DNA of 64,000 nt from an uncultured Alphaproteobacteria bacterium (GTDB lineage Bacteria > Pseudomonadota > Alphaproteobacteria > Sphingomonadales > Sphingomonadaceae), in NCBI GenBank assembly GCA_963750385.1, contig CAVVQJ010000003.1, forward strand, positions 16,831 through 80,830, written 5' to 3'. Below are positions 1-64,000 of the stretch, piece after piece. A model generated the notes under the pieces. That model saw nothing but the letters and a program-made list of their open reading frames with translations, had not been told where the DNA came from and did not search any database. Every line of letters starts with the position of its first letter. The stretch's first letter is position 1. The position numbers were made by a program, and so were the translations under genes.

Positions 1-381
1 GCGACAGGGCGCTCCCTTGGCGAAAATCAGATGGTCTACGATGGGGAGGTCGATGCTTTCCCCGGCGATCGCCAGCGCTCGCGTGGCCCGAAAGTCGGCC
101 TGGCTGGGGGGCGAGTCGCCGCTTGGGTGATTATGAGCCAGCACGACGCCCGCGCTGCCAAGCCGGGCTGCGTCCTCGATGATGGAGCGGACCGGAACGG
201 CGGCCGACGATTGATCGCCTTCATAGCGTTCGAGATGAATGCACCGTGCCGCCTCATCGAGGTGGGCGACCCACAGCCTTTCGCAAGCGCGATCTTCCAG
301 AGTGAAGCAGGACTCGAAAAAACGGTGGGCGGCATCGAAGCCGTTGAGAAGCGCAGGTGATTCGGCACGCTGATAACGCAT
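1..381 (-). CDS. RadC-like JAB-domain protein (C-terminus runs off the window)
   Basis: My own minus-strand translation from the ATG at 381..379 gives MRYQRAESPALLNGF...GVVLAHNHPSGDSPPSQADFRATRAL...VDHLIFAKG. The HNHPSGD JAMM-type motif is typical of the RadC/UPF0758 family. It is absent from the ORF track because there is no stop codon inside the window. Confidence 0.8.
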   Translation of the reverse strand, partial: MRYQRAESPALLNGFDAAHRFFESCFTLEDRACERLWVAHLDEAARCIHLERYEGDQSSAAVPVRSIIEDAARLGSAGVVLAHNHPSGDSPPSQADFRATRALAIAGESIDLPIVDHLIFAKGAPCR

Positions 382-499
382 GGATGAAAGCCTAAGCGCG
401 CGCCGCCGTTTGGTCCTAAGGGGAACCGGTCCATATTGGAGCCAACGGGATGCCTCGTTGGGTGCTGGACGCTGGACGCCGAACGGCTAGGGTGGAGAC

Positions 500-1294
500 A
501 TGCGCCAATATCTCGACCTCATGCAGAAGATTCTCGACGAGGGCGTCGAGCAGATGGACCGGACGGCAACGGGCACGCTTTCGTTGTTCGGGGCGCAAAT
601 GCGTTTCGATTTGGCCCAAGGCTTCCCGCTACTGACGACGAAAAAACTCCATTTGCGATCAATCATTGTCGAACTGCTGTGGTTTTTGCGCGGGGACACC
701 AACGTTCGCTGGCTGCAGGAGCGCAAGGTCAGCATCTGGGACGAATGGGCCGACGACCATGGTGATCTCGGCCCGGTCTATGGCAAGCAGTGGCGTGACT
801 GGGAGACTGCCGATGGCCGGCACATCGACCAGATCAAGCAGCTGACCGAACTAATCAGGCGCGATCCCGGCTCACGACGGCAGATCGTGACCGCCTGGAA
901 CCCGGGCGAGATCGAGCGCATGGCGCTCGCCCCCTGCCATTGCCTGTTCCAGACGCAGGTCGCTGCCGGGCGACTTAACCTGCAACTTTATCAGCGAAGC
1001 GCCGATTTTTTCCTTGGTGTTCCCTTCAACATCGCCAGCTATGCGCTCCTCACCCACATGCTGGCGCGCGAATGCGGGCTGGAGCCAGGCGTGTTCGTGT
1101 GGACCGGCGGCGACGTCCACCTTTATTCCAACCACCTCGATCAGGCGCGGTTGCAGCTGGCCCGCGAGCCGCGCGCCTTGCCTCGCCTGGTGATGAATGA
1201 CCGCGGGCAGGGCATCGACAATTACGAGCCCGACGACTTCGCGTTCGAGGCTTACGATCCCCATCCGTCCATCGCTGCGCCCATCGCGGTTTAG
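500..1294 (+). CDS. thyA: thymidylate synthase
   Basis: 264-aa [18 protein letters not shown]...PCHCLFQ...DVHLYSNH. Canonical ThyA sequence and length. Confidence 0.97.
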
Positions 1295-1368
1295 AAACAT
1301 TTCGCCTGCGTCATGGCACCTAACGCGATTTGCCGCGTTCGTTCAGCCGCTAGACAGGAGAAAGTCCC

Positions 1369-1494
1369 ATGCTTCGCAAAGTAATGACGATGGTATTGAT
1401 TGGTGGCAGTATCGCCATCGCGGCGTGCAACACCGTTCGCGGCGCCGCCGCAGATGTAAATTCGGCAGCAAACGCGGTCGACAACGCCACCTGA
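1369..1494 (+). CDS. entericidin EcnA/B-family small lipoprotein
   Basis: 41-aa ORF found by hand: MLRKVMTMVLIGGSIAIAACNTVRGAAADVNSAANAVDNAT. It has a signal peptide with lipobox IAAC, and AGGAG lies upstream. Confidence 0.7.
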   Translation: MLRKVMTMVLIGGSIAIAACNTVRGAAADVNSAANAVDNAT

Positions 1495-1535
1495 TTTCGG
1501 CCATGGTCGTTACGCTATGAGAGGGAGTTTCGACC

Positions 1536-1676
1536 ATGGTTCGTAAGGTGACGACGTTGCTGGTGATCGGTGGCGCGCTGGTAATTGCAGCGTGCAACAC
1601 GGTTCGCGGCGCCGGCGAGGATCTAGGCTCGGCTGCGAACTGCACCGAGAATGCGATCAACGGCGGACGGTGCTGA
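1536..1676 (+). CDS. entericidin EcnA/B-family small lipoprotein (tandem paralog)
   Basis: 46-aa ORF: MVRKVTTLLVIGGALVIAACNTVRGAGEDLGSAANCTENAINGGRC. It shares the signal, lipobox and NTVRGA core with the previous ORF, and GAGGGAG lies upstream. Confidence 0.7.
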   Translation: MVRKVTTLLVIGGALVIAACNTVRGAGEDLGSAANCTENAINGGRC

Positions 1677-1703
1677 TCAGCCGAGAGAGCAACAATAAGA
1701 AAA

Positions 1704-1739
1704 AAGCCCCGCCGGTTTGTCCCGGCGGGGCTTTTTTTG
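1704..1739 (+). terminator. rho-independent terminator after the entericidin pair
   Basis: GC hairpin AGCCCCGCCGG-tttgt-CCCGGCGGGGCT followed by a run of seven T. Confidence 0.75.
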
Positions 1740-1982
1740 TGGTAGAGCCCTTAATCGATCCGCGCAGTTGGCGCTGAGCATGGCGCTTGGCCGCAAAGCG
1801 AAACGTCCAGCCCGCACGCGATCTCGGTACCGTAGATGCGGCCGCGATAGTAAGGCCGACCAATAACCGCCCAGAACGGCGCGCCTCTCGTCAATCGGGC
1901 CGCGATTAATAAGCGATCTCGACCGGGTTCGCCCCGTCTGTGAAATCGATTCCGCGACGGGCGTAGCCTACGTCGTAATGGA

Positions 1983-2020
1983 AAGAAAAGGTCGCCGCCC
2001 GGCGGGGCGACGACCTTCTT
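1983..2020 (-). terminator. rho-independent terminator after rpoC
   Basis: The minus strand reads GGTCGTCGCCCCGCCGGGCGGCGACC followed by TTTTCTTT, immediately 3' of the rpoC stop. Confidence 0.6.
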
Positions 2021-2043
2021 TATGTTGACCGGACCGAAGCTTG

Positions 2044-6382
<4,339 letters not shown>

Positions 6383-6386
6383 TCAG

Positions 6387-10557
<4,171 letters not shown>

Positions 10558-10825
10558 GTTTAGTCCCTGCGCTCCGGGCACGCGTCAAGGCACGCGGACC
10601 CTAAATTGAAGTCCGGCGCGGCTCCTGCTTGTTCTTCACCATACGTTCGGACCGTTGCGCGGGTTCGGTCCGTGTCCCGGTGAGGACAGGAAAGGCCCCG
10701 GGCGCACGAAGCCGTGCGGCGGAGCCGTCAAATGTTGGATAATGTGGATATAGCGCGATCCGGCCAGGTTGCAAGGGCCGGATCGCTTACCAATTCAATT
10801 ATTTGCGGAGCCGCAATCGGCCCGC

Positions 10826-11065
10826 CTACATGCTGTTGGCAGTGCCCATGTCGTTCGACATGTTCATATCATCGGACATATTCATATCGTTCGACATGTT
10901 CATGTCATTCATGCCCATATCGTTGGTCATGCCCATGTCATTCGACATGCCCATATCATTGGTCATGTCCAAGTCGTTGTTGGCCGTTTCGTTGCCGGAG
11001 CAGGCGCCGAGCGCGATGGCGGAGGCAGCAACCAGCGTCGTGGCGGCGAGTGACAAACGTTTCAT
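10826..11065 (-). CDS. small Met/Asn/Asp-rich repeat lipoprotein, (NDMxMS)n
   Basis: 79 aa: MKRLSLAATTLVAASAIALGACSGNETANNDLDMTNDMGMSNDMGMTNDMGMNDMNMSNDMNMSDDMNMSNDMGTANSM. It has a lipobox LGAC, and AGGAGA lies 6-11 nt upstream of the ATG at 11065. Confidence 0.7.
   Translation of the reverse strand: MKRLSLAATTLVAASAIALGACSGNETANNDLDMTNDMGMSNDMGMTNDMGMNDMNMSNDMNMSDDMNMSNDMGTANSM
10844..10975 (-). repeat. in-frame tandem 18-nt coding repeat (about 7 units, one of them 15 nt)
   Basis: Degenerate unit AAC GAC ATG GGC/AAC ATG TCG/ACC, visible directly in the DNA and the protein. Confidence 0.8.
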
Positions 11066-11166
11066 CAATGGTCTCCTGTTGCGCAGGCACTTACAAACAC
11101 GGCGCGGGTTTGTTTCAGACGTTACGCGCCCGTATCGTGAATCGGGCAGCACTCGAGGAGCACCCC

Positions 11167-11496
11167 ATGACCGAAATCCGCGATTTTCACGCCCATATTT
11201 ATTACGATCCCGGTGAGGTCGATCGAGCAAAAGCCCTGGCCGCCGAGGCGCGGCGGCGGTTCGGACTGGCGATCGGCCATTTCCATCCGGGTCCGGTCGG
11301 ACCGCATCCCCGGGGCAGCGTTCAGATGACGGTCCCGACCGAGCTGTTTGGCGACGTGGCGGCATGGCTTGCGGTCAACCGGGCCGGACTTACCATCTTC
11401 GCCCATGCATCGACCGGCGATGACCGGCAGGACCATCGCCACAACGTAATCTGGTTTGGTGCAAGCGAGCCGCTCGACCTGACAATCTTCGACTAG
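11167..11496 (+). CDS. DOPA 4,5-dioxygenase-family protein
   Basis: 109 aa, MTEIRDFHAHIYYDPGEVDRAKAL...GHFHPGPVGPHP...IFAHASTGDD. The HAHIYY / VGPH pattern matches this family from memory. Confidence 0.7.
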   Translation: MTEIRDFHAHIYYDPGEVDRAKALAAEARRRFGLAIGHFHPGPVGPHPRGSVQMTVPTELFGDVAAWLAVNRAGLTIFAHASTGDDRQDHRHNVIWFGASEPLDLTIFD

Positions 11497-11657
11497 CGCG
11501 GACAAGGTGAGCCGTGGCGGTGGCCTTGGTGGAAGCGCTGGCGGCCCCGCCTCCATTCATCGTCGCGTCAATGATGGCCGGAAGCGCGGGCCTTTGACGA
11601 GGCGCTTGCCGGCCCGCTAATCTGTGTTAACCTTGGTTTGGCAAAAGGGGGCCAGCC

Positions 11658-12479
11658 ATGCCGTTTCGCCATGCACATTGGTGGGTGTTGGGATTATTTC
11701 CGCTCGCCGCTCTGGCCTTCTGGCCAAACTACATCTCGACCCTGTCAACCAGTCCGCCGTCGTTTCATTTTCATGGCCTGACGGCTTCCCTGTGGCTGAT
11801 CCTGCTAGCGATCCAAAGCTGGTCGATCCATCACGGCCAGCGCTCCTTCCACCGGACCAACGGGCTCGTCAGCTTCGCGCTGTTTCCGCTGTTCATGGCG
11901 GGCGGGGCGACCATCTTCGTAGGTATGGCGCAGCGCTTCGCCGCCCCTCCCAATGCCTTCTACGAGCTTTATCCGCCGCGCCTCGCGTGGCTCGATTTCG
12001 TGGCGATCGGCGGGCTCGCCTATTTCTACTTCCAGGCCCTCAAACATCGACGCTTCGTCGGCAAGCACAGCAGCTACCTGTTGGCCACCGCCATCTTCCT
12101 GATGCCGCCCATCCTGGGCCGCCTGGCGCCGCTCGCGATGGGGATCGACTTCAACAGCCCCGACGCTTTCAAGCAAATGTACATGAGCTTTCACTGGGGC
12201 AATCTGGCGACGGTGCTGCTTGCCTTCGTGATCGCGTGGCGATCGGGACGCAACGGACGTCCGTTCGCCATTGCCGGCCTTTTGGTGCTGCTGTCGGCGC
12301 TGCTGTTCGAATTTCCCGGCGGAGCGGATTGGTGGTGGTCGGTCTATCCCGGATTCGCCGAGGTTCCGGCATTGCCGTTGGCGATCGCCGCGGCGCTGTT
12401 TGGCGCCGCCGTTGGCTGGGCAGGCTGGAATGCAGGCAAGAAGCCGGTGGCGCCCAGGCAGGACGCTCTGCCGGCCTGA
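11658..12479 (+). CDS. hypothetical polytopic membrane protein
   Basis: 273-aa ORF with about 7 hydrophobic segments and high GC3. I recognise no family. Confidence 0.6.
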   Translation: MPFRHAHWWVLGLFPLAALAFWPNYISTLSTSPPSFHFHGLTASLWLILLAIQSWSIHHGQRSFHRTNGLVSFALFPLFMAGGATIFVGMAQRFAAPPNAFYELYPPRLAWLDFVAIGGLAYFYFQALKHRRFVGKHSSYLLATAIFLMPPILGRLAPLAMGIDFNSPDAFKQMYMSFHWGNLATVLLAFVIAWRSGRNGRPFAIAGLLVLLSALLFEFPGGADWWWSVYPGFAEVPALPLAIAAALFGAAVGWAGWNAGKKPVAPRQDALPA

Positions 12480-12485
12480 CGCAAA

Positions 12486-12513
12486 AAGGGCGGCCCCTCG
12501 CGGAGCCGCCCTT
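12486..12513 (-). terminator. hairpin terminator after rplL (shared with the convergent membrane-protein gene)
   Basis: AAGGGCGGC-ccctcgcgga-GCCGCCCTT. In minus orientation it is followed by TTTTT. Confidence 0.55.
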
Positions 12514-12546
12514 CCTTGTTCGGTTCGAGCGAAAAGCCCGAAGCAG

Positions 12547-12921
12547 TTACTTGAGCTCGACGGTGCCGCCGGCTTCCTCGATCTGCTTCTTGATCTTCTC
12601 GGCCTCTTCCTTGTTGACGCCTTCCTTGACGGCCTTCGGAGCGCCTTCGACGAGCGCCTTGGCTTCGCCGAGGCCCAGGCCGGTGATGGCGCGGACTTCC
12701 TTGATGACGTTGATCTTCTTGCCACCGTCGCCGGTGAGGATCACGTCGAACTCGCTCTGCTCTTCAGCGGCTGGGCCCGCGGCGGCGGCGGCCGGGCCGG
12801 CAACGGCGACGGCAGCGGCGGCCGAAACGCCCCACTTCTCTTCGAGCAGCTTCGCCAGTTCGGCGGCTTCGAGAACGCTCAGCTCGGAAAGCTGATCAAC
12901 AATCTTGTTAAGGTCTGCCAT
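12547..12921 (-). CDS. rplL: 50S ribosomal protein L7/L12
   Basis: [33 protein letters not shown]...EAGGTVELK, with AAGGAG upstream of the ATG at 12921. Confidence 0.97.
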
Positions 12922-12978
12922 TTCAAACTCCTTGCGGGGACACAGCCCCAATGTCGTGCGATAAATTCTTTGCGAAAA

Positions 12979-13492
12979 TCAGGCTGCCTTGGCGGCGTAC
13001 GCCCCGGTCACGCGGGCCAAAAGGCTCGCGGGCTCGATGGCGATGCGCGCAAGCTTGGTGGCGGGCGCCTGGATGAGCCCAACCAACGTACCGCGCAGCT
13101 GATCGAGCGACGGAAGCGCGGCCAAGGCCTTGATCCCGTTCAGGTCGAGCAGCGTGTCGCCCATTGCGCCGCCAACGATCTCGAGACGATCGTTGGTCTT
13201 GGCGAACTCCACCGCGACCTTTGCGGCCGCGACGGGGTCGGTCGAGGTGGCCAAAGCGGTCGGGCCGGTCAGCATGTCGCCGATCGGTCCGTACTTCGTG
13301 CCCTCGAGCGCAATCAGGGCAAGCCGGTTCTTCGCAACTTTGAACTGGGCGCCGGCGTCGCGCATCTTCAGGCGCAAGTCGGTCGACTGGGCGACCGACA
13401 GGCCGAGATTGCGGGTGATCAACCACCACGCTGGTCTCGGTGAAGACGTTCTTCAGCTCGGCAACCAGATCGGCTTTTTGCGAACGATCCAT
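12979..13492 (-). CDS. rplJ: 50S ribosomal protein L10 (one frameshift near 13422)
   Basis: The N-terminus [24 protein letters not shown] lies in the frame of ORF 12923..13567. The rest, [16 protein letters not shown]...AYAAKAA, lies in ORF 12979..13422. Confidence 0.9.
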
Positions 13493-13700
13493 GCCATACT
13501 CCTTATCGGCCGAAGCGAGCTCCGACCGAGGTTCAAACGACCTCGCCGCCGGGTGGCGACGAAGCAAATTTGTCCGGGGGGATGGATCGGTGGCGAAGCC
13601 GGTAGCGGCATCGCACGACAGGAGCCTTGACGGCGCCGGTCTAATTCATGTCCCCGTCTAGGCCGCGAATTAAGCTCCAAAGTGAATCTGGGGCAGCGAC
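13493..13700 (-). promoter_or_regulatory. possible L10 (rplJL) autoregulatory leader
   Basis: About 290 nt of untranslated region lies upstream of rplJ with GC-rich pairing potential. This rests only on position and on knowledge that L10-L12 binds its own leader. I did not verify the structure. Confidence 0.25.
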
Positions 13701-13784
13701 TGTCTCGGACGAGTAGCGTTCCCGTGGGAATGCGACCGGGCGCTCATAGCGGGGGCGGGTGAAAAGTCAAACAGGTTGCCTGGC

Positions 13785-14171
13785 CTAGCGCACGACGATC
13801 GTGCCTTTCATGCCGAAGGTCTTGTGGAAGGGGTGGGAACATTTGAGTTTGTAATGGCCTGCTCGCGGGGCGGTAAGCTGAACCTCCCGGACCTGATGGC
13901 CTGGCACTTCAACCTCTCCTTCCATGACCATTGCCCGGTCTCGCGGCGCGATGGCCGATCCGGCGAAGAATTCGGACGCAGTGAAATCATGTCCGCCGCC
14001 GCCGTCATTGACGAGTCGCAGCACATAGGGCCGACCATGGTCGAGCACGATCGATTGAGGCGTAAAGCGGAAGTTGGACAGGTGAATCTCGAGGACCGTC
14101 GGGGCCTGCGCCGTCGCGCTCGGGCCGCCGATCAATATTAATGGCAATGCCAGTAGTTGGGCCATACGCAT
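13785..14171 (-). CDS. secreted cupredoxin-fold (plastocyanin/amicyanin-like) copper protein
   Basis: 128 aa with signal peptide MRMAQLLALPLILIGGPSATAQA. It has HDF...KLKCSHPFHKTFGM, a type-1 copper-like H...C..H....M ligand pattern. Confidence 0.7.
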   Translation of the reverse strand: MRMAQLLALPLILIGGPSATAQAPTVLEIHLSNFRFTPQSIVLDHGRPYVLRLVNDGGGGHDFTASEFFAGSAIAPRDRAMVMEGEVEVPGHQVREVQLTAPRAGHYKLKCSHPFHKTFGMKGTIVVR

Positions 14172-14304
14172 GGGCTTGCGCTCCTTTGCCGACCCTGCGG
14201 ACTCGCAGCAGTCAGACGAATAACGTTCCTGGCACCCGGCCGGTTGCTTGACAAAGTGGTCGGGGAGGTGCCCCTTTCAGCGCTTGTTAGCGAGGGGGTT
14301 GGCG

Positions 14305-15360
14305 ATGGTGCGGCCGTTGGTTTGGCCTTTCCTGGCTTTCGCGGTGGCGTTGCTTTCGGGGCTCGCTCCGGCGCGCGCAGCCGAGCCGTCCCGGATTGTA
14401 GCGGTCGGCGATCTTCACGGCGATCACGATGCCTGGATCGCGATTGCGCGTTCGGCCGGTCTGATCAACCGCCAGGGGAAATGGACGGGCGGCCGGGCCA
14501 TTTTCGTCCAGCTTGGCGACGTCGTCGACCGTGAGCCGGACAGTCTCAAGATCATTCGCGATCTCATGCGCCTTCAGCGCGAAGCTGCCCGCCAGGGCGG
14601 GAGGGTTGTGACCCTGGTCGGCAATCATGAGGCGATGAACATGACGAATGACCTTCGTTATGTTCATCCTGGCGAATTCGCCGCTTTCGCCGATCGCAAT
14701 TCGGAACGGCGGCGCGAGCTGGTTTATCAAGCCAATAAAAAGACGATCGAGGATGCCTACCATGTTCGGGACCCTGCGAAGTCGCCGACGGCGATCCATG
14801 ACGAGTGGATCAAGGCCACCCCGCTCGGCAAGGTAGAACATCAGGCGGCCTGGCTGCCGGACGGTGAGATTGGCCGTTGGGTCGTCGGCAACCCGGCGGT
14901 GGTCAAGATCGGCGATACGCTATTCGTGCACGGCGGGATCAGCGCCGCATATGCGACCATGCCGATCGACGAGATTAATCGACGCATCGCCGAAGCGCTC
15001 AAGGCAAGAGACGAAACGCCAACCGCGATCATCAACGATCCGCGCGGCCCGCTCTGGTATCGCGGCCTCATTACCCGCTCGGGGTCCGATGAAACCATGA
15101 TGGCGCCGCCGACGCCAAGCGCCGCGGTGCCGGCGCTGAGCATCGACCAGGAAATCGACCTGGTTCTTCGCTCCTATGCAGTGAAGCGGATCGTCGTCGG
15201 TCACACCCCCGCTCTGTCGGGAATCGTGTCCGCATCCAATGGTCATCTATGGCGCGCCGATAGCGGCAATAGCCGCGCCTATGGCGGCGTACCCTCCTAT
15301 CTCGAAATCATGGGCGACCGGGCGGTTGCGCACAGCGTGCCCCGGCCCGGGGGATCATAA
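14305..15360 (+). CDS. secreted calcineurin-like metallophosphoesterase
   Basis: VAVGDLHGDHDAW...QLGDVVDREPDS...LVGNHEAMN...VHGG...GHTP motifs, with signal peptide MVRPLVWPFLAFAVALLSGLAPARA. The start could instead be at 14248. Confidence 0.85.
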   Translation: MVRPLVWPFLAFAVALLSGLAPARAAEPSRIVAVGDLHGDHDAWIAIARSAGLINRQGKWTGGRAIFVQLGDVVDREPDSLKIIRDLMRLQREAARQGGRVVTLVGNHEAMNMTNDLRYVHPGEFAAFADRNSERRRELVYQANKKTIEDAYHVRDPAKSPTAIHDEWIKATPLGKVEHQAAWLPDGEIGRWVVGNPAVVKIGDTLFVHGGISAAYATMPIDEINRRIAEALKARDETPTAIINDPRGPLWYRGLITRSGSDETMMAPPTPSAAVPALSIDQEIDLVLRSYAVKRIVVGHTPALSGIVSASNGHLWRADSGNSRAYGGVPSYLEIMGDRAVAHSVPRPGGS

Positions 15361-15372
15361 AGGGAGGCGGCG

Positions 15373-16404
15373 ATGAGATATTTGATGGGGGCAGCCCTAT
15401 GCCTTGTGGCTGCGCCGGCGGCGGAAGCTGCGGCCCCGCCAACGCCTCTGTTCGCCAGCGATGCGCCAATCGAGATGACCATTAGCGGACCGATATCTTC
15501 CCTTGCCCGGGGCGCGGAGCAATCGACCGCGCCGCGCGAGGCGACGCTGGCGCTCGCCGGGTCGCCCGAAGTTCATGCAATTCGTCTTTCGCCGCGCGGA
15601 CTTGCTCGCCGCCGAAAGGAGACCTGCGACTTTCCGCCATTGCGCGTTGAGCTTGCCCAGCCGGCCCCGGCGGCTTCGCTGTTAGCCGGGCAGCGGCGGA
15701 TGAAGCTTGTCACCCATTGCCGCGGGTCGGCGGGATTCCAGCAGTATCTGCTGCTGGAATATGCAGCATACCGCATCTTCAACCTGCTCAGCCCGACCAG
15801 CTACCGAGCGCGGCTCGCGACCATCAACTATGTTGAACCGAACGGACGCAATTTGACCACGCGCCTCGGCTTTTTCATCGAAGACACAGCTGATGTCGCG
15901 CGCCGCAATGGCCTGAGGCAGGCCGTGGTTGGCGATAGAATACCCTCCCAGCAGCTGGAGGCACGGCAGGCGGCCAGGGTCGCCTTGTTCCAATATATGA
16001 TCGGCAACCTCGACTGGTCGATGCGGGCCGGACCGGCGGGTGAAGGCTGCTGCCACAACGCCCGCCTGCTGGCCGGCGCTGGCGGCGCGATGGTCCCGAT
16101 ACCCTATGATTTCGACTATTCGGGCCTAGTCGATGCTCCTTACGCGGTACCGCCCGAGCAGTTTAAAATCAGGAGCGTTCGAAGTCGCGTGTACCAGGGC
16201 TTCTGCCGCCACAATGGCGCGGCGATCGCGGTAGCCGCCGAATTTCGGGGCCAGCGGCCGGCGATCGAGGCGCTGTTCAGCCAGATCCCGTCGATGGAGG
16301 AGCGGACGCGCGCCAAGGCGCTGTCGTTCCTTTCGCGTTTCTTCGAGGAGATCGCGACCGATCAATCGGTCCAGAGCCGAATTCTCACCAAATGCATGGG
16401 CTAG
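15373..16404 (+). CDS. secreted conserved hypothetical; possible CotH-like atypical kinase fold
   Basis: 343 aa with a signal peptide and high GC3. The motifs MIGNLDWS, CCHNARLL and VPIPYDFDYSGL resemble the GNxD / HN / PWDxD pattern I recall for CotH. This is a motif-level resemblance only. The gene starts 12 nt after the phosphoesterase gene. Confidence 0.6.
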   Translation: MRYLMGAALCLVAAPAAEAAAPPTPLFASDAPIEMTISGPISSLARGAEQSTAPREATLALAGSPEVHAIRLSPRGLARRRKETCDFPPLRVELAQPAPAASLLAGQRRMKLVTHCRGSAGFQQYLLLEYAAYRIFNLLSPTSYRARLATINYVEPNGRNLTTRLGFFIEDTADVARRNGLRQAVVGDRIPSQQLEARQAARVALFQYMIGNLDWSMRAGPAGEGCCHNARLLAGAGGAMVPIPYDFDYSGLVDAPYAVPPEQFKIRSVRSRVYQGFCRHNGAAIAVAAEFRGQRPAIEALFSQIPSMEERTRAKALSFLSRFFEEIATDQSVQSRILTKCMG

Positions 16405-17103
16405 CTAGGCGGCGGGACCTGGCGGCGGCGGCGGGACCACCGGTGGCGTGGCAACAACGCTTCCATCGGCGTCGAAGTCGATCATGTAGCGCTTCATTCC
16501 CTCGCGCTCGCCATATTCGCTGATCCACAACAGCACGAAGCAAAAGTTGAAGCCGACCGACATCACCAGCGCCAGCTCGACCGCGCCGATGCCCGACGCC
16601 AGGCCAATGCCGACCGACAACAGAATGTAGAGCGCGTCGCCCGAGCTCTTGAGGCTGTTCTTGAACCGGACCGCGCCGGCAATTCCGCCCAGCGCGAAGG
16701 CGAGGGCCAGGCTGTGCTGGACGACGATCACGATCGAGGTGACGACGATCGGCAGGATCAGGATCGAGCTGATCAGCGACTGGTCATACTCCTCGGCCGA
16801 GCGGGTCGCCATATAGACCCAACTGACGGGAAGAGCGGTGACCAGGGCGCCCGTGATGGCCGTCGCCAGCCAACCGATGCTTTGACCCAGCGTCTTGACC
16901 GACTCCCCTTCGACGACGGCTTGCAGGGCATTGCTCTTGCCCGACGGATTGATCAGCTCTTCCGCGCCGCCGATCGGCAGGTAAACTCGAAATTCCGGAA
17001 AGGTCCGAAGGGTTAGCCATACGATCGCGAACAGCGCGACATAATAGACGATGAGTTGCACAATTAGTCGTGATGCTCGCATGGCCTGTTTCCCCCTGGG
17101 CAT
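16405..17103 (-). CDS. DUF4956-like integral membrane protein
   Basis: 232 aa with 4-5 TM segments. The GAVRFKNSLKSSGDALYILLSVGIGLASGIG core resembles the DUF4956 signature (RFRT...D..Y.F..I..G...G). The C-terminal tail is proline-rich. Confidence 0.55.
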   Translation of the reverse strand: MPRGKQAMRASRLIVQLIVYYVALFAIVWLTLRTFPEFRVYLPIGGAEELINPSGKSNALQAVVEGESVKTLGQSIGWLATAITGALVTALPVSWVYMATRSAEEYDQSLISSILILPIVVTSIVIVVQHSLALAFALGGIAGAVRFKNSLKSSGDALYILLSVGIGLASGIGAVELALVMSVGFNFCFVLLWISEYGEREGMKRYMIDFDADGSVVATPPVVPPPPPGPAA

Positions 17104-17151
17104 GATGGAGCGATATGACGGAAAGCTACGGCATTTCGCCGCAATGGCAAG

Positions 17152-17979
17152 CTAGTCGGGGATTGCGCGCTGGTAAGGGGGAATCGGCTGCAGCACGGTG
17201 TAGCGCTCCTTCATCGGCGGGGTTGGGATGGGCGGCCAGGGAATATCGGTAATCGGCAGATTCGTGTCCGGCAGCCTGTCGAGAAAATCGCGCAGCAAGG
17301 TAAGCCGTCCGATCGGCTGGTCATTGAAGTCGATGAGCGTCCAAGGTGCCCAGTCGGTATGGGTCGCAGCAAGCATCTGTTCGCGCGCGTCAGTGTAGGC
17401 CTCGTAGCGGGTACGTGATTCGATATCGATAGGGGAAAGCTTCCAACGTCGCCTGGGGTTTTGGAGCCGGTTCTGGAAGCGCTCCTCCTGCTTGTCCTGG
17501 TCGACGCACAGCCAATATTTGAACAGGAAAATGCCGTCGTCGACCAGGTGCCGCTCAAACTCTGGCGCCGCTTTCAGGAAAGCTGCCGTATCGGCTTCGC
17601 TGCAATAGCCCATCACCTTTTCGACGCCGGCGCGGTTGTACCAGCTGCGGTCGAACAGCGTCAGTTCGCCCCGGGTCGGCAGATGCTCCATGTAGCGCTG
17701 GAAATACCATTGGCCGCTTTCGCGCTCCGACGGGGCGGCGAGGGCGACAACCTTGCATTGGCGCGGATTGAGCGTTCGGGAGAAGACATCGATCGAACCG
17801 CCCTTGCCGGCGGTGTCGCGGCCCTCGAACACGATGACAACCCGCTGGTTGGTTTCCTGGATCCAGCGCGCTGCGTCGCTCAGTTCCTTGGTGAGCGGCT
17901 TGAGCAGCTCTTCATACTGGTCCCAGCTCAGTACCGACGTTCCGCTCATGCTCGCACTCCCAGCGGCGGAGAGTGGCAT
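17152..17979 (-). CDS. ppk2: polyphosphate kinase 2 (PPK2)
   Basis: [16 protein letters not shown] (Walker A), [23 protein letters not shown]. Classic single-domain PPK2. Confidence 0.9.
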
Positions 17980-18000
17980 TGTGAAGGCGGCGAGACAAGA

Positions 18001-18026
18001 AGGGCCGATGCTTTCGCACCGGCCCT
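18001..18026 (-). terminator. possible terminator after rplA
   Basis: Hairpin AGGGCCG-atgctttcgcac-CGGCCCT. In minus orientation it is followed by TCTTGTCT, a weak T tract. Confidence 0.4.
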
Positions 18027-18053
18027 ATTGCTTGGCGATGATGCCGCTGGGGA

Positions 18054-18752
18054 TCAGGCGCCGGCGACTTCGGCCGTGTCGATCTTGACGCCGGGGCCCA
18101 TCGAAGAACTCAGCGAGACCTTCTTGACGAACTTGCCCTTGGCACCGGTCGGCTTTGCCTTGACGATGGCGTCGACGAAGGCATCGAAATTCGCCTTGAG
18201 GTCGCCCTCGGGGAAGCTCGCCTTGCCGATGCCGGCGTGGATGATCCCCGCCTTCTCAACCCGGAACTCGACCTGGCCGGACTTGGCATCCTTGACCGCC
18301 TGGCCGACGTTCGGGGTGACCGTGCCCAGCTTCGGGTTGGGCATCAGGCCCTTGGGGCCCAGTACCTTGCCGAGGCGTCCGACGACGCCCATCATGTCGG
18401 GCGTGGCGATGACCCGATCGAAGTCCGATTGGCCGCCCTGAATGGCTTCCATCAAATCCTCGGCACCGACGATCTCTGCGCCCGCCTTCTTGGCTTCCTC
18501 GGCCTTGTCGCCGCGCGCGAATACCGCGACGCGGACGTCCTTGCCGGTGCCCTTGGGCAGGTTGACGACGCCGCGGACCATCTGGTCGGCGTGGCGCGGG
18601 TCGACACCCAGGTTGATCGCGACCTCGACGGTCTCATCGAACTTGGAAGTCGCAAGCGACTTTACCAGCCCAATTGCCTCATCGACGGCATAGAGCTTCA
18701 TCGGCTCGACCTTGCCCTCGAGGGCCTTCTGCTTCTTGGTCAGCTTGGCCAT
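18054..18752 (-). CDS. rplA: 50S ribosomal protein L1
   Basis: [21 protein letters not shown]...[13 protein letters not shown]... Confidence 0.97.
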
Positions 18753-18756
18753 CGGA

Positions 18757-19188
18757 TCAGCCCTCCACAACTTGAAGGCCCATCGCGCGAGCGGAGCCTT
18801 CGATAATCTTCGTCGCGGCCTCGATGTCGTTGGCGTTGAGATCCTTCATCTTGGCCTCGGCGATCTGGGCCAGCTGCGAGCGGCGGATTGTTCCGGCCGA
18901 AACCTTGCCCGGCTCCTTCGAGCCCGACTTGAGCTTGGCGGCCTTCTTCAAGAGGAAGCTCGCCGGCGGCGTCTTGGTGGTGAAGGAGAAGCTGCGGTCC
19001 GCATAGACGGTGATCACCGTCGGGATCGGCGCGGCCTTTTCAAGGTCCTGCGTCGCGGCGTTGAACGCCTTGCAGAATTCCATGATGTTGACGCCGCGCT
19101 GACCCAGCGCGGGGCCGATCGGCGGAGAGGGATTGGCGATGCCAGCGGGCACCTGGAGCTTGATGTAGCCCGTAATTTTCTTTGCCAT
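18757..19188 (-). CDS. rplK: 50S ribosomal protein L11
   Basis: [43 protein letters not shown]... Confidence 0.97.
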
Positions 19189-19595
19189 TTTTCTCACTCT
19201 GTAGTGGGTCGCGGCAAAGCCGCTTCCCGTTCAAGTTTAGCGGTCCAGACGGACGCCCGAAGGCGGCCTCCCGCAATCCAAACATATTGTCGGAAGCGCG
19301 GGCCTTTAACAGAAAGCCTCTCAAGTTCAAGTCTTGGCTGGCAGTCCAGGGCCGCGTTCGATGAGCGACGACGTGCCGGAACCAGGTCGCGGCGTAAACG
19401 AGATGGCATGCAACTTTGCGATCCTCGGCCCGCGTCCAATTTCATGGGCTGACCTTTGCGCGGGCGAGGGGACTTAGGACTAAGATTTTCTAGCTGACCC
19501 AGGGAAAATCGGGGTGAGGTATTAGGGGTTTGGGGCTGGTGGCTGAACCTTGGCGTTCCGCTGGCGTTGATAGCGCGATCGAACCGGAGGTAGGC

Positions 19596-20057
19596 ATGGC
19601 CCAGTTAAAGCTAGAAGAAATCAGTGAGAAAATGCGCGATATCGATTTCGCCATATTGTCGACGCGGAGCGAAGGCGGGTCAGTCGCGGGGCGACCGATG
19701 AGCAACAATCGTGACGTTGAGTTCGATGGCGACAGCTACTTCTTTACCTGCGACGATGCGCGAAGCGTGGCGGACATCCGTCGCGATCCCAATGTCGGAT
19801 TGGGGTACCAGTCCAAGTCAGGGATGCTGGGAATGAAACCCTTTTTCGTGACGGTTGAAGGGCGGGCCAGCCTGATCCAGGACAAGGCGAAATTCGCCGA
19901 ACATTGGACCAAGGACCTCGAGTCCTGGTTCAAGGACGGTATCCACACCCCTGGGCTCACGCTGATCCGGGTGGAGGCGGAACGGCTGCACTATTGGGAT
20001 GGCTATGAGGAAGGCGAGCTCGATCTTTCCAAGCGCGAGGCGATGGCCAACTCCTGA
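19596..20057 (+). CDS. pyridoxamine 5'-phosphate oxidase-like / general stress protein 26 family
   Basis: MAQLKLEEISEKMRDIDFAILSTRSEGGSVAGRPMS...FTCDDARSVADIRRDPNV...HYWDG, with GGAGG upstream. Confidence 0.7.
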   Translation: MAQLKLEEISEKMRDIDFAILSTRSEGGSVAGRPMSNNRDVEFDGDSYFFTCDDARSVADIRRDPNVGLGYQSKSGMLGMKPFFVTVEGRASLIQDKAKFAEHWTKDLESWFKDGIHTPGLTLIRVEAERLHYWDGYEEGELDLSKREAMANS

Positions 20058-20221
20058 CACTGTGCTAGATACTTCTCGCAATTTGAGGAATGTCATGCCA
20101 GCCGATCACCGGCAACTGCTGGATCATCTCGATTTGCCGTACTGCGTTGAACCGGGAAGTGCTTGTGCGGAGTAGCGCGGCGCCCTCCAAGAAATGAAAC
20201 GCTGTCCACAAGGAGATTGAA

Positions 20222-20722
20222 GTGGCGACCGCCGAGACCGCGCCTTCCGCCCTGAAGCTTTCCTTGCTCACGATTCCCGCCATCCTGGGCATGGGTTTTC
20301 TGATGGGCCAGTTGTCCAACTCGGGCTTTGGCAATTCCTGGTTCGATACGCTTCGAAAGCCGACGCTGATGCCGCCGGGCTGGCTGTTCGGAGCAGCATG
20401 GTCATTTCTCTATATTTTGTTGGGCGTTGCGATCGCGCTGATCATTTCTTCGCCCAAATCGAGCGCCCGGTCGGCCGCGATTGTCCTGTTCTCGTTGCAG
20501 CTGACCTTGAATTTCGCCTGGTCACCGATTTTCTTCGGCTTGCATGAGGCGCGCATGGCGCTCCTGGTCATCCTGGCAATGCTGGGGCTGTCCATCGCCA
20601 CGACCGCGATGTTCGCCAAATCAAGACCGCTCTCGGCTTGGCTGATGGCGCCCTATCTCGCTTGGTTGAGTTTCGCGAGCTTCCTCAATTACGAGATCAT
20701 CCGCCTCAATCCTGCGGCCTGA
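20222..20722 (+). CDS. tspO: TspO/MBR tryptophan-rich sensory protein
   Basis: Five TM segments; WFDTLRKPTLMPPGWLFGAAWSFLY...LNFAWSPIFFG...APYLAWLSFASFLN. GTG start. Confidence 0.85.
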   Translation: MATAETAPSALKLSLLTIPAILGMGFLMGQLSNSGFGNSWFDTLRKPTLMPPGWLFGAAWSFLYILLGVAIALIISSPKSSARSAAIVLFSLQLTLNFAWSPIFFGLHEARMALLVILAMLGLSIATTAMFAKSRPLSAWLMAPYLAWLSFASFLNYEIIRLNPAA

Positions 20723-20876
20723 CATTGGCCTAGATACCGCCGCGTTTTGAAGGCTCGACTCTCGCGGGCAACGAATAAGCCCAGAAACCAATCGGCCTCC
20801 GCGCCCCTATGATTTTAACAAGCGCGATCGTCAGTCACCGAGGCCGGCATGCAGTAGTCCGCGCGGCCGGCCCGGT

Positions 20877-21413
20877 CTATTTGACGCGTTCGACCTGCTC
20901 GAACTCGAGCTCAACCGGGGTGGCGCGCCCGAAGATCGAGACGCTGACCTTGACGCGTGACCGGTCGAAGTCGAGTTCTTCGACTACGCCGTTGAAGCTG
21001 GCAAAGGGGCCGTCGAGCACCTTGACCGCATCGCCGATCTCATAATCGACCTTGACCTTCTGCTTGGGCGCTGCGGCGGCTTCTTCCTTGGTGTCGAGCA
21101 TTCGCGCTGCCTGCGCGTCGGGGATCGCCTGTGGTTTGCCGTTGGGGCCGAGGAAGCCGGTCACCTTGGGTGTATTCTTGACCAGGTGATAGACGTCGTC
21201 GTTCATGCCCAACTTGGCGAGCACATAGCCGGGCATGAACTTGCGTTCCGACTGGACCTTCTTCCCGCGCTTGATCTCGGTCACGGTTTCGGTCGGAACT
21301 TCGACCGCCTCGACCAGGCTTTCGAGCCCGAGGCGCTTGGCTTCGCTCAGGATCGCTTCGCGAACCTTGTTCTCGAATCCGGAATAGGCGTGGATGATGT
21401 ACCAGCGGGACAT
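20877..21413 (-). CDS. nusG: transcription termination/antitermination factor NusG
   Basis: MSRWYIIHAYSGFENKV...MPGYVLAK...GDAVKVLDGPFASFNGVVEE... Confidence 0.97.
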   Translation of the reverse strand: MSRWYIIHAYSGFENKVREAILSEAKRLGLESLVEAVEVPTETVTEIKRGKKVQSERKFMPGYVLAKLGMNDDVYHLVKNTPKVTGFLGPNGKPQAIPDAQAARMLDTKEEAAAAPKQKVKVDYEIGDAVKVLDGPFASFNGVVEELDFDRSRVKVSVSIFGRATPVELEFEQVERVK

Positions 21414-21432
21414 GGCGATCCTTGAAAGTTTT

Positions 21433-21630
21433 TTAGCCGAGCAGGCCGAGCAGGAATTTGACGATTGCGCTGAACCCCGAATCGACCGCGAAGAAGAATA
21501 CCGCGAGCAGCGTCGTCATGATCATGACCATGATCGCCGTCGTGCGGGTCTCTTTCATGGACGGCCATACGACCTTGCTGCCTTCGGCACGCACTTGCCG
21601 GATGAATTCGCCGGGAGAAACCTTTGCCAC
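21433..21630 (-). CDS. secE: preprotein translocase subunit SecE
   Basis: (V)AKVSPGEFIRQVRAEGSKVVWPSMKETRTTAIMVMIMTTLLAVFF. A GTG at 21630 has an AGGA upstream. The ORF-track start at 21654 has no RBS. Confidence 0.85.
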   Translation of the reverse strand: MAKVSPGEFIRQVRAEGSKVVWPSMKETRTTAIMVMIMTTLLAVFFFAVDSGFSAIVKFLLGLLG

Positions 21631-21914
21631 GTCGCGTCTAGTCCTGTTCAGCATATGGGGCGGTTGGAGATAGGCCCCTTACCCCGCTCCGGCCGGGCCG
21701 GGAGGGGAAGGCTTCGCTGCCATGTCCGCATGGGCTGGCGACTTAGCGAGGGGGCGGGGGGTTTGCAAGATGGGATGAACGCCGCTGGGGGCAGCCGGCC
21801 AAGCAGATTTCGTAGCTCCCGTCGCCGCCATGCGCGCTAGCCGGCCTTCAGGGCATTTTCGCGCCGCTGACTATTGCGGAGCAATCGCTTCGCTGCGCGC
21901 GGCGTTTCAGGACA

Positions 21915-21990
21915 TGGCAGGGGCAGGGGGACTCGAACCCACGACCCTCGGTTTTGGAGACCGATGCTCTACCAACTGAGCTATACCCCT
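21915..21990 (-). tRNA. trnW: tRNA-Trp (anticodon CCA)
   Basis: The reverse complement reads AGGGGTATAGCTCAGTTGGTAGAGCATCGGTCTCCAAAACCGAGGGTCGTGGGTTCGAGTCCCCCTGCCCCTGCCA. It folds as a cloverleaf with anticodon loop CT-CCA-AA and an encoded CCA end. It sits in the canonical position upstream of secE. Confidence 0.95.
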
Positions 21991-22097
21991 AGCGGGACCC
22001 CATGAAAGTCCTACCTTCGCGGGAACCCTAGGCCTGTCCTGAGCCCTTCAAAGGGCCGCCGCGCGAGTTAGCTGCGGGCAGCCGTGTTCGCAAGCCT

Positions 22098-23903
22098 TTA
22101 GGCCGCGACGTCGAACGGTTGAATCTCACCGCTCAAGTAAAGGTTGCGGGCCTTGGTCCGCGATAGTTTGCCCGACGAGGTGCGCGGCAGAGTGCGCGGC
22201 GGGATCAGTTCGACGACCGGAGAGATGCCGGTGATCGCGCGGACCCGCTCGCGGATGTCATCGCGCAGCTTGCCGCGTTCGTCGGGATCGCTGACCCGGC
22301 AATGGACCAACACGGCCGGCGTTTCCTCGCCGCTGGGGCCGGTGATGGCGAAGGCCGCGATGTCGCCGGATTTGAAGCCGGGTAGCTGCTCGACCGCCCA
22401 TTCGATGTCTTGCGGCCAGTGGTTGCGGCCGTTGATGATGATCATGTCCTTGGCGCGGCCGACGATGAAAATGTAGCCGTTCGACATATACCCCATGTCG
22501 CCCGTGTCGAGCCAACCGTCGACCATGCAGGCCGCGGTCAACTCCGGGTCACGGAAATATCCGGCCATGACGCTTGCGCCGCGAACCCACACCTTGCCGA
22601 TCGAGCGGTCCGCGAGGATTTCGCCGTCGGGTCCTCGAATTTCGATCTCCATTCCTTCGACCGCCCGGCCGCAGTTGACGATCGCGCGATAGCGGCGCGG
22701 GCGCTCCTGAGCCGGAGTGCCGACCCCGGATAATTCGCTTTCCTCGACCAGTTCCAGCCGGATGCCTTCGCCCGGAGGCATGATCGATACCGCAAGAGTG
22801 GCTTCGGCGAGGCCATAGCTGGGGCAGAAGCTGGATGCTTTGAAGCCAGCATCGGCGAAGCTGTCGACGAATGCCTGCATCACGTCGGGGCGAATCATGT
22901 CGGCGCCATTGCCGGCGATGCGCCAGCGCGAAAGGTCGAACCGGTCGGCCGCCTTGGTCTGCGAGCTCATCCTTCGCGAGCAAATGTCATAACCGAAGGT
23001 CGGGGAATAGGAGAGGGTGGTGCCCGGGTTGCGGCTGACCAGGTCAAGCCATGCCAACGGCCGGCGCGCAAAATCCTCGGTCTTCAGATAATCGACGCTA
23101 AGCTGGTTGGCGACGGGCGAGAGCATGCAGCCGACCAGCCCCATGTCATGGTACCAGGGCAGCCAACTGACGACTCGATCGGTGTCCTGCACCTCGACAC
23201 CGATGCCGTGCGCGCGAAGATTGTCGAGAAGTGCGCGATGGGTGACGGCGACGCCGTGGGGGAAGCGGGTCGATCCGCTGGAATATTGGAGGTAGCCGAT
23301 GTCGTCGGAATGCGATTCCGGCAGTTCCGCATCGACCGGCTCAATCTCAACCAGTCGGTCCCAATCGCGGGCGGGGATGCCAAGCTTGTCCGCCGCCGCC
23401 ATGCCATATTCGGCCAGTTCGGGCGGGAAGAGGAAAAACTGGGGATCGCTACTGGTGAGCATTACGAGCAACTGATCGACATAGGCGTCACGGCCCCCGA
23501 AACTGGTCGGCAGGGGAAGCGGCACGGGCCACAGGCCGGCATAGATCGCGCCGAAGAAGCAGGCCGCGAATTCGGGGCCGGTTTCGGCGATCAGCGCAAT
23601 GCGGTCACCCTTGTTAAGCCCCATGGCGATGAAGCGGCGCGCGTGGCTCAGCGCATCCTCGCGCAGTTCGGAGTAGGGGTAGGAACGCAGCAGCGTCGCG
23701 CGCGCATCGTGGAAATTCATTCCGCGGTGGCCTTCAGCGGCGTAATCGAGCGCCTCACCCAGCGTGGCGAAGTCGGCGATACGGCGCGGCTGGGGGTCGA
23801 GGGTCGGGGTATAGCCCGGCACGGTTAGGCTGGCGTCGATCGTGTCATTGCGGTCGAGCACGCGGGAAATTCCTGTCCTATGGTTCATCGCCCGGCCTGC
23901 CAC
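22098..23903 (-). CDS. fatty acyl-AMP ligase / AMP-dependent synthetase family
   Basis: 601 aa; IGYLQYSSGSTRFPHGV (AMP-binding motif), WLPWYHDMGL, SYGLAEATLAV, TGDMGY. This is a FAAL-type architecture. The start may be at 23888. Confidence 0.85.
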   Translation of the reverse strand: MAGRAMNHRTGISRVLDRNDTIDASLTVPGYTPTLDPQPRRIADFATLGEALDYAAEGHRGMNFHDARATLLRSYPYSELREDALSHARRFIAMGLNKGDRIALIAETGPEFAACFFGAIYAGLWPVPLPLPTSFGGRDAYVDQLLVMLTSSDPQFFLFPPELAEYGMAAADKLGIPARDWDRLVEIEPVDAELPESHSDDIGYLQYSSGSTRFPHGVAVTHRALLDNLRAHGIGVEVQDTDRVVSWLPWYHDMGLVGCMLSPVANQLSVDYLKTEDFARRPLAWLDLVSRNPGTTLSYSPTFGYDICSRRMSSQTKAADRFDLSRWRIAGNGADMIRPDVMQAFVDSFADAGFKASSFCPSYGLAEATLAVSIMPPGEGIRLELVEESELSGVGTPAQERPRRYRAIVNCGRAVEGMEIEIRGPDGEILADRSIGKVWVRGASVMAGYFRDPELTAACMVDGWLDTGDMGYMSNGYIFIVGRAKDMIIINGRNHWPQDIEWAVEQLPGFKSGDIAAFAITGPSGEETPAVLVHCRVSDPDERGKLRDDIRERVRAITGISPVVELIPPRTLPRTSSGKLSRTKARNLYLSGEIQPFDVAA

Positions 23904-23966
23904 GCGCCGGAAGGCCCGCGCTGGGTCGGGCCCTTTTGCCTGATGGTGGGGGACTGTGGCACAAAC

Positions 23967-24522
23967 ATGGCCATGGCCAACCGCGCCCCTCGCAAATCAC
24001 TTCCGCCGATTGATGCCGCACGGCTCAACGAAATGGCCCTGAGCTATGTTGGAAGGTTCGCGACGAGCAGGTCCAAATTGCTGTCTTACCTGAAGCGCAA
24101 GCTGCGCGAACGTGGGTGGGACGGCGCTGACGAGCCTGACCTTACGGCACTGACCGACCGTCTGGTCCGGCTCGGCTATGTCGACGACCGCGCCTATGCG
24201 ATGTCGAAGGCGCGCTCGCTGACGTCGAGGGGCTATGGTGAAGCGCCGCGTGCGCCAGGCGCTGATGGTGGCGGGCATTGGAGAGGACGAGGGCGCCGAG
24301 GCCCGGTCGCTGGCCGAAACGGAGGCCGTCGCGGCCGCCTTGCGGTTCGCGCGGCGCCGACTGCTCGGCCCGTTCGCGATGGCCGCTCCTGATCCCAAAG
24401 CCCGGCAGAAGGCGCTCGCAGCGATGGTTCGGGCTGGGCATCGGTTCACGCTGGCCCAAGCGATCATCGACCGGCAGCCTGGCTCGGACATCGATATCGA
24501 GAGTTTCGCCGATTCATGTTAA
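23967..24522 (+). CDS. recX: recombination regulator RecX (one frameshift near 24238)
   Basis: MAMANRAPRKSLPPIDAARLNEMALSYVGRFATSRSKLLSYLKRKLRERGW...SRGYG lies in one frame. It continues as KRRVRQALMVAGIGEDEG...RAGHRFTLAQAII in ORF 24235..24522. Confidence 0.8.
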
Positions 24523-24575
24523 TTTGCCAGTTAATGTCGGTTTCACGACACAGCGGACCGTGATAAGCAGCGGGA

Positions 24576-25172
24576 GTGCAGCGTTTGAGTGCCGAAACGA
24601 CTCAGGAGGGATTAGCGGACGGGATGATCTCCACGGCCGATGAATCGATTCCTGATGGTCAGCATTGCACGGGACGGGTCAAATGGTTTGACGCGACCCG
24701 CGGATTCGGCTTCCTCGTTTCCGAGGACTGCGAAGGCGACATATTGATTCACTTCAGCGTGTTGAAGGATCATGGCCGCCGCTCGCTGCCCGAAGGTGCA
24801 ACCGTGGAATGCATCGCGGCGCATCAGGATCGCGGCTTCCAGGCGCGCAAGATCCTGTCCATCGACCTCTCGACCGCCTTGCCAATGCCGGCCCGGCCGG
24901 TTCATGCATCACCGGGTGAGCGCGCGGACCGCAAGGCGCTGGCCGAGGCCGCGGGCGAGTATGAGTTGGTGGAGGTCAAATGGTTCAATCGCGTCAAGGG
25001 CTACGGATTCCTCAACCGGGCGGGCGAGGGCGACGATGGCGAGGACATTTTCGTTCATATGGAGACGGTTCGGCAATCGGAAATCCTGGACTTGCAGCCG
25101 GGGCAACAGCTGGAAGCACGGATCGCGGAAGGCCGGAAAGGCCTGACTGCGGTCGACCTTCGCGAAGTCTGA
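24576..25172 (+). CDS. cold-shock protein with two CSD domains
   Basis: GRVKWFDATRGFGFLVSE and VEVKWFNRVKGYGFLNR give two RNP-1-like motifs. The start is the GTG at 24576 or the ATG at 24624. Confidence 0.85.
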   Translation: MQRLSAETTQEGLADGMISTADESIPDGQHCTGRVKWFDATRGFGFLVSEDCEGDILIHFSVLKDHGRRSLPEGATVECIAAHQDRGFQARKILSIDLSTALPMPARPVHASPGERADRKALAEAAGEYELVEVKWFNRVKGYGFLNRAGEGDDGEDIFVHMETVRQSEILDLQPGQQLEARIAEGRKGLTAVDLREV

Positions 25173-25174
25173 TC

Positions 25175-25639
25175 ATTCGGGCGGCCGCGCTTGGGTTGGC
25201 GGCATCGCTTGCCGCTTGTCAGCCCTCGGCGTCCAAGACGGTCGAACTGGGCCCCTCTCCAGCCGGACTGGCCCAGGTCCCGCTGACCGTCACGTCGGGG
25301 GGTCGGACGCATCGCTTCACGGTCGAAGTCGCCCGGACACCCGAGGAACAAGCCACGGGCCTCATGAACCGTTCCGAACTGGCGCCCGATCGCGGCATGA
25401 TCTTCCCCTTCGATCCTCCCCGTCCGGCGAGCTTCTGGATGAAAAATACGCTCATCCCGCTCGACATGATTTTCGTTCGGACGGACGGAACGATCGCCAA
25501 TATCGAAGCCAATGCCGTGCCGCTCTCGCTAGATCCCGTACTGTCCGAAGGGACGGTCAAGGCGGTTCTGGAAATCGCTGGCGGACGCGCTGCGGAGCTG
25601 GCCATCAAGCCCGGCGACAAGGTCGACTGGCAACCGTAG
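25175..25639 (+). CDS. DUF192-family lipoprotein (start uncertain)
   Basis: ...RAAALGLAASLAACQ (lipobox)...RTPEEQATGLMNR...MIFPFD...FWMKNTLIPLDMIF is the DUF192 signature. There is no ATG/GTG/TTG placed to give a signal peptide. The best candidate is ATT at 25175, or the start codon is hit by a sequence error. Confidence 0.6.
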   Translation: MRAAALGLAASLAACQPSASKTVELGPSPAGLAQVPLTVTSGGRTHRFTVEVARTPEEQATGLMNRSELAPDRGMIFPFDPPRPASFWMKNTLIPLDMIFVRTDGTIANIEANAVPLSLDPVLSEGTVKAVLEIAGGRAAELAIKPGDKVDWQP

Positions 25640-25680
25640 CGGGTTGCGTGGACGGCGGCAAAGCGGCAAAGGCGCGCGTC

Positions 25681-26070
25681 ATGGGAATCTTCGCAAATGC
25701 CTTCACCTGGTGGAACGGCGCCTCCTGGGGCACCAGCATCATGTCGCGCCGCAATGGCGAAGAGGTTGGCCGCGATGAGGCGGGGAATATCTATTTCCAA
25801 CACCGCAAGGATCCGCGCCGCCGCTGGGTAATCTACCAGGGGTCGAATGACAGCAGCCGGGTTCCGCCCGGCTGGAACGCCTGGCTGCGAGGGACGATCG
25901 ACGAACTTCCTGCCAAGTCGCTGCCGCAGCGGCGCGCCTGGGAGAAGGCGCCCGAGCCCAATCTCACGGGAACGATGGCTGCCTATCGACCGGGCGGGTC
26001 GCTGGCCGGCCAAGGGCTGCGCCCTGCGGCGACCGGCGATTATGAGGCGTGGAAGCCCGACCAGACGTGA
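25681..26070 (+). CDS. NDUFA12-like (NADH:ubiquinone oxidoreductase 17.2 kDa subunit family) protein
   Basis: MGIFANAFTWWNGASWGT...GNIYFQHR...RRWVIYQG...VPPGWNAWL. Confidence 0.8.
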   Translation: MGIFANAFTWWNGASWGTSIMSRRNGEEVGRDEAGNIYFQHRKDPRRRWVIYQGSNDSSRVPPGWNAWLRGTIDELPAKSLPQRRAWEKAPEPNLTGTMAAYRPGGSLAGQGLRPAATGDYEAWKPDQT

Positions 26071-26714
26071 CAGGGCGGCGCATTCTGCTGGCAATCGGGC
26101 TGTTTGCAACGGCGGCGGGCTGCGATCGTCAGGGTAATGAGTTCGAAGGCAATGAGGCGGTCACGGTCGATGTGCCGAGGGCCACAGGCGATTTGGCGGG
26201 GGTCACCCCAATGGCCGAGCGGGTCGCGGTTCTCGGCCTGCTCAACAAGCGCAACGGGATCGTGCGCGACCTGACGCTCAAGCCGGGACAGGCAATTCGG
26301 GTCAAGGATGTAACGGTTCGGCTGCGCGCTTGCGAAACGACCGCCCCGTGGGAAACCGAAAAGCTGACCGGCGCTTTCGTGCAGATGGACGTCAAGCGGC
26401 CCGACGGGCAGTGGGTCAGACGCTTTTCAGGCTGGCTTTACAAGGAAAGCCCGTCGCTGAACGTCGTCCAGGACGCAGTCTACGATGTCTGGCCCAAGAG
26501 CTGCGCGATGAGCTGGCCCGAAGGTCCGGGTGCGCCAATGGCGCCCTCCGCCTCCAGCAATCGGTCGAGCGCCTCGAACTCGGGTGCGGGCAGCGCCCCT
26601 TCCGAAGAACCGGCCGAACGACCCGCGACCAGCTCCCCACCGGAAGCTGAAACGCCGCCTGCCGAGCCGCTCGTTCCGGTGGGCGACAACGCCGTCGACA
26701 ATAACCCGGCATAG
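26067..26714 (+). CDS. DUF2155-domain lipoprotein with a low-complexity tail
   Basis: GTGA start/stop overlap with the NDUFA12-like gene. LLAIGLFATAAGC lipobox; VAVLGLLNKRNGIVRDLTLKPGQ...VRLRACETTAPWE. The tail overlaps aat on the opposite strand. Confidence 0.65.
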   Translation: MTGRRILLAIGLFATAAGCDRQGNEFEGNEAVTVDVPRATGDLAGVTPMAERVAVLGLLNKRNGIVRDLTLKPGQAIRVKDVTVRLRACETTAPWETEKLTGAFVQMDVKRPDGQWVRRFSGWLYKESPSLNVVQDAVYDVWPKSCAMSWPEGPGAPMAPSASSNRSSASNSGAGSAPSEEPAERPATSSPPEAETPPAEPLVPVGDNAVDNNPA

Positions 26715-27247
26715 CGGTCCCGGCTGACCGCCGTCGCGCCGAGCGAAGCGAGATGCGCTGTCATGAACTGGCAATCGAGGAGGGTGAAATGGCCGAGCCT
26801 CATTCGGGCGACAAGCCAGGCCAGCGCCACTTTCGATGCATCGGTCATGCGGCTGAACATCGACTCTCCGAAAAAGGCGCGGCCGAGCTTTACGCCATAA
26901 AGACCGCCGACCAGCTCCCCTTGATGCCAGCATTCGATCGAGTGGGCATGGCCGACCGCGTGGAGCCCGAGCGTGGCGCGCTCGATGACCGAGTTGATCC
27001 AGGTCTCCGGTCGATCGGCGCACGCCAGAAGGACTTCGTGAAAGGCCATGTCGCGGGTGACAGTGAAGCGGCCCGACCGCACCCGCCGGGCGAGCGAGCG
27101 TGACAAATGAAAGGATTCCAGCGGGATGATCGCCCGGCTGCGCGGCTCGACCCAGAAGATGTCACCGGCATCGCGGCTGTCGGCCATGGGAAAAATCCCG
27201 GCTGCATAGCCGCGCAGCAGCATTCGGGGATCGAGGCCCTGACTCAT
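26480..27247 (-). CDS. aat: leucyl/phenylalanyl-tRNA--protein transferase
   Basis: LLRGYAAGIFPMADS...IFWVEPRSRAIIPL...HSIECWHQGELVGGLYGVKLGRAFFGESMFS. Confidence 0.9.
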   Translation of the reverse strand: MSQGLDPRMLLRGYAAGIFPMADSRDAGDIFWVEPRSRAIIPLESFHLSRSLARRVRSGRFTVTRDMAFHEVLLACADRPETWINSVIERATLGLHAVGHAHSIECWHQGELVGGLYGVKLGRAFFGESMFSRMTDASKVALAWLVARMRLGHFTLLDCQFMTAHLASLGATAVSRDRYAGLLSTALSPTGTSGSAGGVSASGGELVAGRSAGSSEGALPAPEFEALDRLLEAEGAIGAPGPSGQLIAQLLGQTS

Positions 27248-27259
27248 GTCAGGCTCTGC

Positions 27260-27607
27260 TCATAGCAGCCCGCGCACCTGGTCCTGCGGTCGGCACAGGC
27301 GCACACCCTTGTCGGTTTCGACCAGCGGACGCTGGATGAGGATCGGATGCTCCATCATGGCGTCGAGAATCGCGTCATCACCGACCGAGGGATCGGTCAG
27401 GCCCAGTTCGACGGCCAGCGGTTCCTTGTCGCGCAGACCCTGGCGCGGGGAGATTCCGGCGCGCTCATAGAGTTGTTGGAGATTTTCCCGGTTCGGAGGG
27501 GCTTTCAGATACTCGATGACGGTCACTTCTGCCCCCTCATTATTAAGGATTTCCAAGGTCTTGCGTGACGTACCGCACATTGGGTTGTGATAGATGGTGG
27601 CTTTCAT
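27260..27607 (-). CDS. arsC: glutaredoxin-dependent arsenate reductase
   Basis: MKATIYHNPMCGTSRKTLEIL...HPILIQRPLVETDKGVRLCRP. Close to E. coli ArsC as I recall it. Confidence 0.88.
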   Translation of the reverse strand: MKATIYHNPMCGTSRKTLEILNNEGAEVTVIEYLKAPPNRENLQQLYERAGISPRQGLRDKEPLAVELGLTDPSVGDDAILDAMMEHPILIQRPLVETDKGVRLCRPQDQVRGLL

Positions 27608-27813
27608 TGCTGCTCCGTTCAATTGGCGTTGTCGATGCTGCCACAGAGAGACTTCTCATAACAGCGGTTACGGCCGTTCGAAGGCCGAGATCGTTGAGTT
27701 GCCGGAACCTCCTGCGCCCAACGTCGTTAGGCGACACGTGACTTGTGCACCGCTGCCGGGGGCGTCGGGTCCTGGCGCACGGTCCGTGAAGAACGACAAT
27801 AGGGAGTCAGATT

Positions 27814-28368
27814 ATGCAGAAAACTATCATGGCGATGATGCTCGCCAGCGCGATGTCCCTCGGCGCCTGCGCAACCGACAGCCGTCAGGCCGGCGACATT
27901 GCCCAGGGCGCGGCGATCGGCGCGGCCGGCGGCGCGGCGATTGGCGCCGTGGTACCGGGCGTGAATGTGATCGAAGGCGCCGCGATCGGCGCAGGTGTTG
28001 GCGGTCTCGCCGGCGCAGTATGGGCCGACAACAACAACGACGGCTATGCCGATGGCTATGTCCAGAACGGGACTTATTATTCGGGCACGCCGCAGGGCTA
28101 TGACCCGACCCTTCGCCGCGTGGCGACGGGCGCCCTTGGTGGCGCCGCGCTTGGCGCGGTTGCCGGCGCGGTGATCCCGGGCCTGAGCGTAGTCGAAGGC
28201 GCCGTGGTTGGCGCGGCGATCGGCGGTCTCGCCGGTGCCGTGTGGGCCGACAATGACCGTGACGGCCGCGTGGACGGATACGTCTACAACGGTCAATATT
28301 ATCAGGGCACGCCGCAAGGCTACACCCCGACTTCCGCTCCGCCCCCGATGTCGGGCGAACGCGGCTAA
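27814..28368 (+). CDS. glycine-zipper lipoprotein with an internal duplication
   Basis: Lipobox SLGAC. There are two ~75-aa repeats, each with a G/A-zipper (GAAIGAGVGGLAGAVWADN / GAVVGAAIGGLAGAVWADN) followed by DGY..GYV.NG.YY.GTPQGY.PT. Confidence 0.7.
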   Translation: MQKTIMAMMLASAMSLGACATDSRQAGDIAQGAAIGAAGGAAIGAVVPGVNVIEGAAIGAGVGGLAGAVWADNNNDGYADGYVQNGTYYSGTPQGYDPTLRRVATGALGGAALGAVAGAVIPGLSVVEGAVVGAAIGGLAGAVWADNDRDGRVDGYVYNGQYYQGTPQGYTPTSAPPPMSGERG

Positions 28369-29702
28369 TGCGTGACCGGATCGTCTCCGGATGGTCCAGC
28401 AAGCCCGCCGGTCGCCTCGTGCGCCCGGCGGGTTTTGTCTCGGTTCTCTTGGTGGCGCTTATCGCTGCCCCGCCGCTGCTGGCGGCGCCGCCCATGGCAG
28501 CGGCCGCAAAGACTGCGGCGGTCGGCGACGTCACTGCGAACCCCAGATGGTTCAAAAACGGGGATTTCCGGGCGGCGGAGACGCTGGTCGATCTGCTGGA
28601 AACCTCGAAGCTCGACGGGCTTAAACCGTCCAAATTTCCGATTAGCTCGCTGAAGAGCGCACTGCGGCGGGCCGAAAGAGGTGATCCGCAGGCGCTGATG
28701 GACGCCAACCACAAGTTCAACGAGGCTTTGGTCCGCTATGTCCAGGCGCTTCGGAGCGACGCGAGCCGCGGCTGGATTCTGGTCGACAAGGAGTTGGCGC
28801 CGGGACGCGTGACATCGAGCCAGATACTGGCCACAGCCGCAGCAGCGCCCTCCCTGGCCGACTATGTTGCCAATATGGGCTTCATGCACCCGGCATACGC
28901 CGAGCTTAGGCGGGCGCTCGAAAGGGCCAACAACGGTCAGCCCGAAGCACTGATCAGGATAAACATGCAGCGGCTGAAGATGCTGCCCGGTTCTGGCCGC
29001 TATGTGCTGGTCAACGCCGCCGCCCAACGACTGCAGATGATCGACAATGGCGAGGTTGTCGGGGAAATGAAGGTCGTTGTGGGCAAGCCGAAGAACCCGA
29101 CGCCAGTGCTTGCCGCCAACATCCGCTACGCGGCGCTCAACCCCTATTGGGAGGTTCCACCTGACCTGGCGGCAGAGCGGATCGCGCCCAATGTGGTCGA
29201 GGAGGGCCTCGGTTACCTCAAGCATCATGGTTATGTGGTCTTGTCTGATTGGGGCGAGACGCCCGAACGCGTCGATCCGTCGACTATCGATTGGCAGGCG
29301 GTTGCCGATGGAAAGATCATGGTGCGCGTCCGCCAGAATCCCGGACCGGGCAACGCGATGGGCCGGATGAAATTCATGTTTCCCAACGCTGAGGGCGTCT
29401 ACCTGCACGACACGCCCGACAAGCAGCTGTTGAACGAGGCGGCCAGGCTGTTCAGCGGCGGATGTGTGCGGCTGGAGGATGCGCCGCGGCTGGGCAAATG
29501 GATGTTCGGCAAGGCGCTCGATCCCAAGGGCGCCAGGCCGGACGAGAAAGTCGAGTTGCCCAAGCCCGTTCCGGTCTACATCGGCTATCTGACTGCGATG
29601 CCCGACGGCGGCCAGCTGACCTATTATGATGACATCTACGGCCGCGATCAGGCTGCGCTGGCGCAACAGCAAAATGGCACAACCCAGCTCGCTACCTTCT
29701 AG
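28368..29702 (+). CDS. L,D-transpeptidase (YkuD domain) with an N-terminal PG-binding-like region
   Basis: VVVGKPKNPTP...YLHDTPDKQLLNEAARLFSGGCVRL (H...S.GC.R catalytic motif); 444 aa. Confidence 0.85.
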   Translation: MRDRIVSGWSSKPAGRLVRPAGFVSVLLVALIAAPPLLAAPPMAAAAKTAAVGDVTANPRWFKNGDFRAAETLVDLLETSKLDGLKPSKFPISSLKSALRRAERGDPQALMDANHKFNEALVRYVQALRSDASRGWILVDKELAPGRVTSSQILATAAAAPSLADYVANMGFMHPAYAELRRALERANNGQPEALIRINMQRLKMLPGSGRYVLVNAAAQRLQMIDNGEVVGEMKVVVGKPKNPTPVLAANIRYAALNPYWEVPPDLAAERIAPNVVEEGLGYLKHHGYVVLSDWGETPERVDPSTIDWQAVADGKIMVRVRQNPGPGNAMGRMKFMFPNAEGVYLHDTPDKQLLNEAARLFSGGCVRLEDAPRLGKWMFGKALDPKGARPDEKVELPKPVPVYIGYLTAMPDGGQLTYYDDIYGRDQAALAQQQNGTTQLATF

Positions 29703-29708
29703 GCGGCA

Positions 29709-30422
29709 TTAAAGCCGCCAGGTTGCGACATATTCGAGCGAATAAGGAATGGGCCGGCCAAGATTATCCTCGGCCGGACGAAACCGCAGGCGTCTCGTCA
29801 ACAGTGGGCAAAGACCCGAGTCGACGACTCCGTCGCCACTCGACCGCACCACGCGGCAGTCGGTGGGCACTCCGTCGGTCTGAACACGAAGCGCAACCAT
29901 TGCCCGGCCGCTTGGAAGACGTCCGGCGGCGAGCGCGCGATAATCGCCGCGACTGACGTTGCGGATCAGCCGGGCCGGTGAAAATCCCGAGGTGTCGCCC
30001 GATCCCCCACCGCCTCGGCCGCTGCCGGATCCTCCCGCGCCCGTGCCGCTGCCGGCTGTCGAGGCGCCGGCGCTGGGCGAGGTTCCGGGCCCCGGCAAGG
30101 GCGCGGCTACAACCGGGGGTGTTGAAGGCACGACAATCCGCGGCCTGGGCGCAACGATGGGGGTCGGCTCGGCCTTCTTTCCGGCGGCGCCTTCCTCGTC
30201 CCGAGCTCGGTCGGCGCGCGCTTGAGGCGGCGGTGGAGGCGGCGGGGGCTGCTTGATGTCGATCAAAACCGTGGGGACGTTCTCGCGGATTGCCGACACG
30301 GTGCCGGGACTGGTCAGGATCAATGCGGCGATGGCCGCATGGACCATCACCACGGCGGCAATCGCCTTGGCGCGATCGGGGCGCGAGGGACGGGCGCGAT
30401 AGCTGGCCATGTCGACCGCCAT
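29709..30422 (-). CDS. TonB-family protein (energy transducer C-terminal domain)
   Basis: TM anchor AIAAVVMVHAAIAALIL, a PPPPPPPP linker, a Gly/Ser-rich region and a TonB-C-like end RAMVALRVQTDGVPTDCRVVRSSGDGVVDSG...LRFRPA. Confidence 0.7.
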   Translation of the reverse strand: MAVDMASYRARPSRPDRAKAIAAVVMVHAAIAALILTSPGTVSAIRENVPTVLIDIKQPPPPPPPPQARADRARDEEGAAGKKAEPTPIVAPRPRIVVPSTPPVVAAPLPGPGTSPSAGASTAGSGTGAGGSGSGRGGGGSGDTSGFSPARLIRNVSRGDYRALAAGRLPSGRAMVALRVQTDGVPTDCRVVRSSGDGVVDSGLCPLLTRRLRFRPAEDNLGRPIPYSLEYVATWRL

Positions 30423-30488
30423 AAAACGCGCGTAAGCGCAAAAATATGCCCATTGTTGCTTTCCGGAAGCTGTGGCAGCGTCCGTTTC

Positions 30489-31058
30489 GTGACCGAGGAA
30501 TCCGATCTGGCAAATCGCAGGGCAGCGTTGAGCGACGCGCTGCAACGCGTCGCGCGCGGTCAGAAGGATTCGCTGGCCGGCGTCTATTCGGCAACCTCCG
30601 CGAAGCTGTTCGGCATTTGCCTGCGTATCTTGGGGAACAGGCAGGAAGCGGAGGATGTGTTGCAGGACGTTTATGTGACCGTCTGGCGCCGGGCAGGCAG
30701 CTTTGATCCTGCGCGCGCCAGCCCGATTACATGGCTGGCCACGCTTGCCCGCAATCGAGCAATCGATCGGTTGCGCTCACTCAAGCGAACCCCCGGCGCC
30801 GAACCCGTGGAGGCGGCAGGCGAAATTCCCGATTTGGCGCCGAGTGCGCTGTCGCGGCTCGAATCGGCGGAGGACGCACAGCGGCTGGCCGGCTGCATTG
30901 GTGAGCTGGAGGTCAAGACGGCCGGGGCCATCCGCTCCGCCTTTTTTGGCGGGCTTACCTATTCCGATCTGGCGGAGCGGGCAGAAGTGCCGCTGGGAAC
31001 GATGAAGAGCTGGGTCCGACGCGGCCTGATGAAGCTGAAAGATTGCCTGCAGCGATGA
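30489..31058 (+). CDS. ECF-type RNA polymerase sigma-70 factor (SigK-like)
   Basis: EAEDVLQDVYVTVWRRAGSFD (region 2), ITWLATLARNRAIDRLR, LTYSDLAERAEVPLGTMKSWVRRGL (region 4). GTG start. Confidence 0.85.
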   Translation: MTEESDLANRRAALSDALQRVARGQKDSLAGVYSATSAKLFGICLRILGNRQEAEDVLQDVYVTVWRRAGSFDPARASPITWLATLARNRAIDRLRSLKRTPGAEPVEAAGEIPDLAPSALSRLESAEDAQRLAGCIGELEVKTAGAIRSAFFGGLTYSDLAERAEVPLGTMKSWVRRGLMKLKDCLQR

Positions 31059-31759
31059 CGCCTCGTGAATATCTTGCCGCGGAACATGCGCTCGGCATCC
31101 TCGAAGGCGAGGATCTTGTGGAGGCGCGTGGGCTGATTGCGTCCGATCCCGAGTTCGTCCGCGAAGTGGAGGCGTGGGACGACCGGTTCGCGCCGCTGTT
31201 CGATGAAATGGGCGAAGAAACGCCGCCCGAAGTCGTGTGGGAACGGGTCAAGGCCAAGATTGACGCGGATCGTGGCGGCGACGTGATCGATCTCAGGCGC
31301 CGGCTCGGCTGGTGGAAGGGCATGACCGCGGCCGCGTCCGCCGCGGCGGCCTCGCTCGCGCTGGTCGTGGCCTATAACGTGACGCGCCCGCCGCCGCCCG
31401 CGGTCGCCCCTCCGCAGCGCGGACCGATCATGGTCGCTTCGCTGACATCCGATGACAAGGCGATGATCATGTCGGCCACGTGGGAAGCCGACGACAAAAG
31501 CCTGACGGTGGCGCCGGGCAATATGCGCCCAGCCGCCGGCCATAGTCATGAACTGTGGATTATCCCGGCCGACGGGACTCCGCGTTCTCTCGGGATTGTC
31601 ACAGGCGACGCGCCGCGCCGCATTTCCATTCCCGCCGACTTGGCCGCGCATTTCGCGGAGGCCGCCACACTCGCCATTTCGGTCGAGCCCGAGGGTGGCT
31701 CGCCCGGTCCCGGCCCGACCGGCCCGGTCGTCGCGAGCGGAGCGCTCGCCCGGGTCTGA
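31055..31759 (+). CDS. anti-sigma-K factor RskA family
   Basis: ATGA overlap with the sigma gene. LAAEHALGIL...DPEFVREVEAWDDRFAPL, one TM segment, and a C-terminal HELWIIPADGTPRSLG...AISVEPEGGSPGPGPTGPVV typical of RskA. Confidence 0.8.
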   Translation: MTPREYLAAEHALGILEGEDLVEARGLIASDPEFVREVEAWDDRFAPLFDEMGEETPPEVVWERVKAKIDADRGGDVIDLRRRLGWWKGMTAAASAAAASLALVVAYNVTRPPPPAVAPPQRGPIMVASLTSDDKAMIMSATWEADDKSLTVAPGNMRPAAGHSHELWIIPADGTPRSLGIVTGDAPRRISIPADLAAHFAEAATLAISVEPEGGSPGPGPTGPVVASGALARV

Positions 31760-31765
31760 ACCCGT

Positions 31766-31794
31766 TGCATCCGACGCGCCGTACCTTTCGTAAC
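31766..31794 (+). promoter_or_regulatory. candidate ECF-type promoter upstream of the fasciclin gene
   Basis: TGCATCC-N16-CGTAAC lies 46 nt upstream of the ATG. The spacing and the CGT -10 element are ECF-like. This is a guess with no consensus available to me. Confidence 0.2.
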
Positions 31795-31839
31795 TCCTGA
31801 TGAACCTCCTGCAACGAGGGGGATGCAACAGGAGGAAAT

Positions 31840-32436
31840 ATGATGATCAGCTTCTCGCCGTTCGCAATCGCCGGAGCCGCCGCGCTTGCCTTGTCGGGCT
31901 GCGCCGCGATGGACGATGGCATGAGCAGCAGTTCCGCCAAGACAGCTTCGGCCGCGGTGCCGATGGTCGGCGGCGCGCCGATGTATCCGACGAAAAACAT
32001 CATCGAGAATGCGGTAAATTCCGCCGATCACACCACGCTCGTCGCTGCCGTGAAGGCGGCCGGCCTGGTCGATACGCTGTCGGGGCCGGGCCCCTTCACC
32101 GTGTTCGCGCCAACCAATGACGCCTTTGCCAAGCTCCCGGCGGGAACCGTCGAAACCCTGCTGAAGCCTGAGAATAAGGCAATGCTGGCGTCGATCCTGA
32201 CCTACCACGTCGTTCCCGGCCGGATGACCGCCGCCGACTTGATGGCGGCGATCCGCGCGGGCGGCGGGACGGCCACCCTCACCACGGTCCAGGGTGGAAC
32301 GCTCAGGGCCAGCATGATGGGCGGCATGATCATGCTGATCGATGCCAAGGGCGGCATGACCCACGTCACCCAGGCCGATGTGATTCAGTCCAACGGCGTG
32401 ATTCACGTCACCGATTCGGTCTCTCTCCCCGGTTAG
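31840..32436 (+). CDS. fasciclin (FAS1) domain lipoprotein
   Basis: Lipobox LSGC; TLVAAVKAAGLVDTLSGPGPFTVFAPTNDAFAKLP...LTYHVVPG...NGVIHVTDSV. Strong AGGAGG RBS. Confidence 0.9.
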   Translation: MMISFSPFAIAGAAALALSGCAAMDDGMSSSSAKTASAAVPMVGGAPMYPTKNIIENAVNSADHTTLVAAVKAAGLVDTLSGPGPFTVFAPTNDAFAKLPAGTVETLLKPENKAMLASILTYHVVPGRMTAADLMAAIRAGGGTATLTTVQGGTLRASMMGGMIMLIDAKGGMTHVTQADVIQSNGVIHVTDSVSLPG

Positions 32437-32539
32437 AGGGGAGACGGCCGGCCCGTTCACCCCTTGTCGGGCCGGCCGCACATCTCGGCCTTCGAAATTC
32501 CGGGGGAGGCATTGCAACTCGTCGAACAGGACAATTCAA

Positions 32540-33208
32540 ATGTCATACTCAGCAAAGATAATGGACCGCCTGGTAATCGGTAGCTGCGCGCTGGCGCTGG
32601 TCGCGGCCGCTCAACCGGTCATGGCGCAAACCTATAAGGTCAACCTTCGCCCGCTCAACCAGAGCGGCGTGACCGGCAAGGGTTCACTCATCCTAAACGC
32701 GGACAAGACCCGGTTAACCGTCAAGATCGACGCGACCGGGCTCGAAAAGAACCAAGTTCATGTCGGCCACATCCATGGTCTGGTTGCCAGCGGCAATGAA
32801 CCGGCCGACAGCTCGATTCCGAGCCCGAAACAGGACAGCGATCGCGACAAATATGTCGAGCTGGCCGAGGGCGCGGTGACCTATGGGCCGATCCTCATCA
32901 CGCTGGGTACCGACAATGGCGGAAACCTCGACCCCGATGGCGACGGGACCATCCATTATGAGCAGACGTTCAACCTCGAGGATTTGGCGATCTATGCCGA
33001 CACCTTCAACAAAATGTCGGTGATCGGCTCGGGCAATTCGCTGCAATTGCGTGAGATCATCATCCACGGGCTGACCGTTCCCGCTACGGGTGTGGCGCCG
33101 GGCGAGGTCGATGGCACGGCGGGTTACAAAACCGTCTTGCCGGTTTCCGGCGGAGAGATTGGCACGGCAGGCGACGCGATGAAGTTCCGCACCGTCCCGC
33201 GCAACTAA
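32540..33208 (+). CDS. secreted CHRD-domain-like protein
   Basis: Signal peptide; LRPLNQSGVTGKGSLILNADKTRLTVKIDATGLEKNQVHVGHIHG has the CHRD-like pattern ...G.G.a.l.l......l......gL......HIH.G. Confidence 0.55.
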   Translation: MSYSAKIMDRLVIGSCALALVAAAQPVMAQTYKVNLRPLNQSGVTGKGSLILNADKTRLTVKIDATGLEKNQVHVGHIHGLVASGNEPADSSIPSPKQDSDRDKYVELAEGAVTYGPILITLGTDNGGNLDPDGDGTIHYEQTFNLEDLAIYADTFNKMSVIGSGNSLQLREIIIHGLTVPATGVAPGEVDGTAGYKTVLPVSGGEIGTAGDAMKFRTVPRN

Positions 33209-33316
33209 CCGATTCAAGCTCGGCGGCTGGCGGGGGTCAGCCGCCGTCGCCGCCGGCATTGGTTTCCGCGTAGTTACCGTGTCGGCGGCGGCATTATTCG
33301 GGCAAATACAAACTAT

Positions 33317-34667
33317 TTAGGCGGGATTTTCGTCCAGCCACCTTTCGAGCCATTTGATCGTGTAGTCGCCCGACAGGAAGGCTTCATCGCGAATGATGCG
33401 CTGATGCAGAGGGACAGTCGTTTTCATTCCCTCAACGACAAATTCCTCAAGCGCGCGCTTCAGGCGCTGGATGCAGCTGGCGCGGTTGGTGCCATAGACG
33501 ATCAGCTTCCCGATCATGCTGTCGTAATAGGGCGGCACCCTATAGCCCGCGTAGAGCCCGCTATCGACCCGGACATGCATTCCGCCCGGCGCGACATAAT
33601 TTTTCACCAGGCCAGGTGACGGAGCAAAGGTCTGCGGGTCCTCGGCATTGATGCGGCATTCGATCGCATGGCCGTGGAGGCGAACCTGATCCTGGGTACA
33701 ACTGAGCCCGTCGCCTTGCGCGACGCGGATCTGCTCGCGCACCAGGTCGATCCCGCTGATCATCTCGGTTACCGGATGTTCGACCTGCAGCCGGGTGTTC
33801 ATCTCGATGAAGTAGAATTCGCCATTTTCATACAGGAACTCGATCGTGCCAGCGCCGCGATAGCCCATGTCGGCCATCGCCTTCACGACAACGTCGCCCA
33901 TTTCCTTGCGCTGCTTGGCGGTGATGGCCGGGGATGGCGCTTCCTCGATCACCTTCTGGTGACGGCGCTGGATCGAACAGTCACGCTCCCCCAGATGGAT
34001 TGCCTTGCCCTCGCCGTCGCCGAAAATCTGATATTCGATGTGGCGGGGGTCGCCGAGGTATTTCTCGAGGTAGACGGTCGGGTCGCCGAACGCGGCATTG
34101 GCCTCTGAAGACGGCCTGGCTCATCAGGCTTTCGAGCTGGTCCTCGCTCTCGACGACCTTCATCCCGCGCCCGCCGCCGCCGCTCGCCGCCTTGATGATG
34201 ACGGGATAGCCGACTTGCCTGGCAATTGCCTTGGCTTCGGCAGCATTCTTAAGCGGGCCCGGCGAACCGGGAACGAGCGGCAGGCCGAGTTTCTCCGCGG
34301 TGCGCTTGGCCTCGACCTTGTCGCCCATGACGCGGATATGCTCGGGCTTGGGACCGACCCACACCAGGCCATGTCTCTCGACGATTTCGGCAAACTGGGC
34401 GTTTTCGGACAGGAAGCCATAGCCGGGGTGGACCGCGTCGGCGTGAGTAATCTCGGCCGCCGAAATGATGTTGGCGATGTTGAGATAGCTGTCCTTGGCC
34501 GGCGGTGGGCCGATGCACACCGCTTCGTCCGCCAGCCGGACATGCATCGCGTCGGCATCCGCGGTCGAATGGACGGCGACCGTCTTGATGCCCATCTCGT
34601 GACAGGCGCGATGGATGCGAAGAGCGATCTCGCCGCGATTCGCGATCAGCAATTTCTGGATTGGCAC
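33317..34667 (-). CDS. accC: acetyl-CoA carboxylase biotin carboxylase subunit (one frameshift near 34110-34120)
   Basis: [22 protein letters not shown]...[16 protein letters not shown] lies in ORF 33981..34667. The sequence continues in the frame of ORF 33317..33952 (IEEAPSPAI...[14 protein letters not shown]...). GTG start. Confidence 0.93.
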
Positions 34668-34683
34668 TAGGTCATGTCCAGTC

Positions 34684-35151
34684 TTACTCGATGACGACGA
34701 GAGGCTGGTCGAATTCGACCGGTTGGGCGTCGCCGATCAGAATCTGCGCGACCTTGCCGGCCTTAGGCGCGGTGATCGGGTTCATCACCTTCATCGCTTC
34801 GATGATGAGCAGCGTGTCGCCCGCCTTGACCGTCTGGCCGGGGGTAATGAAGGGCTTGGCGCCGGGCTCGGGCGCGAGGAACGCAGTGCCGACCATCGGC
34901 GACTTGACCGCATCCACCGGCGCAGCGGCGCCAGCCTCGGCCGGACTTGGAGCCGCGATCGGCGCTGGGGCAACAACGGCGGGCGAGGGCGCGTAGGCCA
35001 TGACCGGCGCCCCTTCACGGCGGACCTTGATCTTGCGGTCACCATCCTCGACTTCGATTTCGGTCAAATCATTGGTCGACAGCAGCTCGGCGAGTTCACG
35101 AAGGAGCGCGCCATCGACGCGCATCGGCTGCTGTTCCTTTTGATCGGCCAT
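34684..35151 (-). CDS. accB: biotin carboxyl carrier protein
   Basis: ...[19 protein letters not shown]...[19 protein letters not shown] (the biotinyl-lysine EAMKVMN motif). Confidence 0.93.
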
Positions 35152-35294
35152 GCTTTCAAAACCTCAATTCACGCTGCGGCGCTCCCTGTCAGAGCAGGGC
35201 CGCCGCGTCCAGTGGCAGCAGATCGGCGGTGGCGCCGCCATGGAGAGCCCCTATATGAGCACCAAGTTCATCCGTGAAGCGAAAGCGTAGTCTC

Positions 35295-35513
35295 ATGAGC
35301 CTCGACGGAACGGCGGGCGTAACCATCAATGGCGAGCAGCGCCGTGTGCAGCAAGGCTCTAGCCTGGCGCAGATGATTGCTGAGGCAGGTTTTGATCCTG
35401 CCCGCGTCGCCGTCGAACGCAACCTGGAGATCGTCCCGCGCTCGACCTTCGAACAGGTGATTGTCGCGGATGGCGACGCGTTCGAGATCGTGCATTTTGT
35501 CGGGGGTGGTTGA
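35295..35513 (+). CDS. thiS: sulfur carrier protein ThiS
   Basis: ...[35 protein letters not shown], with the C-terminal GG. Confidence 0.85.
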
Positions 35514-36285
35514 GTTGACTGACACATGGACTGTGGCCGGCCGCACCTTCACGTCGCGGCTGATCGTCGGCACGGGAAAATACAAGGACTTCGCTCAGAA
35601 TGCGGCGGCCGTCGAGGCGTCGGGCGCTCAGATTGTCACGGTTGCGGTTCGGCGTGTGAATATTTCCGATCCGGGCCAGCCGACACTGCAGGATCACATC
35701 GACCCGAACAAGATCACCTACCTTCCCAACACCGCCGGCTGCTTCACCGCCGAGGATGCGATCCGAACGTTGCGGCTAGCGCGGGAGGCGGGCGGCTGGG
35801 ACCTGGTCAAGCTGGAGGTGCTGGGCGAGGCGAAGACGCTATACCCTAACATGAAGGAAACGCTCCGCGCGACCGAGGTGCTGGCGGGCGAGGGCTTCCT
35901 GCCGATGGTTTATTGCACCGACGATCCCATCGCCGCGAAACAGCTTCAGGACGCGGGCGCGGTGGCGATCATGCCGCTGGGCGCTCCAATCGGGTCGGGA
36001 TTGGGACTTCAGAACCTCATCACTATCCGCCTGATCGTCGAAGGCGCCAGCGTGCCGGTGCTGGTCGATGCCGGCGTGGGCACGGCAAGCGACGCGTCCG
36101 TGGCGATGGAACTGGGCTGTGACGGCGTTCTGATGAACACCGCCATCGCCGAGGCCAAGGATCCGGTGATGATGGCACGGGCGATGAAGCTGGCGGTCGA
36201 GAGCGGCCGGCTGGCCTATCTGGCGGGCCGGATGGGCAAAAGACGCTATGCCGATCCGTCGAGCCCGCTGGCAGGGCTGATCTAG
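35506..36285 (+). CDS. thiG: thiazole synthase
   Basis: [10 protein letters not shown]...YLPNTAGC...KLEVLGE...[12 protein letters not shown]...[13 protein letters not shown]...[11 protein letters not shown] start overlapping the thiS stop. Confidence 0.93.
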
Positions 36286-36295
36286 CGGGCTCGCG

Positions 36296-36940
36296 ATGAC
36301 GCTGCCCGACTTTGAGGCGATGCGCTATCGGATGGTTGAAACGCAGATCGCCTCGCGCGGTATCGATAATCCCGCGTTGCTTGACGCCTTCAGGTCGGTT
36401 CCGCGCGAAATGTTCGTGGCGCCCGAATATCAGGCAAGCGCTTATTCCGACGGGCCGCTGCCGATCGGAATTGGGCAGACGATTTCCCAACCCTACATTG
36501 TAGCCCTGATGATCGCGGCGGCGGACATCGGTCCAGAGGATCAAGTGCTCGAAGTGGGCGCGGGATCGGGTTATGCCGCCGCCATTCTGGGCAAGGTCGC
36601 TTGCAAGGTGATCGCGATCGAACGCCACCCTGAGTTGGTGGCGGAGGCGCGGGAGAGGATCGAGGCGCTGGGCCTTGCCAATGTGACGATCGTCGATGCG
36701 GATGGAACGAAAGGCTGGCCAAAAGCGGCGCCATTTGACGCCATCCTCGTTGCGGCGGCGGCGGAACGTGTGCCGCAACCCTTGCTCAATCAGCTCCGAA
36801 ATCCGGGCGGGCGGCTCGTCGCCCCGGTTGGCGGTCAGGGTTGGGGACAATCGCTGATCAAGATCGTCCGCGATGGCGCGGAGGAATTCGTTACGACCGA
36901 TCTCGGCGGCGTGCGCTTCGTCCCGCTAATCAGCGATTGA
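36296..36940 (+). CDS. pcm: protein-L-isoaspartate O-methyltransferase
   Basis: VPREMFVAPEY...GQTISQPYIVALM...VLEVGAGSGYAAAIL...FDAILVAAAA. Confidence 0.9.
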   Translation: MTLPDFEAMRYRMVETQIASRGIDNPALLDAFRSVPREMFVAPEYQASAYSDGPLPIGIGQTISQPYIVALMIAAADIGPEDQVLEVGAGSGYAAAILGKVACKVIAIERHPELVAEARERIEALGLANVTIVDADGTKGWPKAAPFDAILVAAAAERVPQPLLNQLRNPGGRLVAPVGGQGWGQSLIKIVRDGAEEFVTTDLGGVRFVPLISD

Positions 36941-36943
36941 ATT

Positions 36944-38596
36944 TCAGCGTGCGTGGAGCGCGGAAATGGTCGTCTGGTTGCTGATCACCTCGACGTCGGT
37001 GATGCAGTGAAGGAGGCGGATGCCTTTGCGGTTCAGGGCTTCTTCCAATGCTGGGGCAAAATCCTCGGTGGCGTCGACGAGCTCGGCCCAGCCGCCAAAG
37101 GCCTCGGCCAGCTTGACGAAGTCCGGGTTGGCCAGTTCCGTTGCGCTGACACGCGCTGGATAGTCGCGCTCCTGGTGCATGCGGATGGTGCCATATGCGC
37201 CATTGTCGACCAGAATCACGAGCAGGTCGGAGCCGTACTGCGCGGCGGTCGCCAACTCCTGCCCGTTCATCAGGAAATCGCCATCGCCGGCGACGCAAAC
37301 CACGGGCCGGTCCTTGAATCTGAGCGCAGCGGCGACGGCGGCGGGCAGGCCGTAACCCATCGTACCACTGGTCGGCGCGAGTTGAGTCGGCATTACTCCG
37401 TAACGCCAGTAGCGGTGCCACCAGCCGGAGAAATTCCCCGCGCCGTTGCAGATGATGGTGTTCGCCGGCATCGCTTCGCGCATGGCCTTCACGCACGGGC
37501 CAAGGTCGAGCTTCACATTGTCACGGGGGCTTGGTTTGCTCCACTCCAGCCATTCACGGTGTGCCTCCTCGCCGGCCTTGAACGGCAACAGGTCGGGGTC
37601 GTGCCAATCGGCGGCGACCTCCGCGAATTCGTCCATTTCAGCACAGATCGGCAGGTCGGCCTTGTAGACGCGGCCAAGCTCGTTGGGGTCGGGATGGACG
37701 TGGATCAATAGCTGGTCGGGGTGGTCGGCGGTGATGAGCTTGTAACCGTCGGTCGTCGCCTCGCCGAGCCGGGCGCCGACGACGAGGAGCAAGTCCGCCT
37801 CGCGGATGCGCTGCTGGAGCTTGGGATTGGGGCCGTACCCCAGTTGCCCGGCATAGACTCGGCAGCTGTTGTCGATCGCGTCCTGCCGGCGGAAGCTGGC
37901 CGCGACCGGAATTCCGTGGCGTGCGGCGAACGTCTCGAAATGATGGGCCGCGGCCGGGTTCCAGCCGGCGCCGCCGATGATCGCCACCGGGTCGGTCGCG
38001 TCCTTGAGCAGGCCGAACATCGCCTCCATCGCCCCGGCGCAGGGCGGCTGGTTGATCGGCGGGATCGGGGGGCGGTCGAGCGCCTCTACCTCGTCGCGCA
38101 GCATGTCCTCGGGGATCGCCAGTACCACCGGCCCGGGCCGTCCCGCCGTCGCCATCCGCCAGGCGCGGGCGACATATTCGGGGATGCGCCGTGCGTCGTC
38201 GATCCGCGCCGCCCATTTGGCGATGGGACCGAAAAATGCCGCCAGGTCGATTTCTTGGAACCCCTCGCGGTCGCGGTCGGCCCGATCGAGGTCGCCGACG
38301 AACAGGATCATCGGCGTCGAATCCTGAAAGGCGACATGGACGCCGGCGCTGGCATTGGTCGCTCCGGGTCCCCGGGTGACGAAGGCGACCCCGGGCCGCC
38401 CGGTCATCTTGCCGTCGGCGTCGGCCATATAGGACACGCCACCTTCCTGCCGGCAAACCACCAGGTCGATCTCTGGCGCATCGTGCAGCGCGTCGAGCAC
38501 GGCGAGGAAGCTCTCCCCCGGCACGGTGAAAATACGGTCGCAGCCCTGGATCTTGAGCTGGTCGACGAGGATCTGGCCGCCGGTGCGTGTCGTCAT
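36944..38596 (-). CDS. thiamine-diphosphate-dependent enzyme (acetolactate synthase-like family)
   Basis: 550 aa; RIFTVPGESFLAVLDAL...CRQEGGVSYMADA...TRGPGATNA...GTMGYGLPAAVAA...GDGDFLMNGQELATA. Confidence 0.85.
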   Translation of the reverse strand: MTTRTGGQILVDQLKIQGCDRIFTVPGESFLAVLDALHDAPEIDLVVCRQEGGVSYMADADGKMTGRPGVAFVTRGPGATNASAGVHVAFQDSTPMILFVGDLDRADRDREGFQEIDLAAFFGPIAKWAARIDDARRIPEYVARAWRMATAGRPGPVVLAIPEDMLRDEVEALDRPPIPPINQPPCAGAMEAMFGLLKDATDPVAIIGGAGWNPAAAHHFETFAARHGIPVAASFRRQDAIDNSCRVYAGQLGYGPNPKLQQRIREADLLLVVGARLGEATTDGYKLITADHPDQLLIHVHPDPNELGRVYKADLPICAEMDEFAEVAADWHDPDLLPFKAGEEAHREWLEWSKPSPRDNVKLDLGPCVKAMREAMPANTIICNGAGNFSGWWHRYWRYGVMPTQLAPTSGTMGYGLPAAVAAALRFKDRPVVCVAGDGDFLMNGQELATAAQYGSDLLVILVDNGAYGTIRMHQERDYPARVSATELANPDFVKLAEAFGGWAELVDATEDFAPALEEALNRKGIRLLHCITDVEVISNQTTISALHAR

Positions 38597-38614
38597 GGAC
38601 GGCGCCTTACCGCC

Positions 38615-38953
38615 CTAGTGCGTCCGCTCCAAGTCCTGCTTCAACTTCGCCAGCATTCCTACCGCCGCCTTCGCATGTGGGCCGATCCAGCGTTCATGGA
38701 TGGCGTGGATCGGCAAGGGGTTCAGATGGTTCCAGCGCGAACGGCCCTTGCGATCGACGAGAACCAGATCGGCCGCTTCCAGCACCTTGAGATGCTGCAT
38801 GACGGTACAGCGGTCGATGTCGGGGAACAGCGCTACGAGTGCGCCCGTGGTCAGCGGCTGATCGCGCAGCGTGTCGAGGATGGAGCGGCGGGTGCCGTTG
38901 CCCAGCGCCTTGAAGATGGCATCGTAGCGATCGGCTTCGGGCGAATTTGACAT
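38615..38953 (-). CDS. ArsR/SmtB-family transcriptional regulator
   Basis: IFKALGNGTRRSILDTLRDQPLTTGALVALFPDIDRCTVMQHLKVLEAADLV is a winged-helix HTH. It lies 18 nt upstream of the ThDP enzyme gene on the same strand. Confidence 0.85.
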   Translation of the reverse strand: MSNSPEADRYDAIFKALGNGTRRSILDTLRDQPLTTGALVALFPDIDRCTVMQHLKVLEAADLVLVDRKGRSRWNHLNPLPIHAIHERWIGPHAKAAVGMLAKLKQDLERTH

Positions 38954-38971
38954 GTTATAGAATTATAACAT
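38952..38971. promoter_or_regulatory. AT-rich perfect inverted repeat, candidate ArsR-family operator
   Basis: ATGTTATA-gaat-TATAACAT has 8-bp perfect arms. It overlaps the arsR-like start codon, lies in the 49-nt divergent intergenic region, and is the only AT-rich patch locally. Confidence 0.45.
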
Positions 38972-39002
38972 ATTGCCTGCCCTTGCAAGGAGGCGAATCG
39001 CC

Positions 39003-39452
39003 ATGGACCCGACCTTCAAGGTATTCATCATCGTCAACCGCCCGCGCCATCAGGTGTTCGAGGCAGTTGCCGACCCAAAGGAACTATCGTCCTATTTCAC
39101 CACCGGCGGCGCGAGCGCGCGGTTGGAACAGGGACAAACGGTGACCTGGGATTTCGCCGATTTCCCCGGCGCTTTTCCAGTCGATGTGACCGAGGTCGTC
39201 CCGGGCGAAAAGATCGTGTTCACCTGGAAGGCCAATGAGCCGGACACCGATTATCAGCTGCAGGTGACGATGCGCTTTTCGGACGTCGAAGAGGGCCGCA
39301 CCAAGGTTGAGGTCGAGGAGGCCGGCTGGCGCTCGACCGACGCGGCGCGCACGGCAAGTTATGGCAATTGCATGGGCTGGGCGCAAATGCTCGCGGCGCT
39401 CAAGATGTGGGCCGAGCATCGTATTAACCTGCGCGAAGGGGCCTACCGCTGA
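39003..39452 (+). CDS. SRPBCC / AHSA1 (Aha1-like) domain protein
   Basis: MDPTFKVFIIVNRPRHQVFEAVADPKELSSYFT...VTWDF...IVFTW...; AAGGAGG RBS. Divergent from the ArsR gene, which is a common pairing. Confidence 0.8.
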   Translation: MDPTFKVFIIVNRPRHQVFEAVADPKELSSYFTTGGASARLEQGQTVTWDFADFPGAFPVDVTEVVPGEKIVFTWKANEPDTDYQLQVTMRFSDVEEGRTKVEVEEAGWRSTDAARTASYGNCMGWAQMLAALKMWAEHRINLREGAYR

Positions 39453-39737
39453 ACTTAAATCGGACAGCGCGCCCTCAATGTGCTAAACCCTTGGTATCAC
39501 TTGATCCCGATCCGAAGCTTCCTGTGACTGAGAGACCGCCCGAGCTCTCGCTTTGCCGCAGGAATTCAACTTGATGGACCTCAATTTCCAACTGATGCGA
39601 GAACAGATTGCGCTGCATGGCGCCGGACGAGCTCGATCCCCGTCGCGCCGCGAAGGACATCGCATCGACGCGCGGATTATCCGCAGCATAATCGATCACC
39701 GGTTTGGTGCCCGCAGCCCGTACCCGCCGGTGTCGGC

Positions 39738-39962
39738 ATGAGCCGCGTCCTGCTGCTGAACATGTCGACCCAGGCCGCGACCGACGAATGCCAGAAGCAA
39801 AAAATCGGCGTTTCCGCCCTGGAAGCAATTCCGGCAGGCGGCGTTCGCCTGGTGACGATGAGCATGGAGGGCGCCGAGCGGCTCCGCACCAAGCTCAAGT
39901 CGAAGCTTCTGAAAGGCGACGTCGTTCGCGAACGCCACCGGCCCACGCGCCCGCTTTGGTAA
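39738..39962 (+). CDS. hypothetical small protein (74 aa)
   Basis: About 80% GC3 by hand count, which is a coding-like codon pattern. MSRVLLLNMSTQAATDECQKQKIGVSALEAIPAGGVRLVTMSMEGAERLR... I recognise no family. Confidence 0.4.
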   Translation: MSRVLLLNMSTQAATDECQKQKIGVSALEAIPAGGVRLVTMSMEGAERLRTKLKSKLLKGDVVRERHRPTRPLW

Positions 39963-39968
39963 TACGGG

Positions 39969-41396
39969 CTAAGCCTGGTGAATCGCCTTGACCACCTGGT
40001 AGCTCTCCAGCCCCTCCTTCCCGCCTTCGCTTCCGAAGCCTGAATCCTTCACCCCGCCGAACGGAGCGTCGGCGACGGAGATGGCGAAGGTGTTGATGCC
40101 GACCATCCCGCTTTCGATCAGGTCGCCGATCAAGTTCGCCCGGCGACCGTTCTCGGTGAAGGCGAAGGCGGCGAGGCCGAAGGGGAGGCGGTTGGCCTGC
40201 TCCATCACTTCGTCGAAGGTCGAGAATGCGCGGGTCACCGCGACCGGGCCGAACGGCTCCTCGTTCATGATATTCGCCTCGTTGGGCACATCGGCAAGCA
40301 GCGTCGGCTGGAAGAAGAAGCCGCTGTCGCCCTTCGATCCCCCGGCAAGGACACGCGCGCCCTTTGCGGCGGCGTCGTCGATCAATGCCCCAACCGCCTC
40401 AGGGCGCCGGTCGTTGGCCAGCGGCCCCATCTTCGTGTCCGCCTCCAACCCGTTGCCGACCTTTACCTTGGCGGTGCGTTCGGCGAAACCTTTCAAGAAG
40501 GCGTCATAGATCGAATCCTGCACATAGAAGCGCGTCGGCGAAACGCAAACCTGGCCAGCGTTACGGAATTTCTGAGGCACGACCATGTCGAGCGTCTTTT
40601 CCAGGTCGCAATCTTCGAAAATCAACACCGGCGCGTGCCCGCCGAGCTCCATCGTGATCCTCGTCATGCTGTCCGCGGCCAAGCGCATCAGATGCTTGCC
40701 GACCGCAGTTGAGCCGGTGAAGCTGACCTTGCGGATTTCTCTGGATCCGATCAGCGTCGTGCTGATCAGGTTTGCGTCGCCGTGAACCAGTTGGGCAACG
40801 CCCTTGGGGATGCCGGCGTCGGCCAACGCACGGAACAACTCGGTCGCGCATCCCGGTGTTTCATGCGGCGGGCGGGAAATGACGGTGCACCCCGCGGCGA
40901 GCGCGGCCGACACTTTCTTGGCTAGCAGATAGATCGGGAAATTCCACGGCGTGAAGGTCGCGACCGGGCCGACCGGCTGACGGATCACGCGCGACAGCAA
41001 ACCGGCGGGGCGAACCAGCGTTCGGCCATAGTCGCGCTTGATCTCCTCCGCATACCAATCGAACAACTGCGCGCTACCCAGCACTTCGGCCTTGGCTTCG
41101 GGCAGGATCTTGCCCTGCTCCTGCGTCAGGATCGCGCCGATATGGTCGGCCCGCTCCCGCAGCAGCGCGGCGGCCTTGTGCAATATGGCGCCCCGCTTCT
41201 CGACATCGGTCGAACGCCATTCGGGCCAGGCGCGGTCGGCGGCGGCGATCGCCTCCTCAAGGTCGGCCTTGCTTGCGTAGGGGACCTCGGCGATGCCGTC
41301 GGCGGTGACCGGATTGACGACCGTATGCGCCTCGCGGCCTTCGCCGCTTTTCCACACGCCGTCGATGAATAGCTGGAGGTCTGTGTCGTAGGTCAT
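39969..41396 (-). CDS. NAD(P)-dependent aldehyde dehydrogenase (succinate-semialdehyde dehydrogenase-like)
   Basis: 475 aa; FTPWNFP, KVSFTGSTAVGK, ELGGHAP, NAGQVCVSPTR, EEPFGPV motifs. Confidence 0.9.
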   Translation of the reverse strand: MTYDTDLQLFIDGVWKSGEGREAHTVVNPVTADGIAEVPYASKADLEEAIAAADRAWPEWRSTDVEKRGAILHKAAALLRERADHIGAILTQEQGKILPEAKAEVLGSAQLFDWYAEEIKRDYGRTLVRPAGLLSRVIRQPVGPVATFTPWNFPIYLLAKKVSAALAAGCTVISRPPHETPGCATELFRALADAGIPKGVAQLVHGDANLISTTLIGSREIRKVSFTGSTAVGKHLMRLAADSMTRITMELGGHAPVLIFEDCDLEKTLDMVVPQKFRNAGQVCVSPTRFYVQDSIYDAFLKGFAERTAKVKVGNGLEADTKMGPLANDRRPEAVGALIDDAAAKGARVLAGGSKGDSGFFFQPTLLADVPNEANIMNEEPFGPVAVTRAFSTFDEVMEQANRLPFGLAAFAFTENGRRANLIGDLIESGMVGINTFAISVADAPFGGVKDSGFGSEGGKEGLESYQVVKAIHQA

Positions 41397-41469
41397 GGGG
41401 GTGAGATAGGCCTCGCTTGATGCGCCCGCAACTGGCCGCTAGTCGGGAACGCGAAAAGGAGAAACCGCC

Positions 41470-41769
41470 ATGACGAAGTCGGAACTGGTCGCGAAGATGC
41501 AGGATGCGGGGGCCTGGCTTCCGGGCAAGACAGTCAAGATCGACTTTGGCGATGACGGGTCGATCCTGTTGGACGGCGTGAATTCGCTGGTCAGCGAGAA
41601 TGACGGTGCCGCCGACACGACCATCAAGGTCAGCTGGGATGACTGGCAGGCGCTCAGCAGCGGGCAACTCGATGGAATGACCGCCTTCATGACCGGCAAG
41701 CTCAAGGTCGAAGGCGACATGTCCAACGCCATGCAGCTGCAAAGCGTATTGTCGAAACTGCGAGGTTAG
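41470..41769 (+). CDS. SCP2 sterol-binding domain protein
   Basis: 99 aa; ...TIKVSWDDWQALSSGQLDGMTAFMTGKLKVEGDMSNAMQL. Confidence 0.8.
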   Translation: MTKSELVAKMQDAGAWLPGKTVKIDFGDDGSILLDGVNSLVSENDGAADTTIKVSWDDWQALSSGQLDGMTAFMTGKLKVEGDMSNAMQLQSVLSKLRG

Positions 41770-41779
41770 TTCGTCGAAA

Positions 41780-41873
41780 CGTCATGGCGAGCGAAAGCGA
41801 AGGAATCCAACCAGGTGGCTTCGTCGCCAGCGCCTCGCCCAAGTGGCATCGTCGCCAGCGCCTCGCAATGACG
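41780..41873. repeat. REP/MITE-like palindromic intergenic element
   Basis: Terminal inverted repeats CGTCATGGCGAG (41780-41791) and CTCGCAATGACG (41862-41873), plus an internal direct repeat TCGTCGCCAGCGCCTCGC at 41821 and 41849. It resembles the cgtcattgcgag...aatcc type repeats widespread in alphaproteobacteria. Confidence 0.5.
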
Positions 41874-41882
41874 GAGGAAACC

Positions 41883-42359
41883 ATGCGTTGCTTCCTTTTC
41901 GTTGCCATCGCGATATTGGCCGTGCCGGCCACGGCACAACCCGCGACGGTCCTTGATGCCCGATCCGCTCAAGCGATCGTCGCCGGCTGCGCTGCTCATG
42001 CAGCGGCAAAGAATCAAAGCCATGCAATCGTGGTGGTCGACTTGGGTGGGCACCCAATCGCCACGCTCAGGATGGACGGCAACGGCAGCGGCATCTTCGA
42101 CTTCTCGATGGCCAAGGCGCGGGCTTCCGCCGCCTGGGGCTTTTCGACTGCCCAGATGTTGGAGAATTCACGTGGCACGCCCGGTTTCGCCAATGCTCCG
42201 CAAGTTGTGATCGTGCCCGGCGGCTTGCCGGTGTTTGGCGGCGAAGGTCGCACGCGGATCGGCGCGGTCGGCGTTTCGGGCGAGGCGCCATCCGACGACG
42301 CCGCCTGCGCTGAAGCCGGCATTCGCGCAGCCGGACTGCATAGCAGCCGCGCCAACTGA
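41883..42359 (+). CDS. GlcG/HbpS-family (DUF336) heme-binding protein, secreted
   Basis: Signal peptide MRCFLFVAIAILAVPATA; AIVVVDLGGHPIATLRMDG...KARASAAWGFST...GGLPVF...IGAVGVSGEAPSDDAACAEAG. Confidence 0.8.
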   Translation: MRCFLFVAIAILAVPATAQPATVLDARSAQAIVAGCAAHAAAKNQSHAIVVVDLGGHPIATLRMDGNGSGIFDFSMAKARASAAWGFSTAQMLENSRGTPGFANAPQVVIVPGGLPVFGGEGRTRIGAVGVSGEAPSDDAACAEAGIRAAGLHSSRAN

Positions 42360-42571
42360 CTCGGGCAGCCGAAAGGGTCAACATGGGCGCCTAAATCGGG
42401 TGGGCGCAGTCCGACCTTGCCTCGCTGAGCAGCATTCCCCGTTCCAGGACCGATCCCTCTTTCAATGGCGCCGGTGCTGATCGTTCCATGACCAAAATGA
42501 AGGCGCGCTGAAAGCCATTGGTTGACCCCTGCCAACGCGAACGCTTATCGGCTCGGGCCAAAGGAGAGCCG

Positions 42572-43279
42572 ATGCGCAAAATCTATTCGGATGCCGAGGC
42601 CGCGCTTGAAGGGCTGTTGTTCGACGGCATGACGATCGCCGCTGGCGGGTTCGGCCTTTGCGGAATTCCGGAGCGGCTGATCGACGCGCTGGTCGCGAGC
42701 GGGGTCAAGGACCTCACCATCGCGTCGAACAATGCCGGGATCGACAATGAAGGGCTCGGCAAGCTGCTTCGCACCCGCCAGGTCAAGAAGATGATCTCGT
42801 CCTACGTCGGCGAGAACAAGGAGTTCGAGCGGCAATTCCTCGCCGGCGAGCTGGAGGTCGAATTCTGTCCGCAGGGCACTTTGGCCGAGCGTATGCGCGC
42901 CGGCGGCGCTGGAATCCCCGGTTTCTATACGAAGACCGGCGTCGGAACGCAGGTCGCGGAAGGCAAGGAATCGAAGAGCTTCGACGGTGAGGAATATATC
43001 CTCGAGCGCGGGATTCGCGCCGACCTCAGCATCGTCAAGGGGTGGAAGGCGGACGAGGCGGGCAATCTCATGTTCCGCAAGACTGCGCGCAACTTCAACC
43101 AGCCGGCGGCGACCTGCGGCAAGGTCTGCGTCGCCGAGGTCGAGGAAATCGTACCCATCGGATCGCTCGATTCCGACTGCATCCATCTGCCGTCCATCTA
43201 TGTGAAGCGGCTGATCAGCGGCGCGCCGTACGACAAGAAGATCGAATTCCGCACGGTCCGCGAAAGGGAGACGGCCTGA
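42572..43279 (+). CDS. scoA: 3-oxoacid CoA-transferase subunit A
   Basis: [34 protein letters not shown]...SNNAG...[20 protein letters not shown]. Confidence 0.93.
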
Positions 43280-43935
43280 TGAGCACCGACACCATCGCCA
43301 AGGGCTGGACCCGCGACCAGATGGCGGCGCGGGCGGCGAAAGAGCTTCGCGACGGCTATTACGTCAACCTCGGCATCGGCATCCCGACGCTTGTCGCGAA
43401 CAATATTCCCGAGGGCATGACCGTCACACTGCAAAGCGAGAACGGGATGCTTGGAATCGGGCCGTTCCCCTATGACGACGAAGTCGACGCCGACCTGATC
43501 AACGCCGGCAAGCAGACCATTAGCGAGCTTCCATCCTCATCCTATTTCAGCAGCAGCGACAGCTTCGCGATGATCCGTGGCGGTCACATCGATTTGACCG
43601 TGCTCGGAGCGATGGAAGTCAGCGAGAAGGGGGACATCGCCAACTGGATGATTCCGGGCAAGATGATCAAGGGCATGGGCGGGGCGATGGACCTCGTCGC
43701 CGGGGTCAAGAAGATCATCGTCGTCATGGAGCATGTGTCCAAGAACGGCGACCCGAAGTTCATCCCCGAATGCACGCTTCCGCTGACCGGCAAGAATGTC
43801 GTCGACATGATCATCACCGATCTTGCCGTGTTCCAGCGGCCGGATCATGACAGCGCTTTCAAGCTGATCGAGTTGGCGCCGGGCGTCACCGCCGAGGAAG
43901 TGCGCGAAAAAACGACCGCGAATTACGAACTATGA
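43279..43935 (+). CDS. scoB: 3-oxoacid CoA-transferase subunit B
   Basis: [14 protein letters not shown]...LQSENGMLG...GMGGAMDLV... (the SENG catalytic Glu motif). Its ATG overlaps the scoA TGA by 1 nt (43279). Confidence 0.93.
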
Positions 43936-44795
43936 CAATTCGCGCTCTACTCCCATTGCTGGTGGTGGTTGCTTCGACGTCAGCCAGCGCCGAGGTGCCG
44001 ATCACGATTGCCAAAACCGGCCATGCGACGGTCCCGGTAATCGGCCCATTCGGAACCGAGTTTTTCGTATTCGATACGGGTGCAGGCGGGAGTGCGGTTT
44101 ACTCTGATTTCCAGAAGGCAAATAATTTTCCTGCCGGAGTGGGTGATGTTCTCACCGGCCAGACAGGCAGTTCCGAGCTACCAACTGTCATCCTCCCGCC
44201 AGTCACTCTCGACGGTCGCCGGGCCGAGGCGCTGGAGGCTGTCGTATTCCCGGCCAGGGCCGACGGCGTCCCTCTTCCGGGGGTGGTAGGCTTAGATCTG
44301 TTCGGCAAGATGACGGTCGACTTCGATCTGCCCAATCGACGCCTCGCCTTATTCAATTCCGGCCATATTCCGCCGGGAGTGACCGATCGGCCAGTGGCCA
44401 TTCAGACCACTACCGGCGATCTCCTGACCATGACACTGTCCATATCGGGAATCCCTGCCACGGCGGTGATCGACACCGGAGCGCGGAAGACCCGCATCAA
44501 CTGGAAGCTCGGCAAGTTGCTTTCCCTTTCGCCGGAAGCGCTAACCCCGGGGGATGTTATCTATGGTGCCACCAACGTGCCCATCGAGAGCTATTCCGGT
44601 ACGGTGAAGGATGTCTTGCTCGGCGGCCGGCATTTGCCCGAGGCGCCGGTGTTGGTGGCCGACTTACCCGTTTTTGAAGTGTTTGGAGTGGCCGACAAGC
44701 CTGCCGTGATCCTTGGGCTCGACTGGCTTGAGCAGACCCGGATGATCCTCGACATACCGGAGCGCAAGGCATGGTTTTTGACCGCTTCCGAATAG
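43932..44795 (+). CDS. secreted two-domain retropepsin-like aspartic protease
   Basis: Signal peptide; two D-T-G-A motifs ([10 protein letters not shown] and [10 protein letters not shown]), each followed by a GxxGLD(L/W) flap-like motif. ATGA overlap with the scoB stop. Confidence 0.7.
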
Positions 44796-45061
44796 GATCG
44801 GTTGTATCCATCGCACTGCTTTGCAGCGGCTGTTCCAATCGCGAGCCGACTATCATCGACGGGTCGACCGGCGAGAATTTCGAAGCGACGTCGCAGGCCG
44901 CGCGCTTCGACCTGCCGATCGGCGATCGCCTGGCGTTCGACGCCGCGGTCAGGAACCCGCCCGGCCGCCGCTACGGCTCCACTTCGGCCCAGGTGGATGC
45001 TCTTGCACGGCAAACCTATGATGGGATGACTGCGGCCGAAGTGGTCAATTCTGCGCGGTAA
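44771..45061 (+). CDS. small lipoprotein, paralog of 46975..47253
   Basis: Lipobox LCSGC; PTIIDGSTGENFEATSQAARFDLPIGDRLAFDAAV...RRYG...YDGMTAAEVV aligns along its length with the 46975 protein. Confidence 0.6.
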   Translation: MVFDRFRIGSVVSIALLCSGCSNREPTIIDGSTGENFEATSQAARFDLPIGDRLAFDAAVRNPPGRRYGSTSAQVDALARQTYDGMTAAEVVNSAR

Positions 45062-45079
45062 GCGACGGGGAGCAAGATT

Positions 45080-45310
45080 ATGCGTTTTTGGTTGGTGGGA
45101 TTGATCGCGTCGGCAATTGCTTCGGGCGCTGCGACTAAGCCCGCTCCCCCGGTCGAACTTTGGCGGCTCGATTGCGGAACGATCGACATCGACGACCTCG
45201 CGGTGTTCCAGCGGCCCGACCACGGCAGTCCATTCAAGTTAATCGAGCTGGCGCCCGGCGTGACGGCCGAAGATGTTCTGGCCAGGACGTCGGCGAACTA
45301 CGTCGAGTAA
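45080..45310 (+). pseudogene. chimeric relic ORF: MBL-hydrolase N-terminus fused to scoB C-terminus
   Basis: Residues 1-40 (signal peptide...VELWRLDCGTIDIDDL) parallel 47263.. (MQLWRLDCGSLDVDL). Residues 40-76 ([37 protein letters not shown]) parallel the scoB end ([37 protein letters not shown]). The homology is also visible at DNA level. Confidence 0.65.
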
Positions 45311-45314
45311 GCCG

Positions 45315-46280
45315 ATGCGCATCTTGCTTACCGGCTCGTCCGGATGGCTTGGTCGGTTCCTCGCGCCGATGCTGCGTGAGGCGGGGCACGAGGTTATCGG
45401 TCTCGATGTTGCTCCCGGCTTGGACACGCAGCTTGTTGGCTCGGTCGCTGATCGCGAGCTGATCGACTGGGCGTTTGACGGCAAGGGCATCGAAGCCGTG
45501 ATCCACGGTGGTGCGCTGCATAAGCCCGATATCGTCCGCTGCCCTCGCCAAGCCTTCGTCGACGTGAATGTGACGGGCACGCTCAACCTGCTCGAAGCGG
45601 CGGTGGCGGCGGGGCACGACCGCTTCATTTTCACATCCACAACGTCGTTGATGATCAGCCAGGCGATCCGCGACGAGAGTGCTGATCATGCGGTGTGGAT
45701 CAATGAAAGCCTGTCGCCGCTGGAGCCGCGCAATATCTACGGCGTCACCAAATTGGCCGCCGAGCGTCTCTGCCGGTTGTTCCATATGGATCATGGGCTG
45801 GCGGTCGCGATCCTCCGGACGTCGCGCTTTTTCCCGGAGGATGACGATACGCATGAGCAGCCGTCCGGTCCCAACCTCAAGGCCAATGAATTTCTCCACC
45901 GCCGCTTGACGGTCGAAGATGCGGCGCGAGCGCATGTCGTGGCGCTTGACCGGGCGCCCGAGATTGGCTTCGGCACATTCGTCATATCCGCTCCAACGCC
46001 ATTCGTTCCCAGCGAGGCGGAGGAGCTCAAGCGCGACGCGGCGTCGGTGATCCGGCGGCACTTCCCACAAGCGGCAGACCTCTATGCGCGCAAGGGCTGG
46101 GCCCTGCCCCGGTCAATCGGCCGGGTTTATGACGCCGGGCTTGCCGAACGGCGGCTTGGTTTTCGCTGCCAAACCGACTTTGCCGCAGTGCTTGCCGCGC
46201 TCGATCGCGGTGAGTCCATGCCCTTCGCGCACGATCCTGGCTATGCTTCGCCCATCCTGAGGTCCCGTCCGGGCACTTGA
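45315..46280 (+). CDS. NAD-dependent epimerase/dehydratase family protein
   Basis: MRILLTGSSGWLGRFL (GxxGxxG)...STTSLM...YGVTKLAAE (YxxxK). Confidence 0.85.
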   Translation: MRILLTGSSGWLGRFLAPMLREAGHEVIGLDVAPGLDTQLVGSVADRELIDWAFDGKGIEAVIHGGALHKPDIVRCPRQAFVDVNVTGTLNLLEAAVAAGHDRFIFTSTTSLMISQAIRDESADHAVWINESLSPLEPRNIYGVTKLAAERLCRLFHMDHGLAVAILRTSRFFPEDDDTHEQPSGPNLKANEFLHRRLTVEDAARAHVVALDRAPEIGFGTFVISAPTPFVPSEAEELKRDAASVIRRHFPQAADLYARKGWALPRSIGRVYDAGLAERRLGFRCQTDFAAVLAALDRGESMPFAHDPGYASPILRSRPGT

Positions 46281-46978
46281 CGGGCCGTTCGGTCGCGCAC
46301 AGCATTCGCGCCATGTTCGGCGTCCTTCGAAACCGTTATCTCGATGTCCTCGGCTCGATCTATATTTACAACGAGCATCGCGGCTATGCGAGCATCGACC
46401 GCGTGCTCGCCGCCATAAAAAGCCGGTGGCCCGAAGACAGTAGTTTCATCGCCGAGGTGGAGAAGCACCGTGCCGACGAGCGAAAACATTATCTTTTGTT
46501 CCGCCGCTGGTTCGAGAAGCGCGGCGTGATGCCGCTTCAGGTCGACCGGACCTGCGGCCATATCGATCGGCTGGTGCGGCTGACCTTTGGCTGCAATGTC
46601 GACGACCTCGACCAGGATAGGGTCACCGGGGATCCCGAGCTGTTTGCCAGGCTGTGCCGGGTCATCGTGTTGACCGAGCAGCGCGGCATGCGGACGGTGG
46701 AAACGCTACTCCAATCGCCGTTGATCCATGGCGACAGCCGGCTCAACAAGATTTTCCACGTGATCGAAGTCGACGAACCGTCGCATTGGGCGCCCTATGT
46801 CGGCTGGCTCAAGCGCAATCGGGGTGGAGAGCCGCGGTTGAACGAGCGGATCGCAGACAAGATCGTCCATGCGACGATGCTGCTCGTGAAGCTGCCGGCG
46901 CTGTTCCTGAACCCGTTCGTCCGCCGCCGCGCCGACTGGCCCGACGCGTCCGACCCGGCCGCTCCTCTTCCGGCATGA
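46277..46978 (+). CDS. ferritin-like diiron-carboxylate protein (E...ExxH...E...ExxH), function unknown
   Basis: YNEH..., ADERKHY, LTEQRG, EVDEPSHW are spaced as in four-helix-bundle diiron proteins. TTGA overlap with the epimerase stop. The start could instead be the ATG at 46313. Confidence 0.55.
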   Translation: MTGRSVAHSIRAMFGVLRNRYLDVLGSIYIYNEHRGYASIDRVLAAIKSRWPEDSSFIAEVEKHRADERKHYLLFRRWFEKRGVMPLQVDRTCGHIDRLVRLTFGCNVDDLDQDRVTGDPELFARLCRVIVLTEQRGMRTVETLLQSPLIHGDSRLNKIFHVIEVDEPSHWAPYVGWLKRNRGGEPRLNERIADKIVHATMLLVKLPALFLNPFVRRRADWPDASDPAAPLPA

Positions 46979-47253
46979 GGGGCGTCGCGCTTGTCGTGGC
47001 ACTGGCCCTGATCGGCTGCGGCAAATCGCCGACCATCATCGATGGCTCGTCGCCAGAGGTATTTGCCAAGACAACGGAGAAGGCGAGGCGTGACCTGTCG
47101 ATCAGGGATCGGCTGACCTTCGACACGGCCATGAAGACGGTCGGCGGGCGCCGCTATGCCGACAATGATCCCGACGCCACGGCGCGCAACCTGTTCAACG
47201 GCATGACCGCGGCCGATGTTGTCGCGGATGCGCATGCGCGCGGAATCGAGTGA
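46975..47253 (+). CDS. small lipoprotein, paralog of 44771..45061
   Basis: MRGVALVVALALIGCGKSPTIIDGSSPEVFAKTTEKARRDLSIRDRLTFDTAM...RRYA...FNGMTAADVV. ATGA overlap with the upstream gene. Confidence 0.65.
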   Translation: MRGVALVVALALIGCGKSPTIIDGSSPEVFAKTTEKARRDLSIRDRLTFDTAMKTVGGRRYADNDPDATARNLFNGMTAADVVADAHARGIE

Positions 47254-47262
47254 GGCGAACCC

Positions 47263-48066
47263 ATGAGAAATGCCATCATTGCCGGTCTGCTAATGTTCGC
47301 GGTTGCTCCAGCCGCGGCCCAGGCTCCGTCAATGCAACTCTGGAGGCTCGATTGCGGCTCGCTCGATGTCGATCTCGCCCAATTTTCCGACACCGGCCTT
47401 TACGCGGGGCAGAAACGCACGCTGGTCGCAAGCTGCTACCTGATCCGCGACGGGGACCGCTACCTGTTGTGGGATACGGGGCTAGATGGAGCGCTGGCCG
47501 GCAAGCCCAAGGACAAGCAGGGCAGCCTGCTGCAAGAACGGATCGCGCCGCAACTCGCGCGGATCGGCGTCAAGCCGGAAGCGATCAGCTTCGTCGGGAT
47601 CAGCCATTATCATTATGACCACACCGGCCAGCTTGCCGATTTCCCCCAATCGACCTTGCTGATCGGCAAGGGCGACTGGGACGTGGTCCAGAAATGGCCG
47701 GCGGCCAAGGCCCGTTTCGCGCCTTGGCTTGGCGGCAAATCGAAGGTCGAGCCGGTCGAAGGCGACAGGGACGTCTTCGGCGACGGCCGGGTGACGATGC
47801 TGAACATGCCCGGCCATACCGAGGGGCATCATGCCTTGCTGGTCAGGCTCGCCAGCGGCCCGGTGCTGCTGTCGGGCGACCAATATCATTTCACCGCGCA
47901 AGTGAAGAATCGCGGCGTGCCGACCTTCAACACCAGCAGGGCACAGACGCTGGCGTCGATGGATCGGTTCGATCGGCTTGCGGCGAACCTGAAGGCAAAG
48001 GTCGTCATTCAGCATGAGCCGGACGATGTCGCCAAGCTTCCCGCCTTCCCAAAGGCAGCCCAATGA
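47263..48066 (+). CDS. secreted MBL-fold metallo-hydrolase (N-acyl-homoserine-lactonase-like)
   Basis: Signal peptide; SHYHYDHTG (HxHxDH), MPGHTEGH, SGDQYH. Confidence 0.85.
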   Translation: MRNAIIAGLLMFAVAPAAAQAPSMQLWRLDCGSLDVDLAQFSDTGLYAGQKRTLVASCYLIRDGDRYLLWDTGLDGALAGKPKDKQGSLLQERIAPQLARIGVKPEAISFVGISHYHYDHTGQLADFPQSTLLIGKGDWDVVQKWPAAKARFAPWLGGKSKVEPVEGDRDVFGDGRVTMLNMPGHTEGHHALLVRLASGPVLLSGDQYHFTAQVKNRGVPTFNTSRAQTLASMDRFDRLAANLKAKVVIQHEPDDVAKLPAFPKAAQ

Positions 48067-49061
48067 AGGCGCTTCTGTCCCATTCGCCCGGCGGTCCCGA
48101 CACGCTTCGGCTGGACGATGTAGACGACCCCGTCGCCGGTCCCGGCGAATTGCTGGTCCGGGTCCGGGCGGCGGCGATCAACTATCCCGATGTGCTGATC
48201 ATCGAGGACAAATATCAATTCAAGCCGCCACGCCCGTTCGCTCCCGGCGGAGAGATTGGCGGGGTGGTCGAAGCGGCGGGTGAGGGGGTTTCCGGCTGGA
48301 CGGCGGGTGACCGGCTGATCGCGGTGCCGGGACATGGCGGCCTCGCGGAAAAGATCGTGATCCCGGCCAAGGCGGCCATCCCGTTGCCCGACGACCGGAG
48401 CTTCACCGAAGGCGCGGCCCTGTTGTTGACCTACGCCACCTCGATCCACGCGCTCTACGACCGCGGACGATTGGCGGAGGGTGAGACCTTGCTCGTCCTC
48501 GGCGCTGCCGGCGGCGTTGGACTGGCCGCGGTCGAGCTTGGCAAGGCGAAGGGCGCGCGGGTGATCGCTGCCGTATCGTCAGCGGAAAAGGCCGCGGCCG
48601 CGACGGACGCCGGTGCCGACGAGGCAATCGTCTATCCACGAGGCCCGTTCGATCGCGATGGGCAGAAAGCGCTGGCGCAGCAGTTCAAGGATGCCGTTGG
48701 CTCGTCGGGTGCGGACGTCATTTATGATCCGGTCGGCGGCGATTATGCCGAACCCGCGCTGCGCAGTATTGCGTGGGAGGGCCGCTATCTGGTCGTCGGT
48801 TTCCCGGCCGGCATCCCCAGACTTCCACTCAACCTGACGCTGCTCAAGAGCTGCGACGTGTGCGGCGTTTTCTGGGGCGCCTTCGCGGCGCGCGATCCCA
48901 AGGCGAACGCGGCGCATGTCCAGACTCTGTTCCGCTTGTGGGCGGAGGGGAAAATCGGGCCGAAGGTGAGCGCGACCTATGCGCTGGCGGAAGGCGGCAA
49001 GGCGATTTCGGCGATGGCCGGCCGGCGCGCGATAGGCAAATTGGTCGTGACCATCGACTAG
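48063..49061 (+). CDS. NADPH:quinone oxidoreductase / zinc-type alcohol dehydrogenase superfamily
   Basis: ELLVRVRAAAINYPDVL..., LVLGAAGGVGLAAVELGKAKGARVI. ATGA overlap with the MBL gene stop. Confidence 0.88.
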   Translation: MKALLSHSPGGPDTLRLDDVDDPVAGPGELLVRVRAAAINYPDVLIIEDKYQFKPPRPFAPGGEIGGVVEAAGEGVSGWTAGDRLIAVPGHGGLAEKIVIPAKAAIPLPDDRSFTEGAALLLTYATSIHALYDRGRLAEGETLLVLGAAGGVGLAAVELGKAKGARVIAAVSSAEKAAAATDAGADEAIVYPRGPFDRDGQKALAQQFKDAVGSSGADVIYDPVGGDYAEPALRSIAWEGRYLVVGFPAGIPRLPLNLTLLKSCDVCGVFWGAFAARDPKANAAHVQTLFRLWAEGKIGPKVSATYALAEGGKAISAMAGRRAIGKLVVTID

Positions 49062-49370
49062 CAGCGCATCTGGAAGAATCCGACCGAGTCCGCATGGCCC
49101 GATTGGGACTGGTTCATGTCCGACGTCGCCACCTGGATCTCAAATTGCAGCTGCTGCCCCCTGGCACTTGCCGGACAGAGCTGACGCGAAGCGGGGATCT
49201 CCCGAGCCTGACGATACGCCGACTATCTAGGACGCGCCAATGTACGCTTCCGGATCGACCGGCTTCGAAGAGACGTCTGATTTCCAGTATCGGATTCGAC
49301 CAGTTCGCGGAACTTCAATGGCCTCGCAAGCATTGAATCCATGAAAGTCAATTAGAAAAGAGTGAAAACA

Positions 49371-49916
49371 ATGAAAAAGCTGGCCATGTTGCTGGCGACG
49401 GGGATGCTCGCACTTGCGATTCCTTCTGCGCCTGCTTTTGCAACCATCGAAACCCAGGAAGCCAAGGACGCGGCGAGCGATGCCGCGGCCCTCGCCCGGC
49501 AGGACATGTACGAGGCGTTTGGCGACAAGGAACTGAAGCCCGGGCAATATGTCTGGCGCGACAAGGCCGGCAACGGCGAGCCGCGCGTCGTCATTAGCCT
49601 GGGTGATCAGATGGCTTATCTTTATCGCGGGGACGTCATGGTCGCCGCGGCGACGATTTCCACCGGCAAGGAGGGGCGCGATACACCCACCGGCATCTTC
49701 CCGATCCTAGAGAAGAAGCCGATGCATCACAGCCGCAAGTATGACAATGCGCCCATGCCTTACATGCAGCGCATCGACCAGTACGGGATTGCGCTTCACG
49801 CCGGTTACAACCCCGGCCATCCCGCGTCGCATGGCTGCATTCGGCTACCGTCGAAATTCGCCGCCAAGCTGTACGGCGTGACCGACGTCGGTTCGACCGT
49901 CCTGATTGGGACCTGA
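49371..49916 (+). CDS. L,D-transpeptidase (YkuD domain), small secreted form
   Basis: ISTGKEGRDTPTGIF...IALHAGYNPGHPASHGCIRL. Confidence 0.88.
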   Translation: MKKLAMLLATGMLALAIPSAPAFATIETQEAKDAASDAAALARQDMYEAFGDKELKPGQYVWRDKAGNGEPRVVISLGDQMAYLYRGDVMVAAATISTGKEGRDTPTGIFPILEKKPMHHSRKYDNAPMPYMQRIDQYGIALHAGYNPGHPASHGCIRLPSKFAAKLYGVTDVGSTVLIGT

Positions 49917-50026
49917 CAAAGCCGCCAGCTGCTAGAAAGACCGGCCGGCGCCCCCGGCGGTCTTTCATTGCGCGGTCGCGTCGGCGCGACTATCTGGCGA
50001 TGACAAGCCAGGCATAAGGATCGCCC

Positions 50027-50353
50027 ATGACCCAATTCGACGATCGCGAGCGCGCGTTCGAAGCCAAGTTCGCCCGTGACGAGGAAATGCAGTTCCGGAT
50101 CATCGCCCGGCGCAACCGGTTGCTCGGCGAATGGGCCGCGCGGCTGATGGGCCTGTCGGATGTCGAGACCGAATCTTATGCTAAGGACGTGGTGCGGGCT
50201 GACTTTGAGGAAGCCGGCGACGAGGATGTCATCCGCAAGGTGCTGGGGGATCTTACCGCCGCCGGCGTCGACATCGACGAAGGACGAATTCGCGATGCGC
50301 TGGGCCACAAGCAGGTCGATGCCCGCCGCCAGCTAATCGAATCGTTGGGTTAG
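50027..50353 (+). CDS. DUF1476 / F1Fo-ATPase inhibitor zeta-subunit family
   Basis: MTQFDDRERAFEAKFARDEEMQFRIIARRNRLLGEWAA...DFEEAGDEDVIRK closely parallels the Paracoccus zeta subunit as I recall it. Confidence 0.8.
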   Translation: MTQFDDRERAFEAKFARDEEMQFRIIARRNRLLGEWAARLMGLSDVETESYAKDVVRADFEEAGDEDVIRKVLGDLTAAGVDIDEGRIRDALGHKQVDARRQLIESLG

Positions 50354-50362
50354 GGTCCTAAC

Positions 50363-50608
50363 ATGGCGATGGCGGCGGAAGACATTGAAGCATTGATCCG
50401 GGCCGCCATCCCCGATGCCGTCGTGGAAATTCGGGACCTGGCAGGCGACGGCGATCATTATGCCGCGCGGGTCATCTCGCCCAGCTTCGCCGGGATGAGC
50501 CGTGTTCGCCAACACCAGCTGGTCTACAAGGCCTTGGGGGGACGAATGGGGGGCGAGCTTCATGCGCTGCAGCTCGAAACAGCCGAACCCAGTGGAGATC
50601 ATGAATGA
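50363..50608 (+). CDS. BolA-family protein
   Basis: ...GDGDHYAARVISPSFAGMSRVRQHQLVYKAL...LHALQL. Confidence 0.85.
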   Translation: MAMAAEDIEALIRAAIPDAVVEIRDLAGDGDHYAARVISPSFAGMSRVRQHQLVYKALGGRMGGELHALQLETAEPSGDHE

Positions 50609-50913
50609 CGGACGTGAAAGAGCGCATCGATGCGCTGGTGAAGAAAAATGACGTGGTGCTGTTCATGAAGGGCAGCGCCTTGTTTCCCCAATGCGGTTTT
50701 TCCAGCCGCGCCGTCGCGATCCTCGATCATCTCGGCGTTCCATTCGAGACGGTCGATGTGCTGCAGGACCAGGACATTCGCGCCGGCATCAAGGATTATT
50801 CGGATTGGCCGACCGTCCCGCAGCTTTATGTGAAGGGCGAGTTCGTCGGCGGTTCGGATATCATGATGGAAATGTTTGAGAGCGGGGAGCTCCAGCAGCT
50901 CGTCACGGCCTGA
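50605..50913 (+). CDS. grxD: monothiol glutaredoxin (Grx4 family)
   Basis: VVLFMKGSALFPQCGFSSRAV (CGFS)...WPTVPQLYVKGEFVGGSDI. ATGA overlap with bolA. Confidence 0.93.
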   Translation: MTDVKERIDALVKKNDVVLFMKGSALFPQCGFSSRAVAILDHLGVPFETVDVLQDQDIRAGIKDYSDWPTVPQLYVKGEFVGGSDIMMEMFESGELQQLVTA

Positions 50914-50967
50914 ACGTCTCGGCTCGTCTTCCCTGGCAGGGGTTTAGGGAGGGCAGCCCCCAAAATG

Positions 50968-51018
50968 AAAGGGGCGGCAGGCGGGACCAGAAAACCGCGC
51001 TTGCCGCCCCTTTGATTT
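50968..51018 (+). terminator. hairpin terminator after grxD
   Basis: AAAGGGGCGGCAGGCG...CGCTTGCCGCCCCTTT followed by GATTT. Confidence 0.55.
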
Positions 51019-51184
51019 GGCGTGGAACCAAGTGGACGCCAATAGTACTGCAATCGCCGTGCCAATTGAGTTTTTTGGCGGATTTTCAACAAAAACCCTT
51101 CGAGCACATTTCGCGATTGATCTGATCCTGTAAAAAATCCTGACGCTTTTTTGCTTTTCCCCATCGCTACCGGACAAAGCTTGT

Positions 51185-51217
51185 TTACAACTGTAATCTA
51201 ACCGCTTACAGATGTAG
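51185..51217 (+). promoter_or_regulatory. two BlaI/MecI/CopY-type operator boxes (TACAnnTGTA)
   Basis: TTACAACTGTAA (51185-51196) and TTACAGATGTAG (51206-51217) lie 16-48 nt upstream of the BlaI-family gene, inside an unusually AT-rich stretch. Confidence 0.55.
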
Positions 51218-51232
51218 TCGAAAGGGCGAGGC

Positions 51233-51604
51233 ATGGATCAGCAAATCACCGATGCGGAGCTTGACGTGATGGAAGCGCTGTGGGGCAGCAAACAGCCGCT
51301 GACCGCCACCGACGTCGCCGAGCGGGTCGATGCCCAGCGCGATTGGACCCTGGCCACCGTCAAGACGATGCTGTCGCGGCTGGAGGCCAAGGGCGTCATC
51401 ACGCACCGCGAGGACGGAAGGCGCTATATTTATTCGCCTACAATCCGTCGGGAAGCCTATGTCGGGCATGAGTCGCGCCGGTTTGTCGACCGGCTGTTTG
51501 GGGGCCGCCTCTCGCCGCTGGTCGCCCGGCTGGCCGAGGAAGATGCGCTTGACGATGAGGACATCGCTGCGATCGAGGCGCTGTTGAAGGGTCTCAAGTC
51601 ATGA
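51233..51604 (+). CDS. BlaI/MecI/CopY-family transcriptional repressor
   Basis: ITDAELDVMEALWGSKQPLTATDVAERV...WTLATVKTMLSRLEAKGVITHREDGRRYIYSP. Confidence 0.9.
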   Translation: MDQQITDAELDVMEALWGSKQPLTATDVAERVDAQRDWTLATVKTMLSRLEAKGVITHREDGRRYIYSPTIRREAYVGHESRRFVDRLFGGRLSPLVARLAEEDALDDEDIAAIEALLKGLKS

Positions 51605-53172
51605 TCGACTGGCTGCTGGGCACATTGGTTGCGACATCCGTATTGATCCTGATCGTGCTGCTGGTGCGAGAGCCCGTGCGGCGTCATTTCGGTGCCCGGG
51701 TCGCTTACGGCCTGTGGCTGATCCCGGCTGCCAGGCTGCTGATGCCGACCCTCACACGAACGGTCGAGCGTCCGTTCCAAGCAACGACGCCGATCGAGCC
51801 GTTCGTGCCCGCCGTGGTTGCGGAGCCAACGCTGCTGGCGTCGATTACCTCGCCGGACCTGTCACTGATCGATCAACTGGGGGGATGGCCGGTCGTGCTG
51901 ACTGCATTCTGGCTGGCGGTTGCGTTGGTAATGCTGGCCAAGGGACTCACCGATTTCCGCCGGGAGCGGGCGGCCATTCTCGCTTCGTCCGTCCAACTGG
52001 CCCGGATCGGCTCGATCAGGATCGTTCGTTCGCCCGAGGTCGCCGGCCCGCTTGCTTTTGGGGTCTTCGACAAGGTCATCGCGGTACCGGTCGATTTCGA
52101 CCGCCGCTTCAACGATTGCGAGCGCCGCCTCGCGCTGGACCATGAGCTCGCCCACCATCGTTCGGGCGACCTTCCCATCAACCTGTTGGCCTTTGTCCTT
52201 CTCTGCCTGCAGTGGTTCAACCCGCTCGCCTGGATCGCCCATGCCGCCTTTCGCTTCGACCAGGAGGCTGCTTGCGATGCCCGGGTACTGGACAAAACCA
52301 ACACCGACCATCGCGTCGAATATGGTCGAGCAATCGCCAAGGCCGCTTCGGGACGGGCCCTGATGTTCGCATCCGCGCTCGATCGGCGCGACACGTTGAA
52401 GAGGAGGCTTAGTTCCATGTTCAGCAATCCCACCGCGGGGCGTCGAAACACTGGCCGGCTGATGGTTTTGGTGTCGGCAGCGGTCTCATTGCCGCTGACG
52501 GCCACCTGGGCCACCAATTACGTCGACGCGCCGGCACCACCGGCACGGGTGTCGCCTGCCATCGCGCCGGCCGTTGCCCCTGCGTCCTTCGTTCCGGTTA
52601 GTGCCATTGCACCGACCGCTCCCGTCGCACCGATGGCGGCGGTCGCCGCGCCTGCGCCCGCTGTTCCGGTTGCGCCGGTCAAATCCTTCACGATCCAGGA
52701 CGGCACGGTGATCATCGACGGCCAGCGCAAGAAAGTCAGTGAGTTGAGCCCGGCGGAGCGGGCCAAGCTTCGCCGCTCGATCGCCCAAGCTCGCCAGGCC
52801 ATCGCCGGCGTGCATGTCGATCGCGAACGAATTCGCCGCGAGGTGCAGGAAGCGCTTCGGGAAAGCCGCATCGATCGGGAGGAGCTTCGCCGAGATCTCG
52901 CCGATGCGCGCGAAGAGATTGCCCGGGCGATGGTCGAAGTCGATTCACGATCGACCGAAATGCGGCGCGCCGGGGTCGATCCCGATCAGCTCAAGGCGAG
53001 CATTCGCGCGTCGATGAAGTCGGTCGAGAACATCGACTTCGACTCCATTTCCAGGCAGGCGCTGGCATCGGTCGACCGCGCGCAAATCGAAGCCAGCATC
53101 GCCGCCGCCGAGCAATCGGTGCGCGCCGCGGAGGCCGAGTTCGATCGGATCGAAGCGCTGGACGACGACTGA
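51601..53172 (+). CDS. M56 (BlaR1-like) membrane metalloprotease with a non-PBP C-terminal domain
   Basis: ATGA overlap with the repressor gene. TM segments, LDHELAHHRSGD (HExxH), FDQEAACDARV. After a further TM segment comes an Ala/Pro-rich linker and a ~170-aa highly charged helical region. There is no SxxK/transpeptidase-like sensor. Confidence 0.85.
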   Translation: MIDWLLGTLVATSVLILIVLLVREPVRRHFGARVAYGLWLIPAARLLMPTLTRTVERPFQATTPIEPFVPAVVAEPTLLASITSPDLSLIDQLGGWPVVLTAFWLAVALVMLAKGLTDFRRERAAILASSVQLARIGSIRIVRSPEVAGPLAFGVFDKVIAVPVDFDRRFNDCERRLALDHELAHHRSGDLPINLLAFVLLCLQWFNPLAWIAHAAFRFDQEAACDARVLDKTNTDHRVEYGRAIAKAASGRALMFASALDRRDTLKRRLSSMFSNPTAGRRNTGRLMVLVSAAVSLPLTATWATNYVDAPAPPARVSPAIAPAVAPASFVPVSAIAPTAPVAPMAAVAAPAPAVPVAPVKSFTIQDGTVIIDGQRKKVSELSPAERAKLRRSIAQARQAIAGVHVDRERIRREVQEALRESRIDREELRRDLADAREEIARAMVEVDSRSTEMRRAGVDPDQLKASIRASMKSVENIDFDSISRQALASVDRAQIEASIAAAEQSVRAAEAEFDRIEALDDD

Positions 53173-53319
53173 TCGGTTGAAGTGCCGCAAGGGGGTGGCG
53201 TTGGCACCCTCGTAACCAGGCGTCGCAGGCTGCGATTCGGTTTATGATGCTTCTTTTTTCTCGCCGCCGGCGCACGGGCGATTTTGGCACCAATTCCCGC
53301 GTCAGGGGTTGGACCGCGG

Positions 53320-54570
53320 ATGGCGCTCCACGATCCGAACCTCGATCCCGGCCGGCTGTTCGCCGACGTCACCCAAAGCTGGTCGGACGTGGGTGGCGGC
53401 GTGGGCACCTATCTTCGCCATAAGCGCCGCCATATCCTGGAAAATACGCCGCACCGGCATTTGATGATCATTCCCGGACGCCGCGACGCGGTCCAGGTTG
53501 AAGAGGGCGGGCGGGCGGTGACCGTGTCCATCGCCTCCCCGAAGGTCCCCGGAAGTCCGCATTATCGCCTGATGCTGCGCAACCACGCGGTCCGCGCCGC
53601 GCTTGAGGCGCAACGGCCCGACCTGATCGAATGCCAAGACGCCTATAACCTACCCTGGGCGGCAATCGCGCATGGGCGGCGTCATCCGGCGACCGCGCTG
53701 GTGGCCGCTTACTGCACAGACTTTCCGAGCGTCTACGTCAAACGACCCTTTTCCAAATGGCTCGGCCGTCCGCTAGCCACGGCGGCTTCGCAACTTTGTT
53801 ATCGCTATTGCGGCAGGCTCTACCGTCAGTTCGATGCGGTCTATGCGATGAGCGAGAATGGCGGGGCGGCGAAGCTTCGCGAGCTTGGCGTGGACAATGT
53901 CGAGGTGGTGCCGCTGGGCGTCGAGCTGGGTGAATTCTCCCCCGCCAAGCGCAGCTCCAGATTTCGCCGTCGCCTTGGCCTGACAGACGAGCAGCCGCTG
54001 TTGATTTACGTCGGCCGCCTCGACGGCGAGAAACGTCCGGACGTGGTGGTCGACGCGTTCAAGCGCCTGCCGAGTCGCTTGGCGCCGCGCTTCTGCTCCT
54101 CGGCGATGGTCCGCTTCGGGAGGCAGCTTGCCGGGCGAACAGACGAGCGGATCTTCGCCCCCGGCTATTGCCGAGACCGAAGCGATCTCGCAGCCTGGCT
54201 GGCAAGCGCCGACCTTTATGTCTCGGCGATGGCCGACGAGACATTCGGCATTTCGATCATCGAGGCGCAGGCGTCCGGGCTGCCGGTGGTGGGCGTTGCC
54301 GCTGGAGCAATGATCGACCGGGTTCCGAGCGGGCTCGGGCTGGTCGGCGAAGTTGGTAACGGGGAGGCGATGGCGGCTAACATATTGGCCGTGCTCGGCG
54401 GCGATATGCGTACGATGGGTGACCAGGCGCGCGCCCATGCGCTCCAGTTCAGTTGGGGCCAAAGCATGGAACGTCTTTTCGGCCGGGTATATGCCCATGC
54501 TCGCCGACGTGCGGTCGAGCGGGCAACGATGTTCGCGAACAGGTCCGCGAGCGCCTGGGTCCGGGCCTGA
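53320..54570 (+). CDS. GT4-family (GT-B) glycosyltransferase (compensated frameshift pair near 54074 and 54125)
   Basis: ...LLIYVGRLDGEKRPDVV...ADLYVSAMADETFGISIIEAQASGLPVVG (the E-x7-E region). The expected LGAALLLLGDGPLREA segment is readable only in another frame between about 54075 and 54125. Confidence 0.8.
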   Translation: MALHDPNLDPGRLFADVTQSWSDVGGGVGTYLRHKRRHILENTPHRHLMIIPGRRDAVQVEEGGRAVTVSIASPKVPGSPHYRLMLRNHAVRAALEAQRPDLIECQDAYNLPWAAIAHGRRHPATALVAAYCTDFPSVYVKRPFSKWLGRPLATAASQLCYRYCGRLYRQFDAVYAMSENGGAAKLRELGVDNVEVVPLGVELGEFSPAKRSSRFRRRLGLTDEQPLLIYVGRLDGEKRPDVVVDAFKRLPSRLAPRFCSSAMVRFGRQLAGRTDERIFAPGYCRDRSDLAAWLASADLYVSAMADETFGISIIEAQASGLPVVGVAAGAMIDRVPSGLGLVGEVGNGEAMAANILAVLGGDMRTMGDQARAHALQFSWGQSMERLFGRVYAHARRRAVERATMFANRSASAWVRA

Positions 54571-54622
54571 ACTCATCCACTAAGCCTTTGCCCAAGCGTG
54601 GCCCGCGTGGCAGGAGCCCGGT

Positions 54623-55484
54623 GTGGACGCGCCTTATGCGATTTTAGAGCTGCTGGAACCTGGCGTCGGCCGGCTGCTGGCGCACAACCCGTCGCCCTTC
54701 ACCTACTTCGGAACCCAGACATACCTGATCGGAGAAGGGGAGGTGGTGGTCATCGATCCGGGCCCCGACCTGCCCGAACATCTCGATGCAATATTGGCCG
54801 CGCTTGATGGGCGACCTCTCGCCGCGATCGCGTGCACCCATACACATCGCGACCATAGCCCGGCGAGCCGCGCGCTCCAGGCTGGCGACCGGCGCTCCGA
54901 TTATCGGCTGCGCTCCACTGGCGCTGGAAAGCATTGGGCCGCGCGCCGACGCCGGTTTCGACAAATGATTATGTGCCTGATCGCATATTGTCCGACGGCG
55001 AAGCGATCGAGTTCGACGACGGCAAGCGCCTGGTCGCGGTGGCGACGCCCGGCCACACCAGCAACCACCTCTGCTTCGCGTTCGGCGATGCCCTGTTCAC
55101 CGGCGACCATGTGATGGGCTGGTCGACGACCGTCGTTGTGCCGCCCGACGGTGACATGGCGGCCTATATGGCAAGCCTGGACAAGCTTCGGCGGCGCCAG
55201 GATCGCATCTATTATCCGGCGCACGGTCCGGCCGTGACCAAGCCCAACCAGCAATTGTTCGCGGAATGATCGGCCATCGGCTTCAACGCGAGCGCCAGAT
55301 CCTCAAGCTGCTCCAGCAGCAGGCCCGCGACATTCCGGACATCGTCGCCAATGCCTATCCCGGGCTCGATCAACGGCTCGTCACCGCGGCGGGCGGCTCG
55401 GTGCTGGCGCATCTGATGGACCTGGAACGGCGTGGGCTCGTTGAATCGGGGGAGGGTGAAACATGGACGAAGAAAGCCGGATAA
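54623..55484 (+). CDS. MBL-fold hydrolase (glyoxalase II-like), three frameshifts
   Basis: Pieces 54623.. (CTHTHRDHSPA = HxHxDH), 54786..54968 (ATGAPIIGCAPLALES), 54934..55269 (TPGHTSNHLCF...TGDHVMGWS...YYPAHGP) and 55266..55484 (winged-helix-like tail) are colinear. Confidence 0.8.
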
Positions 55485-56179
55485 AGCTGAACCGGCCGCT
55501 GGTGATCGCCGCGGTGGCCGCCGCGCTGTTGCTTGGCCTGATCGTGGGGGGCGCTCTCGACATCGGCAAGCGCCTGTTCGGCGGGCCCGATCCCGAAACG
55601 GTCGCTTCGTCCGCGCTTCAGTCGATGCGCGCACAAAACCGGCTGGTGCCATTCGTGGCGCGCTACGTCTCGGTGGTCAGCAGCCGGCAGGAGCGGTTCG
55701 GCGGGCTGGTGAGTTCGGAGCGGACACTGATCCTGCCCGGCGATGTCCGCTACGAGCTCGACCTTGCCAAGCTCGGTCCTGGCGATGTCCGGTGGGATGC
55801 GGCAGGCAGCACGCTCAGTGTGACGCTCCCGAAATCGAGATCGCGGGTCCCGAAGTCGATCTGGCCGCGGCGCGTGAATATGGCGAGGGTGGGGTGCTGT
55901 CGGCGCGTGACCGACGCCAAGCAAACGCTCGACCGCAACAACCGCGCCCGCGCCGTTGCCGATCTGCGCAAACAGGCAGGTGCGTCGGTGCCCATGCGCC
56001 TGGCTCGAGAAGCCGGCCGACAGGCGGTCGAACGGAGCTTCGCGCTGCCGCTGCAGGCGGCCGGGTTCGACAATGCCAAGGTCGTCGCCCGCTACCCGAC
56101 CGAGGGCTCACCAGTGACCAAGCCCCTTGACCGCAGCCGAAGCTATAACGAAGTGATGGAAGAAGCGGCTGCCCGCTGA
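55463..56179 (+). CDS. DUF4230-like membrane-anchored protein (compensated frameshift pair near 55829 and 55898)
   Basis: N-terminal TM segment; ...[14 protein letters not shown]...[16 protein letters not shown]... The expected [25 protein letters not shown] segment reads in the frame of ORF 55432..56130. Confidence 0.6.
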
Positions 56180-56194
56180 TCGAAGGAACTGACG

Positions 56195-57200
56195 ATGATC
56201 CGCCCCGACCAGAGAGCCTCAAGGGCCTCGACCTGCTGGCCGAGATCAAGCGCCTGAAGGAAGAGCGCAACGCGGTCATCCTCGCCCATTATTACCAGAA
56301 ACCGGAAATCCAGGACCTTGCCGATTTCGTCGGTGACAGCCTCGACCTGTCGCGGAAGGCCGCCGCGACCGACGCCGAAGTGATTGCGTTTTGCGGCGTC
56401 CGCTTCATGGCCGAAACTGCCAAGATCCTGTCGCCGGAAAAGATCGTTGTGCTGCCCGACATGGATGCCGGTTGCAGTCTTGAGGATTCATGCCCGCCGG
56501 ACCAGTTCAAGGCGTTCCGCGAGGCTCACCCCGACCATATCGCGCTGACCTACATCAACTGCTCGGCGGCGGTGAAGGCGCTTAGCGACATTATCGTCAC
56601 CTCGTCAGCGGCGCGAATCGATTATCGACCAAATCCCCATGGACCAGAAGATCATCTTCGGGCCCGATCGCCACCTTGGGGGCTATCTCGATCGAAGGTT
56701 CGGCGCGCGAGATGCTGCTGTGGCCCGGCATCTGCATCGTCCACCAGGCTTTCTCGGAAACCGAGCTGCTGAAGTTGAAGGCGCAGCATCCCGGCGCGCC
56801 GGTCGCGGCACATCCTGAATGCCCGCCGCACATCATCGACCATGCCGATCATGTCGGCAGCACCAAGTCGATCCTCGACTTCGCGATCAATTCGCCCAGC
56901 GACACGATCCTGGTCGCGACCGAGCCGCACATCATCCACCAGATGGAGAAGGCCGCGCCCCACAAGACGTTCATTGGTACGCCCGGCGGGGACGGTAACT
57001 GCAACTGCAACATGTGCCCCTATATGGCGCTCAATACGCTGGAAAAGCTCTACGTCGCCCTGCGCGATCTCGAGCCCCGCATCGAATTGTCACCCGAAGT
57101 GATGGAGAAGGCGCGCATTCCGCTCGAGCGCATGCTGGAGATGGCGGGCCGAACCGTTGGACAGGGCGACGTCGGAAAGCCCAGAATTTCGGGCGACTGA
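56195..57200 (+). CDS. nadA: quinolinate synthase (at least 3 frameshifts)
   Basis: [42 protein letters not shown]...[14 protein letters not shown]...CSLEDSC...; then [20 protein letters not shown] in a second frame; then [12 protein letters not shown]...HPECPP...CNCNMCPYM in ORF 56676..57200. Confidence 0.88.
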
Positions 57201-57204
57201 CCGC

Positions 57205-58278
57205 TCAGATCAAATCGCGCCGCCTCGCGAGGTCCAGAATGGCGTCGGCCTGACGCCGGGACGCGGGCACGGGGCTTTCATCGATTGACTCCAGCATCGC
57301 CCGCCGCTGTAGGGACTGGAAATTCGGCTGGAGCGCTTCGGCCCGATCGAGCGCCGGACCGAGCTCCTCCGGTCTTTCGATGACCTGCCCCAGTTCGAAA
57401 TGGCGAAACTCTTCCTTCCCTTGCCACTCGAAGCCCTGGGCGTTGACGAAAATGCACGGCCGCGGCCGAACCAGAAACTCATAAAGCTGGCTGCTGGCGT
57501 CGCCGATGTAGACCGTCGCCGCCTGGGTGTAGCTCATGTCGATCGACCGGGCGCTTCCTCGATCGATGAGTATATTCTGGGCCCTGCTCTTTATGCGCGG
57601 CCCCCCTTTGAGCTTCACATGGGGTGCGACGATGAAATTCCACCCTTCGATCGCTTCCATTTCCCGCACCAGCCCGGCACCCAGCCCGAACCAGCTCGAC
57701 AGATCGGGCCGGCTGTGGGGATTGTAGAGCGCGATCGGGCGATCATTGTCGAACAGGCGCGAAGGCGGCTTGACCAGCTCAAACTTCGCATAGCCCGTCA
57801 CCTCGACATTCTCCTTGGTCGCCAGTCCCGCCGATATCAGCCGTCGTTTGTCCTTCTCGCCACCAACCAGGGAAAGGTCGAACCGCTCGATCCGGGTATC
57901 GTCGAGCCGGGTGGCGGCATCGCCGACGCCATGCCGGATGCGCACGAGACAGGAGTGGAACCCGCGATCGTCCTTCAGCCGGGCGCTGGTCGATTCGGTC
58001 GTGACCAGGATCGGGTATCGGCGGAACAACCAGCGATACAGGATGTGAACCCGCTTTCGCGCTGGCAGGTCGAACAGGCCGTCATGAAGCTGTGCGGGAA
58101 GCCAGATGAGATCGAGCGTTTTGCCCGGATCGAAGCCCCTGATGAACTTCATTCCGGCGCGACTGGGGCAAAGCACCTCGACCCGCACCCCGGGCCTGCG
58201 GGCAAGTTCCAGCGCGGCGGGGATCCAGTGGAGATGCTGGTGCGCCTGGGCAAGCGCGAGAAAGCCGATTTTCAGCAT
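57205..58278 (-). CDS. TagF-like CDP-glycerol glycerophosphotransferase-family / GT-B-like transferase (tentative)
   Basis: 357 aa. IALYNPHSRP (compare the LYAPTWR motif), FIVAPHVKL, and DMSYTQAATVYIGDASSQLYEFLVRPRPCIF (compare ...LITDYSS..FDF....P.I.F). This is motif-level recall only. Confidence 0.5.
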   Translation of the reverse strand: MLKIGFLALAQAHQHLHWIPAALELARRPGVRVEVLCPSRAGMKFIRGFDPGKTLDLIWLPAQLHDGLFDLPARKRVHILYRWLFRRYPILVTTESTSARLKDDRGFHSCLVRIRHGVGDAATRLDDTRIERFDLSLVGGEKDKRRLISAGLATKENVEVTGYAKFELVKPPSRLFDNDRPIALYNPHSRPDLSSWFGLGAGLVREMEAIEGWNFIVAPHVKLKGGPRIKSRAQNILIDRGSARSIDMSYTQAATVYIGDASSQLYEFLVRPRPCIFVNAQGFEWQGKEEFRHFELGQVIERPEELGPALDRAEALQPNFQSLQRRAMLESIDESPVPASRRQADAILDLARRRDLI

Positions 58279-58406
58279 CGACCGCGCGGAATGTCGCCAC
58301 GCCAGACAGGCGCCGGACTTGCCAAGTTGCTACGCACCATTATCTGTCCTCCTGCCGCGCATAAACTGGCGTTCCTTGTAAGCAATGAAACGGGTAGGGC
58401 TGTCCA

Positions 58407-59420
58407 GTGGTGACAAAGGTCGACGCAAAGCTGCCCTCCGTGACGCTGGTGATCGAGTGGGAAAATGCGATCGATGTCACCGACGAGTGGACCGGTCGGG
58501 CAATGAGCGCGCTCGAGCGGGAAATGGAAGCGGTCGCCAGCCAGATGACCGCCAAGCCGCGGATCATGTATCTTTACGACGAGCAGGCCGTTCCCGCCGG
58601 AACGATCGAGCGGACGCTGGACCAGATCGCGCCACGGCTCGGCGAACTGGCCGACGTGGAGATCATTCCGACGCCAGGCCTGAGCTATTACAAGCTCAAG
58701 AATTTTGAAATCGGCCGCTCGACCACCGACCTGACGGTGATGCTGGACAGCGATGCCGCGCCCCAGCCGGGCTGGCTCGAGAATTTGCTCAAGCCATTCG
58801 CCGATCCCCAGACCATGGTCGTTGGCGGCTTCACGACGCTCGGCTCCAACGACCTGCTATCGCGCGCGATGGCGCTCAGCTGGGTGTTCAACCTGCCGCA
58901 CGAGCGCGAAAAAACCGCTAAGCGCAACAAGATCCATGTCAACAATTGCGCGGTCCGCACCGACTTCTTCAAGGACCATCCCTTTCCCGATCTGCCGGCC
59001 TTCAAGAAGCAATGCGTTTTCTGGCTGCGCGGGCTGTCAGCGGAAGGGCACAAGTTCGTCAGGACGGCGGATGCGATGGTCATCCATGCCCCGCATCCCG
59101 GAGCAAAATTCCTCGCCTGGCGGGCATGGACCGGCGGCATGGACAGCGATTATCTGGGGTTTCAGACCGGCAGCCGGTCGCGATTGGGACGGCTTGGCTA
59201 CGCCTTCAAATATTTTGTCCGAAAGCTGGCGCGGTCATGGCGCAATATTATCCGGCATGGCGGGAAGGTCGGCTTGCCAGGCTGGCAGCGGCCGATCGCG
59301 ATGCTCATCTCGCTCCTCTATTATCTGGTCACGCTGGCCGGACAATTGGCAAGCGTGCTGACCCGAAGCTTCGAACCGCTTCCGGCCCAATATACCCGGC
59401 CCGCCACTTCCCCCTCCTGA
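58407..59420 (+). CDS. GT2-family glycosyltransferase-like protein
   Basis: SVTLVIEWENA..., LDSDAAPQPGWLENL (DxD), and a C-terminal TM segment. GTG start. Confidence 0.7.
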   Translation: MVTKVDAKLPSVTLVIEWENAIDVTDEWTGRAMSALEREMEAVASQMTAKPRIMYLYDEQAVPAGTIERTLDQIAPRLGELADVEIIPTPGLSYYKLKNFEIGRSTTDLTVMLDSDAAPQPGWLENLLKPFADPQTMVVGGFTTLGSNDLLSRAMALSWVFNLPHEREKTAKRNKIHVNNCAVRTDFFKDHPFPDLPAFKKQCVFWLRGLSAEGHKFVRTADAMVIHAPHPGAKFLAWRAWTGGMDSDYLGFQTGSRSRLGRLGYAFKYFVRKLARSWRNIIRHGGKVGLPGWQRPIAMLISLLYYLVTLAGQLASVLTRSFEPLPAQYTRPATSPS

Positions 59421-60338
59421 TCTAAAGCCCGCGCACCAGCTTTCGCCGCGCCCGGAAGCGGCCGATGCCGTCAAGGGTGAGTGCGAGGAATCGCCCACGC
59501 CCAATGCTCGCGCCAGCGGGACGGCGTCACGCACGGCGGCGCCAATGCGTCCTTTCCTCAAAAGGCGGATGAAATGCCGGCCGAGGTCGTGCGCGAAGCC
59601 CGGACGATAGGCGGGGTTGTCATAATATTCCGGGTGACGGCGATAGAAGGCCAGCGTCGAGTCCACGAAGTTGGCGGAGCTTCCCGAGATGGTGTCCCTG
59701 GAATAGGTCTTGCACCACAACAGTTCGTCGGTCGTCGCGCACCGCGCGACCGCGGCGAGCCTCAAGATGAAGTCGAAGTCTTGGCGACGGCGCAATTGCT
59801 CGTCGAACATCCCCGCCCGCAACACCGCCTCTCGCCGGGCCGTGATCGCGGGGGTCGCCTTCCAGATGCGGCGATTGTACAGCGCATCGACGATGTCGCT
59901 ATTGGAATCGAGCACTGGATTGCGGAGCTCGACATCCGGCCGGTCGCGCTCCGGACGATAGGTTTTGACGAAGCTGTCGAGCAGCACGTCGAGCTCGGGC
60001 CGATCGCGCAGCACCCCGACCGCAAAGCCCAGCTTGTGGGGCAAGTAGCGATCGTCGCTGTCGAGGAAGGTAATCAGCGGCGCGCGGGACGCCTGGATGC
60101 CCTGGTTTCGGGCGGCGTTCCCGCCAACGTTGCGGGGCAGCGCAATGAGGCGAAGTCGCGGATCGTGAAACGAGTTTACCGCGACGACCGTGCCGTCGGT
60201 CGATCCGTCATCGACCACGATCAGCTCGAAATCGGCAAAATCCTGATCGAGGACGCTTTGGATCGCAACCTCAATCGCCTTGGCCCGGTTGAACACCGGC
60301 ATGATCACCGAAATTGCGGGAGGATCGGGGCTGTGCAT
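59235..60338 (-). CDS. GT2-family glycosyltransferase (3' end uncertain)
   Basis: ISVIMPVFNRAKAIEVAIQSVLDQDFADFELIVVDDGSTDGT...FLDSDDRYLPHKL. The last ~60 codons are low-complexity and overlap the convergent gene by 186 nt. The real stop is probably earlier, or the end is frameshifted. Confidence 0.8.
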   Translation of the reverse strand: MHSPDPPAISVIMPVFNRAKAIEVAIQSVLDQDFADFELIVVDDGSTDGTVVAVNSFHDPRLRLIALPRNVGGNAARNQGIQASRAPLITFLDSDDRYLPHKLGFAVGVLRDRPELDVLLDSFVKTYRPERDRPDVELRNPVLDSNSDIVDALYNRRIWKATPAITARREAVLRAGMFDEQLRRRQDFDFILRLAAVARCATTDELLWCKTYSRDTISGSSANFVDSTLAFYRRHPEYYDNPAYRPGFAHDLGRHFIRLLRKGRIGAAVRDAVPLARALGVGDSSHSPLTASAASGRGESWCAGFRSGGGSGGPGILGRKRFEASGQHACQLSGQRDQIIEERDEHRDRPLPAWQADLPAMPDNIAP

Positions 60339-60356
60339 CCGGGAAGGGGCGTCCGT

Positions 60357-60794
60357 CTAGCGGCCCGGGTCGACGTCGACCGTCCGTGCTTCCGGATGAT
60401 GCTTGTCGAGGTGGCGCTTGATGATCCGTACATTCCGCGTGTTCGACCGGAAGAAGAAATCGGGAATCGCGCCGATCCACGGGATCAGGCCGAGCAGCAT
60501 GTCGAACCCGATGTTGCCGCCCATCCGCGCAATCTGCCATTTCGACATGCCGAGGTTGCGGGCTTCCCAGGCGATGTAGCTTCCCAGCGCGGCGGCCGAG
60601 ATGGTCCCGACGCCAGGAACCAGGTCGAGGATCACGTCGAGACCGACCGGCCTGTTGATCCCCGGAATGATGAACATCCGTTCGAGGATTTTCTCCATCC
60701 CCTCGATCCGCTGCCGGACGGAGGCGGGGTCGCTGGCCATGCTCGGAAATTCCCGCCGGAGTTTGGGTGTCGGGGGTTCAATGATGTCCGTCAT
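60357..60794 (-). CDS. DUF4112-domain membrane protein
   Basis: IPGINRPVGLDVILDLVPGVGTISAAALGSYIAWEARNLG...NIGFDMLLGLIPWIGAIPDFFFRSNTRN. ATGA overlap with the upstream SBP gene. Confidence 0.7.
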   Translation of the reverse strand: MTDIIEPPTPKLRREFPSMASDPASVRQRIEGMEKILERMFIIPGINRPVGLDVILDLVPGVGTISAAALGSYIAWEARNLGMSKWQIARMGGNIGFDMLLGLIPWIGAIPDFFFRSNTRNVRIIKRHLDKHHPEARTVDVDPGR

Positions 60795-62299
60795 GGCGTA
60801 TCCCCGCTGATTCTGGTGTCACTCAGGCCCACCAACGTGTGACGGGCGAACGGGTTCTCGGCAAAGCCCGGCGCGCGGCCCGATACCAGCGACCAGCGGA
60901 TTGGTGCGGCCACCGGCATAAACAGCTGCGCCTCATCCATCATCCTCGCGGCCTCAAGGAACAGCGCCGCTCGCTGCGCCGCGACGGGGGCGGCGCGAGC
61001 CGCCTCCAGCAATTCCTCCGCACCTTCAACGCAGATCGCGGCAATTGCGCAGCGAAAGCGGCGAAGGAACCAGGAGGGGGAGGAGGAGGGTGCAACCTCG
61101 TCGATCCAGACAAGGTCGGCCGACGCGGCGGATGGCGCTCGTTCGACCATGATGCCCAGCGGAGCCCAGTCGTAGCGCAGCCGAGCGAGCAAGAAGTCGC
61201 CGCCCTGCCCCTCGGGCATCGCCAGGCGAAGCACTGGACGGTCCGTTCCCGCGAGCAACCGATTAGCTTCCGCGACAAGGGCGGCCCGGCGCTCATCCAT
61301 GGGCTGGTTCAGCCACTCTGGCTGGGCCGGCTGGCCAATTCCCTCAAGCCCGGCCTGGAGCAGTGTGGCGCGGGGGACAAGGTTGTCGACGTTGAGGCCG
61401 GCAACCAATGCGGGCCGATCGATCGCGCGGCTGAGAAGGCGGCGAAACGCCTCGTCCTGGACCAGCTTGCTGCGTTTCGTCGGCGCAAGCCCGAACAGGC
61501 CCGCCACCGGATCGAAACGGAGCGTTCCGCGCGGCACCTTGGCGCGCATCGCAAAGGGCAGGTCGCCCACCGTCCCGCCCAGTAGCAGGTCGAGGTTTCC
61601 GGCGGCGAAGGCGGCGACGAGGTCGCTTGCGTCACCGCCCTGGATGCGAACCCTTTCAACCGGGTCCTTGGCGTCGGGGATGCGGATGCGATGGACGATG
61701 CTGAGCAGCTTGTCGCCTCCGCCTGCCGCCGGAACCTCCGCGGCCTCTTTCGGTGTCGGCAGCCGGAAGGGGCCGGTCCCGGCGCCCCCGCGCACAAGGC
61801 CGAATTCGGGCTGGGCAAGCAACTGCAGCAGGTTGGGCCGCGGCGCGTCTAGGCGGATTTCGATGACCCGATCGGTCATCGCGACAATCTCACCGACCGC
61901 GCCCAGCGCATCCTTCAGCGGATTGGTGCTTGCCGGGCGCAACTGGCGGTTGAGAATTCGCGCCACTTCGTCGGCTCGGATCTTGCGGCCGTCGGCCCAC
62001 TCGCCGGTTTGCAGCCGGAAGATATAGCTAAGGCCGTCGTCGCTGACGTTCCAGCGTTCCGCGAGCCCGGGCACGACCTGCCCGCGCTCGTCGAAGCGGA
62101 CCAGGCCCTGCGCCATGTTGGAGCGAACCAGCGCTTCGCCCGGCGTGAGCGGCGCGGTGACGGTTTCGACCAGCTTTGGCTCCGGCCCGATTGCCGCCAC
62201 TCGCGCGACGCCGCCAGAATCCCGGTCGCAGCCCGAGGTGCCCACTGCGGCGCACAGCGCCGCGATGATCAGGCATGGACGGAAACAGAAAATAGCCAT
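60791..62299 (-). CDS. family-5 (peptide/nickel type) ABC substrate-binding lipoprotein, orphan
   Basis: Lipobox GTSGC; MAQGLVRFDERGQVVPGLAERWNVSDDGLSYIFRL...WADG. There are no permease or ATPase genes nearby. Confidence 0.75.
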   Translation of the reverse strand: MAIFCFRPCLIIAALCAAVGTSGCDRDSGGVARVAAIGPEPKLVETVTAPLTPGEALVRSNMAQGLVRFDERGQVVPGLAERWNVSDDGLSYIFRLQTGEWADGRKIRADEVARILNRQLRPASTNPLKDALGAVGEIVAMTDRVIEIRLDAPRPNLLQLLAQPEFGLVRGGAGTGPFRLPTPKEAAEVPAAGGGDKLLSIVHRIRIPDAKDPVERVRIQGGDASDLVAAFAAGNLDLLLGGTVGDLPFAMRAKVPRGTLRFDPVAGLFGLAPTKRSKLVQDEAFRRLLSRAIDRPALVAGLNVDNLVPRATLLQAGLEGIGQPAQPEWLNQPMDERRAALVAEANRLLAGTDRPVLRLAMPEGQGGDFLLARLRYDWAPLGIMVERAPSAASADLVWIDEVAPSSSPSWFLRRFRCAIAAICVEGAEELLEAARAAPVAAQRAALFLEAARMMDEAQLFMPVAAPIRWSLVSGRAPGFAENPFARHTLVGLSDTRISGDTP

Positions 62300-62413
62300 C
62301 GGTCCGCTGGTTTAGCCTTAAACCGGGGTTCATCAACCACTGGATATTTCCATCGAACTGTTTTACTCGACTAAAGCAGTGCGGCAGCCTGACGGGTGGC
62401 CGGAAAGGGAGCG

Positions 62414-64000
62414 ATGGCGGACGATCACGGCCCGGGATTCGATGGCTCGCACGGCATTTGGCAACGCGGCGGCACGGACGTCGAACATCTGCCCGACCCA
62501 TTCGCCACCTTTTCCGTCCCGCCGGGCGCTGCTCCTCCCGTTGAAAAGCCGAAGCGGCGGCGCTGGCTTCGCTGGGGCTTCACCGCGTTCGGGGCGTTGC
62601 TCCTGGTCACTTTGATCTGGCTGATCGTGACCGCGCCGCTGAGCCGTGCGCTGGAGCCGCTCGAGGACCCGGCGATGTTGCTGGTGAGTCAGGAGGGCCG
62701 GCCGATCGCGCGGCGCGGCGCGGTCAAGGATGAGCCGGTCGAGGCGGCGAAGCTCGACCCGATGACTCCGGCCGCCTTCATCGCCATCGAGGATCGGCGC
62801 TTCCGCAGCCATTGGGGCATCGACCCACGCGCCATTGGCCGGGCCATGGTCGCGAACGTCCGTGCCGGCGGTGTCCGGCAGGGGGGAGCACCCTGACGCA
62901 ACAGCTCGCGAAGACCAGCTTCCTCTCGTCGGACCGCTCGATGAAACGCAAGGCGCAGGAGGTGATCATCGCCTTCTGGCTCGAAGGCTGGCTGACCAAG
63001 GACGAGATTCTCTCGCGCTATTTGTCGAGCGTCTATTTCGGGGATGGCGTCTACGGGCTGCGCGCGGCCTCCCGCCATTATTTCGATCGAGAGCCCGAGC
63101 GGTTGACGCTCGCCCAATCGGCGATGCTGGCCGGCATGGTGCAGGCGCCCTCGCGCCTCGCGCCGACCCGCAATCTGGCGCTGGCGCCAGAAACGGAGCC
63201 GCGCTGGTGCTCCAGGCGATGGCCGATACCGGCGTCATCTGCTCAGGCGCGCGCGCGCGAGACCCGGTCGGCACGGCCGGTCGGCAAGGATGGCAAGCGT
63301 TCCAACAGGCACCTATTTCGCCGACTGGGTCGCACCGCAGGCGGCGCAGGCATTCGACGCCGACTATGGCGAGGTGAGGGTCGAGACCACGCTGGACGCC
63401 GACTTGCAGCGGTTGGCCGTGCGGGCCGTCGCCAATGCTCACATCGGCGATGCTCAGGCCGCGCTGGTGGCGATGAGGCCCGATGGTCGGGTGGTCGCGA
63501 TGGTCGGCGGCCGAAATTATGGCAAGAGCCCGTTCAATCGCGCCACCCAGGCGCGGCGGCAGCCGGGCAGCGCGTTCAAGCTGTTCGTCTACCTCGCCGC
63601 GATGCGCGCCGGCTACGACCCCCGACAGCATCATCGAGGATCGGCCGATCACGGTCGACGGTTGGACGCCGGCCAACAATGACGGCGTTTATCGCGGCCC
63701 GATCACGCTTGCGCGAGGCCTTTGCGCGGTCGAGCAACGCCGCCACGGTGCGACTGGCGGAGCAGGTCGGCCGCGACAATGTCATCCGCGCGGCGCGCGA
63801 CTTGGCATCACCACGCCGCTGACCGACCGCCCGAGCCTGGCGCTGGGTACAGCCGGGGTCAGCCTGCTCGAACTGACGTCGGCCTATGCGGCGGTCGCCG
63901 GCGGGCGCTATCCGGTCGAGCCGCGCGGGCTGCCGCTATCCGATGCGCGGGATGCCGGAGCGCTTGTCGGATTCTTCCGCGCGCGGAGGCACGGCTCGAA
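62414..64000 (+). CDS. class A penicillin-binding protein (GT51 transglycosylase + transpeptidase), 3'-partial, at least 6 frameshifts
   Basis: FIAIEDRRFRSHWGIDPRAIGRA...GGSTLTQQLAK...RKAQEVIIAFWLE..., YGLRAASRHYF, QARRQPGSAFKLFVY (SxxK). These are split over ORFs 62396..62896, 62812..63822, 62835..63377, 63290..63682 and unlisted frames. Confidence 0.85.

Follow-up and report, generated by a model that had tools for sequence, protein, structure and literature searches.

What are the genes of a polyphosphate enzyme, a membrane protein and two secreted proteins doing in the middle of a ribosomal protein gene cluster, and do they belong together at all? The question is raised by a 64,000-nucleotide stretch of DNA from an uncultured member of the Sphingomonadaceae (the window), in which a sequence-only reading proposed a module consisting of PPK2, a DUF4956 membrane protein, a secreted CotH-like protein and a secreted phosphoesterase, with a cupredoxin as an extra component.

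Organization of the locus

Five intact ORFs, encoding a cupredoxin, a phosphatase (Metallophos), a 343-amino-acid protein, a DUF4956 protein and a class I PPK2, are located between rplJ and rplA, and the block is flanked by rplJ/rplL on one side and by rplA/rplK on the other. The gene of the secreted cupredoxin (13785-14171, minus strand; 38.5 bits to PF13473, Cupredoxin_1, and 31 bits to PF00127) is divergent from the phosphatase gene (14305-15360, plus strand), the ORF of which reaches to 14248 and the homologue alignments of which begin at 14305. After a gap of 12 nt it is followed on the same strand by the gene of the 343-amino-acid protein (15373-16404), whose stop abuts, with zero gap, the stop of the convergent DUF4956 gene (16405-17082, minus strand, ORF to 17103). 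PPK2 (17152-17949, ORF to 17979) is encoded on the minus strand as well. The ORFs, the zero-gap convergence and the 12-nt gap were verified, as were the order and the common strand of PPK2 and DUF4956, but the proposed distance of 48 nt between the latter two was not. The true starts are likely to be 17949 (ATG) for PPK2 and 17082 for DUF4956, because both the alignment of homologues and the collection's own gene call of 225 amino acids favour them and because the ATG at 17979 falls within a conserved upstream element; the gap would therefore be 69 nt. The window contains indel errors, and rpoB and rplJ are each split over reading frames; despite this, each of the five genes of interest occupies a single frame and is full length in comparison with its homologues.

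The conserved element, GGTTCCAATC-N10-11-[CG]ATGC[CA]A.., precedes the start of PPK2 by 20-60 nt in 31 of 59 loci, and in the window a remnant of this element, which precedes PPK2 in other species, is present at 17969-17981 (minus strand, CAATGCCACTCTC). Upstream of PPK2 and of the phosphatase, Pho boxes are not enriched. Between the rplA stop and PPK2 there is a terminator-like hairpin (18001-18026, minus strand) with an 11-pair stem, eight pairs of which are G-C, followed by a T-rich tail, and this hairpin would keep the rplKA transcript from reaching into the module.

Recurrence of the gene group

The same five-gene block was found in related Sphingomicrobium contigs, and the core order Metallophos → CotH-like ← DUF4956 ← PPK2 recurs outside the ribosomal cluster. 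Among 80 species-level alphaproteobacterial loci located via DUF4956, all four genes are present in 49, PPK2 and DUF4956 stand alone, without the kinase/phosphatase pair, in 7, and PPK2 immediately precedes DUF4956 in 61; DUF4956, CotH-like and Metallophos genes without an adjacent PPK2 were observed in 14, showing that PPK2 is dispensable in some versions and that the association is not obligatory. A second set of 20 loci with good flanks, located via the CotH-like protein, has the phosphatase as the most constant neighbour (17 loci), followed by DUF4956 (13) and PPK2 (6). DUF4956 is missing from the vicinity of several CotH-like genes, and one rpl-embedded contig (L101) carries only the phosphatase and CotH-like genes. 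Many of the loci belong to related Sphingomonadaceae with shared synteny (flanks uvrA…Bax1-I…GST), and therefore fewer independent events lie behind them than the counts suggest. The grouping exceeds chance, because the five-gene block is shared with related Sphingomicrobium and the core is found in dozens of species and in other contexts.

The module does lie inside a ribosomal protein array, as had been noted, but its insertion there, at the boundary of an operon, is incidental, since most copies sit elsewhere; none of the 80 loci found via DUF4956 has adjoining rpl genes. The cupredoxin accompanies the rpl-embedded lineage (L001-L004, L091, L092 and L114) and was not found beside the module at any of the 80 genome loci. 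It is thus a lineage-specific companion of the ribosomal-cluster version only and stands outside the module core.

Other architectures differ more strongly from that of the window. On one contig (L005), with TIR/TPR-rich surroundings, PPK2 and DUF4956 are fused into a single ORF that converges on CotH-like and phosphatase genes, with 52-64% identity to the window proteins. In L006 a CotH-like gene (35% identity, E 6e-69) overlaps a gene for a DUF4956-CYTH-PPK1 fusion, in L007-L009 a DUF4956-PPK1 fusion is next to CHAD, a second PPK1 and Ppx, and in L171 DUF4956 is found amid phosphatases, Omp85 and CYTH-PPK1. DUF4956 converges on a CotH-like gene in L172, the order in L131, L141 and L143 is a co-directional phosphatase → CotH-like pair and a divergent DUF4956, and L156/L163 are further contexts in which the two gene pairs occur together.

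The cytoplasmic and membrane components

The assignment of PPK2 holds: it scores 284.6 bits to PF03976 and 320.5 bits to TIGR03707 (cutoff 301.8), its nearest solved structures (3czp, 5ll0 and 3czq, E 1e-77 to 4e-69) are PPK2 proteins, and the motifs GRDTAGKG (Walker A) and DRSWY are present. In comparison with characterised class I enzymes (P. aeruginosa PA0141 type; S. meliloti 3czq, F. tularensis 5ll0) it matches at equivalog level, and its Walker A and lid motifs are intact. What sets this cytoplasmic enzyme apart is its constant pairing with a DUF4956 membrane protein, for which no description among characterised PPK2 enzymes was found in the literature.

The identification of the membrane protein as DUF4956 holds (36.5 bits to PF16316, gathering threshold 30.6). 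With 88-92% identity among close relatives it is the best conserved member of the set. The AF2 model (pLDDT 78.7) has six long helices, and these, together with hydropathy and charge distribution, predict a six-helix inner-membrane protein with both termini in the cytoplasm, a topology that fits the N-terminal fusion of PPK2 and the C-terminal fusion of PPK1. A basic motif on the cytoplasmic side, VRF(K/R)N.LK, is conserved. The fold search of the model against the PDB gave no match, including no solved channel and no VTC membrane domain, and the Pfam search gave no relation to MgtC. Usually the partner genes of DUF4956 include extracytoplasmic CotH-type kinases and phosphatases; the secreted phosphoesterases that recur nearby are Metallophos, Exo_endo_phos, PAP2 and phytase-like/SdiA-regulated propellers. 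At some loci Omp85 and a porin-like gene are also present. DUF4956 is the hub of the module and pairs, as the membrane component, with three polyphosphate enzymes that are unrelated to one another: PPK2, PPK1 and VTC, the last known from the literature. That PPK2 takes the position of the polyphosphate enzyme is borne out, by its place directly upstream of DUF4956, by the fusion, and by PPK1 being fused or adjacent elsewhere.

The secreted components

The 343-amino-acid protein has no sequence match in Pfam, NCBIfam or the PDB, and neither the Pfam CotH model nor profile searches detect it. Its proposed likeness to CotH is thus not supported by Pfam but emerges from the fold: the best Foldseek matches of the AF2 model (pLDDT 77, pTM 0.80) are Bacillus cereus CotH 5jd9/5jda (E 2e-10, prob 1.0, TM 0.55-0.57), followed by PI4K/PI3K. 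K111, E129, N212-x-D214-W, H228-N229 and Y245-D-F-D248-x-S-G are invariant, and four Cys are conserved. The motifs parallel NFDGFVHN and PWDYD of CotH, and the counterparts of the catalytic D228 and D251, mutation of which inactivates CotH (PMC7821199), are invariant. On this predicted structure and these short motifs, the protein is a CotH-like, atypical kinase fold of a family outside Pfam. It shares N-x-D…H-N and P-[WY]-D-[YF]-D with the spore-coat Ser/Thr kinase CotH of Bacillus (5jd9/5jda; PF08757), but the identity is ~13% without a PF08757 match, an inserted segment separates the catalytic Asp from the HN motif, an N-terminal signal-like peptide (assigned by eye, as for the phosphatase) and the four conserved cysteines are present, and the hosts are non-sporulating Gram-negatives.

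The phosphatase (PF00149, 49.6 bits) has intact GDLHG, GDVVDR, GNHE, HGG and GH motifs and a hydrophobic N-terminus ending in ARA|AE, from which secretion is predicted. Its nearest solved structures are the Shewanella cold-active phosphatase/protein-tyrosine phosphatase (1v73, 2z72, 2zbm; E 4e-24), and sequence similarity places it in the Shelph (SLP) branch of PPP phosphatases; its metal-binding motifs are those of 1v73 and 2z72. It differs from the Shewanella enzyme in being encoded in an operon with a kinase-fold protein. The suggestion that a phosphoesterase had been added to the gene group agrees with its constancy beside the CotH-like gene.

Comparison with known systems

The neighbourhood of VTC, DUF4956 and CotH to which the sequence-only reading pointed is documented: CotH, a VTC-domain polyphosphate polymerase and DUF4956 adjoin pel (10.1101/768473 / PMC7112168) in streptococci, clostridia and bifidobacteria, for example S. 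intermedius SIR_1592-1594 (PMC12345266) and C. perfringens NELoc-2 (PMC2879425). For the streptococcal trio, secretion of CotH is predicted, the homologue of DUF4956 has been assigned an MgtC-type TM domain and a cytoplasmic ACT domain, and loss of either the CotH or the TM gene reduces Pel-dependent aggregation (PMC12345266). Both this trio and the window module encode DUF4956, an enzyme that makes or uses polyphosphate and a predicted secreted CotH-type kinase. The alphaproteobacterial module differs, however, in having a class I PPK2, of P-loop kinase fold, instead of the VTC/TTM polymerase, a kinase of a divergent family missed by the Pfam CotH model and a Shelph-type phosphatase as a near-constant fourth member, and it has no pel cluster. 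As the hosts are Gram-negative Alphaproteobacteria, the outside is here the periplasm.

With the eukaryotic VTC complex and vacuolar Ppn1/Ppn2 (PMC9911596; PMC7381174) the module shares a general logic, in which a membrane protein has a polyphosphate enzyme on its cytoplasmic side and a metallophosphatase of the PPP family works across the membrane, Ppn2 being the luminal endopolyphosphatase of the yeast vacuole (PMC7381174). The catalytic enzyme differs, and there is no detectable sequence or fold kinship between DUF4956 and the membrane part of VTC. In VTC the synthesis of polyphosphate is coupled to its translocation (PMC9911596), whereas for DUF4956 a part in translocation is only what we infer. 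In agreement with the sequence-only reading, no paper characterising the combination of PPK2, DUF4956, CotH-like protein and phosphatase was found in the literature.

Possible functions of the module

We favour, with a probability of about 0.5, a conserved and portable four-gene envelope module with polyphosphate-fed periplasmic chemistry, the alphaproteobacterial counterpart of the VTC-DUF4956-secreted CotH trio; the functional coupling of the four genes is suggested by comparative genomics. PPK2 would dock at the cytoplasmic face of DUF4956, which could move the polyphosphate chain, or its phosphoryl groups, over the inner membrane in a manner akin to VTC. The periplasmic CotH-like enzyme may draw on this supply to phosphorylate an envelope substrate, and the Shelph phosphatase may reverse the mark or trim the polymer, as Ppn2 does in yeast.

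Against export speaks the direction of class I PPK2, thought to be mainly polyphosphate → NTP in vivo (PMC10657179); VTC or PPK1 would be better suited. The same direction of PPK2 suits uptake and salvage, in which the secreted phosphatase and a binding or processing partner of CotH fold act on polyphosphate or organophosphate outside the cell, DUF4956 brings in polyphosphate or phosphate and PPK2 makes GTP/ATP straight from the polymer taken up. The secreted phosphoesterases of several families, Omp85 and the porin-like gene point the same way. Such a role is possible but unlikely, given that the partners elsewhere (VTC-type polymerases, PPK1) synthesise polyphosphate, that Pho-box enrichment is missing 5′ of PPK2 and the phosphatase, and that a protein serving only for binding would have no need of the invariant kinase residues. 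NTP production could also serve the kinase itself, since CotH uses ATP (PMC7821199) and binds Mg2+/AMP (5jda): PPK2 would regenerate ATP/GTP from polyphosphate at the membrane and DUF4956 would export the nucleotide, on which a CotH-like kinase of the conventional ATP-dependent kind would run in the periplasm. This is very improbable; PPK2 is missing at 14 of the 80 loci, and as VTC consumes ATP and cannot make it, the model does not cover the Gram-positive trio.

DUF4956 might instead be no conduit, acting as a membrane anchor or regulator, as has been proposed of MgtC-like proteins, that tethers or controls polyphosphate kinases, perhaps according to a phosphorylation state set by the periplasmic kinase and phosphatase. 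Its fusion to or adjacency with PPK1 and PPK2, the description of the streptococcal homologue (PMC12345266), the basic motif and the want of a channel-like fold match are consistent with this, but the phosphoryl donor of the extracytoplasmic kinase would be left unexplained and Pfam gives no relation to MgtC, which makes it rather unlikely. Finally, PPK2-DUF4956 and phosphatase-CotH-like could be two unrelated pairs, neighbours by chance and held by inherited synteny: either can occur without the other, their transcription is convergent and not that of one operon, and many loci come from one family with conserved flanks. We consider this quite improbable, as the pairing recurs in varied orientations, contexts and with different polyphosphate enzymes (rpl cluster, uvrA region, L005, L006, L172, L131/L141/L143, L156/L163), and the Gram-positive trio is a further parallel. 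Taken as the polyphosphate-fed envelope module that we favour, the four genes point to a previously undescribed system joining the cell's phosphate polymer to phosphorylation beyond the inner membrane.

Organization of the gene block

The ORF list confirms the gene block between rplJ and rplA that the sequence-only reading had described. On the minus strand, rplL (12547-12951) and rplJ (12979-13422, with an N-terminus that runs on to 13492 in another frame) are followed by a cupredoxin ORF (13785-14171, minus strand), a phosphoesterase ORF (14248/14305-15360, plus strand), the 343-aa CotH-like ORF (15373-16404, plus strand), the 232-aa DUF4956 ORF (16405-17103, minus strand) and the 275-aa PPK2 ORF (17152-17979, minus strand), beyond which lie rplA (18054-18770) and rplK (18757-19197), both on the minus strand. 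The 12-nt gap between the phosphoesterase and 343-aa ORFs and the abutting stops at 16404/16405, both reported from sequence alone, are exact. The 48 nt given between the two minus-strand ORFs is likewise exact for the ORFs, but the true starts are likely to differ: homologue alignments and the collection's own 225-aa gene call suggest 17949 for PPK2 and 17082 for DUF4956, and the ATG at 17979 falls within a conserved upstream element.

In rpoB (6390-10557, minus strand) there are at least five reading-frame switches, and rplJ (12979-13492, minus strand) occupies two frames, its first 33 codons being out of frame with the remainder. Because both genes are essential, these breaks look like assembly indel errors, possibly from long reads, and not like pseudogenes. 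Elsewhere in the window, such errors call for caution over ORF boundaries; each of the five genes under study is single-frame and full length.

A strong terminator-like hairpin (18026-18001) stands 3' of rplA, between rplA and PPK2, and therefore places the module at the boundary of the rplKA and rplJL-rpoBC units, where it probably has its own transcription. A functional tie to the ribosomal operons was rejected, given this hairpin and the fact that most modules are found elsewhere. The cupredoxin (Cupredoxin_1, 38.5 bits) was rejected as a member of the module as well, since no lineage but the rpl-embedded one has it. The cupredoxin and the ribosomal location are both extraneous to the conserved system.

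The same five-gene block is present between rplJ and rplA in Sphingomicrobium metagenome contigs (L001-L004), in which the genes between rplK and nusG vary from contig to contig. One of these relatives carries a DUF202 gene (L003:13199-13687) between the ribosomal cluster and nusG; DUF202 (PF02656) is the family of the Vtc1 membrane domain, and its adjacency here is probably coincidental. In the window itself, a small predicted lipoprotein (MKRLSLAATTLVAASAIALGAC…; ~10826-11060, minus strand), consisting largely of Met/Asp/Asn repeats (DMTNDMGMSNDMGMTNDMGMNDMNMSNDMNMSDDMNMSNDMG), sits between rpoB and a DOPA-dioxygenase-like ORF, with the cupredoxin 3 kb off. Its Met-rich repeats suggest Cu(I) binding.

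The polyphosphate kinase and the phosphatase

The PPK2 protein matches Pfam PF03976 with 284.6 bits (cutoff 22.3) and the class I equivalog TIGR03707 with 320.5 bits (cutoff 301.8), while the class II and III models stay under their cutoffs; its nearest solved structures are class I and II PPK2. The 265-aa protein has the Walker A P-loop GRDTAGKG at residue 43 and the Walker B/lid motif DRSWY at residue 100. Class I PPK2 enzymes run preferentially from polyphosphate to NTP (PMC10657179).

The phosphoesterase was read from sequence alone as a secreted calcineurin-type enzyme, which agrees with its match to PF00149 (Metallophos, 49.6 bits) and with a hydrophobic, AxA-terminated N-terminus, seen by inspection also on the CotH-like protein and the cupredoxin. 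All metal-binding motifs are intact, GDLHG, GDVVDR and GNHE being present. Since the nearest match is the Shewanella cold-active phosphatase/protein-tyrosine phosphatase (1v73, 2z72; E 4e-24), the sequence is placed in the Shelph branch of the PPP phosphatases.

A divergent CotH-fold protein

The resemblance of the 343-aa protein to CotH is borne out by fold and motifs, though Pfam CotH is blank. The protein has no NCBIfam match and no Pfam match at E<=0.1, PF08757 (CotH) included, and two of its homologues have no Pfam match at E<=1. Neither phmmer nor profile searches (alignments A1 and A4) match any PDB sequence, that of CotH included, and with hhalign A4 matches the one B. cereus CotH sequence weakly (E 0.095, 29 columns). 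The sequence-based route to CotH was therefore abandoned, and the support comes solely from fold and motifs. An AlphaFold (AF2) model built with 47 homologues (pLDDT 77, pTM 0.80) has the B. cereus CotH kinase (5jd9/5jda) as its top Foldseek match (E 2e-10, probability 1.0, TM 0.55-0.57), followed by the PI4K, PI3K and Vps34 lipid kinases.

The core motifs of B. cereus CotH, whose sequence was taken from a PDB alignment, are NFDGFVHN and IPWDYDATWG, and their equivalents in the window are NLD214WS…H228N229 and PYD246FD248YSG; the first Asp (D214), which MAFFT left unaligned, was paired by inspection of the motif. An N-terminal RG..R motif is common to both proteins. In 15 family members, down to 36% identity, these motif residues do not vary, and nor do K111, E129 and four cysteines. 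The D228Q and D251A variants of B. subtilis CotH are catalytically dead, D228 being the catalytic and D251 the metal-binding Asp (PMC7821199); the two residues fall in NYDGF and PWDYD. The fold match and the invariant catalytic motifs point to a divergent CotH-fold enzyme, its active site apparently intact, that lies outside PF08757 as now defined, and the conserved cysteines fit an extracytoplasmic location. Homologues of the protein fall into more than 3,500 clusters, none of which has a name or a Pfam domain, and this large group, blank in domain databases, is hereby defined as CotH-like.

The DUF4956 membrane protein

The assignment of the membrane protein to DUF4956 was upheld: PF16316 is matched with 36.5 bits (gathering score 30.6), and the same precomputed annotation is found on 120 of 120 close homologues. 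DUF4956 is also the best conserved member of the module, with 88-92% identity among close relatives against ~70-77% for the CotH-like protein. The hydrophobic segments of the sequence indicate a polytopic protein, and six long helices are seen in the AF2 model (pLDDT 78.7). Basic residues are concentrated at the N-terminus, in the loop between TM4 and TM5, which holds the family motif VRF(K/R)N.LK, and in the C-tail, a distribution that suggests that both termini of the modelled protein are cytoplasmic.

When the model was compared with the PDB by Foldseek, nothing significant was found; the best match had E 0.8 (TolQ/ExbB) and no VTC entry appeared. Because of this blank result, DUF4956 was rejected as a homologue of the VTC membrane domain. 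A tblastn search of PLSDB found no plasmid copy of DUF4956, and in the literature search no paper assigning a function to the family was found. Many DUF4956 proteins (P0273, P0281 and many others, 330-390 aa) have a C-terminal extension of ~150 aa without a Pfam match; at this position an ACT domain has been reported in a streptococcal homologue (PMC12345266).

Gene fusions and diverse contexts

A search of 1.84 billion representative proteins recovered 2,015 relatives of DUF4956, and the best 150 of these include three fusions with polyphosphate kinases: PPK2–DUF4956 (P0242, 565 aa), DUF4956–PPK1 (P0348, 941 aa) and DUF4956–CYTH–PPK1 (P0314, 1,317 aa). The ORF of the first fusion converges on genes for a 342-aa protein and a Metallophos protein (contig L005), which is the arrangement of the window; identities to the window proteins are 64% for PPK2, 53% for DUF4956, 52% for the CotH-like protein and 54% for the phosphatase. 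The setting of this contig is TIR/TPR-rich, with no rpl genes and no cupredoxin. As P0242 is a singleton, the fusion could reflect loss of a stop codon; that the genes adjoin is not in doubt. On contig L006 a gene of 353 aa, sharing 35% identity with the CotH-like protein of the window (E 6e-69), precedes P0314 and overlaps it. The contigs of the P0348 cluster (L007-L009, reached via member P0394) have CHAD, histidine phosphatase, a second PPK1 and Ppx-GppA alongside.

Among more distant DUF4956 loci, contig L171 (3075-12660) has co-directional genes for a Metallophos-like protein (348 aa), a barrel-like protein of 255 aa, Exo_endo_phos, DUF4956, Omp85 (869 aa), CYTH–PPK1 (1,049 aa) and PAP2, possibly a form of the system that spans the envelope and includes an outer-membrane part. 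DUF4956 converges on a CotH-like gene (38% identical) in L172, is found together with a propeller and Metallophos in L174, and stands alone in L173 (Marinicaulis).

TIR proteins (TIR_2 fused to TPR or to WD40/PD40 repeats) adjoin the module in three unrelated metagenome contigs (L005:5460-9171 and 14033-16015; L135:7638-9833; L141:7798-10065), and a 662-aa TIR protein is near the module in 20 of the 80 genome loci (L011-L090). These neighbours could reflect plain Sphingomonad synteny or a real association; mostly they are conserved Sphingomonad synteny. The possibility that the module is an anti-phage defence system was discarded, as none of the five proteins matches the PADLOC models.

Co-occurrence of the module genes

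The genome scan was made with DUF4956 alignment A3, the 53 diverse sequences of A2 being too divergent. It yielded 80 species-level loci from Sphingomicrobium, Sphingomonas, Allosphingosinicella, Parvularculaceae, Marinicaulis and other proteobacterial MAGs; the A3 search pattern left out the window's own VRFKN subtype, so that all 80 belong to a sister subtype of 50-63% identity. By the tblastn tally, in which many of the sampled loci are mutually related and the counts are to be read so, 49 of the 80 have PPK2 and DUF4956 converging on the CotH-like and phosphatase genes, 14 have DUF4956, CotH-like and phosphatase genes with no adjacent PPK2, seven have PPK2 and DUF4956 only, one (L088) has PPK1 adjacent in place of PPK2, and nine are truncated by contig ends. 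The DUF4956 gene lies beside a CotH-type kinase gene in 71 of these 80 DUF4956-centred loci, the convergence having zero gap in the window. The rplA/rplJ adjacency occurs in 0/80, the other flanks being uvrA, Bax1-I, GST and similar genes, and in those loci with PPK2 and DUF4956 only that were examined (e.g. L022) a Bax1-I gene follows directly.

A gene for an SdiA-regulated/phytase-like propeller stands between DUF4956 and the CotH-like gene in the 14 loci lacking PPK2. This secreted beta-propeller gene, which overlaps the DUF4956 stop and takes the adjoining place in PPK2-less modules, was seen at L079:8678-9514 and in 14 other Marinicaulis/Parvularculaceae loci, as well as in L010, L120, L156, L161 and L174. 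Two differing four-gene modules are present on two contigs (L039 and L052) of one MAG (Sphingomicrobium sp. cluster1_bin.503), which suggests either that a single genome has paralogous modules or that the bin is mixed.

When metagenomes were scanned with the CotH-like alignment, 80 further loci were obtained. Among the 20 with ample flanks, the phosphatase is adjacent in 17, DUF4956 in 13 and PPK2 in six. Versions embedded among rpl genes recur in this set (L092, L096, L110; in L101 with phosphatase and CotH-like genes only). Other arrangements are a co-directional phosphatase and CotH-like pair followed by a divergent DUF4956 (L131, L139, L141, L143; Pfam 20-26 bits), and a CotH-like gene facing phosphatase, propeller and DUF4956 genes in series (L156, L161, L163). 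The module is thus loose, its PPK2/DUF4956 pair and its CotH-like/phosphatase pair each being found alone.

Upstream element and regulation

A conserved element, GGTTCCAATC-N10-11-[CG]ATGC[CA]A[GC]A, is located 20-60 nt upstream of PPK2 in 31 of 59 loci with a non-ribosomal module (L014-L077), and the window has its second half only (CAATGCCACTCTC; 17969-17981, minus strand). The element fits none of the EcfG, Pho-box and sigma-54 consensus sequences. The EcfG-type promoter GGAAC-N16-17-CGTT occurs in 0/59 loci, and Pho-boxes upstream of PPK2 or the phosphatase show no enrichment against shuffles. In the window, the sigma-70 scan gave background level, a sigma-54-like string near 14230 is wrongly spaced, and an Rfam scan of 9-23 kb detected a tRNA only, with no leader or riboswitch.

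Discussion

The DUF4956–VTC–CotH neighbourhood that the sequence-only reading had named is indeed described for Gram-positive loci (10.1101/768473, PMC12345266). CotH, polyphosphate polymerase, DUF4956 and DUF4832 form a contiguous accessory group by Gram-positive pel clusters (Whitfield et al.; 10.1101/768473). In S. intermedius the trio consists of SIR_1592 (TM + ACT), SIR_1593 (polyphosphate polymerase) and SIR_1594 (secreted CotH + FN3), and strains deleted for 1592 or 1594 have less Pel and aggregate less (PMC12345266). VTC-domain genes, 222-226-aa membrane proteins and CotH also stand in series in NELoc-2 of C. perfringens (PMC2879425). The window resembles the trio in that its DUF4956 gene adjoins a CotH-type kinase gene. 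It differs in two respects: none of its five proteins matches a VTC domain, that position being occupied by PPK2, as had been proposed, and its flanks are ribosomal-protein genes instead of a pel cluster. CYTH/TTM domains were confined to PPK1 fusions in other lineages. The module is a form of a known, functionally uncharacterised neighbourhood: it is PPK2/PPK1-based and Gram-negative, and it includes a divergent CotH-like kinase as well as a Shelph phosphatase. The literature search returned no paper on the pairing of PPK2 or PPK1 with DUF4956 or on the CotH-like family.

Three aspects of this pattern are robust. Polyphosphate enzymes with three unrelated folds recur next to DUF4956 or fused to it; extracytoplasmic CotH-fold proteins and phosphoesterases are recurrent companions as well; and the N-terminal PPK2 and C-terminal PPK1 fusions would both put the kinases in the cytoplasm, in agreement with the predicted N-in/C-in topology. 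The proposed coupling of polyphosphate to the envelope is thereby supported as far as comparative genomics goes. We infer that a polyphosphate enzyme docks on DUF4956, that the polymer or its phosphoryl groups would reach the periplasm via DUF4956, and that the periplasmic CotH-like kinase and Shelph phosphatase would there write, erase or trim. Such a mechanism would parallel the eukaryotic VTC complex, which couples polyphosphate synthesis to translocation (PMC9911596), and Ppn2, a luminal PPP-family endopolyphosphatase (PMC7381174), although the DUF4956 model matched no VTC entry by Foldseek. Against it stand the polyphosphate-to-NTP preference of class I PPK2, the looseness of the module and the kinship of many of the sampled loci.

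We tentatively propose, at a probability of little more than one in four (about 0.28), that DUF4956 is the missing bacterial polyphosphate translocase, a conduit non-homologous to the VTC channel that would take polymer from docked VTC, PPK1 or PPK2 out of the cytoplasm, with CotH-type kinases using polyphosphate and not ATP as donor and Shelph phosphatases erasing or trimming. Several other explanations were considered alongside the mechanism outlined above: the module may serve the import and salvage of external polyphosphate, DUF4956 may act as an anchor or regulator, the system may export NTP, or the recurrent neighbourhood may be mere synteny.

By what route does polyphosphate, a large polyanion, leave the bacterial cytoplasm, and what powers kinase-fold proteins that lie beyond the cytoplasmic membrane, where there is little ATP? 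The pattern seen around DUF4956 provides a concrete, testable candidate for both questions and links the Gram-positive pel-associated trio, for which an aggregation phenotype is reported, to a Gram-negative counterpart. A specific hypothesis for bacterial polyphosphate translocation is thus obtained. If true, the translocase reading would account for the way polyphosphate gets to the bacterial periplasm or cell surface, and also for the fuelling of extracytoplasmic kinases.

Follow-up and report, generated by a model that had tools for sequence, protein, structure and literature searches.

A 76-aa ORF joins the head of one gene to the tail of another

In the 64,000-nucleotide (nt) stretch of sphingomonad DNA analyzed here (the window), a 76-amino-acid (aa) ORF lies between two blocks of related genes. 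This raises the question of whether the region was duplicated in place or whether one block came from elsewhere. A sequence-only reading had described the ORF as a mosaic and the region as a tandem duplication with later differential loss or gain. All ORFs that it named were located as described. The features are as follows.

42572 to 43279, + strand: scoA, 3-oxoacid CoA-transferase subunit A (Pfam CoA_trans, E 2.7e-74)
43279 to 43935, + strand: scoB, full length, 218 aa (Pfam CoA_trans, E 3e-48)
43819 to 45193, + strand: repeat unit of 1375 bp with the scoB' tail, aspP', lipo1 and MBL' codons 1-38; its right edge is the junction, its left edge the start of the repeat and not a mapped crossover
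43932 to 44795, + strand: aspP', secreted retropepsin-like aspartyl protease (Pfam Asp_protease_2, E 9e-17)
44771 to 45061, + strand: lipo1, small lipoprotein (weak Pfam DUF6694 match)
45080 to 45310, + strand: chimeric 76-aa ORF, head from 45080 to ~45193, tail ~45194-45310
45187 to 45202, + strand: junction zone CATCGACGACCTCGCG, encoding I-D-D-L-A, aligning to both the MBL head and the scoB tail
45315 to 46280, + strand: epim, NAD-dependent epimerase/dehydratase family (Pfam Epimerase, E 2e-26)
46277 to 46978, + strand: unk233, conserved 233-aa protein, family unassigned
46975 to 47253, + strand: lipo2, small lipoprotein (weak Pfam DUF6694 match)
47263 to 48066, + strand: MBL, full-length secreted MBL-fold hydrolase (Pfam Lactamase_B, E 3.5e-20)
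48063 to 49061, + strand: QOR, Zn-dependent alcohol dehydrogenase/quinone oxidoreductase (Pfam ADH_zinc_N and ADH_N)

The scoA product is 82-93% identical to those of about 30 sphingomonad loci, and QOR is present on the 3' side in nearly all related loci. The two genes are conserved upstream and downstream anchors that border a variable region. In Sphingomonadales, the contents of the slot between scoA-scoB and QOR differ by lineage and combine genes for aspP, epimerase, unk233, a small lipoprotein, an MBL hydrolase and a SulP permease. In the window, the start of aspP' overlaps the scoB stop (ATGA). The MBL protein is AHL-lactonase-like, with 85-87 bits to the AttM/AiiA-like NCBIfam models, which is under the family cut-off; unk233, previously called a diiron protein, had zero matches in Pfam or NCBIfam.

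The mosaic nature of ORF 45080-45310 was confirmed, both similarities being far above chance. Its head corresponds to the signal peptide and first ~38 codons of MBL', and its tail to scoB codons 181-218 plus stop, probably the native ones. As had been estimated by eye, the resemblance of the scoB tail to the chimera tail is visible in the DNA: identity is 74% over 116 nt (43812-43927 versus 45187-45302), with a local alignment score of 82 versus 18.8 +/- 2.7 in codon-shuffled controls (z ~23). The MBL head and the chimera head are 74% identical over 50 nt (47323-47372 versus 45143-45192; z ~9). Furthermore, a second lipoprotein copy adjoins an MBL head, as had been noticed: lipo1 and lipo2 resemble each other as divergent paralogues, again far above chance (~48-51% aa identity; tblastn E 1e-16 to 1e-19; DNA-level z ~16). 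Since an offset of 2177-2180 nt is common to the lipoprotein pair and the MBL head, these form one collinear block, while the two scoB tails are offset by 1375. Both halves of the chimera show low pN/pS against their homologues.

The proposed microhomology strings were found (GATCTTGCC at 43819, GACCTCGCG at 45194 and GATCTCGCC at 47371), and the join does fall in a short patch common to both genes. Positions 45187-45200 of the chimera can be aligned with either parental gene type, and the scoB-tail and MBL-head repeat families overlap at 45187-45192. With locus L098 of a related genome, the MBL head aligns to 45150-45200 and the scoB tail to 45187-45306; the alignment with L076 begins at 45193. 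The motif is DDLGVF or ADLGVF in the MBL alleles from L004, L005 and L003 and TDLAVF in scoB. These alignments place a putative illegitimate, in-frame crossover within 45187-45202 or the next two codons (V-F).

The junction is present in independent assemblies

In run ERR11523665, a 1652-nt Logan contig (L075) matches the window at 43794-45445 with 2 mismatches; it covers the scoB tail, aspP, lipo1 and the chimera and extends into epim. The junction is also crossed by Logan unitigs of two other soil samples (X1, 45146-45334, 0 mismatches; X3, 45133-45298, 1 mismatch). Since the contig and the unitigs from other samples span it, the junction is real and not an assembly artefact. That a contig wrongly joined two co-occurring sphingomonad populations is hardly credible, even for a soil metagenome with many co-occurring related scoB variants and a conserved scoB body of high depth with many variant contigs, since the repeats share exact matches of at most ~14 nt, too short for a k-mer mis-join.

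Copy 2 resembles native loci and copy 1 is the outlier

Unduplicated scoB...lipoprotein-MBL loci had been predicted for relatives, and these were indeed found (L001, L038 and L083). Among unduplicated loci, the order scoB-aspP-lipo-MBL-QOR (type A) occurs in L083 (the complete S. xanthus genome), L090 and L092, and scoB-epim-unk-lipo-QOR (type B) in L076-L080; both aspP and epim are found in the single-copy loci L098, L099 and L103. The duplication is absent from all 36 related loci with scoB.

From the junction onward, copy 2 (scoB tail, epim, unk233, lipo2 and MBL) is collinear with natural unduplicated loci. Window positions 45193-47253 match L076 from the scoB tail through lipo at 78% over 2083 nt, the match starting exactly at the junction. 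In comparison to L076 and L098, copy-2 genes show 72-85% aa identity and flanking backbone genes 74-95%, whereas the copy-1 cargo reaches only 49-60%. Among the copy-2 genes, epim is 85% identical to that of L076, where it likewise follows the scoB end, and 84-89% identical to those of L098 and L103; unk233 shares 84% with L076 and 54-57% with Sphingomonas loci, and MBL 81% with L098 and 74% with L001. By these comparisons, copy 2 is native and copy 1 an outlier in character.

The protease gene of copy 1 belongs to a distinct lineage. It is 78% identical to aspP of L081, and the two form one lineage with 56-60% identity to aspP of 11 other loci, which are themselves 68-100% identical to each other. 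Even with L098 and L103, the closest backbone relatives, the window aspP shares 59-60%. The flanking genes of L081 are more distant from the window than those of L083, L034 or L076, so that sharing aspP with L081 constitutes an incongruence. L081, the only other carrier of this lineage, also contains a displaced scoB relic of its own, which covers residues ~148-218, lies between aspP and the native SulP gene and was confirmed by a Logan contig with 0 mismatches. The relics of L081 and the window share 68% identity, are not orthologous and have different junctions, which points to an independent event in L081.

The copies had diverged before being joined

The two scoB tails in the window are 71% identical over 38 codons, with 5, 6 and 22 differences by codon position, a saturated pS of 0.79 and a pN of 0.13. 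Thus, the resemblance between them does not exceed that between scoB tails from different genera (median identity 75%). The nearest sequences to the chimera tail are those of L076 (82.5%) and L034 (80%), and not the resident scoB tail. One residue in the chimera tail and one in the resident tail are absent from 94 orthologue tails, and the chimera tail looks like a normal functional scoB tail with no sign of decay. When neutral drift to synonymous saturation was simulated, the ORF was still open in <5% of runs, and <=9 amino acid changes in the tail were seen in <0.5%. The simulation, set against the constrained and open tail, leads us to reject long neutral drift of the relic.

The lipoproteins show a similar picture: lipo2 is 74-77% identical to the L034 and L076 lipoproteins, 63-64% to that of L001 and ~51% to lipo1, while lipo1 is ~50% identical to lipo2 and to every orthologue. 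In two database searches, no lipo1 relative with >57% identity was found. Lipo1 is without the C-terminal HARGIE motif and has a pN of 0.32-0.36 against all compared; this high pN and the truncated C-terminus could equally result from relaxed selection on a redundant duplicate. Taken together, the comparisons show that the two copies diverged before being joined. Sampled relatives are all far from the window (pS 0.45-0.6 even in native genes), which leaves the event poorly dated, and an allele of this soil population predating the insertion was not seen.

Additive integration of foreign DNA into scoB probably explains the locus

We consider the region to be, probably, the scar of an additive (non-replacing) integration of foreign DNA in a recombination-prone variable region, and not an in-place duplication. 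The ancestor of the soil population would have carried scoA-scoB-epim-unk233-lipo2-MBL-QOR. A fragment arranged scoB'-aspP'-lipo1-MBL' and extending from inside scoB' to MBL' codon ~38 would have originated in a different sphingomonad lineage, or at a second, diverged site elsewhere in the same genome. Its left side may have paired with the resident scoB through homology. Its right end would have been joined illegitimately to the resident scoB at codon ~181, within a patch of <=~16-20 nt shared by chance between the unrelated genes (MBL, ...D-D-L-G/A-V-F...; scoB, ...T-D-L-A-V-F...). Because this patch has the same reading frame in MBL and scoB, the join would be in frame. As a result, scoB would have stayed intact with a donor 3' end (its last ~38 codons, 43819-43932, presumably donor-derived), aspP' and lipo1 would have been gained, and the displaced native scoB end would have been fused to the signal peptide and N-terminus of MBL', giving the 76-aa ORF. 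The displaced end is followed by epim after 4 nt.

We infer which way the DNA was transferred, that the left crossover was homologous, and the exact route; candidate routes are homology-facilitated illegitimate recombination (HFIR), integration of a circularised fragment by a single crossover, or deletion within an insertion that was originally larger. Maximum chi-square scans of scoA and scoB for the left crossover disagreed on the breakpoint, and their p values varied with the comparator (0.003 to 0.86). Neither a recombinase, on both strands, nor terminal inverted repeats were found in the insert. GC3 is lowest across 43819-45193 (0.66-0.71; gene mean 0.775 +/- 0.057), a modest signal (z ~-1.6). 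The aspP gene is at about the 5th percentile of GC3 among the genes of the window, and in L081 aspP has the lowest GC3 in its neighborhood. The scoB tail has a GC3 of 0.69-0.71 versus 0.84-0.85 in the body, and similar drops occur in relatives without the insert. Database searches found no donor genome (best aspP relative 78%, best lipo1 relative <=57%), and foreign origin thus rests on incongruence rather than on a matched donor.

Comparison with known systems

Examples of HFIR are known from naturally transformed Acinetobacter, Streptococcus pneumoniae and Pseudomonas stutzeri and from E. coli conjugation (work cited in PMC5361080; PMC3240628), and displacement of this type leaves orphaned 3' regions (PMC5361080). 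The locus shares with HFIR a single homologous anchor (here scoB) with the other end joined illegitimately at a microhomology of a few bases, and recombinase or mobile-element features are unnecessary. However, classical HFIR usually deletes recipient DNA beside the anchor, whereas here the join lies upstream of the anchor end, so that the recipient scoB tail would have been kept and duplicated. Moreover, the known cases come from non-sphingomonads, and the anchor crossover proposed here is deduced rather than mapped.

Among single-crossover integrants, 56/60 carried a 109-950-bp lacZ duplication of the anchor (PMC3240628). Similarly, the window has a putatively foreign insert between direct repeats of an anchor segment, and its repeat of ~116 nt is inside the reported range. 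A Campbell-type event would, however, require an inefficient crossover within ~116 bp of ~75%-identical sequence, and the joint of the circle (MBL' head to scoB' tail) would predate integration. By sequence alone, this route is indistinguishable from the others.

Rhs, CDI and T6SS effector loci undergo C-terminal displacement with orphan 3' fragments (Jackson et al. 2009 and others, as cited in PMC5361080). There, too, a conserved 5' body gains a new 3' end with cargo while the displaced 3' end persists farther downstream as an orphan fragment, and recurrence in an independent genome (L081) fits this likeness. In contrast to those loci, the target here is a housekeeping metabolic gene whose two tails have the same function, the cargo (aspartyl protease and lipoprotein) is without toxin-immunity logic, and there is one relic and no array, fused in frame to an unrelated gene fragment. 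The event is of a known kind, probably a clean but ordinary scar of horizontal transfer.

Alternative histories of the region

Deletions between short chance homologies are common, and the junction might be a deletion scar. A second whole locus, foreign or paralogous (...scoB'-aspP'-lipo1-MBL'-...-scoA-scoB-epim...), would once have stood in tandem after an insertion or duplication, and the stretch from MBL' codon ~38 to scoB codon ~181 would later have been deleted at the DL(A/G)VF patch. The final architecture would be identical, the constrained head and tail would be explained by residence in functional genes until the deletion, and independent trimming deletions predict that the L081 relic starts at another codon (~148), as it does. 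Nevertheless, we regard this history as unlikely. It needs two events where one suffices, two complete tandem loci were found in 0/36 related loci, and the intervening genes left no trace. In addition, the relics of the window and L081, with their 68% identity and lack of orthology, exclude a shared double-locus ancestor.

Tandem duplications have join points at short homologies, and the single novel downstream-head-to-upstream-tail junction at a microhomology, between units in direct orientation, is of this classic form. This part of the earlier proposal stood: the 76-aa ORF is indeed the relic of a head-to-tail junction. Its second part, that the copies were made in place, did not. It would require duplication of [scoB tail ... 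MBL head] in an ancestor scoB-aspP-epim-unk233-lipo-MBL, long divergence, and complementary losses of epim and unk233 from copy 1 and of aspP from copy 2. An ancestor with aspP and epim is represented by the single-copy loci L098, L099 and L103, and lipo1 resembles a relaxed, truncated duplicate. However, the tails share 71% with each other versus 80-82% with other genomes, and lipo2 shares 74-76% with orthologues versus 51% with lipo1. For aspP, vertical descent predicts ~70-85% identity to L098/L103, well above that observed. The units differ in gene content and have diverged like orthologues of different genera, which argues that they were not copied from resident DNA. A saturation age conflicts with the simulations and with a tail that looks fully functional, at least 3 extra events are needed, and 0/36 related scoB loci show such a duplication, the L081 relic being a separate event. 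In-place duplication is therefore improbable, and the model is strongly disfavoured against additive integration.

The 76-aa ORF is most likely a non-functional by-product

The chimera could now be a selected small secreted protein in which the MBL signal peptide exports the 38-aa scoB C-terminus. The ORF is intact, is preceded by a good Shine-Dalgarno sequence (GGGGAG at 45067-45072, 7 nt upstream), has a signal peptide-like N-terminus and occupies a tight position in an apparent operon where terminators are not above chance, and pN/pS is low in both halves. However, the past of both halves in functional genes before a recent join explains the low pN/pS. The C-terminal 38 residues of a CoA-transferase subunit are not known to fold or function autonomously. 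The ORF had no match in Pfam or NCBIfam. A combined head and tail was found only in the window's own protein among 5.8 billion proteins, and the junction peptide was absent from JGI metagenome DNA. In line with the earlier suggestion, the ORF is thus a relic unique in the databases and not a conserved gene family. We consider a selected function very improbable and the ORF most likely a non-functional by-product of the integration. It would nevertheless probably be co-transcribed and translated.

A mosaic ORF at the junction of two diverged direct repeats

The ORF at 45080-45310 is a mosaic with an MBL head and a scoB tail, and the ORFs and similarities stand as they were described from the sequence alone. 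The features of the region are as follows.

43819-45193: copy 1 (scoB tail, aspP, lipo1 and MBL' head)
43932-44795: aspP
44771-45061: lipoprotein gene lipo1
45080-45310: chimeric ORF of 76 amino acids
45315-46280: epimerase gene (epim)
46277-46978: gene of a 233-aa protein (unk233)
46975-47253: lipoprotein gene lipo2
47263-48066: full-length MBL gene
48063-49061: quinone oxidoreductase gene (QOR)

Over 116 nt, the terminal part of scoB (43812-43927) matches that of the chimera (45187-45302) at 74% identity, with an alignment score of 82 versus 18.8 ± 2.7 in codon-shuffled controls. Likewise, a 50-nt stretch at the MBL start (47323-47372) shows 74% identity to the chimera head (45143-45192; z about 9), and lipo1 and lipo2 are clear paralogues, as had been proposed. 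Since the lipoprotein pair and the MBL head have a common offset of about 2180 nt, they form one collinear block; the offset of the scoB tails is 1375. The region contains units in direct repeat and a single novel head-to-tail junction, at 45187-45202.

The DNA originates from an uncultured soil-metagenome population. A Logan contig (L075), which is independent of the assembly of the window, corresponds to positions 43794-45445 with 2 mismatches, and unitigs from two further soil samples cross the junction with 0-1 mismatch. The repeats share no exact match longer than about 14 nt, so that a k-mer mis-assembly is not credible.

All microhomology strings quoted in the sequence-only reading were found. 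The 9-nt microhomology was correctly identified, but the shared patch is probably longer, since the parental allele was not that of the resident MBL. The MBL alleles of three related loci (L004, L005 and L003) read ...LD-I-(D/G/A)-D-L-G-V-F-S-D-T..., and the motif DL(A/G)VF is present in both the MBL and the scoB gene families. At locus L098, the MBL head aligns to window positions 45150-45200 (86%) and the scoB tail to 45187-45306 (80%); over a junction zone of 14-16 nt, the sequence can be aligned with either an MBL head or a scoB tail. These overlapping alignments place the crossover inside a patch of about 14-20 nt shared in the same frame by two unrelated genes, and because the frame is the same in both, the in-frame fusion needs no selection. 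The right side is a putative illegitimate join at a short microhomology.

The repeated units belong to different lineages

The sequence-only reading had explained the region by an in-place tandem duplication followed by differential loss or gain. Direct repeats with a single novel head-to-tail junction agree with this explanation. However, the units of such a duplication should be each other's closest relatives, and this holds for neither the tails nor the lipoproteins nor the MBL head.

The last 38 codons of the chimera are 71% identical to those of the resident scoB, with saturated synonymous sites (pS 0.79) and a pN of 0.13; the differences at codon positions 1, 2 and 3 number 5, 6 and 22. 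The median identity of scoB tails between genera is 75%. The chimera tail is closest to the tails of L076 (82.5%) and L034 (80%); few partners are more distant from it than the resident scoB. Each of the two tails has one residue that is absent from 94 orthologue tails, and the identity of the chimera tail to the consensus (84%) equals the orthologue mean. For an unconstrained relic, saturated synonymous sites would imply at least 0.3 substitutions per site. In a simulation of neutral drift at or above this level, allowing substitutions only, the ORF stayed open in at most 5% of the trials, and a tail with at most 9 amino-acid changes was obtained in at most 0.4%.

The other parts of the repeats behave similarly. 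lipo2 clusters with its counterparts from L034 and L076 (74-76%) and L001 (64%), while lipo1 is about 50% identical to the same three proteins and 51% identical to lipo2. The chimera head is 86% identical to the MBL head of L098 versus 74% to the window's own MBL. Furthermore, the gene content of the units differs, copy 1 carrying only aspP and copy 2 carrying epim and unk233, and tblastn detected no remnants of lost genes.

These data are far more simply explained if both halves of the chimera evolved inside functional genes of separate lineages and were joined recently. Long-lasting selection on the chimera itself would also account for the preserved tail, but it is the less simple explanation, as the chimera would have been maintained for a very long time without a homologue anywhere. 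We conclude that the observation is confirmed and its earlier interpretation in part supported: the junction relic and the microhomology hold, while the duplication does not, the units being of different lineages and most likely brought together by a heterologous insertion instead of by copying of resident DNA with differential loss. The case is also a warning about method: a tandem duplication can be mimicked by a head-to-tail join at a microhomology, and it is the divergence measured against orthologues that reveals the different-lineage origin of the repeated units.

Copy 2 is the resident locus and copy 1 the putative insert

Window positions 45193-47253 are collinear with the scoB tail, epim, unk and lipoprotein genes of L076 (78% over 2083 nt), and this alignment begins exactly at the junction. 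The copy-2 proteins are 72-85% identical to those of L076 and L098, comparable to the flanking genes (QOR, YkuD and others; 74-95%). This collinearity and the backbone-like identities indicate that copy 2 is the resident locus, with scoB cut upstream of codon 181.

The cargo of copy 1 is, as judged by sequence comparison, the outlier. Neither a word-indexed nor an exhaustive search found lipo1 relatives above 57%. The window aspP is 56-60% identical to the aspP genes of 11 other loci, which are 68-100% identical among themselves (median, 74%) and include L098 and L103, the closest backbone relatives of the window. The only close aspP is that of L081 (78%), and in the flanking genes L081 is more distant from the window than L083, L034 or L076. 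The aspP lineage and the backbone are therefore phylogenetically incongruent. In addition, GC3 is lowest across exactly 43819-45193 (0.66-0.71 versus a gene mean of 0.775 ± 0.057), which is only suggestive of foreign origin. Based on the aspP incongruence, the lipo1 outlier and the lowest GC3, the insert is of probable foreign (non-vertical) origin; the two lipo1 searches and the aspP search revealed no close donor, and no pre-insertion allele was found.

Two candidate signals of the left crossover were considered. The GC3 drop at the boundary between scoB body and tail was rejected as a marker, since insert-free relatives show drops of equal size (L001, -0.17; L038, -0.13). A bootscan-like sliding-window scan pointed to a switch towards L081 within scoB codons 110-190, but it was not confirmed by maximum chi-square tests, the breakpoints of which were inconsistent (p 0.003-0.86).

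A second displaced scoB tail in Sphingomicrobium

L081 is a Sphingomicrobium MAG (GCA_039934055.1, JBDTMX010000041.1); apart from the window, it alone carries the divergent aspP lineage. Its gene order is scoB-aspP-[scoB relic]-SulP-GST-QOR.

6861-7066 (L081): scoB relic of 209 nt with one frameshift, covering residues ~148-218 and 84% identical to the scoB of L081

The junction of this relic is covered by a Logan contig (L082) with 0 mismatches. The relics of the window and L081 are only 68% identical and begin at different codons (181 versus about 148), which rules out a shared ancestral event and shows that the two events were independent. In both loci, the relic is directly followed by the native next gene of the recipient.

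An ATGA in which the aspP start codon and the scoB stop codon overlap is present in each of the three loci checked (window, 43932-43935; L081, 5931-5934; L083, 7001-7004), which suggests translational coupling. Because of this overlap, aspP can be transferred only with a scoB tail attached.

Additive integration as the likely mechanism

The region is most likely the product of an additive integration, in which the incoming DNA was foreign (or a distant paralogue). The incoming fragment would have contained the 3' part of scoB', aspP', lipo1 and codons 1-38 of MBL'. It would have been anchored by homology in scoB, and its other end closed by an illegitimate join to the resident scoB at codon ~181. 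Possible routes are homology-facilitated illegitimate recombination, single-crossover integration of a circularised fragment, or a larger insertion that was later trimmed by deletion at the same patch. Single-crossover integration of circularised fragments duplicates 109-950 bp of the anchor (PMC3240628). A mobile element was rejected as an explanation: the insert has no terminal inverted repeats and encodes no recombinase, Pfam detecting only aspP and lipo1 and the shadow ORFs on both strands having no matches. Unlike in a site-specific integrative element that targets the 3' end of a gene, there is no integrase, the repeats are 71-74% identical instead of near-identical as att-like repeats would be, and the junctions of the window and L081 are at different scoB codons instead of at a fixed att position.

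The locus resembles C-terminal displacement loci (Rhs, CDI and T6SS). Displacement in Rhs and T6SS loci leaves orphaned 3' regions (PMC5361080); similarly, in the window and L081 a new 3' end with cargo replaces the old scoB end, which persists downstream as an orphan. In contrast to those toxin-immunity loci, both window tails encode the same conserved scoB C terminus, the target is a housekeeping gene, and the cargo is an Asp_protease_2 and a DUF6694-like lipoprotein. Moreover, instead of orphan arrays, a second scoB fragment beyond the window was present in only 1 of the 36 related loci with scoB.

Since aspP was directly downstream of scoB in every locus seen, we also considered whether a mobile aspP cassette, bringing a replacement scoB tail with it each time, docks repeatedly at the scoB 3' end, a reading that we regard as rather unlikely. 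If true, cargo in the scoAB-QOR slot would spread in Sphingomonadales by C-terminal displacement, a mechanism so far known mainly from polymorphic toxin loci. The displaced tail would then be visible only rarely, as in the window and L081, where the donor was divergent.

Under additive integration, the current understanding of mechanisms is unchanged, and the locus adds one very clear case to a known type of event. It is an unusually legible natural example of the integration of diverged homologous DNA, because both parental locus types are extant elsewhere and the join is placed within about 16 nt. The incoming scoB end would have restored the target scoB, with the in-frame fusion ORF as a by-product.

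The chimeric ORF is a junction relic

In a search of 5.8 billion proteins, head and tail were found together only in the window's own protein; the other 100 matches were C-terminal scoB fragments. When JGI metagenomes were scanned at the DNA level with a degenerate query for the junction peptide, there were 0 matches. The 76-aa protein belongs to no Pfam or NCBIfam family; only its last 38 residues are scoB-like, and the model threshold of the CoA-transferase family (PF01144) was not reached. In line with the sequence-only reading, the chimera is a junction relic and not a gene family. Its Shine-Dalgarno sequence is good, and the surrounding genes are closely spaced and apparently cotranscribed; a promoter and terminator scan found nothing above shuffled expectation, and a search for RNA-seq runs gave none. 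The chimera is probably made as a protein and is regarded as a by-product.

Short ORFs consisting of the scoB tail only (42-133 aa, on long contigs) were rejected as widespread relics. Their contexts (L084-L086; ENA ERZ250394xx/ERZ250395xx) are full of split genes, including Aldedh, QOR, scoA and scoB, so that they are frameshift artefacts of error-prone assemblies or internal-Met calls. Such spurious short "scoB tail" proteins in databases call for caution in relic surveys built on called proteins. Another protein (P0004; 86 aa, ENA contig of 2402 nt) has an RlmN-like N terminus (PF21016) and a scoB tail, fused at ...VVDMVITDLAVF..., and may reflect either a genuine rearrangement or a chimeric metagenome assembly.

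A hypervariable slot between scoAB and QOR

About 36 related loci were gathered with MBL, aspP and the lipoprotein as anchors. Across Sphingomonadales, the backbone scoA-scoB-[slot]-QOR is conserved and the gene combinations in the slot vary.

Gene combinations in the scoAB-QOR slot of related loci
MBL alone: L003-L005
lipo-MBL: L001, L038
epim-MBL: L006, L008, L011, L030
unk233-epim-MBL: L017, L020, L021, L031
epim-unk-lipo: L076-L080
aspP-lipo-MBL: L083 (complete S. xanthus genome), L090
aspP-SulP-lipo-MBL: L034
aspP-epim-lipo-MBL: L098

Other loci contain further combinations, and both aspP and epim are carried by L098, L099 and L103. The unduplicated ancestor that the sequence-only reading had predicted thus exists, in several versions. 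Except for L081, no duplication or second scoB fragment was found in the related loci.

The slot (window 42572-49061; L001-L038, L076, L081, L083 and L087-L105) is a small hypervariable region with aspP, NAD-epimerase, unk233, DUF6694-like lipoprotein, AHL-lactonase-like MBL, SulP permease and GST genes as cargo. Its copy in the window contains no mobile-element genes. In sphingomonads it represents a small recombination hot spot with combinatorial cargo, and it could serve as a natural system to study gene flux without mobile elements.

The "diiron" label previously given to unk233 was not borne out, as there was no Pfam or NCBIfam match. unk233 adjoins the epimerase gene in L076 (84%) and in Sphingomonas/Stakelama loci (54-57%), the latter with the order swapped (unk233 then epim). 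In L105, two tandem MBL paralogues (57% and 41% identical to the window MBL) are located at 3613-5330 between aspP and QOR; either a true duplication or two acquisitions within this slot could explain them. The full-length secreted MBL of the window resembles quorum-quenching AHL lactonases (AttM and AiiA models, 85-87 bits), with scores far below the equivalog cut-offs. At this locus, MBL alleles are unusually divergent among otherwise close relatives (49-81%).
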